The position numbers and the translations under genes were made by a program. The notes under the pieces were generated by a model that saw only the letters and a list, made by a program, of their open reading frames with translations, searched no databases and was not told the DNA's origin. Shown in pieces: positions 1 to 64,000 of a stretch of 64,000 nucleotides of DNA (position 1 is its first letter; the number at the start of each line of letters is the position of its first letter). This DNA comes from Squalus acanthias (taxonomy: Eukaryota): assembly GCA_030390025.1 (NCBI GenBank), contig CM059427.1:28396001-28460000 (forward strand), read 5' to 3'.

Positions 1-463
1 CATAAGAACATAAGAAATAGAAGCAGGTGTAGGCCATACGGCCCCTCGAGCCTGCTCTGCCATTCAATAAAATCATGGCTGAATTTCTACATCAACTCCG
101 CTTTCCGCCCTATCCCCATATCCCTTGATTCCCTTAGTACCCATGAATCTATCAATCTCAGTCTTGAATATACTCAATGACTGAGCAGCCACAGCCTTCT
201 GGGGTAGAGAATTCCAAAGTGAAGAAATTTCTCCTCATCTCAGTCCTAAATGGCTGACCCCTTATCCTTAGACTATGACCCCTAGTTCTAGACTCTCCAG
301 CCAGGGGAAACAGCCTCTCAGCATCTACCCTGTCAAGCCCTCTAAGAATTTTAAACGTTTCAATGAGATCACCTCTCATTCTTCTAAACTCCAGAGAATT
401 TAGGCCTATTCTACTCAATATTTCTTCATGGGACAACCCTCTCATCCCAGGAATCAATCTAGT
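1..463 (-). mobile_element. CR1 LINE 3' fragment (ORF2 C-terminus plus 3' UTR)
   Basis: ORF 158..457 reads SLEFRRMRGDLIETFKIL...RTRGHSLRIRGQPFRTEMRRNFF, the CR1 ORF2 C-terminal signature; CR1-type (CATAAGAA)n tail at position 1. Confidence 0.9.
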
Positions 464-1541
464 AGAAATGGCTTCTGCCTATTTTGCTGCCAGAAAGGTT
501 GCTTGCTGCAATTATATGCTGAAATTATGCCAAAATCAGCGTCCCAATTCTTCCCCATGGTCATTTTGATCTCGACCACAATGGCTTTCAAACTTTTTTA
601 TGTGGCGAATTGTGAGACACATTTCTGTACACTCCATGTCTTAACTTCTGAAAGACCATGCCAACTACCCAATGAAAAATAGTGCTATTGCAGAGAGCAT
701 TTGTATTAGAATATATAATCTCTACCTATCTATTATATTTAATATTATATATTAAAAATGATACCTCCAGCATCACACATTGTTGAATGGCTCAAAATAA
801 AACAGCAGCAAATCAGAACTGGGAAGGTAGGGAATACACACAAAAAAAGTGAGGAATGTGGCTAGAAAACTGTCAGTGAGAATCTACTGAAGACTTATGA
901 AAACAGCCAAACAATTACCAGTCACAAGACCAAGTTGATAAGTAAAAGGAGAAGGCAAACCAGTGAAAAATCACTAAAAACAAGACTTGAAAATAATTTG
1001 GTTGACAATTTTTTTTCAATGTATGCAAACCAATCAGACTTAGAATACAATTTCTAACATAATAAAAACACAAAATATTAGGGCTGTGAAATTTAGCACC
1101 TTAGTGCCGGCTGTTAAGGCCGGTTTCGACATAAGAATGGCGGCAGCTTCCGCCCACTTCCGGCATGGCTGCCATTTTGGGCAGGTCAATAGCGCGGCCA
1201 TTGCCTGCGTCGCCAGAAAAATGCTAATCTGTCAAATTGTGACATCAATCAGTGTGCAACGCTAATTTGTCGCCACTCCATTCAACGCCCTCTCCAAAAC
1301 ACAAGCAGCTGAATGTGCGTCCGGCTGCATGAGGGACCCCCACCAGCGATATTTAAAGGGATCATCAACAACTTGCAGGTGACTTGCTTTTTGATTTCTA
1401 AGGCTCTGTGTATGTTTGTGCAACTGTTTAGAGCTTTCTGCAGTTACTTAAAGTTGGTGAGGTGACAGGGAATGGTGCTGCAGGTGGAGAAGGCCTTGCT
1501 TCTGATTTCAAGGGTTCTGCTCAGACCACTTGCTCCCAGTC

Positions 1542-2643
1542 ATGGGGGCTCTACTTGCAGTCCCCCTCGCGCTGGAACATGGCAGGGAGATGGAGCACAG
1601 GCAGCAAAGAAGAGGACAAGTTGCTCATAGAGGGAGGAGGAGGAGGGGCAGGAGGGCACTCAGCAGGAGGCCTTACCCACCTAGGGTCTCCCGAGAACAC
1701 TTCTCCTACCTGCACTTAAACTGGGATCAGTGTATTTGGAGGCTCAGCTTCACCAAGGAGGTGGTCATAGAACTCTGCCACCTCCTGGAACCAGACCTGC
1801 AGCCTCAGAGCAGGGCGATGATGGCGCTGCCAGTGGCCCTCAAGGTCACCGTAGCCCTGAATTTTTTTGCCACTGGATCCTTCCAATCGGGAACAGGCGA
1901 CATAGCTAACATCTCCCAGTTCGCCGTCCATCGCTGCATCCAGGAGGTCACAGAGGCTCTGTACTCCAGGAGAAGGGACTTCATTGTCTTCTCTCTGAGG
2001 AGTGCGCATGTGGCTTTGCCAGGATATCGGGCTTCCCCATGGTGCAGGGCACCATCAACTGCACACACCTGGCTTTGCGGGCGCCTCATATCAATCCTGA
2101 GATGTACTGCAACCGCAAAGGCTACCACACACTTAATGTGCAGTTGGTGTGCGACCACGCCCAGCACAACATGATGGTGAATGCCCGGTATCCTGGTAGC
2201 AGTCATGATGTCTTCATCCTGCGCCAGTCCGGTGTGCCAGCAATCTTCCAGCCACCATGTCAAACCCGACGGTGGCTGCTTGGAGACATGGGCTATCCGC
2301 CCTACACTTGGCTGATGACTCCCCTCCGCAACCCCACCACTTGTGGCCAGCACTCATATAATGAGCGCCATGCTGCCACAAGGAACGTCATCGAGCAGAC
2401 CATCGGGGTGCTAAAGCAACGGTTCCGCTGCCTCGACCGCTCGGGAGGAGCCCTCCAGTACACGCCAGAGCGGGTGTCTCATTTCGTGGTGGTCTGCATC
2501 CTCCACAACTTGGCCATCATGAGGGCGCAGCCCTTGCCACCATGGGTTCCGCAAGTACCTCAGGAGGAGGAGGAAGGGAGGCAGCAGATCACCGTTCCAG
2601 ACAGGCAGTCCATGAGCGCCTCATCAGAATCCGGTTCCAATGA
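1542..2643 (+). pseudogene. Harbinger (HARBI1-like) DDE transposase, frameshifted
   Basis: ORFs 1530..2174 and 2039..2734 carry ALNFFATGSFQ, QGTINCTH (IDCTH variant), YPGSSHD, WLLGDMGYP, RNVIEQTIGVLKQRFRCLD, ILHNL; deletion/frameshift near 2000. Confidence 0.9.
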
Positions 2644-2829
2644 ACGAAACCCCAGATCCCCGTTGCTCACCACTTCCTACCTTGCCATCCCTTTGTCACG
2701 GACCATCACAGCATCCTCTTGGGCACAAAGGTGAAATGAGAGCCACCACAAAACAAACATTCCAAAACATAATTTATACATGAATCAATCCAAAACTACA
2801 TAACAAAGTCAACTAATCACCCTTGTGCA

Positions 2830-4779
2830 TTCCCTTAGTGTCTGTCTTTCATGTTCCTTTACCCCAATGCTTTTGTGCAGTGCTACCCCAGTGGCTGCAG
2901 CATGGCTGGTGGAAGGCTGCTGACTTTCCATGGTGGAGACTGCAGATAGCCTTGCAGGACAACCTTGAGCAGCTCTGGGCCTCGAAGGCCCGGCTGTAGA
3001 GTGCACCACCTCGGCATGGGCGGCAGCAGTCTGGGCTGGCTGGCTGGCAGGCAACAGCAAGGGCACCGGCGGAGTGGCAGTGGTGGGAGTACGAATGCTG
3101 TCATCCTGAGAGAGGACAGCAGGTTCTTGCTCCACAGAGCCACTGCCACTCCCTTGGGGCGGTGCCTCAGCATTCCTAGCTATCTGTTGGAGCACAGATT
3201 ACTGGACTGCTGTGAGACCCTCCAAGCCCTTTTCCACACTCGTATACCCAGCCACGATGGCATCAGTCTGAGCTTGCGTGACAGCAAGCTGAGACTGCAT
3301 GAGAACAGTCTGAGTTTGCGTGGCAGCAAGCTGAGCCTGCATGAGAGCAGTCTGAGCTTCCACTGCAGCACTCAGATGTTGGGTCGCTTCCGCTTGTGCT
3401 GCAATGGAAATTGCGACATCGCCTATCACACCCAGCGTCATGGTTGGGTCCGCAAATGCTCTAATGGAGTTCCCCATCACTTCCATCCGAGAAACCATGG
3501 GCTCCAAGCTCCGCGCAAAGCCCTGTGCAATGTTGGAGCCGGACTCCTCCATCCTCCTTGACACTGACAAGAGGCTCTCTGGCGGGCCTGCCATTGGTAA
3601 GCATTTCTGTGTGCATGCTCATCACCCTTCTTCTGAAGGCCGCCCCATCGAAGTCATCATCTGAATTCTCTGCAGCAGAACTCATGCACGAACTCGCCCT
3701 CCGGGGAGCTGGCACCCTAGCTACCCTTTCCCCGTGGCCTGTCTGCAGCCCACTCGTGCCCGGTGACTCACCACGTGCAGATCCTGCCTCTATTCTACCC
3801 TTTAAACTATGCGCATATCATTTTCTAAGCTGGTGCCTGGGAGTGTCAGATCGAGTGACAGTGCCTCTTCTCCTTCGCTCTCTTCCTCTGCTACGCGGGG
3901 GCAGGCTGGGCTGCTGGCTGTTCTTGGGTATCTGAAAGGAGAAATGCACAAGGGTCGGGTTGTGGTGAGGAGAGGGCGGGAAAGCAAGATGTGCAAGCTT
4001 ACAGCATCAGCAACTTGTAAGTGAGAAGAGATTACGCCATGAGGGGGAAGTGGGATGTGAGAAGAAGGATTAGGTATGAGCATACCATCATCAGCAATGC
4101 TTTTAACCTCGCCGCTCATCACGGCCTCAGTGATGGCCCCTACAGTTATCTCCAGCACCGTCTCCTCCAGCACAGTGAGGTTCTGAAGACGTGCTTCCCC
4201 GTCGCCTGTCTGCTGCTGCTCACGTCTGTTATGCGCCACCTTGGCCTGCAAGAGAAAGGGAAGTGTGTCAGTGAGTGTGGTGCAATGTGTTTGGGTGATG
4301 TGCCTGTCATGGTTAAATAGCTGGCAGTGTGTGCAAGTTGTGAGATGTGTGTGTGAGGCTTGCAGCAGTGGTAATTGAGGGTGAGGTGAAGCTTTGATTG
4401 TGAGATATGAGTCATGATTGCTAGAGATTGTTGGTAGGTGAGTGACGGGGGTGTGGTGCATTGAGCAGTGTGTGAGGCTAGTGGTGCAGTTGATGGGATA
4501 TGGTATTTGAAGATGCATCCACTTACCTTGACCACTCGTGTGACATCATTAGACTTGATGTGGAAACTTCTTGTGGCACTGGATCCATGTCCTGGGGGCA
4601 ACACACGTGGCACTGACAGCTTCTGCTATCTCCTCCCACTGCCTTCTGGTGTGCTGCCTGGAAGGACTCCAGCCCCTCTGCGGGTAGAGGACCTGTCTTC
4701 TTCTGTGCACCCCCAGGACCAAGGCCTCCAGTGCTGCATCTGAGAATCTCCTTGCCCTTTCTCTTCCCTGTTGAGCCAT
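2830..4779 (-). pseudogene. Harbinger Myb/SANT-like DNA-binding protein gene, 3 exons, decayed
   Basis: ATG 4779 MAQQGRERARRFSDAALEALV...QWEEIAEAVSA...RTWIQCHKKF; donor CAAG|GTAAGT at 4527, exon 4245-4086 with AG/GT ends, acceptor at 3931; coiled-coil and low-complexity C-terminal exon with frameshifts. Confidence 0.8.
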
Positions 4780-5479
4780 GGCTGCATACAGAGTGACAAT
4801 GAGTTGCTTCTGCAACAAAGCACCTCCCCTTTAAGAAGTGCAGAGAGCCGAGGCAACATTTTATTCACCAGTAGCCCTCCTCTTGAGCGCTAAGCCAACC
4901 AACAGCATGTTTAGCGCTGAGCTCAGCGGTCCAATCGTAAATGAGCAGGCAGCACGAATTTTGCGTGCTGCCTGCACCACTTTGAAAAGGCGCGGGCAGA
5001 TCGTGCTTTGCGCTCCACGCGCCCATTTTCGGGCCTAATCTAATTTCACCGCCTAGATATTTTAGAATTGCATAATTAAAAGTAGGTATAAAGTTGTCAT
5101 TTGTGTCTTTGAGTATCATCAGTAATGTTTTTAATTGAAGGCCTCAGCCACTCTCAAAAGCCTCATCTTAGACTTGATGTGTAAAGTTTTCCTCTCATTG
5201 CACTTGAGTGCAAAGGATTGCTTGGGCACAATAGAAGAAAATCAGGTAGGGAAAACCACATGCCTGTAATGGACCACACCGATTTTCCATCCAATCTCCA
5301 GTTTACATTCAGAATTTAGAAACAAAACACTTTACATGAGATTTACTTATACAGCTGCAGTGGGTGAATGAAACATTACTTGCTGTTGAATGGAATGCCA
5401 TATTCCCTTTAATTCTGTATGCCTACATTTTATCAACAATGGTCTAATGCCACACTGTATCAAACACACTTAAAAATAA

Positions 5480-6660
5480 TGTACATAAAATCCACTGTGT
5501 TTCTTTTATCAAAACACTACTTAATTGCCGAAAGAACTCAATTACATTTGTCAAACACCACTTGCCTTTTACAAATCCATGCTGGCTGTCCTTAATTAAC
5601 CATGCCTTTCTAGGCCAGCGTTAATTTTGTCCTGTATTATGGCCACTGGAAGCTTACCCACTACAAGTCTTAGCCTGACTCTTCTATAGTTACTTGATTT
5701 ATTCCTTTCCTCCTTTTTGAATGGAGGTATTACTTAACAATCCTCCAGTCATCTGGCACAATTTCCATCGCTAAGAATTGTTAACAGATTTTGGTCAGAG
5801 CCTCTGCCATTTTATTTCCTATTTGACTTCTCTTAGCATTGTAGGATGCATGACATGAGTGCCCAGTGCCTTTTCTACCTTAAGTTATACCTTTTTTTAT
5901 GCTAGTTCCTTATCTACAGTTAGAAACATAGAAACGTAGAAAAATAGGAGCAGGAGTAGGCCATTCGGCCCTTTGAGCCTGCTCCGCCATTCAGTATGAT
6001 CATGGCTGATCCTCTATCTCAATACCATATTCCCCCTCTCTCCCCATACCCCTTGATGCCTATCCTATCTAATCGCTTCAGCTCCTCCTTCTGTACCCTT
6101 TCATTGCCACTACAACACTCTTCTGTGAAAACAGCCAATTCCTTCATCCTGTATAAGATTTTCCTTTTCATCTCTAACCGGTCTTAACCTTTCTTTAACA
6201 AGTCTTTTACTTTTTATAGTTTCTAAAATTCTTTACCATTTCCCTTTGTTACCTGCCAGTCTTACTTCAACCCCTCACATAGCCTCTCTTTTTATATTTT
6301 TTTGCTTTCCTCTGTATTTTCTATATTCTGCTTGGTTGCCTTTTTTGTATTATTTCTATATTTATCATATACCTATTTTTAAAGTCTCATTTGAATTTTA
6401 GTTTCTCAACTCATCCAAGTAACTCCAGTTTTAACTGCACCACCTTATCTTTTCTTCTTGTAGGATAAGTCTAGTTTGTCCCTAAACATTTCCTTTTTAA
6501 ACATTCCCATTGTTTTCAATTCTACTATTCTATTCCCACAATCTAGAGAGCCAGTGGAATTGGAGGACACCGCTCAGAAATTACAGAACGAGCTGGGCAA
6601 AATATGTAAGTAGGCAGAACAATGTCAGGTGAACTTTAATGCAGACAAATGTAAAGTACT
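5480..6660 (-). mobile_element. Old CR1 LINE remnants, with a short younger CR1 3' tail at ~5920-6060
   Basis: Degenerate RT-like segment (TTTACAAATCCATGCTGGCT = QHGFVK on - strand); CR1 3' UTR motif (GTAGGCCATTCGGCCCTTTGAGCCTGCTCCGCCATTC) at ~5956-5993. Confidence 0.6.
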
Positions 6661-7419
6661 GCACATTGATATCTTAAAAAATGACCAATCTGACCATCCA
6701 CCATCCTTCAGCTCTATGTGTCACTGAATCACTCATTTACCTATCTCGAATGAGAAATTCCCCCACCCCGCACCTTCCCATGGCAGCTACACTGTATACA
6801 GCCAAAATCCCTGCTGTGCTCAATGAAGGAAAGCCATTCTAACAGTTTAGTTGCAAGTGTTTCTAAAATGTACTAATGGACCCCATTGTCTGGGAGTTCA
6901 TCACTTGTGGGCCGAATTTAACTTAATAGCAAGATTGTAATGTAAATTAACCCAAAATCCCTCCTAAGGCAAATAGGCAATAATCTCAAAATGTGCCTGT
7001 TGATAACATCCCTATTGTTATAAAACAGGGTATCCTGCAAGTGACCGTAAACAATGCCATGGGAGATCTGCTAAATCTTCAGTTTTGATTTGCTGTTTTT
7101 ATATTTTGAGCCAATCAACAAAGTGTGATGGTCAAAATATGTCAGCAGCAATGTGACTGTTAAAGAAAAACCTGATAGAAAATATTAATGGAATTTTTAA
7201 CAGAAAGTACGCAATGAAGCACATTTTTAATATATAACTAGATCTCTTGTGACATTGGTCACGGTGAATCAGAGGATTTGCTGGTTTATAACAATAAAGG
7301 TGTTTATGCCATGTAGGGGATAACATTAGGTTCACTAATTTACTACTAAGACTCGTAGATCTTTTTTAACTTTATACTTAGGTATTTCAAAACCATTCAT
7401 GAGATATGTGTGTTATTTT

Positions 7420-7950
7420 TCCTTCCCGTGTGCAGTACTTTACACTTGACTACACTAAATTTCATCAGCCATTATTCTGCCCACATACATATTTTGTCAA
7501 ACTAATTCTGTAATTTCTTAGCTGCCTCCTTCAATTCCACTCTCTTCCTAGTTTGGTATTATCTGCAAAATTGACTAATTCACTTTGAGTTTATGAATCC
7601 CGATCATTGATGTAAATTAGAACCAGTAGTGGTCCCAATACTGAGCCCTAGGACTCCCCATTCAGTAAATCCACCCTGCCATATATTCTCTAACAAGTAC
7701 TGGTTGTTTTCTACCCTTCAGCCAATTTCTTGTCCATTCCCAAGATTTATCCTCAATCCCCACAGCTTTGAGTTTAACTCATCTCTTTCATCTGGAATTT
7801 TGTCAAATGTCTTTTGGAAATCTAGATACAACCCCGTTGTAGGGTTTTCCATGGTTCATTTAGGTTATCACTTCCTCAGAGAAGTCAAGGAAGTTTATCA
7901 GACAGGATTTTCCCTTTCTGAAGCTGTGTTAACTGCTGTTTGCAACATTA
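7420..7950 (-). mobile_element. Degenerate CR1 RT fragment
   Basis: Minus-strand remnants of YLDFQKTFDK, SVLGPL and FAD motifs. Confidence 0.6.
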
Positions 7951-8250
7951 TTGTTGTATAGATAATGATTGAATTTACTCCTGATAATTGAATTATTTTT
8001 ACAGAGAATTGAAGTAATATTAATAGGTTTGTAATTTCATTTGTATGCTTTGTAACCTTTTTTGAATACCTCTTGCCACTGCCCATCTGATTAGTGCCTC
8101 AGCATCGTGTGGAAAATCTATCCTTGTGTGTTGGTTGATATAATTAAAAGGACCGATAATTAAATGGAACAGTTGTTTCCTTAAATCGCAGATGTCATTA
8201 CATTTCTTCACAAAAAATGTAGTGCTTTTACTGTGTTTTTGTTTTCATAG

Positions 8251-8308
8251 TTCTTGAAGGCAATAATGGACCGAGACTACAAGTTGTCAAGTAAGCTTTG
8301 TCAAATGA
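8251..8308 (+). CDS. ERICH2: ERICH2 (glutamate-rich protein 2) internal coding exon
   Basis: Polypyrimidine tract and CATAG acceptor at 8250, GTAAGT donor at 8309; reads FLKAIMDRDYKLSSKLCQM, matching my recollection of the conserved ERICH2 segment; phase 1 joins the next exon. Confidence 0.88.
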
Positions 8309-9220
8309 GTAAGTACAAAAATTACTTTTGGGTATTTGTCATGTTTTAAAATTTTGATTGTTTTCTTCTTCATGGAAAGAATTGCGAGTTTAAATTATTT
8401 TTAAGCGTTTTAAAACAAAATAAATTCACATCAATTTAAAAAGAAAGCCCACATGATGCATGAATTGAAATTGTGTACTGAACCCAGATTTTGTGGAATC
8501 CACAACTGATGCAGTGAGGGACAATTTTCTCTTCTCGTGCCAATTAGCCAGGATGGCCTGCATTCATCTTGAAAATAGCAGGCAATGTTCTCTTTAAACT
8601 CATACCCCAAATGGGGAGGATAGGTAACCTGTTTTATTTGAGGCAGTCAGTCAGTCAGCCAGCTAGATGTGGGGAGGAAGCCTGGCTTGGCGAGGAGAAA
8701 CTCGCTCATCTCAAACCCAGAGCTGATCAGGATCAGATTACTGACTAGGCAAAAATAAGTCAGCTAATAGGGTTAGTATGGTGTATTTTTATTTTTATTA
8801 GTTTTATTGTTCTCAAAGAGGGCTCTGTGGTTAGTAAAATCAAGGTGAGATTTGAATACTACTGTTACTCTGTACGTTCTCTTGCTGTTTGTGAAAGATA
8901 GATGTAAATTTAATGAGCCATTACTAGGCACACACCAAATAATATTTCAGAATACTTTAACACCTATGAAAATACTGTACGATCATGGTTATATTTTGAG
9001 TTTCTTGAAGAAGTAAATATAAATTTTCTGCAATTGGGTTTCCATCCCTGCTCTGGTGACATCACTGCTGGGAAGTGACCCCACGTATCCCTGAGCAGCT
9101 CTATGGGAAACAACAGGGCTGTTACTTTGCATCAACTGGAGAGCAATTTAACAGTGTAAACATTTCCCAGTCAGTATCATGGTTTCCCAGCTCCAGTACA
9201 ATACTTGGATCAATCCAAAA

Positions 9221-9333
9221 CGAAGGAGCAGCGCTCCGAAAGCTTGTGATTTCAAATAAAACTGTTGGACTATAACCTGGTGTTGTGCGACTTCTCACAT
9301 TTGTCCACCCCAGTCCAACACCGGCATCTCCAC
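9221..9333 (+). mobile_element. Short Penelope-like 3'-end insertion with a truncated hammerhead-ribozyme-like core
   Basis: 12-bp direct repeat ATCAATCCAAAA at 9209-9220 and 9334-9345; insert begins CGAAG-GAGC-AGC-GCTC-CGAAAG, then AATAAA. Confidence 0.7.
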
Positions 9334-9840
9334 ATCAATCCAAAATCACCAGCACCATTGTTTCCTATTGAGCAGCCCTGATATACTTGTGGTGATGACA
9401 CCAGAATGGACTAACACAGGGAGGATGTCTTAACTTGAAGGCAAGGAAAATTGACCTTTTTTGCAAAATATTAAAATTATTGTAAAATTGTCGTATTCTT
9501 TAAAATGGGGAAGTATTCTGAATAAATATACTCCTCGTAATGAGTGATTCAGTGGTTAGGCACCTGCGATTTCTCCCAGCAAGTGCCGTTCTGTGCTGAG
9601 AGCACCTGGCCACTGAATCACTCCTTAATGGTTGTTAAGTGAACAGAGGTCATTCAGTTTAATTGTTTGGTTAGGAAACTTTGCAGATTGGAGCATGTTT
9701 GTCAGTTTCAGGTTGCAGATCAGAAGCACCCAGTATTTTAAGGATTTTTTTGTCTGTAACAACATGTGATGTCTGCACGCTGTAGATATACCATTTTTAA
9801 TACATGGATAGCAACAACAACAACAACTTGCATTTACATA

Positions 9841-11552
9841 GAACTGGATTTTTCCAACCGGGGCGGGCGCCGTCGGTGGAGTGTGAGGACCTCGCAACTG
9901 TCTCAATCCCGGCCTCCAACAAGATATTCCAATGATGGGCCTTGTTAAGCCCGCCCTGCGAGGTTCCCGGCCAATTAATAGGAAGCGGGTCTGATGACAT
10001 CATTTGATGACGTGTCATCAGCCGGTTTCCTTAAAGGGGCCATGTCCAAATTGATCTTGACAGTTCTGCTATCAGTGTTGTGCAGCATTAAGGTGCTGCA
10101 AGCACTGCACAAAGGTGCACGGCTGCACCCAGGCTCTCCCATTACTTCCTCCATCTACTTATGGAGGGAGTCACGGCATGCAGGGAGGTTCTCTTCCCTT
10201 CCAATGGGTGGAAGACACCTCCCCAGGACACCAACGCAGCCTGGTTGCACATTACACAGGAGGACACAAGCGGGATGTCGTCAGGAGGACCAGGCTGCAG
10301 TGGCGCAAATCTTTCAATGATCTCAGTAGATCACAAAACGTTACTGCCATGCCACACACAACCTCATCACATCCCCATCACTCTGCCTTCCCTATCCTAC
10401 TCCTGCTCATCTTTACTCACACCAACTTACCTTGCACTTCCACCCATTCCTCTCTATCTACATTATCACTTCCCCATCTCACTAGCCACCCCTCACACTC
10501 ACCCTCATCCTACTGCAAGCATACTAACAACACACAAGGGTAGGCACTTGGGTGGTTTAGCCAATGTTCATGTGAAGTTTCTGGTAATGTGCTGTCAAAC
10601 ATTGAAATCTTTATTTTCAACACTTTGCATTCTTGGACAGATTTGTGTGAACCTTTGAAAGTGTCTTAGTGAGTTGCAGTGAATGGTCAAACATAACGCC
10701 CCCCGCCCCAATGGTAATGAGTGTGAAAGGAATGGCTTGGACATTGTAGGGATGCTTTTTGGTGCTGGTATGGGGTGGTGCCAACGTGGTGCATCATGTG
10801 GTAGCCAGAGTGTACAGTGTTAAGTGAAGCTAATCTGAACATGGTGAGGCCATCGCTGGCATCCCGGGCAGCAATGTCATGGGTGATGATGCCCTGTGTC
10901 CAGTGTAGCATCAGTTGATGGCAGAGAAGGTTGGTGTGGATGTTGGTGCTGCTGGTGTGCCTGGTGATGCTGGTGTTGGGGCTGATTGTGTTGGGATTCT
11001 GAGGACCAAGGTGAGATCTTTTCAAGAGCACCGATGCTGATGGAATAGATGGCAGGTTGAGATGACAGAAGTAATTTGTCAATGTTGAGATAGGTTGTTC
11101 CAAGGAGGTGACAGTGGATAGAGAGATTACTCCAAACACTTCAAATGTGCATAAAGCTCAAAAGTGGGTTCGAAATACTGAAGGCTGAAGCTTCTGAGAT
11201 TGGAAACTGTCCAGCTGTAAAATGGCAGGTTTTATACCACTTTTGCAGCTGTCACCTAATGAAAGAAATGGAGAGTTGTTCAGAACCCAACACACTTACC
11301 TGGCGAGATCCCCGAGCGACGGGAAAACTTGGCAAAATGCTTTGGAACTGGGAAAATGGTGATTAAATTACTTTAAACACCCTCCTAACAAGCACAATTG
11401 AATGACCCGCCACTTAGTGCCGTTTCTGCAAAGTGCAGGCAGAAACGGCACCTGGGAATCTGACAAGGAGGCCAGCCCACTGTCAATCTTTTTGATTTTA
11501 ATAGCGGACCCGTCTCCAAACCCGCCCTCTGAACGCCGACAAAATTCAGCCC
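9841..11552. mobile_element. Internally deleted Harbinger element
   Basis: Imperfect TIRs GAACTGGATTTT / AAAATTCAGCCC with ATA duplication (9838-9840, 11553-11555); Myb exon-1 remnant (+, EGVTACREVLFPSNG); right end matches the transposase-side end of the 27376 element; splits an L2 3' tail. Confidence 0.8.
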
Positions 11553-12330
11553 ATAGCATCTTTAACGTAGAAAAACATCCTAAAGTGCTGCACAGAGACA
11601 TAATCAGACAAAAATGGACAACAAGTCAAAGGAGATATTAGGAGGTGTGACCAAAAGCTTGTCCAAAGGAGATATGTTTCAAGGAGGGCCTTGAGGGAGG
11701 TAGAGAGGTGAAGAGGTAGAGCATGGGGCCTCGACGGCTGTAGACCTGGAGGAGGTTACAGAGATATGCAGGGGTTGATGCCAGGAAGGGATTTAAAAAC
11801 AAGGATGAGAATTTTAAATTAAAGGTGTTGGTGACCAGGATCCAATGTAGGTTAGCAAGGACAGGTGTAATGGAGGAGCGAGACTTGGTGGACGATAGGA
11901 TATGGGCAGCATAGATTTGGATGAACTGAAGTTAACAGAGGGTGGAGGACAGGAGACCAGCCAAGAGAACATTGTTGAGTCTGTAAGTGACAAAAGCTTT
12001 GATAAGGATTTCAGCAGCAGATAGGCTGAAGCCGGTCTGGAGGCGGGAAATGTTATGAAGGCGGAGTATATTGGGTCAGGAGCTCAGGTCAGGGTCGAAT
12101 AGGATGCTAAGATTGCAAACAATCTGATTAAACCTGAGACAGTGGCTGGAGAGGTAAGTGGAATGGGTGGTAAGGGTGCAGAGTTTGTGCCGGGGACACA
12201 AGTTTGGTCATCCCATCATTTAACTGCAGGAAATTGTAGCTCATCCAAGACTGGATGTCGGGCAAGCAGTCTAACAACACAGAGGTGATGGACATGTAGA
12301 GACGAGTTTCGTCAGTGTACATGTAGAAGC
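11553..12330 (-). mobile_element. L2-type LINE 3' fragment; its tail (AACAACTTGCATTTACATA) lies at ~9812-9840
   Basis: ORF 12128..12322 YTDETRLY...CLPDIQSWMSYNFLQLN (L2 RT); 3' tail continuous across the Harbinger insertion. Confidence 0.75.
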
Positions 12331-12409
12331 TGACTTTGTCACAGTCACATCTTTCAAGGCCCTAACACCTCAAGTCATTTCTAGAACAACCTACTTGTGT
12401 GATACACAG

Positions 12410-14606
12410 TCACTTACTGACATCCAGGTTGGCATGCAAGTTGTGGAGCTTCCTGGTCTCCTCCTCTGAGCCCAGCCCCCCTCCTAGTTTAGTGTCGTCT
12501 GCAAATTTGGAAATGCTGCATCCGACTCCCTGATCCAGGTCATTAATGTAAATTGTGAACAGCTGGGGACCCAGGACAGATCCCTGCGGTACCCCACTTG
12601 TTACTGCCTGCCATTCAGAAAATGAGCCGTTTATTCCAACTCTCTGTTTTCTATCTGACAGCCAGTTCTCTATCCACGTCAATACTTTCCCTTTATCCCA
12701 TGAGCTTCAATTTTCCCTGCTAATCTTTTATGTGGGACCTTATCGAAGGCCTTTTGGAAGTCCAGGTACACCACATCTACTGGCTCTCCCCATCTATTTT
12801 ACCAGTTACTCCCTCAAAAAATTCCAATAGATTAGTCAAGCACGATTTACCCTTTGTAAATCCATGTTGACTCTGTCCTATCCTGTCCCCATTTGCTAAG
12901 TGCTCCGCTATTTCATCCTTAATGATGGACTCCAGCATTTTGCCCACAACTGATGTAAGGCTTACAGGTCTGTAATTACCTGCTTTTTCCCTACCCCCTT
13001 TTTGAATAGTGGGGTAACGTTAGCTACCCTCCAATCCATGGGCACTGTTCCCGAGTCTAATGAATTCTGAAAAATCATACTTAGTGCATCCGCTATCTCT
13101 AGGGCCCCTCCTTCAGTACCTAGGATGCATGTTATCAGGCCCTGGGGATTTGTCCACCTTCAATCCCTTTAGCTTCCTTAACACCATATCCTTAGAGATA
13201 TTGATTTGCGTCAGTTCCTCCTTTGCCAATGTCCCTATTTTTCCCGATATCCCAGGGAGGTTTTTTGTGTCTTCCTTCGTAAAGACTGACCCAAAGTATG
13301 CATTTAGTTGGTCTGCCATTTCCTTATTTCCCGTTATATATTCCCCGTATCTGACTGCAATGGACCAACTTTGGTTTTCACCAGTCTTTTCCTCTTGATA
13401 TACTTATAAAAGCTTTTGGAGTTAGTTTTTATATTTTCCGCCAGCTTGCTTTCGTAAGCTATTTTGCCCCTCTTGATTAAGCCCTTTGTCCTCCTTTGCT
13501 CTATCTTAAACTGTTCCCAATCTTCCGCTCTGGCGCTTTTTTTGGCTATTTTATACGCCCTATCTTTGGATTTTATGCTGTCTCTAATTTCCCCTGTTAT
13601 CCACGGTTGAGTCACCTTTTTAGATTTCCTTTTATGCCAGATTGGTATAAACAATTTTTGCAATTTTGTCATTCTATCTTTAAATGCTTGCCATTGTTTA
13701 TCTACCTCCAGTCCTCCCAGGAACGTTGTCCAATCAGACCTACTCAGTTCCCGTCTAATGGCATCATAATTCCCCTTGTTTAAATTCAGGACCTTAGTCT
13801 CTGAGTCAATTTTCTTCGCTCTCCATTTCGAGTGAGAAATCGATCATGTTATGATCGCTCTGACCAAGGGTCCCGTACAACAAGATTACTAATTAGTCCC
13901 TTCTCATTGCACAGTACCCAGTCCAATATAGCCTGTTCCCGAGTTGGTTCCTCGACATATTGATCCAGATAACCATCCCTGAAACACTCAAGGAATTCCT
14001 CCTCCTCATTATTTTTACTGATTAGGCTAGTCCAATCTATATGTAAGTTAAAGTCACCTATGATGACAGCTGTGCTCTTATTGCACACTTCTCTAATTTC
14101 CCTCGTGATGCCCTCCCCAACTCTATTTTACTATTTGGAGGCCTATATACCACTCCTATTAATGTTTTTCGCCCCTCGCTATTTCTTAGCTCCACCCATA
14201 TAGATTCTGTATTAACTGAGTTAATATCCTTCCTTTCAATTGCATTTATCCCTCTTTTTACCAGCAATGCTACCCTCCTCCCTTTCTTTTTGTCGATCCT
14301 TCCTAATACTGAATACCCCTGTATGTTAAGCTCCCAGCCCTGCTCACCCTGCAACCATGTTTCCGTAATCCCAATTAGATCATAATTATTAACCTCTATT
14401 TCCACAGCTAATTCATCTACCTTGTTCCTGATGCTTCTCGCATTAAGGTATAAAACCCTCAGGCTTTTTTTATGCTCACATTTTTTATGAATTAGTTTGG
14501 CCCTTTGTTTTTTGTTCATCAGCCTTTTACCATTTATTTCTGTCTGCCTTTCACTTTCCTCTATTTCACTACATAGGTTTCTAGCCCCCTGCCATACTAG
14601 TTTAAA
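12410..14606 (-). mobile_element. CR1 LINE ORF2 (APE endonuclease and RT), broken by stops and frameshifts, 3' part missing
   Basis: [63 protein letters not shown] spread across ORFs 12410-14519. Confidence 0.92.
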
Positions 14607-16189
14607 TTATGGTAGGTTAGCATGCCATTCTTTCATTTCTGGAACTCAGACTGATAGAGTGAAATTTTCTCTCTCTGCTGGCTATAATAGTTCCTTATTA
14701 AATGAGTTGTAATGGTCTCAACCCTGTTAATAGTGGACATGAGTCCACTGTACAAAGCTGCCTAGTTTGAATCTAAATTAGGAATCTCACTAAGAGGTTG
14801 TAAAGATGGTTTACATGGAAAATGGAAAAATTCACATTGATGCAAGTTAATCCTGGCTGCTGAATTAATTCTACAGAGAAAGAGGGGGAGGAGGATGTTC
14901 CTCCGTGTTCCTGCCCAATCAGGTTCAGCCTGGTGAGACCAGATGTACCGAAAAACCAACTGGCAGTAATCCTGGGATAATTGCTATGATCGCAGGCCCA
15001 TGTATTTTCAGGACCAGTTGCTCGAATCCTAACCTTGAACTTCTTCTACATTGTATCTGAGTCAAAGGAATACTTGAGGTGATAGGCTGCTGTGTACGCA
15101 TAGAAGCCTCTTAGGATTAAGGTGACCCTTGCCAGCTTCCCACTTCTACTATATGGGCAGTCTGGCCGTGCGTGTTTTCTGCCATATGTGGAGGCACTAG
15201 AGGGGGCTAATGGGAATGTCTGGATGTGTCAGCATCCTGCAGAGACAACACCATCATCTGTGCCCATTTCAGCTACTGGACATTGGCTCACCATGGCCTC
15301 TGATCAAAAAATATAGCAGATCTAATGGCATCACTGAGATCAGTTAAGCCTTCTCTCTAAGTTCTCTGTAACAGATCCCCAATTATGTAGAGTCCAGAAG
15401 TGATAACCTCAGGTCTCTATGGCAGCAGTATAAGCATCTGTGGGAGAAGCACCTATTACTCTTAGGGCTCCTGGCAATGGTGACTCTGCTGCATATTATT
15501 GTAGTTGCCACATACTCCATGGTGGACTGCAGTGTTGCAGAGCCATCACACCACTTATGTGATTAGTGGACTCTTTCACCAAGCTGGCATCTGCAGCACA
15601 GTATTTGGCATGGTCCCCAATGCCTGTACCGATGCTTGATGTTCTTTTAAAAGCCAGTCCAGTGAAGGCTTATCAACTGAGGCAGCATTCAAGCTGGCCC
15701 TCTGGATAGCAGCTTCCTTCCCGTCCTGTCCCACTACCACCTGCTCCTGCTCATTCATGCTACGTGTCTCACCCACTACACTTCCCTCTAACTGGTTTTC
15801 AAAATTCCTCTAGAATGGATGTAACTGATCTGGTGGTTAGGAGGGAGATAGTAAGTGACAGTATATGTGTGTGTGTGTGAACTGCTGGCATGACCATTTT
15901 TAGTGGGGCCTGCCGTGTCTTCGTTTGGCACATGTAGAGAAAGAGAAGAGGAAGACAGTTTGCTGTGGTGTCCTTATGAGCAGAATTCACATATAGCTTT
16001 CAGAAGCAGTGACATGGTTAATACCTTCAATATGTACATTGATAGTATTTAGTGAATGAGAGAATAGGATGAGGAGGGTGAGTGGCAACCGTTGGTAATG
16101 AATCCTGGACTGGTAGTTGGTCTCCTCCTTCCCCATCTCAAGTACCCTCTTTGGCCTCCTTTCCCAGGATTCTGAGGGGTTCTTCCTGA

Positions 16190-19100
16190 TACGTAGGAAC
16201 AGGAGTAAGCCATTTAGCCTCTAGAGCCTATTCTGCCATTCAATGAGATCATGGCTGATCTGTGACCTAACTCCATATACCTGCCTTTGCCCCGTATCTC
16301 TTAATACCTCTGGTTAACAAAAATCTATCAATCTCAGATTTAAAATTAACAATTGACCTAGCATCAATTGTCGTTTGCGGAAGGGAGTTCCAAACTTCTA
16401 CCACCCTTTGTGTGTAGAAGTGTTTCCTAATTTCACTCCTGAAAGGCCTGGCTCTAATATTTAGACTGTGCCCCCTAGTCCTAGAATCCCCAACCAGTGG
16501 AAATAGTTTCTCTCTATCTACGCTATCAGTTCCTCTTAATATCTTGAAAACTTTGATCAAATCACCCCTTAATCTTGTAAATTCCAGGTAATATAACCCT
16601 ACTTTGTGTACTCTCTCCTCGTAATTTAACCCTTGGAGTCCAGGTATCATTCTGGTAAATCTATGTTGCACTCCCTCCAAGGCCAATATATCCCTCCTGA
16701 AGTGTAGTGCCCAGAACTGAACACAGTACTCCAGGTGTGGTCTAACCAGAGCTTTGTATAGCTGTAGTATAATTTCTTCCCCTTGTATTCTAGTCCTCTA
16801 GATATAAAGCCCAGCATTCCATTAGCCTTTTTGATTATTTTCTGTACCTGTCCATGACATTTTAATGATCTATGCACATGTACCCTTAAATCTCTTTGGA
16901 CCTCCACTGCTTCTAGCTTTTCACCATTTAGAAAGTACTCTGTTCTATCCTTTTTAGATCCAAAGTGGATGACTTCACATTCGCCTACATTAAAATCCAT
17001 TTGCCACAGTTTTGTCCATTCGCTTAATCTATTAATATCTCTTTGTAATTTTATGCTTCCATCTGCACTGCTTACAATGCCGCCTATCTTTGTGTCATCG
17101 GCAAACTTGGATATGTGGCTTTCTCTCCCATCATCTAAGTCGTTAATAAATACGGTGAATAGTTGAGGCCCCGACACAGGACCTTGTAGGACACCACTAG
17201 TCACATCCTGCCAATTAGAGTACCTGCCCATTATCCCTACTGTCTGTCTCCTGTTGATCAGCCTCTAATTTCTTAACCAGGTCAATAATTTGCCTTAAAT
17301 TCCATGAGCTTCAACTTTAGCTAACAGTCTCTTATGAAGGAGTTTATCAAATGCCTTCTGGAAGTCCATATAAATAACACCCATTGACCGTCCCCTGCCC
17401 ACTACTTTAGTCACCTCTTCAAAAAATTCAATCAAGTTCATCAGGCATGACCTACCCTTTACAAATCCATGCTGGCTCTCTCTGATTAGCTGAAAATTTT
17501 CAAAGTGTTCAGTCACTCTATCCTTAATTATAGACTCTAATAATTTCCCGACAACAGATGTTAGGCTAACTGGTCTATAATTCCCTGGTTTCCCTCTCTC
17601 ACCATTCTTAAATAACAGAGTTACATGCGCAATTTTCCAATCTAAAGGAACGGATCCCGAATTGAGAGAACTTTGGAAGATTATAGTTAGGGCATCTGCA
17701 ATGTTCTTACCTACTTCCTTTAAAACCCTGGGATGGAAACCATCTGGTTCTGGGGATTTGTCACTCTTTAGTGCCATTATTTTCTTCATTACTGTTATTT
17801 TGCTTACATTAATTTCAGTGAGTCCCCATCCCTGATTCAATATTAGTTTCCATGGGATGTCCGGCATGCTGTACTGTAAATACTGACGCAAATTAATTAT
17901 TCAACATGTCCGCCATTTCCTTATTTTCATTGACAATAGCACCGTTATCAATTTTCAAGGGGCCCACATTGCTCCTGACCACCCTCTTTTTCCTAATATA
18001 ATTGTAAAAAAAATTTGTGTTGATTTTGATATCCCTTGTAAGTTTCTTTTCATACTTCCTTTTTGTAGCTTTAAATATCTGTTTTGTCACCTTTTGTTGT
18101 TCTTTGTATCTCTCCCAGTTGCCAGGATCTATGCTAGTTTTTGCATTTTTGTATGCTTTTTCTTTTAGTTTTATGTTGTCGCTTACCTCTTTAGTCGTCC
18201 ATGGACACTTTTTTTTGGCAAGTAGAGCTCTTGCCCCTTAGTGGTATAAACTGGTTCTGTATCACATTAAATTCATTTTTGAACACCTCCCACTGCTCTT
18301 CTGTCATTTTACCCATTAACAAATTTGCCTAGTTTACTGTGGACAGTCTCTGTCTAGCCTTTTTTTTAAAAAAACACCTGGGAAGACCGGCCATGATGTC
18401 AAGTCACGTTCTGTATCGTGACATGAACCCGATATCGCGATTGAGGCCATCCTCATGAGTGCGGAACTTGGCTATCAGTTTCTGCTCTATGATTTTGCGC
18501 TGTCGTGTATCTCGAAGGCCGCCTTGGAGAACGCTTACCCGCATATCCGAGGCTGAATGCCCCTGGCTGCTGAAGTGTTCCCCGACTGGGAGGCAACCCT
18601 CCTGCCTGGCGATTGTTGCGCGGTGTCCGTTCATACGTTGTCTCAGTGTCTGCATGGTCTCGCCGATGTACCATGCTCTGGAGCATCCTTTACTGCAACG
18701 TATCAGGTAGACAACGTTGGCCGAGTCACATGAGTATGTACCGTGTACCTGGTGGGTAGTGTCCTCACGTGTGATGATGGTATCTGTGTCCATGATTTGG
18801 CATGTCTTGCAGAGGTTGCCGTGGCAGGGTTGTGTGGTGTCTTGGTTGCTGTTCTCCTGAAAGATGGGTAATCTGCTGCGAACGATGGTACTTTTGAGGT
18901 TAGGCGGCTGCTTGAAGGCGAGTAGTGGAGGCGTGGGGATGGCCTTAGCAAGGTGTTCGTCGTCATCGATGACATGTTGAAGGCTGCGAAGAACATGGCG
19001 TAGTTTTTCCGCTCCGGGGAAGTACTGGACGACGTAGGGTACTCTGTTGGTTGTGTCCCGTGTTCGTCTTCTGAGGAGGTCTATGCGGTTTTTCGCTGTG

Positions 19101-20350
19101 GCCCGTCGGAACTGTCGATCGACGAGTCGAGCGTCATATCCCGTTCTTACGAGGGCGTCTTTCAGTGTCCGTAGGTGTCCATCGCGTTCCTCCTCGTCTG
19201 AGCAGATCCTGTGTATTCGCAGGGCTTGTCCATAGGGGATGGCTTCTTTAACGTGGTTAGGGTGGAAGCTGGAGAAGTGGAGCATCGTGAGGTTGTCCGT
19301 GGGCTTGCGGTAGAGTGAAGTGCTGAGGCGTCCGTCTTTGATGGAGATTCGTGTGTCCAAGAATGAAACCGATTCTGAGGAATAGTCCATGGTGAGTTTG
19401 ATGGTGGGATGGAACCTGTTGATGCTATCGTGTAGTCCTTTCAGTGATCCTTCGCCGTGGGTCCAAAGGAAGAAGATGTCGTAGATGTATCTGGTGTACA
19501 GCGTTGGTTGGAGGTCCTGTGCAGCGAAGAAGTCTTGCTCGAACTTGTGCATGAAGATGTTGGCATATTGGGGTGCGAATTTGGTCCCCATGGCTGTTCC
19601 GTGTGTTTGGGTAAAAAAATGGTTGTCGAAGGTGAAGACATTGTGGTCAAGGATGAAGCGGATGAGTTGTAGGATGGCGTCCGGAGATTGGCTGTTGTTG
19701 GTGTTGAGTACTGAGGCTGTCGCAGCGATGCCGTCATTGTGGGGGATATTGGTGTAGAGTGCCGATACGTCCATTGTGACGAGGAGTGTTCCTGGTTCAA
19801 CTGGTCCATGGGTGCTGAGTTTCTGCAAGAAGTCTGTAGTGTCGCGACAGAAGCTTGTATTGAAGTCAGCTTTGCCTAAATCTAGACCCTTAGTAGCTGT
19901 TTCGCGTTTCTCCCTTTCAAACACTACATTGAACTCTGATCGCTATTAGATAAATGTTCATGCACCATTAGGCTGTTAACTAAATCTAATATGGCCTGTT
20001 CACTTGTTGGTTCTAGGACATTGTTGCAGAAAACTATCCTGAACGCACACAAAAAATTCACTACCTTTCTGACATGAGCTAGTCTGCTTATCTCAATCTA
20101 TATGAAAGTTAAAATCCCCTATTAAAACCACTCTGCCTTTTCTATATGCTTGTCTGATCTCTGCATTTATACATTCTACCACTTCACAGCTGCTACCAGA
20201 GGGCCTATACAGAACTCCCTTAAATACTTTTCTATTTCTTGATTCTACCCATAAAGTCTCCACTGCCTGCTTATCTCACATTATATCCTCTCATCATTGA
20301 AGTGATTTCATCCTTAATCACTAAGGCTACTCCTGCCCCTCTGCCATTTT
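16190..20350 (-). mobile_element. CR1 LINE, 5'-truncated, interrupted by a Penelope element
   Basis: ORFs 16267-18090 encode RT (NYRPVSLTS, QHGFVKGRSC, DFQKAFDK, FADDTK) and the C-terminus; endonuclease-region DNA resumes at ~19860. Confidence 0.9.
18360..19860 (-). mobile_element. Penelope-like element, 5'-truncated: RT C-terminal part plus GIY-YIG endonuclease
   Basis: Open ORF 18404..19924: MDVSALYTNI, GTAMGTKFAP, RYIYDIF (YIDD variant), FLDT, YRKPTD, NVVYLIRC...WYIGET...RMNGHR, GLNRD; the first ~22 aa come from flanking CR1 DNA. Confidence 0.93.
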
Positions 20351-21171
20351 CCCTACAGGGTTAGTGGTCTGAAATTGGGAGGGTTCTTCTCCTGTATATG
20401 GTTTCTTATGGTTGCTATTGGGCTGTCTTCTCCTGCAAATAGGGCAAAAGAAGTGAGAAGTTCCAAATGTTGTAATGACAAGCAGTAATACCAAAGTGGC
20501 AGCATGAAACCCATAATAGGTCCAGAAGTTTCCTTCCTTGTCCTGACCCAGGCAGTTGGCTGGTATCCCAGATGAAAGCAGCTGTATTCAATCCACCAAC
20601 TAGTGTAAGTCTTGCCCACTGGGCAGTCCAAGCCTGGCTTATGGCCTAGACCCCTAAAGATAGAAATAGGTTTGGGGATTTCTATGACCCTCTTACAAAG
20701 GAAACCGATGGGCATTATTAAAGTATCTTTGCATGGGGGCCTTGCAATCCCTTCCGGGTACACTACGCAGGAATTTCTGGCTATCTCAGTCAACTGGGCT
20801 CCCAAGTTGCACTCCCAGTGGCAGGGCAATATTTAACCGAGGTGAGCTTCCCCTGACCCCACATACTTTGGCACGGTCAAAGGCAGGTGTTACCCATGCT
20901 TAAGCTAGAATGTCAGGCCTGTGGATTTTTTGGGCCAGAATATAAGTTTTGTGGGTGAGAATGCTAGCATTGCTTTAACAAGTGAACTTTTTATGATCAG
21001 TGTCTACATCTCTCATGAGACCCTGACATCAGAACTGAAAAATGGAATATTACAAACTAGGTTTTTCCAAAGAAGAATGGGATTTGTGAAACAGTGCAAT
21101 TTTGCAAATGGTTCAGTTCTGCTTTTAGCTACTACACAACAGTACAGAATATGACCGAAACAGGTCTATAT

Positions 21172-22890
21172 AGCCTAGAAATTGGATTGGGCAGCACTCG
21201 GTTATCAGACGAAAAATGGGCGCTGAAGAGTCTAATATGGCGTGCGCGCTTATTCCATGCCGGGTATGTGCTGCACCGCATATTGTTTAGGGCGTCTATG
21301 TTCGTCCAGGACGTCCACCTTTTTAATTTAAAAAAAATTAAATTCTCGGGATATGAGCATCGCTATCAAGGCCAGCATTTATTGCCCATCCCTAGTTGCT
21401 CTTAAGAAGGTGGTGGTGGGCTGTCTTCTTAAACCACTGCCGTCGATGTGGTGAAAGTACTCTCACAAAGCTGTTGGTAGGGAATTCCAGGACTTTGACC
21501 CAGCAACAATGAAGGAATGGCGATATATATCCAAGTCGGGATGGTGTGTAACTTGGAGGGGACCTTAGATATGAGGGGTTCCCATGCACCTGCTGCCCCT
21601 TTCCTTCTAGGTGGTGGAGATCGCCGGTTTGGGAGGTGCTGTTGAAGAGGCCTTGGCAAGTTGCTGCAGTGCATCTTGTGGATAGTACACACTGCAGCCA
21701 CGGTGCACTGGTGATGGAGAGAGTGGATATTTAAGGTGATGGATGGGCTGCTGATCAAGGGAACTGCTTTGTCCTGGATAGTATTGAGCTTCTTGACGGC
21801 ACCCATCCAGGCAAGTGGAGAGTATTCCATTACACTCCTGACTTGTAGCTTGTAAGTGGTGGAGAGGCTTTGAGGAGTCAGGAGGTGAGCCACTCGCCAC
21901 AGAATACCCAGCTTCTGACCAGCTCTAGTCGCCTGGGCATTTATGTGGCTGGTCCAGTTGAGTTTCTGGTCAGTGGCAACTCCGTTGGTGGTGGGGGATT
22001 CAACGATGGTAATGCCGTTGAATGTCAAGGGGCAGTGGTTAGACTCTGGCTTGTTGCAGATGGTCATTATCAGCCACTTGTGTAGCATGATTGTTACTTG
22101 CCACTTATCAGTCCAAGGCCAGATGTTATCCACGTCTTGATCCAAGCGTGCATGGCCTGCTTCATTATCTCAAGTATTGTGAATGGAGCTGAACACTGTG
22201 CAATCATCAGTGAACAGCCCCACTTCTGACCTTATGATGGATGGAAGGTCATTGATGAAGCGAAGCAGTTAAAGATGGTTGGACCTAGGACCCTGCCCTG
22301 AGGAACTCCTGCAGTGATGTACTGGGGCTGAGATGATTGGCCTCAAACAACCACAACCATTTTCCGTTGTGCTGGGTATGACTTCAGTCAGTGGAGAGTT
22401 TTCCCCCTGATTCCCATTGACTTCAATTTTACTAAGGCTCCTTGGTGCAACACTTGATCAAATGCTGATTTGATGTCAAGGATAGTCACTCTCTCCTCAC
22501 CTCTGGAATTCAGCTCTTTTCTCCATGTTTCGACCATGGTGGTAATGAGGTCTGGAACCCAATGGTCTTGGTGGAACCCAAGCTGAGCATCGGTAAGCAG
22601 GTTATTGGTGAGTAAATGCCACTTGTTAGCACAGTTGATGACTCCTTCCATCACTTTGCTGATGATTTAAACATGCGTTGGGCCGTGGCCTATGCAAATG
22701 CCTATTTAAGGCTCCTATCCAATATCCAATGCTGCGGTCAGTTTTCTCAAGCGAACAGTAGCCAAATAAGCGGTCATTAAAAGGATCGCTGGAGGCTGCC
22801 ACCAAAAAGGTAGGTAAAATTTTTTTGACTTAAACTGAATGTGGAGCCAGATGGAGCAGGAGAAGTTGGGCACAAACCAATTTCTAGGCC
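21172..22890. mobile_element. Non-autonomous TIR element (Harbinger-like), split by a LINE
   Basis: TIRs AGCCTAGAAATTGG / CCAATTTCTAGGCC (13/14 match). Confidence 0.65.
21325..22665 (-). mobile_element. Second CR1/L2-clade LINE family, 3' part (RT and 3' UTR)
   Basis: ORFs 22388..22654 (LDIKSAFDQVLHQG) and 21429..22145 (WQVTI, QVRSVMEYSPLAW); A/T-rich tail at ~21325. Confidence 0.85.
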
Positions 22891-23220
22891 AATGTCTCCA
22901 ATACACTTTTAAGTTTTGAATATACATCGTAAAAGAAACTTTTTAGTCACAATTGGCTAATCAATTCAGAGTTATGTACGATGGAGGTACAATACTACAC
23001 GTGGTTTGATTTCAATTTGTTTTAACTTTGCTCCTAAATTTACTCGAAAAGCAATTGAGAGCTGAAAACCCCACTTAATGGTGCATTGAAGTTTGAAACA
23101 GAAATTGTGTTGCATCATTAATATATTTAGTATACAATGATTTTTAGCTGTTGAACATCTTGTTTAAAGTAGTGAGAAGATTAATTACATTTTGTTCTTT
23201 CTCTGATATCCTATTTGCAG

Positions 23221-23292
23221 TTCTCATTTATGAGCCTGAAAACCCAGAGGCCAATCAATTCAAGACACTTTTAGAAGTGAAAATACAGTTAG
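23221..23292 (+). CDS. ERICH2: ERICH2 internal coding exon
   Basis: TTTGCAG acceptor at 23220, AG|GTAAG donor at 23293; 72 nt, phase 1-1; reads (I)LIYEPENPEANQFKTLLEVKIQL, containing the ERICH2 ILIYEPENPEA motif. Confidence 0.92.
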
Positions 23293-24159
23293 GTAAGCCG
23301 GGCGAAAACTGTTTGACATCTTTTACCTCGTAGGTCTGAATTGAATCTTTTGTGAGAAGCTCTGCAGTGTATGAAAATCAGTATAAAATAATCATACATT
23401 TTGTTTCTTTTGATGCTGATTTTTGATCTTTAAAAGCTTTACTTGCCATCTTTAATTGTTTTTTTTGCTTTGTAATAACTGCCTTGAAAGAAAGTAATTT
23501 ACATTTTTATGAGAAAAATATTACTAGATTAAGTTTTTGCATATTTTAATTAGTTTTTCAGAATCTGATGCATTGTGTTTTGCTGTGCAGAATTTATAAT
23601 TGGCTACTGAATTTTAAAAACTGTTTACAATTCTAAACTAGTACACCATCCTTGTATTCTGATTATTTGAATATATTCTTTAAAAGAAAGCTAATCAAAT
23701 TTAGAAATAGTATCCATTTGGCTAAATTAGATGTTTTAGAAAGGGTAAATATTGACAAAAAAAGCTGCATGTTATTTCTGGAGGAAAACAGTTAAATTCC
23801 TGCAGTAATAGGCCACGATTATAAAGCTCAACATAAAAGTATTAGAGCAATATTCTGAAAGTGTTCTGTTCTTATTCAGTGGGATAGGGTCTGAATCAGT
23901 TGTTAGATGAGGTAACCTCATGCAATAATAATAGCTTAAGTAATCCTGACAATTAAGAACATGGTACATTCTTTCTAAATATGACCACAATGCTGTATCT
24001 TTTATAGTTGCCCCACAAGTACATTGTTCTAAATCTGGAATGCAAACGTTGTTTAATTCAAACTTAGTTGTGCTATCCAAAATATTGCCTGATATTATCA
24101 ACAGTATAACATAAAAAAGGGTTACTTGGTCAAATCAATGGAAAGGTTTAAATTTTATG

Positions 24160-24350
24160 TGATTAGTGTTAATTTTCATGATCCTGCACTCCCAGTAGAG
24201 TTGCACCCACTGGGGCACTCACAGGGAGTGCATCGTGGATGCACAGCCTACGATTTTCCTTCCATTAAAATTAATGGATGGGAAAATTACAGGCTGTGCA
24301 CCTGTGATGCACTCCCCGCAAGTGCTGCTCTTTGTTCAAGTTGCAGAATT
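24160..24350. repeat. Palindromic MITE-like hairpin element
   Basis: GGGAGTGCATC..TGCACAGCCT..ATTTTCC..TCCATTA / TAATGGA..GGAAAAT..AGGCTGTGCA..GATGCACTCCC, an imperfect inverted repeat centred at ~24269. Confidence 0.6.
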
Positions 24351-25092
24351 GGCTCTTATCATTATTTAGTAAAATTAATCAGTTGGACATTCACAGATTT
24401 GCACTGTGTAGATTGCTCATCTATCTACTACATTCTGAGGATGACACTAACTAACATTTAAGTCCTGATTTTGTGAGATTAGAAATTGGATGGAGTGTAA
24501 AACAGGCAACCGTCCAATCCCATCAGTTCCCGCCGGGCTGGTTAGGTTAAAATGACCCCCACTGTATCTGTGTGTCTTTTTTTCCCCTCCCTCTTTATCT
24601 CTCTCCCCTTTTCTCTGCTTCTCGGTGTCTGTGCCTATCTTCCTTCTCTGTTTCTCTGTGTCTAGTAGGTGTCAGAATGTTTACATTTTCTAACTATCAA
24701 CAAATCACAAGTGGTAATCAGTTGTTAATTGGAGGCTTTGTTTCCTTTCAAAATATAACACTTGTGCCTTTTTAAAAGTCCAATTAGGATGAGGAAAGAC
24801 ACTGGCCGGAATTTTCATTACCTGGGCGGGTCGGGTGCGGGCGGTCGGCATGGCGGCTCGGAACCGCGTTCTTTTTATCTTCCCGCTCCGCAGAGTGACT
24901 TTACGTTAATGGCGCCTATTAAGGCGGGCCTGCGCGTTACCCGGCCCTATTGCATGGTGCGGGTCTGATGATGTCCTGGATGATAAATTTCCAGCGGCGA
25001 TATTTAAAACAGCCTTGGCCACATTGCATTTAAAGGTTCATCTAGGAGTGTACATGGAGGACTTATCACCAACTGGTTATTGCTCAGCCTTC

Positions 25093-26080
25093 ATAGAATC
25101 ATAGAATGGTTACAGCACGGAAGAAGGCCATTCGGCCCGTCGAGCCCGTGCCGTCTCCTTGCAAGAGCACCTCAGCTAGTCCTACTCCCCCGCCCTTTCC
25201 CCGTAGCCCTGCAATTTTTTTTCTTTCAGGTACTTATCCAACTCCCTTTTGAAAGTCGTGATTGAGTCTGCCTCCACCACCCTTTCAGGCAGTGCATTCC
25301 AGATCCTAACCATTCGCTGCGTAAAAAAGGTTTTTCTTATGTCGTCTTTGGTTCTTTTGCCAATCACCTTAAATCTGTGTCCTCTGGTTCTCGGCCCTTC
25401 TGCCAATGGAAACAGTTTCTCTCTATCTACTCTTTCCAGACCCCTCATGATTTTGAACACCTCTATCAAATCTACTCTCAATCTTCTCTGCTCTAAGGAG
25501 AACAACCCCAGCCTCTCCAGTCTATACATCCCTCATCCCTGGAATCATTCTCGTAAATCTTTTTGACACCCTCTCTAAGGCCTTCACATCCTTCCTAAAG
25601 TGCGGTGCCCAGAATTGGACACAATACTCCAGTTGGGGCCGAACCAGTATTTTATACAGGTTCATCATAGTTTCCACGCTTTTGTACTCTATACCTCTAT
25701 TCATGAAGCCCAGGATCCCATAAACTTTTTTAACTGCTTTCTCAACCGGCCCTGCCACCTTCAACCATTTGTGCACATATGCCCCTAGGTCTCTCTGTTT
25801 ATGTACCCACTTTAGGATTGTACCCTTTAGTTTATATTTCCTCTCCTCATTCTTTCTACCAAAATGTATCATTTCGCACTTTGCTGCATTAAATTTCATC
25901 TGCCACGTGTCCGCCCATTCCACCAGCCTGTCTATGTCCTCTTGATGTCTATCACTATACTTCCAAGTTTTGTGTCATCTGCAAATTTTGAAATTGTGCC
26001 CTGTACGCCCACACCCAAGTCATTAATATATATCAAGAAAAGCAGTGGTCCTAGTACTGACCCCTGGGGAACACCACTTG
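25093..26080 (-). mobile_element. CR1 LINE 3' fragment
   Basis: [47 protein letters not shown]; (CATAGAAT)n tail. Confidence 0.9.
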
Positions 26081-26129
26081 CAGAGATGGATTTACAAAGA
26101 CAGAGGGCTGCACCCAGGTTTTCAGATGA

Positions 26130-26243
26130 AAGAAGAAAGAAAGAAAGACTTGCATTTATATAGCGCCTTTCATGACCACCAGACGTCTCAAAGCGCTTTA
26201 CAGCCAATGAAGTACTTTTGAAGTGGAGTCGCTGTTGTAATGT
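26130..26243 (-). mobile_element. 5'-truncated SINE/L2-type tail inserted in a Harbinger Myb exon
   Basis: (AAAG)n ACTTGCATTTATATAGCGCC tail, same as the SINE at 43974; AGATGA repeated on both sides. Confidence 0.7.
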
Positions 26244-27899
26244 AGATGACTCCCTACATATTCTTGTTGGGGGGTGGTCAGAGCACGTAGGGAAGTCCTC
26301 TTCCCTGCTGATGGGCGCAAGAGACCTCCCCAGGAGACAAAAAGAGCCTCGATCCAAATTGCAGAGGAGGTGAACAGCAGGGATGTGGTGAGGAGGACCG
26401 GAACCGCTTCAATGATCGAATGAGATCAGGAAAGGTGAGTGCACAGCCACACTCAACTTCATTCTGCTGTGCCTGTCATCACATCTCCATCACTCTGCCT
26501 TCCCAATTCTACCCTGCACATCATTACTCACACCAACATACCTCTATCTACATACTCACATCTCCATCTGACTAACCACCCCTCACACTCACCCTCATCC
26601 TAATGCAATCGTAACAACACACAAGGAGGCCATTTGGCATTGGCACTTTGGCATTGGCACCCAACTCCCTCATAGTCACCCTCTACAGATGTAACCCATA
26701 CAATCCTTACACTCATGCCATCACTCTCACTCAAACATCTCTTCTTTCCTCCCTTGCAGGAAAAACGAGTGCACAATAACGGAGAGGGAGAGAACCGGTG
26801 TGGCCCTCCATCCTTTGCCTCTTTGACAGCAGCAGAGTAGGGCGCCCTGGAGGTGTCAGGAGTTGCGGAGCAGCTGGCGGTGGGAGACGGAGAGAGGGGG
26901 ACTTCTCAACAACCTGGTGTCAGTGAATGTTCATCATGTGCATAATGGTATCGTTACCCATTCTTAATATCACATTTCTAAATCATCTCTTTACTCTCCC
27001 ACAGGGCCATCAAGAGCCCCCTGCCACTGTACAACCGGAGGAGGAAGACGACTCCTCAGAGAAGCCTCCTGCCTCTGAGGGTGCACCGTCACCAGACCTA
27101 GGCGCACCCAGCAAACAAAAATAGAAGTCAGTCAGTTGAAGTTTCTGGTCTTAAGGTCCTTCCTCAGAACTGGAAGATATTACAGATGAACAGCATTGAA
27201 AAAGGAACAGAACAAGGGGAAAGGGGAAGGGAAAAAAACACACACACACAGAGGAAAAGAATGACTTGTGAAGTGTTTAGCTGGAGAACAGGAGATGGTA
27301 AATGGCAGGTGGCATTAGCAGGAGACAAAAGGAGGCTTAATAAGAGAAATCAAAGACATATACAAGACACAGAGAGGGCTGGATTTTGCTGGCGCTCAGA
27401 GGGCAGGTTCGGAGGTGGGTCCGCTGTCAAAATCTAAAAGATTGACAGCGGGGCGATATCCCACTCTGAACCCGCCACCTTGTAAGTTTCCCAAGTGCCG
27501 GCTCTGCCTGCACTTTGCATACCCGGCACTAAGCAGCGGGTAAGCCAATTGAAATACTTAAGAGGGTGTTTAAAGGTATTTAGCAGCATTTTGCCATCTA
27601 TTAACCATTTTTCCAACTTTTTCACGAGGTTCATGTCGCTCGGGGATCACGTCAAGTAAGTGTGTCGGGTATTCAACAACTCTCCATTGCTTTGAATAGG
27701 TGACAACTACAAAAGTGTTATAAAAGCTACCATTTCACAGCTGTTCCCTTTCCAATCTCAGAAGCTGGAGCCTTCAGTATTTGGAAGAGACTTTTCAGCT
27801 TTATGCAGTTTGGAAATGTTTGGAGTAAACTCTCTATTCACTGTCACCTCCTTGGAACAACATATCTCACCATTGACATTGCTTCTGTCATCTCAACTT

Positions 27900-29169
27900 C
27901 AGCTGCTATATCTAACAACAGAATCGGCACGATTTATGCTCTCTCACCTTGGTCCTCAGAATCTGATGACGATCAGCCGCAGCAGCAGCAGAACCAGCCA
28001 CACCAGCAGCAGCAACAAGAGCGCCAAACCTTCTCCTGAACCACCTGATGCAGCACAGGGCATAGGGCATCAGCGCAGGGCTGCACCGCGCCAGAGGCGA
28101 TACCCCAACACAGGGTATACAGGCAGAGGATGAGCTTCCTCAACATGACAGAGCAACAGTGTCACAGGAGGCTTAGGCTATTGCGCTAGGTCATCACCGA
28201 CATTTGCAGATTGCTGGAGCAAGACCTGCAGTCCAGAGAAGGGGTGGACACCCCTTACCAGTAGCTGTCAAAGTCACCCTTGCCCTCAACTTCTTCGCCT
28301 CAGGCTTCTTCCAGGCATCTGCAGCAGACATTTGCGACATCTTGCAGTCGGCTGCCCACAGATGCATCACACAGCTCACTGATGCCCTCTTTAACAAGTC
28401 TGCCAATTATATCCATTTTGCCACTGATGCAGCCAGTGTCAATGAGCGTGTGCTCGGCTTTGCCACTCTAGCTGGCTTCCCACGGGTGCAGGGCGTCATC
28501 GACTGCACACATGTGGCCATCAGGGCACTCCATCAGAACCCAGTAGTATTTGTTAACCTCAAGGGCTTCCACTCCCTTAACGTGCAGCTGGTCAGCAACC
28601 ACAGGAAGATTATCATCCATGTGTGCGCCAAGTTCCCTGGAAGCTCCCATGACTCTTCCATCCTGCACTACTCCACCGTCCCTCAGCTTTTCGTTCCGCC
28701 AAACAGTCTTTCTGGCTGGCTGCTTGGAGACGAGGGCTATCTCCTGAAGACGTGGCTCATGACACCTTTGAGGAGGCCAACAAAAGAGCCTGAGGGATGA
28801 TATAATCAAAGCCACATCTGGACGAGAAGTGTCATAGAACAAACAATAGGCTTGCTGAAAATGCGCTTCAGATGCCGCGACAGATCTGGAGGAGCCCTTC
28901 AGTATACACCAGCCAGGGTCTCCAGAAGAGTCGTGGTCTGCTGTGCCCTGCACAGCATAGTGCAGCAGCGAGGATTAGCACTGGATGAGGAAGACGGCGC
29001 AGACTGCACAGCCTCATCGGAGGAGGAGAAGGACAAGGAGGAGCACCATGAGGTTATAAACAAGGATGATGAAGACCTGGAGGAGCCGGCGGTGCCATTG
29101 CGACCAGCACGTGAGCATGTTGCTGCCCGTCATGCCAGGGGTGCCCTAATCAATGCCAGATTTAATTAA
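27900..29169 (+). pseudogene. Harbinger DDE transposase, frameshifted
   Basis: [52 protein letters not shown], acidic tail ending ALINARFN*; stop/frameshift near 28800; start position approximate. Confidence 0.88.
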
Positions 29170-29888
29170 CTTTATGCAGCTCAGACATGTGGCTGCCACA
29201 GGCGTGAGCAGATTGGCATCACCCCACACCAACACCATAGAGCAGTCAAACAATGACTAGTCCCTTGTTTTCACTCTCACCACCATTGCTGGCTGTGAAA
29301 TGAGCCCTGACCGTTCACTCTGCCACTTCCATTTGAGCACACACATTTGGCAACGACTGCAAAGTGTGACAAATAAATGATTTCATCTAATATAGAGATG
29401 ACAGTGATAATGAAAAAGACACCTGAGTGACTACCCTTGTGACTATTTGTGTGGGATCTTTCTTTTCCGGGTGCTTCTACGTGGTGCTACAGTTGTGGCT
29501 TCAGCAGAGGTAGAGGCAGCCTCCTCACCTCCCTGCTGCGCCTGCTTAGACGCCTTTGGGTTTTGGAGCCTGTGATGGCCCCGCCAAAGTCTGCTCCTCC
29601 TGTGACTGTGCAGGGGCAGACTCGGCCATTGCTGTCCGGGGAGCCATCTGGGGCTCTGACCGAGGGGTTGGCAAGGGAGTGGAAGTCTGAGCGCTTGGAG
29701 AGGAGCCCCCACTTCCATGTTCCCTCCCGACATCATCCCTCTCATGGGCCACCCGCACTGCTCTGCTAGCAAGTAGCTGGAGAGCACCTTGCTGCACTTC
29801 ATAGGGGCCATGAGGGCCCATGTCCATACTGACATCCCTCCTCCAAACGATGTCTGTGAGCCTCTGGTTTCTCTCCTCCATAGATGCC

Positions 29889-30104
29889 TGTCATAAATCG
29901 CAAGTAACAACTCAGGAAGTACTACTGGGCGGCCAGCTGGGGCGCCGTCCAGGGAGTATAAATACTCAGGCATGGGCCCACCTTGGGCAGAGACAAATCT
30001 GGAAACAGGAAGCTAGTGACTGCTAACTAGACCGCCATGTTTTGTTACAAGTTGATTAAAGCCTTGCTTTATGTTCAAGTGCGTAGTGAGTCTTTATTAC
30101 GTCA
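29889..30104 (+). repeat. 5' LTR
   Basis: TGTCATAAAT...TTACGTCA; TATAAATA at 29957-29964; ATTAAA at 30055-30060. Confidence 0.95.
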
Positions 30105-30204
30105 ATTTAATCAACTTGATATCGTCTCCACGCTTTGGGTGATTCGGAACAACCAGCTGCAACTCGAACCACAGAAGGGAACTAGGGCAAGAAACTGATC
30201 CATC

Positions 30205-33200
30205 ATGGAAAAACTCCTTAGACCCGCTCGTCTCGACCTGGACCCGAATGCACCTGCGGCAGCGAAGGTATGGAAGCATTGGTTTCGTACCTTTAGCAAC
30301 ATTCTTGAAGAATGTGGGGCGGATGTCCCTAATAAGTTACGAATGCTTATCAACTACGTGTCTCCTCATGTGTATGATTATATTGAGGACTGTATAGACT
30401 ATGACACTACTATCGAAATCTTACAGCAGCTATATGTCAAGTCCCCAAATGAAATCTTTGCTCGACACCTACTGGCCACAACTCGGCAGCAGCCTGGGGA
30501 ATCACTCGATGAATTTCTCCAGAAACTTCGCAGGCTCAGCAAGGATTGTAACCTTAAAGCAGTTACAGCTGAACAGTATCAAGAGGAACTAATCCGCGAT
30601 TCCTTTATCAATGGGATCGCGTCCCCTTTTATACGTCAGCGCCTGCTGGAAAATAAAACCCTCAATTTACGGGCTGCTTATGACCAGGCGTGTTCCTTGG
30701 ACTTGGCCAAGAAAAATGCAGACACTTATCTCCCACCACGTGCACGGGCGGCGGCTATCTCCTTTAATGAGTCTTTCGGTAGGTCTCGGGCGGATGCCCC
30801 CTCTGATGTCGACTCTACTCTAACAGACGACGACCCTACCCTAGAGGCCTTCGCTGATGATGACCCCGCCCTAGCAGCATCCTGGCAATCAGGAAGAAAG
30901 TGTTTCTTTTGTGGAGGGGCGTGCCATCACAGAAAATTTTGCCCGGCTCGTAATGTGACCTGCAATCATTGCAGCAAGAAAGGACACCTTTCCAAGGTAT
31001 GCCAGTCACGGGCCTTTGCTAACAAGAAAGGCCGCTCCTCTAAAGTATACCGGTCGAGAGCTCCTGTTAGCTTCACAGCTGCTATCTATGGAGCTGCTCC
31101 TCCCCCAGGAACCAATGTTAAGGCTACAGTTGCCGAAGGGAAAATTGCCCCTCCTCCCATCACGGCTGTTTTTCCCCAAAGTTTGTCCCATGCAGCCACG
31201 ACGGTTTCAGTAAATGGGCACACTCTAAGCGCGCTAATCGACTCCTGCAGCTCTGACAGCTTCATTAGTAAGCGGGCTGTCAACAGGTTAAAACTGCACA
31301 CTTATCCCTCGGACAGGGAGATTGCAATGGCTCTGACGACTCTGACCACCAATTCTTCTGGCTTCTGTCTTGTCAACCTCATCCTCAACGGCCGCACGTA
31401 TCTCTCCACCCGGCTCGGAGTACTCGAAAACTTATGTAGCGATGTGCTTCTGGGACAGGACTTCCAGAAGCAGCACAAGAAGATCACTTTTGAGTTTGGA
31501 GGGTCAAGGCCGGAGCTTACCATTTCTAAGGTGCCATTTTGTGCACTCTCGGCGGCCTTACTCGGTGAACCCTCCCTGTTTGCCAATCTTCCCCCCCGCT
31601 GTAAACCCATAGCCACCAAATTGCGGCGCTTTAGCCAAGACGATCGAGCGTTTATTGAGGCGGAAATCTCTCGCCTTTTAGTCGACGGTATTATCGAGCC
31701 ATGTTCATCTCCCTGGCGGGCTCAGGTCGTCATCGTGAGGAATCCCTTAAAACAACATAAAAAACGTCTGTGTATCGATTATTCGCAGACTATTAATCAA
31801 TATACCGATCTGGATGCCTACCCGCTGCCACGCATAGATGACATGGTCAACAACCTTGCCAAATACAAGGTATTCTCGACCTTCGATTTAAAAAGCGCGT
31901 ACCATCAGGTGCCACTGCAAGACTCCGACAAGAAGTATACGGCCTTTGAGGCCAATGGTCGGCTTTTCCAGTTTCGCCGCCTTCCATTCGGGGTCACCAA
32001 TGGGGTGGCCGTCTTCCAACGGGCCATGGATGGCCTAGTCCGGCAAGAGAACTTGACGGATACCTTTCCGTATTTAGACAATATCACTATTGCCGGCCAT
32101 GATCAAAAGGAGCATGACGCCAATCTTCAGAGATTTTTTGACGTACTCCGCCGTCGCCACTTAACGTTAAACGAATCCAAATCGGTGAAGTCGGTGCCAT
32201 CGGTGAACATTCTTGGCTACTGGGTGGGCAACGGTGTTATTAAACCGGACCCAGAGCGACTTCGTCCACTTCAGGAGCTCCCTCCCCCGACGAACCTCTG
32301 CTCTCTTCGTCGGGCACTTGGCATGTTTGCTTATTACGCAAAATGGATACCACACTTCTCCGATAAAATACAGCCCCTGCTCCATGCGAAGTCTTTTCCA
32401 TTGGAAGCTACGGCTATTTCTGCCTTCAACCTCCTCAAACGACGGCTGGAGAAAGCCACGCTTCGCTCCATTGACGAAAATCTTCCTTTTGTGGTCGAAT
32501 GCGATGCATCGGAGGTGGCGATCTCCGCTACCTTGAATCAAGGTGGCCGACCCGTGGCATTCCTATCCAGAACCTTGCAGGGTAGCGAGCTCCATTACCC
32601 CCCCGTCGAGAAGGAGGCTACGGCCATCATCGAGGCTGTACGCCAATGGGGTCATTTTCTTGCTCGGCGTCATTTTACGCTTATAACTGACCAGCGCTCT
32701 GTGGCCTTCATGTTGGATAACCGGAGGCGCACGAAAATCGAAATAATAAAATTCAACTCTGGAGGATGGAGCTGGCTGCCTTTGGATATACTATCTGTTA
32801 CCGACCCGGCAAACAGAACGTGGCCCCAGATACCTTCACACGGGCATTTTGCTCCTCAATGTCAACGTCGACTCTGGCGGATTTGCATATGGACTTATGC
32901 CATCCTGGTGTGACCTGCATGTTGCACTTTGTGCGCTCCAAAAATCTACCATTTTCAACCGAGGACGTAAAGAAAACATGCTCCTCCTGTAGGATTTGTG
33001 CAGAATTGAAACCACAATTCTTTCGCCCATCAGATGGCTTACTCATACATGCAATGCAGCCTATGCAGAGGCTCAGCATAGACTTTAAAGGGCCATTGCC
33101 TTCGTCGACAAGGAACACCTACCTACTTACGATGGTGGACGAGTATTCACGCTTTCCCTTCGCCTTCCCCTGCCCTAATATGCTTACCTCTACGGTAATT

Positions 33201-34145
33201 AAATGCCTCGATCAGGTCTTTTCCCTTTGCGGGACGGCCAATTTTATCCACACTGATCGGGGTCCCTCCTTTATGTCGAGTGAACTTAAAAGTTATCTCT
33301 CCCAACGGGGAATCGCCTCAAGTAAGACTACACCATATCACCCAATCGGTAACGGACAGGTTGAACGATACAATGCCATCATCTGGAACGCTGTCCGTCT
33401 GGCACTAAGGTCACGCAACCTGCCGGACCAGCAGTGGGAAACGGTGCTCCCCGACGTGTTACACTCTATTAGGTCTGTTCTCTCCACATCTACTAATGTC
33501 ACGCCTCATGAGCGATTCTTCAAATTCCGGCGTCGCTCTACACATGGGACGTCTCTACCGTCATGGTTGGTGGCTCCAGGCCCGGTGCTACTCCGGAGGT
33601 TCGTCCGGTCTGCCAAAAATGACCCTCTCGTTGACGAGGTGGAGTTAACGGAGGTAAACCCCACGTATGCGCACGTACGGTACCCTGATGGCCGGGAGGC
33701 CACCGTCTCGCTCCGAGATCTGGCTCCCTGCCCAACCGGTCACACAGGTCCGAATGATGAAGGATCCCCCGACAATGATATCAACACTCCGCACCCCTAT
33801 GAAAATGACGCCCCGCCTGGGACATCGGGGGATCTGCCGGCAACGCTACCGGATCAACTCAGGGAGCTGGACGCTCCCCGTAGGATGGCCACCCGAAACC
33901 AGGACGCCGGACAATCTCCAGCCACGACCCGGGATGAGGCCAGCTCAGCACCTGTGGGGACCCGCACCCGGAGTCATGATATTCCCAGTCCTCCACAGGA
34001 TGATCAAGATGACGCGGACTCTACTGACTTACCGGTACGGGCCAAGCGACCCAGGGACCAGGACACGGTCCGGGGAGACGTGCCTTCCAGTCACAAGCAG
34101 AGAGCTAAACGTCTACGGCTATTTCTGGTCCGCCTAGTCCGTTAA
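30205..34145 (+). pseudogene. Gypsy gag-pol polyprotein, one reading frame broken by a single 1-nt frameshift at ~32740
   Basis: Two CX2CX4HX4C knuckles, protease LIDSCS, RT (RLCIDY, DLKSAYHQ, LPFG, YLDN), RNase H (ECDAS, EKEA, TDQ), integrase (H...H...CSSC...C, IDF, TDRG, GNGQVER); ORFs 30205..32913 and 32766..34145 join if one base is restored in ...ATC GA AAT AAT AAA ATT CAA CTC TGG AGG ATG. Confidence 0.93.
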
Positions 34146-34183
34146 AGGAAGACTGGACTTCCAAACCTTTTAGGGAGGAAGAA

Positions 34184-34399
34184 TGTCATAAATCGCAAGT
34201 AACAACTCAGGAAGTACTACTGGGCGGCCAGCTGGGGCGCCGTCCAGGGAGTATAAATACTCAGGCATGGGCCCACCTTGGGCAGAGACAAATCTGGAAA
34301 CAGGAAGCTAGTGACTGCTAACTAGACCTCCATGTTTTGTTACAAGTTGATTAAAGCCTTGCTTTATGTTCAAGTGCGTAGTGAGTCTTTATTACGTCA
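34184..34399 (+). repeat. 3' LTR
   Basis: Identical to the 5' LTR except ACCGCC versus ACCTCC (one substitution seen by eye). Confidence 0.95.
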
Positions 34400-36939
34400 A
34401 TGCCCATCTATTTTGAAGTGAAACTATGTTCTCATGAGACTGGCATAGTGTTTCCTCCATGCAGGTGGCCATCCTATCCATGGAGGAAGCTATAGTTGCC
34501 AGTGACTGCGCCACGGTGTTGCTCATGTTGGAGAAGGACTCCTCCATTCTCTGCACACTCTCAATCACCGCGGACGCGAAACCAGTCAGAGCCTCCTGCA
34601 CTTGTTCCTGCAGCTCCAGGATCACCCTCTTCCTGGATGGCCCCCGAGGCTCAGCGTCTGCATACAGCTGAGCAGAGCTAGGAGACTTCTGCGCCCTCCG
34701 ACAAGGAGTCTCCACTGCTGTCACTGTCTCCACCATCTGCTCTTGTTCACTTGTGATCTGTGAGACATCAGGTGACAACACTACTCTATCTCACAACAAA
34801 CACACCGAGGTGTGCGTCTCTGCGCTGGTGCTGGGTTGCGTTGTCTGAGGTGACGCTGCGCCCTCAGAGGCAGGAGGCTCCTCTGAGGAGTCTTCTTGCT
34901 GTTCCTCCTGGACAGTGGGGGGGGGGGGGGATCTTGGTGGACCTGTGGGAGAGTAAAAACATCAGTGACATATACGAGATGTCGACTGCAGACACATACC
35001 ATTATCCACATGATGAGCATTCATTTTCTGTTGACATCAGACCCCATATGAGTGACTGATGAAAGGCATGCAAGTGTATGGAAAATAATTGTGGCTTCAG
35101 CAGAGGTAGAGGCAGCCTACTCACCTCCCTGCTGCGCCTGCTTAGACGCCTTTGGCGGTCGTCCTCTGGGTTTTGGAGCCTGTGATGGCCCCGCCAAAGT
35201 CCGCTCCTCCTGCGACTGTGCAGGGGCAGACTTGGCCATCACTGTCCGGGGATGGATGAAGGTCCAAGGGATGTTGGGGTGAGTAACGTGCAGGAGTAGG
35301 GTTGACAATGCAGAGCGGTGGGGATGTGATGACAGGCACAGCAGCATCAAGGTAAGTGTGGCTTTATACTCACTTTTCCTGATCTCAGAAGATCATTGAA
35401 CCTCTTCCGGCACTGCACCCAGGTGCGAACCACCACTGACATCCCCGTTACCTCCAGCGCTATCTGCAGCCACGCTGCCTTCACCTGCTGGGGAGACCTC
35501 TTCCTACCATCAGTAGGGAAAAGAACCTCCCTACGTGCTCTCATCTTGTGGAGGGAGTCATCAGAGAAGTGAGGAGCTGCTCTTTGGCACTGGGAGCTCA
35601 TACTGCAGACCTGCACAGACTGCCAGCACTGAATTGTCTGAAATTGCAAGTGACAGCAAATGGGGCTATGGCCCCTTTAAATATACCGGCAAGAATCGTG
35701 TCATCCGGTGACGTCACCAGACCCGCACCTTTTAATTGGGCCGGGAAACGCGCAGGGCTGGTCTAACAATAGGGGAAGGCCCATTAAAGGAAGATCATCT
35801 TTTTCGCCGGGATCAACGCAGCAGTGGGGTCGTCCCCCGTTGCTGCCCTCGCCCGCCTTGAAGCCGCCCAGGTAGGCGAAATCACGGCCTGAGTGTATGA
35901 ATAGCTAAAGAGGGGTAGAAAGGGAAGCATGATAAATGGAAAAGCAGAGCAGGTTCTAATGGCTTGGGAGTCTGGTGGAAGAAAAAAGCAGTTCGACACC
36001 AAGGGTGCAGACCACCCTGTCAATGGTGTTCGGATGGTCGGGGGGAGGGGGGCAGAAAAGAGGTATAGGAATGTTAAAAATCTGGTGAGAAGATATTAAA
36101 TATTAGAACCTGATGTTTTTTGTGAAATTATTCATCAGGCTAAACGGAGTGTTGTTCATACAGGCTATAGAAGTAAAGGGTTTGAGAGTCCTTTTAAGTT
36201 CATATATATTGGCTCTGCTTCTCTTGACCACCGACAAAGCTCCATGGGAAAGTTTTTTTTAAAAGTAATTAGCCCTGGCATTGCCCATTTTCTTGAGTGA
36301 AGCATGGCCGAGGCGCAGTCACTGACCCCTGCCTTACTGCAGCAGTGTGTGGTGGCCATGGTGCTGAGCCAGGTTAAGGGTGAGCTGGGCTTCCGCAGCA
36401 GGAGCTGGGAGTTCTGCAGCAGTGGAGAAAGAATCCATGCAAAGCTGCGGGAAATGGGATGGCTTGTAGAGCCTTGATATGTGCAGCTAGAAGGTGAGCA
36501 ACACCGCAGTGATGCACTTGGTCATAGCCAAAGCCTGAGTGGGGGCCTGCAGGGCAAAGGAGAGCATGATTTTAATAATGTCATAGCTGCAGCTTGATGT
36601 GGAGTGATTTGAAGAGGCTGCTAAATCCAAGTATATAGCTGGGATTTTCCGCTGCTATACCACTTCAAATCAGGTGTTTCACTGTGGAAAATGCAGTAAG
36701 ATCAGTTAGGGAGGTAAAAGCCATATTCCAACTCAACCAAAATTTTCCTCCAACTGTCCCAGCAAGGAAAGCTGCCTGCCGCCCCTTCACTGCCCCACAC
36801 ATGTAAATGACAACAAGGAAGCGGCACCCAGTAACCCGGCCCATTTCCATGCCTTCTGCCACAGATCCTGCTGAACCCAGGGTCAACTAAGAGAGGGGTA
36901 GTCCCTGGAACAGGGGCAGAAGGCCCACTTAACCTTTTA

Positions 36940-38350
36940 GACCAGCAAAGCTCTGTGGTAAAACTTACTTTTAACCTGGTCCTGCTGCACTTTAGGTCCT
37001 ATCACGGTTCCAAGTACATAAATCTTTAGATGCCGAAGACCAAAGGTTTGCTTCACTAAAGATTTTGTAGCTTCATGTACCTGGTTAAAATAATAGTTAG
37101 CTGACATTTTGGGGTTGTTTAGAAACATCAGCCATGCTTTCAATTGGAAACAATTGGGGGGAATTTTCACATGAAAAAACGGGTGGGTGGGAGGCGGGAG
37201 GGAGAGTTATAGTTTTAAAAATCTAAAACCCGCCTCCAACCCGCCCACTTTCACCTTTTACTCAGGCGGGGGGGGGGCGGGCAGCCAACCCGCTGGCAGG
37301 AGGCGGGTTGGCATTTTAAATATTATAATGAGGCCTGAAACTTCTGCTTTAACCTGTTGTGCAGGTTTAACTGCAGGCATCCGAGGATCCTGGGGCTCGA
37401 GATTCCCGGCAGCTGCAGCGAGGTGAGCACAGCCTCGGGGAGCAATCCTTCTAGGCTGAGAGGAGCAGGAGTGTTTCCTCCCGGCCCTCACAAGCTCACC
37501 CACCAGCAGCCCACCACCTCCCCACTTCCCCCCCCCCCCCCCCCCCCCCCCGGCGATCATTCTCACCCCCACCTGGGTCGGATATTGGCCCCACTCCCCC
37601 GGAAATTGATCTCACCCCCGGGCTTGGAGCCCACTCCGAGACCCTGCACCTACCTGGTCCTGCGATGTCCCTGGCCAGCATTCCCCGCCCATTCCCCTGT
37701 CAAATCAGGCTGGCTTACGGGTGGGAACCCGCCCATTACGTCGCATGCATGTTGTGGAGTTAAAACTCCACAGCGTGCAGGGAAACCCGGAACTCCGGAT
37801 TTCCCGCATTCTACCGATTTTCCCCCCCTGTTCCAGGCGGGTGGGAAACGACAAAATCCAGCCCAATATTATTAAGAGGTCAGTTTTACAGCCAGTTGTA
37901 AAACACAATTAACTAGGTAAAACACAACTAAATCAGGATGAGTGAGTTATGTGTTGATTCTGGAAATCTGGCAGTTTCATTTTTTAGGCATCGCAAACCC
38001 ACCCATTTTGAAGCAGTGGAAGTCATTATAGGTGTTATCCACTAATGGGTTTACTGATGGCATCCATATCTCCAGATAGGTACAGTCTATCATCCCTGAC
38101 ATTCTGGGAAAGCCTATTACAGCATTAAAGTATTGACGCGTGACCCACTGTTTTTCTACACTTCTGGTGAAGTAAACACACCTGCTTCTCTGGAACAATA
38201 TAAATGATCAGCTCCTAAATCCAGAAGGACATAGTGCCCTGGCAAATAGCAGAGACGGTGCTCAGTCAGTGGCAGCAGAAAGTGTCTGAAGGTGTTAGGA
38301 CTGGTGCATGTTAGGTAAAGAGTGTGTGGACTTTTTCATTAGTTGTCAGC
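36940..38350 (-). pseudogene. Highly degenerate Harbinger transposase, split by a MITE
   Basis: GFPRMSGMIDCTY (37977..38198) and HEATKSLVKQTFGL (36937..37170). Confidence 0.6.
37156..37864. mobile_element. Non-autonomous Harbinger-type MITE
   Basis: GGGGGGAATTTT / AAAATCCAGCCC termini; GC-rich subterminal GGCGGG boxes; no coding capacity. Confidence 0.7.
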
Positions 38351-39589
38351 CATGGGAAAGGTACAAGGGAAAGGCTGGTGAAGGCAAGGGCTTCTTTGAA
38401 ATAATCTTGGCTTCACTTTATGATTCTTACTAAGACTAGGACCAAGACTAAGACCTCAACCATAAGCAAAACTCTTCTATTCAAAAGGCCCCTTTCCAAA
38501 TTTTATCAAGTGATTTTATTGAAGTATTTGTAACAGTCTTTCTCCAGGAAATCTTCATGTAACGTTATACCATTACCTAACTGTATCAATAGATAGCACA
38601 GTCATTCCCTTCTGTTCTATTTTCATAAGATGCAAAATATGAATCTGAGACCATTTTCATTCACATTAGTATTATTGAGAGCAGCTAATGTTATATATCT
38701 AGAAATTATATAATTATGTAATGCTGGACCAGCTTTCTGCTGTGTATCAGCTAGTAGCTAAAGCATACCTCTGGCGGAAAGTACATTCCTTTTGCCATAT
38801 ATGGCATAGTTCTTCAACCTGATTTTAATATGTAGTGTATGTACTTCAGCGATGACCTTCATTTTGTCAGATTGATGAAAGTCTGCACCTACCATACCAC
38901 AATACCCTATTTTTTCTTAAGTTCTACTCTTCCTGGGTGTTCTTCTTGTCTGTCTCCTGGTATTTGTGTTTTGTGTGTAGTCCTTCTCCCACTATTTGTA
39001 TATTTTAGTGTTACTGTTTTCAAGTATAGGTCAGCTGTTTCCTTTTAACTCTTGCTTTCTATTCTTGTGCACTCTCGTTATCAACTTGCTGATAAATAGA
39101 AACAATGCATCACTATTTACTTTATAACTTCGCAATCTTGAAGACCTCCACAATCTTGAAGACCTCTATCACATGACCCCTTAGCCTTCTCCGCTCCAGT
39201 GAAAAAAGCTCTAACTTTTCAAATCTGTCTTCATAACTGTAATTCTTCATCTCTCATAGCATCCTCGTGAATCTGCTTTATACCTTTTCATTTTATAGAT
39301 TGGTGTATAGACTCCATGCAAATACTTTCCTGTTTTTTGTTCAACTTCTTCACCTTGTTTCTTACCTTCTGAGCTAAATATTCTTTCACCTTGTTTGTAG
39401 TTTTCCATATTTCCTCCAAGTAATAGATGAATGGCCTCTTTTGCCTGTTCTTTCTATGCATGCTTGTGGGTGTGTTGTGATGCTGCCTACTTTTCTCTTT
39501 TTCCCTGCATTATCAATGCATTCAAAAAACTGAGTTTACAATAAATGTACGTTTGACTAACTATACCTGAATTAACAACTTACTTTTAG

Positions 39590-39762
39590 ATGAAGCTGCA
39601 TCAACTCATCAAAATGATGAAGATAGTACTGAGAGTGACAGTAGTGATGAAGGTGACAGTAGTGATGAAGATGACAGCGAGGAAAGCAATAATGAAGACA
39701 GCGATGAAAATGAAAGATCAGATGAGTCCGTTGATTCATCTGAAAGTGAAGAAAGTACATAG
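39590..39762 (+). CDS. ERICH2: ERICH2 last coding exon (acidic D/E/S-rich tail)
   Basis: TTTTAG acceptor at 39589; phase 1; reads (D)EAASTHQNDEDSTESDSSDEGDSSDEDDSEESNNEDSDENERSDESVDSSESEEST*, TAG at 39760-39762. Confidence 0.88.
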
Positions 39763-39873
39763 AGACCATCAATTTCCATAAAAAGTATGTCACAGTACTA
39801 TCTTACTTAAAACAGCAAGTTTCTCCACCAATTTCCTTTTACAAAGAGTTATGATTAACTCTTATCTTAAAAA

Positions 39874-39879
39874 AATAAA
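39874..39879 (+). terminator. Candidate ERICH2 polyadenylation signal
   Basis: AATAAA ~110 nt downstream of the stop codon. Confidence 0.55.
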
Positions 39880-42800
39880 ATTAGATGTATCACTCGATTA
39901 TTAGTGACACAGAAAATAGCAATGTTAAGAACATTGAACATCAAACAAGGATTTGTTACATTTCAACTCTTTTGCCCTTCTGCATTATTAAATATCAAGA
40001 CCTCTCTTACCCCTGCATTTTAGTAGACAACGTTGACTCTATCAACTCATCATGTTTAAGATTCTATTCTAAGGAACTAAATTCAAGTCTTGCTTCCATC
40101 CTAGACACCCTTCCATGTATTATTTGCAGAAATTTAACCAGAATCAAAAAGAATGAAAGTATAAGGTATAAGTTACCTCTCGCCATAGCAGATAGGTTTA
40201 GCAGGGTTATTTAGCCTAAGTCATTTGGTAGACAGCTTCGGCTCCTTCCACTTCATCACATGCACTTGCTTACTGCAATTAAACATTTTCCCACTATTAA
40301 TGACATTTTTAGGGGAAGATTCTTCACAACACACAAAATGGGTCTTATTTTTGGGCACTGTGATAGTGTAATTTTACTCCCACCACAGCAAAACTAGAAA
40401 ATGTCCAGAAAGTCCAGTGAAGTCTCAGCAGCATTTTGTATGAACAATAGTGGATTTTGAGTTGTATCCTTGTATCTTAAGTTTGCAATATACATCTGAA
40501 CAATGCATCATAACTTTCCATGGTTCATCCACATGTGGTCGATTCAGATCTAACTTCCATCTCTTATGTAGTGCCTCCAGTTCCTTTAAATCAAAGACAT
40601 GTCTATCAAAGTTATCCTAACATCCACTTTTAAAACGCTCCCACAACCTTGAAGTGCGAGATGGCAAATCAACAATTGTTTCTTCGTCCCAGAGTTATTT
40701 AACTGAATAAATACCATGTAGGAATGTTATGTTTGCTCAACAACTGGCAAATATACAAATGACAGAGTTCTTAAATAAAGTTCCCGATTTTCAGGTTTAC
40801 CCTTCTGCCCACCAAACACATGCACACTTCACCAAACACACACACTTCCCCAAAACGCGCACTTCCCCAAATACACACACTTCCTCGAAACTCTCATTAT
40901 TTTCCCTCCAAACACATACATACCCTTCCCCGATATACATACTTTCTCTCCGTCCCTGAACACGCATGTGCGTGCACACACACACAAACTCACACCCACA
41001 TTTCTATTATGGATATAATGTGATCCAAGGTATATGCCAGAATCCCAAAGTGCTGTTTTTAAGCCGGAAAGTAAGTAGTGATCCAATACACAGACAAATA
41101 TGGGATCAGAATAGATGTAAGGAGAGTGAAACACTCCTGTTCAATTTAGAGCGGTCATTTTTTAAAAAAGATTTCCGGCTCTGTTTTGTCTTGACTATTT
41201 GTATTTCAACAATGAATGCTAATAATGTCAGGGAAACCGACTTGGAGGAATTATTGCGGCCAGCAGTGTGAAAGACCTGAATTAATATCAGCAGAGATGT
41301 AGCCATTAGCCCAAGGAACTTCAGCAATTAGTGTCCCTTCAATTGAATGTATGTTAATTTATCTCCCTTGCACAATCTTGCTGCATAAATCCTTCGAGTG
41401 GTTTCCCCAATGAGACACTATTAGAACAAAATTCAACATGGAAGGGATATATAATATATGTATGTTTGTGTGCGTATATATATATATATATCTGTGTGTG
41501 GATGTAATGTGATAATGCACAAACAAGCTAAAAGGTGTCCTGAACAAATTCTACTGGCCAGTATGTTTACAAATATGTAATTTGGAAGTTTCAAGATTAA
41601 TTAGTTGTGATTATTAACACTTAGGAAAGCTAAAATATGTATCTTGAATCCTTGTATATCATTTACTAATGAATATGTTAGTGAAAGTTGTAATTTAGAA
41701 GTTTTAAGTTTAATTATTTATGATTACAGCAGAAAAAGATAATGAATCCTTTGGGTTGATCAACGGTGAAAACCGGAAATGTTTGTCATAACTGGGAAGT
41801 TGTTTAGATACAAAGAAACTAATGAAATAACTTGCAGCATTCCTGTTAACAGCTTTGAGTTACATTAGCATGCTATAACCTTCCTACCTGTGGTGTCAGG
41901 TACACAGCGACAATATTGAATCCTCCTCCCTTTGCATATAAGGTCTATCATGTTGCTATCACCTCATTTTTCTCACTCAACCAAAAACATACTATACCAG
42001 CTGATGTTTTTTTCCAAAAACTAAAAGCTGGTCTCATCTGTGCTAGAGATCATTTGCTTATCAAAGTCAATTGGCTTATATTCTGACAACAGCAAATGTT
42101 CTCTTACCCCTAACTGAAGGCAAAAAGTATGTATCTCAACCTTGTATAGTGTAAATAAACTCATGCCATTTCAAATGGATATGCTACGTAAATTGATGTG
42201 TGCTGTACTAAACTGTTTGGGATTTGTTATTGCTGCTACCTGCACCAGGCAAGGGGATAATATCCACATTCCTAACTAAAGATGATAAGAACATAAGAAA
42301 TAGGAGCAGGAGTAGGCCATTCGGCCCCTCGAGCCTGCTCCGCCATTCAATAAGATCATGGCTGATCTTCTACCTCCACTCCACTTTCCTGCACTATCCC
42401 CATATCCCTTGATTTGCTTAATATCCAAAAATCTATCGACCTCTGTCTTGAATATACTCAAAGATTGAGCCTCCACAGCCCTCTGGGGTAGGGAATTCCA
42501 AAGATTCACCACCCTCTGAATGAAGAAATTTCTCCTCATCTCAGTCCTAAATGGCCGACCCCTTATTCTGAGACTGTGATCCCTGGTTCTAGGCTCCCCA
42601 GCCAGGGGAAACATCCTCCCTGCATCTACCCTGTCAAGCCCTGTAAGAATTTTGTATGTTTCAATGAGATCCTCTCTCATTCTTCTAAACTCCAGAGAAT
42701 ATCGGCCTAGTCTACTCATTCTATCCTCATAGGACAATCCCCCCATCCCAGGAATCAGTCTGGTGAACCTTTGTTGAACTCCCTCTATGGCAAGTATATC

Positions 42801-43973
42801 CTTCCTTAGGTAAGGAGACCAAAACTGTACAAAATACTCCAGGTGTGGTCTCACCAGGGCCCTATATAATTGCAGTAAGACGTCTTTACTCTTATACTCA
42901 AATCCTCTTGTAATAAAGGCCAACATACCATTTGCTTTCCTAATTGCTTGCTGTACCTGCATGTTAACTTTCAGTGATTTGTGTACAAGGACACCCAGGT
43001 CCCTCTGAACACCAACATTTCCCAATCTTTCTCCATTTAAAAAATACTCTGCTTTTCTACTTTTCCTACCAAAGTGGATAACTTCACATTTCTCCACATT
43101 ATATTCCATTTGCCATGTTCTTACCCACTCACTTAGCCTGTCTATATCCCCTTGAAACCTCTTTGCATCCTCCTCACAACTTACATTCCCACCTAGCTTT
43201 GTATCATCAGCAAACTTGGATATATTACATTTGATCCCCTCATCCAAATCATTGATATAGATTGTGAATAGCTGAGGCCCGAGCACTGATCCTTGTGGTA
43301 CCCCACTAGTTACAGCCTGCCAACACAAAAATGACCTGTTTATTCCTACTCTATGTTTTCTGACCATTAATCAATCATCAATCCATGCTAGTGTATTACC
43401 CCCAATCCCATGAGCCCTAATTTTGTTTAATAACCTCTTGTGTGGCACCTTATCAAATGCCTTCTGAAAATCCAAATACACCACATCCACTGGTTTCCCC
43501 TTATCCTGCTAGTTACAACCTCAAAAAACTCCAACAGATTTGTCAAACATGATTTCCCTTTCATAAATCCGTGTTAACTCTGCCCAATCCTATTATTATT
43601 TTCTAAGTGCCCTGTTACCACGTCCTTAATAATAGATTCTAGCATTTTCCCTACTACTGATGTCAGGCTACCTGGTCTGTAGTTCCCTGTTTTCTCTCTC
43701 CCTCCTTTCTTAAATAGTGGGGTTACATTTGCTACCTTCCAATCAGCGGGAACCATTCTAGAATCTATGGAATTTTGGAAGATGACAACCAATGCATCCA
43801 CTATCTCTATAGCCACCTCTCAGGTCCAGGGGATTTATCAGCTTTCAGTCCCATTAATTTCTCCAGTACGATTTTTTTACTAATACTAATTTCTTTCAGT
43901 TCCTCATTCTTGCTAGACCCTTGGTTCTCCATTATTTCCGGGAGGTTTTTTGCGTCTTCTTCCGTGAAGACAG

Positions 43974-44410
43974 AAAGAAAGAAAGACTTACATTTATATA
44001 GCGCCTTTCACGACCACAGGACGCCTCAAAGCGCTTTGCATCCAATGAAGTACTTTTATTTGGGAGTGTAGTCACTGTTGGAATGAGGGAAACGCGGTAG
44101 CCAATTTGTGCACAGCAAGCTCCCACAAACAGCAATATGATAATGACCAGATAAACTTCTTTTTGTTATATAACTCCCCGACTCCTCTTCGAAATAGTGC
44201 CATGGGATCTTTTACGTCTATCTGAGAGAGCAGACGGGGCCTGGGTGTAACATCTCATCTGAAAGACGGCACCCCCGACAGTGCAGCACTCCCACAGCAC
44301 TGCACTAGAGTGTCAGCCTAGATTTATGTGCTCAAGTCCCTGGAGTGGGACTTGAACCCACAACCTTCTGACTCAGAGGCAAGTGTGCTACCAACAGTAC
44401 CACATCTGAC
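43974..44410 (-). mobile_element. tRNA-derived SINE with Deu-domain core (SacSINE1/AmnSINE-like) and L2-type tail
   Basis: On the - strand: tRNA-like head with B box GGTTCAAGTCC; core GTGCTGCACTGTCGG..GTGCCGTCTTTCAGATGAG..GACGTAAAAGATCCCATGGCACTATTTCGAAG; (CTTT)n tail; possible GACAGA TSD. Confidence 0.8.
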
Positions 44411-44419
44411 AGACACACA

Positions 44420-45248
44420 GGGCTGGATTTTCCAAGCCCCGAGGAGGCGGGCATGGAGGCGGGACAGCCGGTAAAATCAGAGAAAGTGGGGGCGGATGGC
44501 AAACCCGCCCCCATCCCGCCTCCGTGCCCATTTGCCAGGAGGCGGGAAGATGTGCAGCTTCGGGTCCCGTCTCCTGGAGGCGGGAAAGGCATTTATTCCT
44601 TTTAACTGCTAGTTAACAGGCAGAAAAAAGGATTAGTGCCATTTTACCTTCACAGGTGAAGGCTTCCCGACCTCGGAGAACCCCGCTGGGTTGGAGGAGA
44701 CGTGAAGGAGGTTTGCGGTGGTCGGAGGCAGCTGGAAGTAAGGTGTAGAGGTGAGTGATAGGTGCAAGTGTGGAGTGGTAAGTATGCAAGGTGAGTGATA
44801 AGTTTAAAAAAGTGTTCACTTACCTTGTTTTCCTTCCATAGCCTTTAGCCGCGCTGGATGGGGAGAGAGGACATCCTCCTTGTCAATTTCAGGTAATGGC
44901 TGATGGACCCTCCGATCCATCAGACATCTGAAATTTACAAATTTGCAATGTTTGATGAGTCCTCACCTCAAAAACTCATCAAACTAAAGAGAATGTCAGT
45001 GTTTGACAGCTTCACAGAGCTGTCAAACGCTGTAATTTCTTCTTTCAAGAAGTCTTGACAGCACGTCTGACGTTGACGTGATCTGTCAGTGACTTCTTCC
45101 CTAATTGGCCTGCTGAGCCCGCAGGGTGGGCTTAACAAGCTCAAACGAGAAAATCCCACTGAATGGTCAGGCGAGGATGGAGGCGGGACATTGACACGAC
45201 AAGCAGCTGTCCCGCCTCCAACTCGCCTCCATTCACAAAATCCAGCCC
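44420..45248. mobile_element. Non-autonomous Harbinger-type element
   Basis: Perfect 12-bp TIR GGGCTGGATTTT / AAAATCCAGCCC; CR1 sequence resumes exactly after it. Confidence 0.85.
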
Positions 45249-47932
45249 AAAGTATTTGTTTAATTTCTCTGCCATTTCCTTATTCCCCATTATAATTTCT
45301 CCTGTCTTAGCCTGTAAGGGGCCCACATTTACTTTCACTAATCTTTTCCTTTTTACATTCCTATAGAAGCATTTGCAGTCTGTTTTTATGTCTCTTGCTA
45401 GTTTACTCTCATATTCTATTTTCTCTTTATCAATTTCTTGGTCCTCCTTTGCTGAATTCTAAAATCTTCCCAATCCTCAGGCTTACTGCTCTTTTTGGCA
45501 ACATTATAAGCATCTTCCTTTGATCCAATACTATCTTTAACTTCTCTTGTTAGCCACGGTTGGACCACTTTTCCTGTGGGGTTTTTGTGCCTTAAAGGAA
45601 TATATATTTGTTGTAAATTACGTATTAATTCTTTAAATGCTAGCCATTGCTTGTCTACCATCATACCTTTTAATGTAGTTTCCCAATCTACCTTAGCCAA
45701 CTCGCCCCTCATACCTACGTAGTTTGCTTTGTTTAGATTGAAGACCCTAGTTTCAGATTTAACTAAATCACTTTCAAACATAATATAAAGTACCATATTA
45801 TGGTCACTCTTCCCTAAGGGCCCCTTTACTGCAAGGTTATTAATTAACCCTTTCTCATTGCACAATACTAGATCTAAAATAGCCTGTTCCCTAGTTGGTT
45901 CCTCAACATACTGATCTAGAAAACTATCTTGTATACATTCCATGAATTCGTCCTCCATACTATTACTGCAAATTTGGTTTGCCCAGTCTATATGTAGATT
46001 AAAGTCCTCCATGATTACTGTATTACCCTTGTTACATGCGCCTCTAATTTCCCAATTTATAATCTGCCCTACATTACAACTACTGTTTGGGGGCCTATAA
46101 ACAACTCCCACCAATGTTTTCTGCCCCTTGCTGTTTCTAAGTTCCACCCAAACTGATTCTACTTCTTGATTTTCGGAGCTAAGATCCTTTCTACTGTCTT
46201 TATCCCATCCTTTATTATCAGGGCTACCGCTCCTCCTTTTCCATTTGCCTATCTCTTCTAAATGTTTAGTATCCTGGAATATTTAGTTCCCAACCTTGGT
46301 CACTTTGCAACTACGTCTCCGTAATGGCGATTAGATCAAACCTATTCATTTCTATCTCCGCTATTAATTCATCTATTTTGTTGCGAATGCTTCACGCATT
46401 CAGATATAGTGCCTTTAGCTTTGACTTTTTTCTATTTTTCCCTGATGTCACCTTAGTCACTGATGCCCTATTACCTTTGTTACTCTCTCTCCCTACCTGA
46501 CCCATTCCCCTTCCCACTCCAAGTTCTTCTCCAGCCGTGAGGAGATGTCTTTAGCCCTGACTCCAGGCAGGCAACACAACCTTCGGAACTCCCGGTTGCA
46601 GCTGCAGAGAACAGTATCTCCCTCTGACTATACTGTCCCCTACCACAAATACATTCCCTTTCACTCCCCCCACTTGAACAGCCTCCTGCACCATAGTGCC
46701 ATGGTCAGCTTGCTCATCCATCCTGCAGGCTTTTCCCTCATCCACATAGGCAGCAAGAACCTCATATCTGTTGGATAAGGACAATGCCGAGGTTCCTCCA
46801 GCACTTCACCTGGGGTCCCCTTACCTGCCTGAGTTGCAGTCACAACTTCCTGTCCCTGACCACTAACCAGTCATGTACCACTACCTAACCTAAGGGGTGT
46901 GACTGCCTCCTGGATCAAAGTGTGCAGGTAATTCTCCCCCTGCCTGATGCCCTGCAATGTCTGCACCTCAGACTCCAGCTCAACAACTCTGAGCTGAAGT
47001 TCCTCAAGATGCAGGCACTTACTGCAAACGTGGTTGTCTGGGAGCACAATGCTCTCCACAAATTCCCACATGCTGCAGTTGCGGCACATCACCTGCACTG
47101 CCATCCCTATATGACCTTGTTCTATTTAATTAAATTTAAATAAATTTGTATTTAAATAACTTATTTTCCAATTTAGTTTCTTGACTACTTAATTGATCTA
47201 GATTAAGTTATGGGTAATGAAATTAAATATCTACCTGTAACACCAAGCACTACAAGTAGTGTAGGCAAAAAGCAGCAACTCCTTCCCCCTCTTCTCCGAA
47301 TTCCCACTCTTTCCAAATTCCCAAATGAAAAGCTCTGTTTATGTGCACTCCATTTAATTCCGCTCTGTGCAGACCACTGTGCTCTGCAGAACTGTTTAAT
47401 TTTATACTCTAGGAGCCTCACCCAATTTACAAGTGTTGACTCTGCTCCCTGTGATTAGCACTTATTCAAGACAAACACTTACAGCTGACTGACAGTTAAC
47501 TACCACTGGCAGGCAGCTTCTGTTAACTACAGTTTTTAAAGTTCTTGGTTTAAATCAAAATGTTAAACTAAATTTCATTATTTACAGTTTCTACTTACCT
47601 AATACGTACCAGAAATTCCCACTCTTTCCAAATTCCCAAATTAAACACTCTGTTTAAGTGCACTCCATTTAATTCCGCTCTGTGCAGACCACCTCTATGA
47701 TGACTTCTATGCAAGAAACTTATGTAGCCCCAGTAACTACCTGAATGGTTAGTGCAAAAAGATGCTTTTGCATTGAGAACAGGAATATTTCAATATATTT
47801 GTAAGAAATGCTTTCCCGCCAGTAAGACCTGCCTCAAAATGCCTGGTGTGGTTTTTCTCACATTTTACAGTTTCAAGTGAAATTTATAATGTATCTTCTA
47901 ATTAGTTATTAATCTTAAAACCAAGACTTATT

Positions 47933-48100
47933 GGGTGTAATTTTAACTTTTGGCGATGATGTAAAACTGGCTATCAGATTGGCCACCTATTATAAACTCT
48001 GAACAATTTTACTTTCCATTGAATAGAGAGGAAAATCGGGCAGGGTATAGGGGGCAGCCAATCTGATCTCGCCTGTTTTCCACCATCACCAACTTACCCC
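47933..48100. repeat. Palindromic MITE-like hairpin element
   Basis: TGGCGATGATGTAAAACTGG..ATCAGATTGGC / GCCAATCTGAT..CCTGTTTTCCACCATCACCA, an imperfect inverted repeat. Confidence 0.55.
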
Positions 48101-48999
48101 AATTTGTTTTCAAGAGGGAAACTGGCTGATGCAATGGATTAGCACTTCTGGCACCTGGATACAAATTCAATTTAACCGCTTGGGTTGAAGCCATCTCTTT
48201 CTGCTGCATGTAAGCATCCATTGTGCAACACATTTGGGAAGTAATAACACAGATCCTGTTGGGTACAGGCCCATAACACAAAAATACCCATAATTCAGTA
48301 CAAATCACAGAGGCAATAAAAATGATTGCTATGAGCAGTAGAAAAATTCTTGTGAGGCCAGTATTATGACACTTTCTTGATACAAACAGGGGGAGCTTTA
48401 TTCTGCACTTGATCTCAATGCTTCAAGCTAACACTGGATGCCAAAGCAGGAAAGTGTTCCATTCAGGTGCTAATGTCCCTCACATAAATTAATACAAGCA
48501 TTCACAAAAAAATTCACTGAGCAAACTACCCTGGATATGCATAAACAGTGGTACAATACCAGTAGAAAGCAATAACAGACATCATTTATTTTTAGTGCGG
48601 GTCTGCGGATTTCCTCTATTCAAAAATGGGTTCAGGAAATTAGCAGAAATAAAGATTTTGCATGTAAAAAAGTTGTTAAAGGAAGGCCATTAATACATTC
48701 ACAAAAGATTGCTTGGGTTGGTGAACAATCTAAAAAGTGTGATTTGAACCACAAGTCAGAACCTGGGGTGGGGGGTGCGATTTTTAACTGCCGACTGCCC
48801 GTAATATCCCTCAAAAAAGGGATGCACTCTACTTATTTAAATTCAGAGAACTTAGGTATAGTTTGGCAGATCCAAGGCTTATGGACTCCCAAATATGCAC
48901 GGATGCACTACTGTAAGTTAACTAGCTAAAACCACACAGCTTACTAGCACAAAGCATTCATGAGCTTCCCACTGCTTGTCCATCTGGGACCATTATACC

Positions 49000-49650
49000 C
49001 GTTACAACAGTACATTGCAGTGGGAAGAATCCAGCTTCAAGAGAAGGCTCTGCAATTTTACAAAGTGTCATGATTTCTACGGTTATAGATTGTATTCTTG
49101 TAGCCCTGCATTCTCCACTACGCAATGCCATTACCTACATGAATCAGAAAAACTTCCACTCTTAAGAATGTTTATCTCATTAGCAGACCTCAGCACCAGA
49201 TATGCAAGTCAGTACTTGCTTTCCAAATAGCTTTAGCAATCGCTTCATTTTAAGGCAATCCACTGTGCCACTAATATTTGACCCACAGAGAACATTTTAA
49301 GGCTACCCTGTGGGGCGCTAGCACATGACCCCTTTGCAACCAAGGACACCAACTGAAAACAGATATAATGAGGTGCATGCTAAACAGCATAGTCATTTAG
49401 CTCACCATTAACATGTTGAAACAGCACTTCAGGTGCACAGACATGTCTGGGACATCCTGCAATACAGCCCAACTAAGGTATTGAGTTTTGTGTTAGTTTG
49501 CTGCATGCTTCACAACATTGATCAGCAAAAGCACTTTGTGGTTGACCCCAAAGGAGAAAGCCATCCAACAACAGTAAGGCAATCATCAAGAGAACCAGGA
49601 AGAGCCCAAAGAGGCTGTGGATGACAACACATTCCCAGCTGTAAAAACTA
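49000..49650 (+). pseudogene. Very degenerate Harbinger transposase remnant
   Basis: LQYSPTKVLSFVLVCCMLHNI in ORF 49433..49624. Confidence 0.55.
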
Positions 49651-49693
49651 TTCAGCAAGCTCTCAAAGAAGAGACCTTTTCCTAACTTGGACA

Positions 49694-50200
49694 TCATAGA
49701 ATCATTGAATGTTACAGCACAGAAACAGGCCATCCACATCATCAAATCTGCACTGGTGATTTTCTCCCTTTAATTACAATCTCCTGTTTGCTCCCAATAC
49801 CATTTAATATTTCTTATTGAAGCAACAATCCAATTCCCTTTTTAAAAAAATTATGTACTCTGCTATGTGACAGAGAATTACAAATTCTAACTGCCTGCTA
49901 TATAAAGATTTTTTTCTACTTTATTTTAATTTTTTGTTATTATGTTAAATTTGTGTCCTCTCGTTACCATATCACTGAACAATAGAAATAATCTAGCGCT
50001 ATATACTTTATCATAACCCTTAAAGACCTCTATCATCTCACCCCTTAACCTTCACAGCTCTAGTGAAAAAGCCCTAACTTCTCAACATTCTTCAGAACTG
50101 TAACCCCTTATTCCAGGTAACATCCTAGTGAATCTATCCTGCACTTTTTTGATTGCTTTTATATCTTTCTTGTAATGGAATACCCAAACTGTACACGGTA
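49694..50200 (-). mobile_element. Old CR1 3' fragment
   Basis: YKKDIKAIKKVQDRFTRMLPG; CATAGAATCATT tail. Confidence 0.65.
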
Positions 50201-50259
50201 CTATATTTGCAACTAAATTAAGAACTGCATTAACAATCATGTCCCTCTTCCCCATGCCC

Positions 50260-50512
50260 TCTACACATACACCTTCACCTACAATGCCTTGACTCTCCCA
50301 CTGAACTCCCAAATTTCCCATTCCTCACATGTGCTCAAGCATATTAGCAGCAATACTCTGTACACTAAAAACTGAATACAACCAACTTTCAATAACCCTA
50401 CGTATGATGTGTTTGAGTTCCTACTGATTGTTTCCCCCTCTATTTTTCCCCTGTGAAGCACCGTTGGATAGTTTTCTACATTAAAGGTGTTATAAAAATA
50501 CAAGTTGTTGTT
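50260..50512 (+). mobile_element. L2-type 3' tail
   Basis: TGTGAAGCACC..TTTTCTACATTAAAGGTGTTATAAAAATACAAGTTGTTGTTG. Confidence 0.55.
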
Positions 50513-52054
50513 GCTTTGGTGTTTCCCTTTGCTAATAGTGTGCAATAAATGTCCTCTTAAATCTATTCTTATGCTTCATCTAGCAGCACCTTAGTAGCAG
50601 GAGTGGGTGAGGTGGATGGCTTTTCTGCATCTTTTAGTGAGGTAACTTTTGCCTTCTGGCAAGTGGGTGCTGAGATGAACTGGCTGCAGACAGTTGGCAA
50701 AGTGCCCTGAAAATATCCTCAAAATTGAGTTTTCAATAATCTTGCTGAATTCTGGGAAAACAGAAAGTGTTAATGCTAAGAACCATGGGTACTTCAAGCT
50801 AGCACTGTGCACTATGAGAAAAATTAACTTTCACTGTTAGCATCTGGTTTCAGTTAGTGGCTGGAATTAGGCAGACCCAGGCTTGTAAAGGTTGAATGGA
50901 AGCTTATGTCTTGCTTTCCAGGAAAATAAATACCGTGAGTGACTACCCTTTATCTTGTTCTGTCTTTTTGTTGTGATTTTCAGCCAAACAAAGTGAAAGG
51001 ATCCTTCACAAACAGACCTGAGGGACCTAATGCTTATCTGGGTTGTTTTACTGAGTATTTACAGCTAAGTAAAGTTAAGTTTTGCAGCAAATGGGCATAT
51101 GTGGCTTTTCTCATGTAATTAGGAATGTATTCAGTCTAATTGCTTGATGTATGCATATAATATTATCATAAGGAAATCCCTGTCATGAGATGTATTACTC
51201 TGATGGCCAAGGATATGAATTAACCTCTCAAAGGTTGAGAGCCAGAGGTATAAAGGATAATATTTTTGATACAAAAGATCAGAAAGAGAGACGTTACAGA
51301 AATTCAGCGAAATTAGGAACTCCACTCGCCAGGGATAGGCCAGATAATTAAGTGGATCATGTAAGAGTTAAACTCCTGATAACAGAATCAAAGTTAGTGT
51401 TACCAAGAGATAACAGATGTCAGAAGAAGGCTGAACTATTATGACGACAGATGGAGACTCATCACACTGATGTCCTGAAGGCAGACCTAAGCATCACAAA
51501 AAAAGGTGAGACAAGCAACTCTAATACACCAAGTCAGGAGGAAAAAGGTGGAAAAGCTGCTGGGATCATTGCTAAAGCTGTGAAATTATCAGCAATAAAC
51601 TGAACTAACTATACTTTAAAATATCCCATAGACTTGCTAGTCAAAGCTGTCAACTTATCAGCTATACATGGAGTTTAGTCTTAACTAAGCTTGCAATATC
51701 AACTGTAATAAGTAGAACCCAGCTGATGCTGAGTGACTGATACACTTGAACTGCCTTTGTAACCTCCATCAGTTAATGATACTGAGCTAAGTACATTGAG
51801 TTCTCTTACTGTTAAATATTGCGATGCTAAGATGCCACTTTTGGTTTGTATTGGATTATCCTGGCAATACATCTGGATACTCTATTACCTTTTGCTTTAA
51901 CCTCGTGACACTAGTCATAAACCTTAAGGTATTTATGTATTATAACATCTAGGTCTTTTTCCTGCTCAACAGTCTTACGTTTGCAACTCTGCATAGTATA
52001 CACATGCATGGTGTTAGCCCTACCCACATGCATTTACAGGAGATGTACTGATGA

Positions 52055-52715
52055 TAACAACTTGCATTTATATAGTACCTTTGATGTAGAAAAAATGTGC
52101 CATCATGCTTCACGGAGGCATAAGGAAAAAATGGACGACAAGCAAAGAAGGAGATATTAGGAGGGGTGACCAAAAGCTTGGTTGACCAGGTGAGTTTTAA
52201 GGAGGGTCTTAAAGCAGGAGATAGAGAAGCAAACGGGTTTCGGGAGACAAAAAAAGAGCGTGGGGCTTATGTATCCCTGCCAATGGTGGGCTGAAGGGAG
52301 GGGTTTGCACAAGAGGCTAGAGCCAGAGGAATGGAGATTTGGGGGGGGGGGGGAGGTTGTAGGGATGGAGGAGGTTACAGAGATAGGGAGGAGTGAGGGC
52401 ACTGAGGGATTTAAACACAAGGGTAAGAATTTTAAATTTGAGACTTTGGGAGACCGGAATCAAACGTAGGTCAGTGAACACAGGGGTAATGGGTGAGCGG
52501 GACTTGGTGGGAGATAGGAAATGGGGAGCAGAGTTATGGATGAGTTGAAGTTTACAAAGGGTAGAGGATGAAAGCCTGGTCAGGAGAGCATTGGAATAGT
52601 TGAGTCCGGAGATGACAAAGGCATAGGTGAGGGTTTCAGCAGCAGATGGCCTAAAGTAGGGGCAAGGGCAGGCGATGTTATGGAGGTAGAAGTAGTCAAT
52701 TGTTGTGGTGGAGAA
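52055..52715 (-). mobile_element. L2 LINE 3' fragment
   Basis: ORF 52317..52733 AETLTYAFVISGLNYSNALL...ITPVFTDL...FKILTLVFKSL; AACAACTTGCATTTATATAG tail. Confidence 0.8.
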
Positions 52716-53237
52716 TATGACATAGAAGTACATAGAATATACAGCACAGAATCAGGCCATTCGGCCCAACCGGTTTATGCGTTTATGCCCCACTTGAGCC
52801 TCCTCCCACCCTTCCTCATCTAACTCTATCATCATAACACACTATTTCCTTCTCCCTCATATGCTTATCTAGCTTAGAAACATAGGAACAGGAATAGGCC
52901 ACTCAGCCCCTCGAGCCTGTTCCACCATTCAATGAGATCATGGCTGATCTGCGACCTAACTCCATGTACCTGCCTTTGGCCCATATTCCTTAATAACTTT
53001 GGTTAACAAAAAGCTATCGATCTCAGATTTAAAATTCACAATTGATCTTGCATCAATTGTCATTTGCAGAAGAGAGTTCCATACTTCTACCACCCTTTGT
53101 GTGTAGAAGTGTTTCATAATTTCACTCCTGAAAGGTCAGGCTCTAATTTTTAGACTATGCCCCCTAGTCCTAGAATCCCCAACCAGCGGAAATAGTTTCA
53201 CCCTATCCTACCCTATCTGTTCCCCTTAATATCTTGG

Positions 53238-53471
53238 AGTTCCCCTCCAAGTCACACACCATCCTGACTTAGAAGTATATCGCCGATCCTTCATCGTCGC
53301 TGGGTCAAAATCCTGGAACTCCCTAACAGCACTATGGGAGTACCTTCACCATACAGACTGCAGCGGTTCAAGAAGGCGGCTCACCACCACCTTCTCGAGG
53401 GCAATTAGGGATGGGCAATAAATGCTGGCCTTGCCAGCAATGCCCACATCCCATATACGAATAAAAAAAAA
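53238..53471 (+). mobile_element. 3' end of the second LINE family (as at 21325) inserted in CR1
   Basis: CACCACCACCTTCTCGAGGGCAATTAGGGATGGGCAATAAATGCTGGCCTTG...AATAAAAAAAAA, the reverse complement of 21340-21570. Confidence 0.8.
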
Positions 53472-55865
53472 ACTTCTATCAGATTACCCCTTAACCTTCT
53501 AAATTCTATGGAATACAACCCTAATTTGTGTAATCTCTCCTCATAACTTAACCCTTGAAGTCCGGGTATCATTCTGGTAAACCTAAGCTGCACTCCCTCC
53601 AAGGCCAATATATCTTTCCTAAGGTGTGGTGCCCTGAACTGCTCACAGTACTCCAGGTGTGGTCTAATGTTCACGCACAGTTAGGCTGTTAACTAAATCT
53701 GGATCATTACTCATTACTAAATCTAATATAGCTTTCCCCCTTGTTGCCTCTATGACATATTGTGCAGAAAACTATCCCGGACACACTCAAGAAATTCACT
53801 TCCTTTCTGACAGGTGCTAGCCTGCTTATCCCAATCTATTGAAAGTTAAAATCCTCCATTAAAACCACTCTGCCTTTGCTACACGCTTGTCTACTCGATT
53901 ATTTAATTTTAAATGTAGTTATATCAATTTTAATCTCATCTTTCAATGTCATGTCCACCTGATCCGTCTCCCTGGTAAATACTGAAGCAAAATAATTATT
54001 TAATATTTCTGCCATTTTACTATCATTGCCTGTGATTTTATCCTGTCTGTCCTTTAGTGGCCCTATTCCTATCATATTTCATCATCATCATTCCCAAATA
54101 TTTTACTATTTTTTATGTTCTTTGATAATTTAATTTCATAGTTCCTCTTTTCCTTCCAAATTTTTTTGACATCTCTCCTAATCTCTTCATATTCTCCCTG
54201 TCCTGCTCTCATCTGTTGTCCATGTACTTAGTATATGCTTCATTCCTTACCCTCAATTTTTCCCTTATGTCTTTATTCATGGTGTCTCATTAGTGTTTAA
54301 TTTGTTCTTGTTTTTTAGTAAAATATATTTTTCCTGGACTCTATTGAACACTGTTTTAAATGTTTCCCATTGTTGTTCTACTTCACTGTTTGCCAATATT
54401 GTTGTCCATTTTATTTTCCCAAGTTCGATTCTCAGCCCCTGAAAATCAGCTTTTCTCCAATCTATTACCTTGGTCTTTGTCATGGTTATGCGCTTCTCAA
54501 TTATTATCTTAAACCGTATTATATTATGGTCACTATTGCCTAGATGCTCCCCTACTTTTCTTTCTTTTATCAGCTCTGGTTTATTCCCCATTACTGGATC
54601 TAGTCGTGAATCCTCCCTTGTTGGACTTCTTACATACTAGGTTTCATTTATATTTAAGCTTGTTTCATTTCTTGTAGATCCCCCCCCCCCCCCCCCCCCC
54701 ATCTTATTAGTTTAAATCCTTTGCCACCTCCCTATTTACCCTTTCCGCTTGGACACTGGTCCCATTCCAGTTCAGGTGGAGCCCATCCCTGTCCCAGTAC
54801 CGGTGTTAGTGCCCCATGAAAAGGAACCTCACTTTCCCATACCAGCTCTTTAGCCACGTGTTAACTCTTCTGATCTGTCTCTATGCCAGTTTGCATGTGG
54901 CTCAGGCAATAATCCAAAGATTATTACCCTCAAAGTCCTGCTTTTTAATTTAGCACCGGCGTTAGTGCCCCATGAAAAGGAACCTCACTTTCCCATACCA
55001 GCTCTTTAGCCATGTGTCAACTCTTCTGATCTGATCTATGCCAGTTTGCATGTGGCTCAGGCAATAATCCAGAGATTATTACCCTCGAGGTCCTGCTTTT
55101 TAATTTAGCATCTAACTCCTGATACTCCCTCAGCAGGACCTCCTCCCTGTTCCTACCTATGTTGTTTGTTCCAACATGGACCATGACAACTAGATTTTCC
55201 CCCTCCCTTTCCAAATTCCTCTCCAGCCACCTTGAGATATCCCTTACACTGGCAGGCAACACACCCATTGGGACTCTCATTCGTGCTTACAGAGGACGTT
55301 ATCTATCCTCCTAATTATAGAATCCCTTATCACTACCACATTTCTATTCTGCTCTTCCCCCTCCCTGCCTTGGGCAGACTTCTGAGCTATGGTGCCTTGG
55401 TCTGCATTGTGGCTGTCCTCCTCACAGTCCCTTGTCCTCGCAGGTAGCGAGTGCATCATACCAGTTGGACAGGACCAGGGTCTACGGGACCTCCTTCTCA
55501 ACCTCTCCTAAGTCCCTGCTACCCGGCTCCATGACAGTCACACCCTCCTCTTCCTGAACCTGTGCTTTCCTCTGGGGTGTGACTGTTCTGGATAAAACTA
55601 TCCCAAATTTCCTCCTCCTCCCTTTTGTGTTGGAGTGTCTCTAATTTGCACTTCGGCTCAATGACTCTGAGCCAGAGTGCCTAAAGGCAGAGACATTTCC
55701 TGCAGATGTGGGAATCTGGGACAGTCTCACTGTCCACAAACTCCCACATACTACAATCCCAACAGTGCCCTGCCATCTCTAGTCATTTTTATTTATTTGC
55801 TTATTGATAGTCTGGATTAACCCGAAAACTCCGAGAATCCCGTGGTATTTGTGCGGGCAAGCTCC

Positions 55866-57240
55866 TCCTTCATTGCTCCACACTGACTCCCTCGGTGCTC
55901 CACGTTGACTCTCTCGGTGCTCCACGTTGACTCTCTCATTGTTCCACGTTGACTCCCTCGGTGCTCCGTGTTGACTCCCTCGGTGCTCCACGTTGACTCC
56001 CTCGGTGCTCCACGTTGACTCCCTCGGTGCTCCACGTTGACTCCCTCGGTGCTCCACGTTGACTCCCTCGGTGCTCCACGTTGACTCCCTCGGTGCTCCA
56101 CGTTGACTCCCTCGGTGCTCCGTGTTGACTCCCTCATTGCTCCGCTCTGACTCCCTCGGTGCTCCACACTGACTCCCTCATTGCTCCACGTTGACTCCCT
56201 CATTGCTCCACGTTGACTCCCTCATTGCTCCACGTTGACTCCCTCATTGCTCCACGTTGACTCCCTCATTGCTCCATGTTGACTCCCTCATTGCTCCACG
56301 CTGACTCCCTCATTGCTCCGCTCTGTCTCCCTCGGTGCTTCGCTCTGACTCACTCGGTGCTCCGCTCTGACTCCCTCATTGCTCCGACTCCCTCATTGCT
56401 CCGCTCTGACTCCCTCATTGCTCCACGTTGACTCCCTCATTGCTCCACGTTGACTCCCTCATTGCTCCGCTCTGACTCCCTCATTGCTCCACATTGACTC
56501 CCTCATTGCTCCACGTTGACTCCCTCATTGCTCCACGTTGACTCCCTCATTGCTCCGCTCTGACTCCCTCATTGCTCCGCTCTGACTCCCTCATAGCTCC
56601 ACGCTGACTCCCTCATAGCTCCACGCTGACTCCCTCATTGCTCTGCTCTGACTCCCTTATTGCTCCACACTGACTCCCTCATTACTCCACGCTGACTCCC
56701 TCATTGCTCCGCTCTGACTCCCTCATTGCTCTGCTCTGACTCCCTCATAGCTCCATGCTGACTCCCTCATTGCTCCGCTCTGACTCCCTCATTGCTCCAC
56801 GCTGACTCCCTCATTGCTCCGCTCTGACTCCCTCATTGCTCCACACTGACTCCCTCATTACTCCACGCTGACTCCCTCATTGCTCCGCTCTGACTCCCTC
56901 ATTGCTCCGCTCTGACTCCCTCATAGCTCCACGCTGACTCCCTCATAGCTCCACGCTGACTCCTTCATTGCTCCACACTGACTCCCTCATTGCTCCACAC
57001 TGACTCCCTCATTACTCTGCTCTGACTCCCTCATTGCTCTGCTCTGACTCCCTCATTGCTCCGCTCTGACTCCCTCATTGCTCCACACTGACTCCCTCAT
57101 TGCTCCTGCTCTGACTCCCTCATTGCTCCGCTCTGACTCCCTCATTGCTCCACACTGACTCCCTCATTATCCGCTCTGACTCCCTTGGTGCTCCACTTTG
57201 ACTCCTTGGTGCTCCACGCTGACTCTCCCATTGCTCCGCG
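55866..57240. repeat. 22-bp minisatellite, roughly 60 copies
   Basis: Unit TGACTCCCTC(GG/AT)TGCTCC(ACGT/GCTC); the 22-aa periodicity of the overlapping ORF equals 3 x 22 nt. Confidence 0.95.
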
Positions 57241-57594
57241 CTAACACTCACTGTTGCGGCAAGTTTTATCTATACGCTGTTACCCACCAATTCCCTCCCT
57301 CCACAGCTGTGATATCACTTTTGAATATCTTTCTCAGTATTCTGAGGAAAGTCCTTAGTATCTTTTACAACCTCAGGACGTTCAGAAGCACGTTACAGCC
57401 AAGGAAGCTACGGTTGTAATGTAGGAAACTGGGCAGCTAATTTGTGCACAGCAAGGTCCCTCAAACAGCAATGTGATAATGACCAGGTAATCTGTTTTAG
57501 CGATGTTAGTTGAGGGATAAATATCTGTCACATGTCCACCCATTCCACCAGCCTGGCTATGTCCTATTGAATTCTATCAGTTCTGACTCTGACT

Positions 57595-57893
57595 TTGGCC
57601 TCTTGCACTGTTTCCCCTCAGGCTCACTCTCTCCGCTCTCACTGTCTCTCTGCCGTCGGTTCTCCTGCTTTTATCTGTTGGCCTCTTGCACTGTTTCCCC
57701 TCAGGCTCACTCTCTCCGCTTTCACTGTCTCTCTGCCGTCGGTTCTCCTGCTTTTATCTGTTGGCCTCTTGCACTGTTTCCCCTCAGGCTCACTCTCTCC
57801 GCTTTCACTGTCTCTCTGCCGTCGGTTCTCCTGCTTTTATCTGTTGGCCTCTTGCACTGTTTCCCCTCAGGCTCACTCTCTCCACTCTCACTC
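57595..57893. repeat. 83-bp tandem repeat, ~3.6 near-identical copies
   Basis: TTGGCC recurs ending at 57600, 57683, 57766 and 57849. Confidence 0.92.
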
Positions 57894-57899
57894 ATTTGG

Positions 57900-59070
57900 C
57901 TGGAAACTTGATGTCAAATAGGATGTTGAGGTTACCAACAGTCTTGTTCAGCCTGAAACAGTGGCCGGGAAGGGGAATGGAATCAGAGGTAATGGTACAG
58001 AGTTTGTGGCAAGGGCCGAAGACAATGCCTTTGATCTTACCACTGTTTAGCTGGAGGAAATTGCAGTTCATTCAAGACTCGATGGTCAAGCAGTCTGACA
58101 ACAAAGAGGCAATGGAAATTTTGAGAGAGGTGGTGGAGAGGTATAGCTGGCACTGTACATGTGGAATCTGTGCCCATGTCTCTGGATTATATCACCAAGG
58201 GGGTACATGTAGATGAGGATAAGGAGGGAGCCAAGGGTAGTCTTTTGGGGGACAGGCAATGTACTGATTACAGCAGTAGTAACAATACAGGGGTGGGAAT
58301 GGAAGCCATTGCCGGAGATGCTCTGGCATCAAACAAATAGGTAAGACTCAAACCGAGCATGAGAAGTCCCGTTGAGTTGGATAATTGAGGAGTGGTGTTG
58401 GAGAAGGATGGTGTAGCCGACTATGTGAAAGGCTGCAAGAGTGGTGAAGGAAGAGAAAAGATAGTGCACCACAGTCATGGCCACAGCAGATTTTATTTGT
58501 GACATTGGTTAGGGACATTTGGTGCCATGGCAGTAACAGAAGCCTGATCAGAGCTGCTGGGAAAATGGGTACAGAGTTGAGAGGCAAAAACATGTTGAAT
58601 GATTTTGGAGGGGAAAGGAAGATTGCAGATATGGCAGTAGTTTGTAAGGACAGAGACATCAAGGGTAGGTTTTTGAGAAGGGAATGATTAAAGCAGTTAT
58701 GAAATGGAGGGGGACAGTTCCTGAGGAGCGAGAACCAGTCACAATGTCACTAGCATGGAAGCCATGAAGAGAAGTTGGGTGATTAGCAGTTTAGTGGGAT
58801 TGGGGTCAAAGGAATATAGATGGGTCTCATGGATAAGATGAATTTAGAAAGAGCATATGAGGAGATGGGAGAGAAACTAAAGGGCTTGAGCAGGGAGAGC
58901 TTGAAGGGAGATTTGGCTTGGGGAAAAGGGGAACGGGTGATACACAGAAGCAGCTGAATGGATTATCTCAATCTTCGTGACAAAGAATGTCCATGAGCTC
59001 CACGCACTGGTTGGAGGTGAAGTTGGAGGGGGCAGGGGAGAGGCTTTAAGGAGATGGCAACCTAAACATT
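57900..59070 (-). mobile_element. Degenerate L2-type LINE RT region
   Basis: Similar to 12100-12330 (CTGGAGGAAATTGCAGTTCATTCAAGACT); no intact ORF. Confidence 0.55.
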
Positions 59071-59347
59071 CACAGGAGATATACTGACTGGCCTTAGTGC
59101 CTCTGCCTTTAAACCCTGCAGCAGCACCAGACTTACCACAAATTGGTGAGCTTCCAATCACAGACATTTTCAATAACTGGAGCTTGTCTACATTATATTT
59201 ATTATATGGAAGTACATGGGTCTGTGCACTAAAACTTGCTCAGCAGTCAGTTTTCCCACGCTGCCAGATGTCATTGTGAAACTGGCAATATAGCTCAGGA
59301 AGCGGATTGGCGATTCCAGGAGAACTAAAGTGGAAATGTGAGATTAT

Positions 59348-60119
59348 GGCCTGGAATTTGCAGTGGCTAATAACAGTGAACAAACAACGTTCCCTGTTAT
59401 TACCCCTTTGAAACTGACTGCAACTTCAGGATTTCCACATTTCGATGCGCTAAATCCTAACGTGGTAATCCTGAAGTTGCGGTCAGTCATTCACTGCTCC
59501 GACATTGGCTGCGCTGTGCCACCCCCACCTATAGCTGGCAATCAGTGTAATCAGGGAAATCAGTGAAACTGATGAAAACTTGGGCTTTTCTGTGGTAATA
59601 TCGCTGTTAAATACCCCATTAAAAGTTAGACCTTTTTGGATTAGGTGTAACTGGAGTTTTAACAGCGTATTAACTGCTAAACAAACATTATGGCCCTGTA
59701 AAACTAATTTTAATTTTGTGGAGTGTCAAATTTCTCCATTATAGTAAAAATTACAATTTTTAAGAAACTTAAAAAAATTATATTTTTTAAAAGTTTGTTC
59801 ATATTTATTTCAGGTTTATCTTTTCCCCATGTGAGAGTCCCAATCTCTGTTTTGCTCTCTGTAACATTTTTAAAAAGTCAGAATAAAAGGAGCTTCTTCA
59901 CTTCCTTGTTCGTGGGCTGTGAGAATTCTGCACTGTGATTGGCTGCTTAGACAGCTTGTTGACCTCACAGCAGATCGTGCTATGGAATTCCCACTACACT
60001 GCACTGCATGTCGAAAAAGCCAAACTTCTCGCCAGATAGCAGGAGATCTTTGTGGGAAGCTTTCTTCGTGGCCAGCGGTGAACGCCTTTGCTTCGCTGCT
60101 GACAGCAAATTCCGGGGCC
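59348..60119. mobile_element. Non-autonomous TIR element (Harbinger-like)
   Basis: Termini GGCCTGGAATTTGC / GCAAATTCCGGGGCC; subterminal GTGAAC..GTTC boxes. Confidence 0.7.
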
Positions 60120-60999
60120 ATCCTCTAGTAAAGTTTTCACCCACTGCAGTCCAACTCCAACCCTGCGCAAATCTGCATCTATATGTGCCATTGGACCCTC
60201 TGGAAACTTTATAAACTAATCTTTCAATCTTTTTCTTTATGGCATGAAAAAGTGAAGCCTCCTGCCCTCATTCTCATAATACTAAAATTAGCCACCCAGA
60301 GAGCAGCCATAAGCGCAAGAGTATGCACAGAGCTTCCTTGGCTCAGCTCAGTGAGAAAGGAATTAGCAGTTTCAACAGCTGAGCATTGCATTACACAGTT
60401 ACCGGCCTCAAGACAGGTAGCTTTGGTGTAACTGCACTCTTAAGTAGTGAGGATGGGAGTAAGACTAATACAAACTGTGTTGTCTTCTTCTGGAAACCGG
60501 ATGCTAACCGAAATACTCAGCCAATATAAAAACAAACTTTCTCCTAAATAACTGTGGGACTCTTTTCTGTTGACACTATTCAAACGTCGGTAATGAAGGC
60601 AAGCTATCCACAAGTAGTTAGGAATTTATGCACCATTTTGCTCCGTCACACTGACAATACGTTGTTCCTCCACAAGAGATCTGTAAGGGCGAGATCAGCA
60701 ACACATCCTATGTAAAGCGGCATTCTCCAAATCTCAAATGTATGTTGCGCTGGACATTGAATAAGACTGATATCAATGCTGTCCTATTGGTTATGGGAGG
60801 TGGAAGCTGCATGTGCAATCTTACAGATGGCCTAAGAATCAATGGAATGGATTTCAGATGAGTTATGACTAATTTCCTAGAGAACAAAATCTTTACCCGA
60901 ACCATCAGAGGAAAAACTAAATTTGCAAAAGCACTTTTAATTTAAAAATTACAACACACGTGTTCTTCTCCTGTGAGTTAGGAACCCCTGCACTCAGTA

Positions 61000-63900
61000 A
61001 AAAAGCATTCACTTTACGACATATGTTACAAATAGTCCTGAATTCCCGTTGGGTTATCACCTTACCACCTTAAGAGTATGAAACTGGATTCAGTTATTGG
61101 AATTGCACTATGGACTGATAGACTGACTTTTAGCACTGTGTTAAAAAATTATTACGGTTGCGAAACATTTGAAATTCCAAGATATTGAGAAATTAATGAC
61201 AGTTATTGAGATACACCGCTGTGTGTTATAACAGGAAATTGTAATTCACCTGCGTGCAGTCCAACAATGGCACTGATCCTTCAGAATGTAGAGAAATATG
61301 TCAATGGTTTATGTTACCAGTGTATAAATATTGGTACTCGTGTGCTGGTATTTAAAACAGAATTTGACAGATAACCTCGATCTAGGTAGGTGATTAGAAT
61401 TTCATATCAGGCTTGCAAAATGCAAAGATGGGCGACACAAGTAGCAGCCCCTACCCTTAATTCGGCGAGCGGGATTGTTTTAAGCGGAATGACATTTTCA
61501 TCAAAAAGTCTTTATAGTTATAATTAAGATTTTTTAAATACTTTTAACAATACACACATCACTGTTTGCAATGGCACGCGGTCCCGGTGCTGTCACTGGT
61601 TTATGAGATGCCATTAAGGTACGTGTCGATATGCTGTTAAAATGGATAATCATTGCATTGAATTCAACGGCTAATGTTTTAAGATGGAAATAGCGTCTCG
61701 ATTTCAGGGTTGTATATATAGTACATATTGTTAAAAAAAATCAAACCATTGCATTTTTCCTAATATGAATTTACCCCCCCCCCTTGAGTTTCATAATCTT
61801 GATTTTATATCTGTACAATTTTCCGACAAAATCACTTTGTTCATGCTTGTGCGCGTTTCAATAAATCAAAATTGTTCGCATTCTTTGTAAAACTACAAAT
61901 CTGTTATTATTTTCTCAACCTCCCAACTGCTTCATTGAAAATCCAAATACCTTAAGCATTATAACCTGTGAATTCAATAGTTTGGATTTGCTTCAGTTTC
62001 TTGCCGCGAGATAAATTCAATATTTGTGCAGCGAGACATGGAACAAAAGAGCCAGCATTTGTGCAATGAAACAGTTCATTTAAAGATTCAAAGTTTGCGT
62101 CACTGAACTGCTAATCTATGTTTCCCAAAATATGTGTAGTGCGGCAAGGTATTCCTTATCTGCTTTTATATTAAGATCAGACCTTCGGTACTGTTATTTT
62201 GGACCGAGTCATTTCACTTTGGAAAAAGTCTGAAATGCGTTGTTAACATGAAATAATAATTATATGCCTCGGCAAATAGTAAAAGAAAATAAATAGTATT
62301 GTGTTGTGAAGTATTAGTATAACTTTGAGAGGATAACAGGTGTTCGGTGACTTCCGTGGCTCGAACTTTTGCTTTCCTCTCTGGTTTGGTTCATTCTTAT
62401 TTCGCGCAGTCGTTAAACCTGCGTTTCTATTCACCTTTAGTCTGATGGAATTGGTGGAATAGTCTGAATGCAATAATGCATCCTGCTTTTTTGTTTGTTG
62501 TGATGTCAATTTGAGAAAGCAATTCTTTCCTGTCTACAACAATGTATTACTCTGTGTTTCACGCAAAACGTTGTATGAAATTGGAATTCTCCGAGTAATT
62601 GATCTTACTCTTTTTTTGACAATAGTTCGTTCGTCTTGTGGCCTTCTGTATCAGCTGCTTTTCAGGGCGACTGAGTTCAAACTCCACTGTCCACACACAC
62701 TTCGACTTTTAAACCATTGCCCCTTTTCCGCCTTCTTCAGAATCGAATCCACCACCAATCTATTTGCACTTGCTGTTTCGTCATTTCATTTAAATTGTCA
62801 TTCTGACTCGAGCGTTTTTTCTTCGCACCTTGATTTCCTTCATTCGCGTGTCTTCCCCATTTTTCATCGCAGTTTAAAACTTAGCTCATCACATTGTTTT
62901 TTTAAACAGACTGCTACATCTTTAGCATTGCCAACTGTCAATAACCTCAAATAAACCCCCGTCCCCGGATCTGTTCTTACATTTGTTTTACAGAAAGTAT
63001 AAATAGTGAAAGATGTGACAGATTCAAGACTGCCGAGACTCCACCAGACGTGTACTTGTGTAGGTGGCTATTGGATGAAGCACCTCTCCAAGGTACACCT
63101 TACTGGAGATTTGGCAATCTTGGATGCCCTCTTGTGGTCAGTTTTGCTCTCTATTTACTACCTTGTACGAAAACGCAAATGCAAATGAAGCTATAATCTC
63201 GTACATTTAATTTTTGACAAAGCCTTCTTAAATGGTCATAGACATGGGAACATCTTTTGTTTTTAATTCTATTGAGATATATATGAAGTAAAGCAGATGG
63301 CGTGGCTTCACGTTGCTCGAGCTTACATTGTAAACAAAATCAAAGGTACAGATATTCATTGAGAAGCAGAGATTCACACCACCAACGGTGAATTGATTAA
63401 ACAAAATAAATCACTTCAAAGTTTGAAATCCTTGCTATAAAGTCTGCCTTTTGGGTTCCTTTAATGTCAGATACCCTGGATGCTGCCGCTAAGATCTGTA
63501 TCTATTGTTAGATATTCCAACCTTCCTGAGGTGCACCTGCTCCGTGATCAGGATTCATAAACAAGGACGAAAACCCTGAAGGCACCAAAAAGTACCTGCT
63601 GGAAAGTCACGTAACTCCAGAAGAACGGCAGCGGAGCGGTAGATTTCTGCAGACAAAGCAACCTGGTCAACATTGGCATGACACATTTTGGAGCAGAGGA
63701 GGTGGTGTGTGACTCATTCGTGCGTCGTGTCGGATAAACGGGCGATTCACACTTTTAAAACAGCAAATCAAACGTACTTCTGAAAAAAGGTCATGGTGAA
63801 TGAATTTTTTTTGTACACGATTTATATTCAGACGTCGTTTCCCTTGGAGTATTATAAGCGCCCTTCATGCTGACAGAAACTTGCATGTCTGAGGATCTAA

Positions 63901-64000
63901 TTTAGTTGTTGGGAGTCAGTTGGTCGGAGCCTGCTACCTGGGCGTCTTCACCAAACGGTAAGGTCCTCGTCGTCATTTACCTGAAACGACTCCCTTTTCT
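61000..64000. promoter_or_regulatory. Repeat-poor, relatively CpG-retaining unique sequence; possible upstream regulatory region of the next gene
   Basis: No recognisable TE; CpGs visibly more frequent than in other unique stretches; no convincing ORF. Confidence 0.35.

Follow-up and report, generated by a model that had tools for sequence, protein, structure and literature searches.

The window, a stretch of 64,000 nucleotides of Squalus acanthias DNA, contains a Gypsy element that very probably primes its reverse transcription with its own RNA in one form or another. Since the element lacks a tRNA docking site and the position at which copying would start pairs with its own LTR, a primer derived from the element is likely, and self-priming is further supported by covariation of the paired sequences in relatives and by strong-stop footprints at the edge of the LTR arm. 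The form that we consider probable resembles that of Tf1 and uses the arm of the 5' LTR (30048-30060). To our knowledge, self-primed reverse transcription has been proven only for Tf1 of fission yeast.

A Gypsy element and its LTR-complementary primer site

The element spans 29889-34399 (4,511 bp; all oriented features lie on the plus strand) and is flanked by the target-site duplication (TSD) ATGCC (29884-29888 and 34400-34404). Its 216-nt LTRs, with TG...CA ends, occupy 29889-30104 and 34184-34399 and differ only at base 30034. The first frame (30205-32913) encodes Gag, with two CCHC knuckles at 30901 and 30961, protease, RT and RNase H, whose D, E and D residues are all present. This frame is lost at ~32740 in the window copy, and a second one (32721-34145) carries the end of RNase H and an integrase; a chromodomain search of the window element gave no match. 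A polypurine tract (34173-34183) follows, with AA before the LTR's TG. The TG...CA LTRs, TSD, polypurine tract and Gag-PR-RT-RH-IN order identify a Ty3/Gypsy LTR retrotransposon, and the closest solved relative of its RT is Ty3 RT. The RT motif at 32071-32082 reads YLDN rather than YxDD; since many full-length relatives share it, the motif is a trait of the clade and not a sign of damage.

The family of the window element is young, abundant and recently active. The host genome (G000) holds 1,279 candidate 5' ends of the window subfamily, and all 40 that were scored showed 99-100% identity, while 150/150 scored Gag matches of the family were at 98-100%. Two 5' ends (G000:C5:93135442 and 93139728) lie 4,286 bases apart and likely represent a tandem pair with one common LTR. 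Within the window, broken DDE_Tnp_4 transposase frames, which we take to be Harbinger-type, occur upstream of the element (28177-29169), and related repeats (29493-29642 and 35089-35252) sit on either side of it.

The LTR pair and the ATGCC duplication fix the end of the 5' LTR at 30104, and the earliest TGG 3' of it is found at +32. Past a single spacer A (30105), the primer-binding site at 30106-30118 is the exact reverse complement of the arm at 30048-30060, giving 13 pairs, and pairing ends sharply, with 30047/30119 and 30061/30105 unpaired. The chance of such a 13-mer 0-3 nt from the LTR end, calculated from composition, is ~2e-5. The arm contains ATTAAA (30055-30060), and a TATA box (TATAAATA, 29957-29964) lies 91 nt ahead of it, which would imply a transcription start at ~29989; the sister subfamily in the host genome has the same spacing from TATA to an initiator-like CA. 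An earlier note on this DNA had described an LTR ending at 30104 with no TGG after it, an exact complement one base from the LTR edge, a poly(A)-like hexamer in the arm, a TATA box ~90 nt ahead and the lack of a chromodomain, and all of these held when rechecked.

The stem was predicted in 24/24 folding windows, with probabilities of 0.8-1.0 for the central pairs, and its three innermost U-A pairs were predicted to fray (0.43-0.86). The stretch from the arm to the LTR end (R'/U5, 30061-30104, 44 nt) includes a predicted hairpin at 30083-30100, and its fold energy was no better than that of shuffles (p 0.23). All 13 pairs were kept in 45/45 distinct 5' ends read from the window subfamily, a set selected in part by similarity to the stem region itself. 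RNA contigs from two runs span the LTR and leader, contigs being unable to show RNA ends; one run searched as raw reads had 0 reads on the element, and one further RNA run yielded nothing. A second copy of the arm in the 3' LTR (34343-34355) likely contains the working poly(A) signal and is a rival candidate for the primer.

Covariation of arm and primer site among relatives

The earlier note had proposed covariation among relatives as a check, and the relatives provided it. A protein search returned 226 of them, with soft coral, crustaceans and an ascidian as the named hosts, and an alignment of 54 was used to fetch 80 metagenome loci and 8 genome-collection loci. Thirty-one loci had a Gag start; six with <150 nt upstream were excluded and 25 were assessed. 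A CA-A-TT junction and stem were found in 20/25. The remaining five (L087, L103, L124, L132, and L138) had no stem, their upstream DNA being decayed or not LTR, and no tRNA-type site was found in them. Removing 5 near-duplicates from the 20 stem loci and adding the window element and the sister subfamily gave 17 leaders, in which the LTR end was set by a second LTR in 11 (by solo LTRs for the sister subfamily) and solely by the junction motif in the other 6. Two scans of viral contigs returned no relative. Contigs L161-L168 are filed as bacterial MAGs and carry animal-type retroelements, probably through host contamination.

The primer site matched its own LTR at at least 11 of 12 bases in all 17 selected leaders and at 12/12 in 14, although the letters of the arm differ among them. 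When leaders were paired with foreign LTRs, 12 matches occurred in 2/272 combinations and at least 11 in 32/272. Both sides have changed at most of pairs 3-13, while pairs 1, 2, and 10 are invariant, pair 10 being G-C in 17/17. The duplex is 12-15 bp long, with an invariant AA at its 3' end and RC(C/T) after the arm, and the arm ends 20-65 nt from the LTR end. The spacer A is present in 17/17 leaders, where it forms part of the anchoring rule. Compensation is visible at close range: L083 and L089, of one family, differ by a single compensated pair, and in the sister subfamily pair 12 has changed from A-T to C-G. Since the leaders are related, with L083/L089 and L082/L085 close to one another, the number 17 overstates their independence. 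The arms of the window element and L089 are identical over 13 bases, with RT-RNase H only 57% identical, suggesting that the letters of the arm are constrained beyond pairing.

As a control, we fetched 12 other Gypsy copies from G000; a TGG site was present in 9/9 with two LTRs, and in five control copies the longest complement to the copy's own LTR was 4-6 nt, as opposed to 13 in the window element. Within the older sister subfamily, 12/12 pairs were intact in 15/25 copies and an uncompensated mismatch occurred in 10/25, three of these ten carrying the identical change at pair 3. Most relatives also have AA before the TG on the polypurine side, and in several the primer site lies only 2-4 nt from the start codon. 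Judged from these alignments, pairing of arm and primer site is a lineage trait of the whole clade. Two further features of the leaders were observed. A hairpin of at least 4 bp begins at the first base past the arm, beside the candidate cut, in 12/17 leaders (4.5 expected from shuffles), the window having no perfect run there; and the 5' LTRs of L070 and L125 are missing the region from arm to primer site, as if a hairpin had been skipped in copying.

Aberrant insertions and the source of the primer

We searched the host genome for primer sites that run on as inverted LTR and found three such loci in the window subfamily and eight in the sister subfamily, with 0 in reversed-pattern controls. 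A fold-back pattern search returned three loci, one of them new. The aberrant insertions sort into four classes (A, B, C, and D), and the footprints that map ends all come from the sister subfamily, none from the window subfamily.

In all four class C fold-back copies (L175, L178, L182, and L185), whose flanks and junctions are all different, the minus-sense copy of U5 halts 1-3 bases into the 3' edge of the arm. The stop reads GCT in three, one with a 2-nt ambiguity, and GCTTT in one; its equivalent in the window is 30060 in three and 30058 in one. After the stop the sequence folds back and continues through U5, spacer and primer site up to the U3 start. The TSDs are exact in three copies and agree at 4/5 bases in the fourth. 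This stop was not imposed by the search, since the extended-site pattern ignores it and the fold-back pattern allowed spacers of 21-81 nt. Class C likely corresponds to strong-stop DNA copied from an RNA that would have been cleaved at the edge of the arm.

The seven class A insertions begin at the TG of CCATG, 10 nt 5' of the arm. Three were seen first, and four more true ends were among 15 matches of a directed search, the other 11 being deletions (4), later insertions (2) and point variants (5). One of these four ends belongs to a copy that consists of R-U5 alone and carries a TSD; over all seven insertions the duplications are exact in 5/7, agree at 4/5 bases in one and are offset by two bases in one. 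At a control TG 18 nt upstream, 0 true ends were found in the 38 matches read of 80, the unread matches having the same prefix as the variants read. By homology to these sister-subfamily ends, the RNA 5' end in the window likely falls at the A of CCATG (30035-30039), i.e., at ~30037 and 11 nt before the arm; the TGTTG at class A ends is also close to the end consensus for integrase (PMC3601003). The earlier note had judged the pairing partner, ~90 nt past the TATA box, to be probably not at the cap site, and the seven ends weaken that argument, while a start directed by the TATA box may still apply: the footprints put the RNA 5' end 11 nt upstream of the arm, whereas the TATA box puts it 59 nt upstream. 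Starts at 29989 or on the first base of the arm would escape detection among integrated copies, as neither would produce an integrable end. A CCATG core, which we take to resemble a YY1 site, lies 11-22 nt 5' of the arm in several lineages (L130, L137, L161, and window 30033-30043), though not in every one. Two solo LTRs (L299 and L302) are broken by another repeat at almost one spot, the ATG of CCATG, and one sister-subfamily solo LTR has been multiplied within a tandem array on C3 (L313-L319).

Class B is a single whole-LTR snap-back (L176). In class D (L172, L173/L174, and L177), the inverted part is joined exactly at the arm's last base, 34355, and runs through the polypurine tract into internal sequence, ending in a normal 3' LTR and TSD. 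Both classes show only that primer site and arm paired during copying, and the identity of the primer is undecided by either. A simple inversion through the 13-bp repeat was ruled out as the origin of L172-L174, the far ends being normal 3' LTRs with TSDs. A capped primer of 72 or 23 nt would show as an extension halting at 29989 or 30037, which was found at 0/11 loci, and a search of G000 for 2-LTR circle junctions, allowing 0-30 nt from one end to the other, gave none.

These footprints suggest a sequence of steps for priming by the 5' arm. The arm at 30048-30060, whose complementarity is observed, is predicted to fold onto the primer site over a 45-nt loop. The element's own RNase H, by analogy with Tf1 alone, would be the likely cutter, and the footprints place the cut most likely between 30059 and 30060. 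The freed 3' end of the arm would start minus-strand copying, its first two bases, AT, lying outside the LTR's CA; copying would halt at the new RNA end, 30060, and the short strong-stop DNA would move to the identical sequence in the 3' LTR. A cut at 30059/30060 would give a two-base extension past the CA, matching the AA at the polypurine side. The primer's own 5' end might be ~30037, as the footprints suggest, giving a primer of ~23 nt with 11 unpaired bases; the arm's first base, by analogy with Tf1; or ~29989, as the TATA box suggests. An unpaired tail of 11 nt would produce a flap during the second strand transfer, which counts against priming by the 5' arm, as do the mismatched older sister copies described above and the lack of the Tf1 leader duplex.

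Alternatively, the primer could be the arm of the 3' LTR, supplied as a very long primer by the far end of the RNA or by a second RNA copy, a reading that we consider unlikely. All 11 extended-primer-site loci pass from the primer site into inverted U3 and continue to the U3 start or past it, and such run-on, which speaks against the 5' arm, is what a long 3'-LTR primer would be expected to give without an extra jump. Moreover, the class D loci continue past the polypurine tract from a junction at 34355 and are not simple inversions, and the seven class A insertions have their ends ahead of the 5' arm, as though that arm were uncut. However, identical products would arise, whatever the primer, if plus-strand strong-stop DNA mis-paired with an arm; the four fold-back copies halt at the edge of the 5' arm; and a long primer would give no plus-strand stop and would remove the acceptor end of its RNA. 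Considering the local 5' hairpin, with its predicted probabilities of 0.8-1.0, the class C stops and the precedent of Tf1, we favor the 5' arm. The self-priming proposed in the earlier note is therefore supported by covariation and strong-stop footprints, with the 5'-arm form the probable one and the 3'-arm form much less so.

That note had also suggested a hairpin that conceals the poly(A) signal of the 5' LTR and leaves the 3' copy exposed. In its strict form, the stem would do no more than allow full-length RNA to be made, and some other RNA would be the primer. The arm does end in ATTAAA, an AWTAAA hexamer lies within the arm as read in 9/17 leaders, and the complement follows the 5' LTR only. 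However, 6/17 leaders keep the stem without the hexamer on either pairing strand, the complement always lies one base past the LTR's CA, in the position of a primer site and with no TGG nearby, and occlusion would not account for the strong stop at the edge of the arm. Since the stem persists without the hexamer and a primer would still be needed, occlusion as the main function is very improbable and could at most be secondary; where the arm holds the hexamer, keeping the poly(A) machinery away from the 5' ATTAAA may be an added advantage. Still more remote is priming at 30105-30122 by a host tRNA, tRNA half or other small RNA, with an incidental LTR match: half-tRNA priming does occur in some copia lineages (PMC6317226), but the best match among 44 distinct host tRNA genes, nearly all Lys and Cys, was 6 nt, and the site varies together with the LTR of its own element, also when two subfamilies of one genome are compared.

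Comparison with known elements

The literature searched, with Repbase and GyDB outside its scope, ties self-priming to the Tf1/sushi chromoviruses and one plant copia lineage, and the portions of it seen hold no report of self-priming in a non-chromovirus animal Gypsy clade. What is new here, at the level of sequence, is the set of aberrant integrated copies bearing on the cut site, in what would be a variant of the known Tf1-type mechanism. A more ambitious reading joins several elements: a large non-chromovirus animal Gypsy clade would have acquired self-priming independently of Tf1/sushi, with a geometry of its own (an arm that lies off the cap and ends in a poly(A) hexamer, fixed AA and G-C anchors, a small hairpin by the cut and no pretzel fold); a single stem would serve both to protect the 5' poly(A) signal and to supply the primer; and mis-integrated cDNAs would be footprints that locate the cut and the start of the RNA with single-base precision. 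We put this combination forward tentatively, as somewhat less than evenly likely. If the clade does prime itself, tRNA-free priming would be commoner than assumed, occurring in a widespread, recently active animal clade without a chromodomain, and annotation based on primer-binding sites would overlook an entire clade. The aberrant insertions give exact coordinates at which both the cut and the RNA start could be tested, and they suggest a general approach in which priming intermediates might be read from genome sequence alone. The finding is also relevant to the question, raised previously (PMC3601003), of whether hairpin priming is the ancestral state of LTR elements.

In a quick RT-RNase H tree, the window element and 16 relatives formed one branch with 100% support. 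The earlier note had called the element Mag-like. Tandem CCHC knuckles in Gag are a feature of the Mag lineage, and the element resembles its A, B, and C clades in its short LTRs, single gag-pol frame, two knuckles and lack of a chromodomain. That likeness in Gag stands, but the label is not supported by the RT tree: the RT-RNase H is ~30% identical to that of the TGG-site elements of G000, which we take to be Mag-type from their Gag and RT motifs rather than from a named Mag reference, and these form a separate branch. Unlike the Mag-type copies of G000, the window element has no TGG tRNA-type site after its LTR, and many members of its clade carry YLDN in place of YLDD. A second point of comparison is Cigr-1, which has short LTRs and a single frame of ~1,210 codons; full-length relatives of the window element are mostly 1,150-1,260 aa, and an ascidian is among their hosts. 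We treat identity of the two clades as an assumption and a lead only. The name 'Selfy', which we believe to have been given to such elements, led to no paper in our literature search. Members of the Cigr-1 clade are described from Ciona intestinalis as well as from molluscs and annelids (PMC6238403, PMC8556966), and a motif search in five supplementary files of the former gave no match.

The closest mechanistic parallels are Tf1 and Tf2 of Schizosaccharomyces pombe, Tj1 and the Tf1/sushi group, in which the site after the 5' LTR likewise complements a stretch of the LTR and no tRNA site is present (PMC7175516, PMC4600332, PMC10085805). In Tf1 the duplex with the primer site involves 11 bases, and cleavage by RNase H falls between bases 11 and 12 (PMC7175516); release of the primer by cleavage at the duplex's 3' edge, demonstrated there, is suggested here by the footprints. 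Elements of the Tf1/sushi group bear chromodomains and fold their RNA into a three-duplex 'pretzel' (PMC10085805). In contrast, a chromodomain was found in 0/20 relatives scanned and in none of the precomputed domains of 120, and a duplex between leader and loop was no better than shuffles in 12/12 testable leaders (p 0.17-0.9; 16 folded). The arm also shares bases with a poly(A)-like hexamer and may sit away from the cap, and the clade has its 12-15 bp duplex with the 3' AA, the G-C at pair 10 and RC(C/T) past the arm. The element is kept out of the Tf1/sushi group because a chromodomain and a leader duplex were looked for and not found; a search of G000 for a chromovirus reference gave weak matches only, none with a usable RT. 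Finally, the plant elements Tcn1 (gypsy) and TAR (copia) also carry a complement to the 5' LTR of at least 10 nt that starts 0-5 nt after it (PMC6317226). They belong to other hosts and lineages, and whereas self-priming in those elements was proposed from complementarity, here integrated footprints bear on the cut as well.
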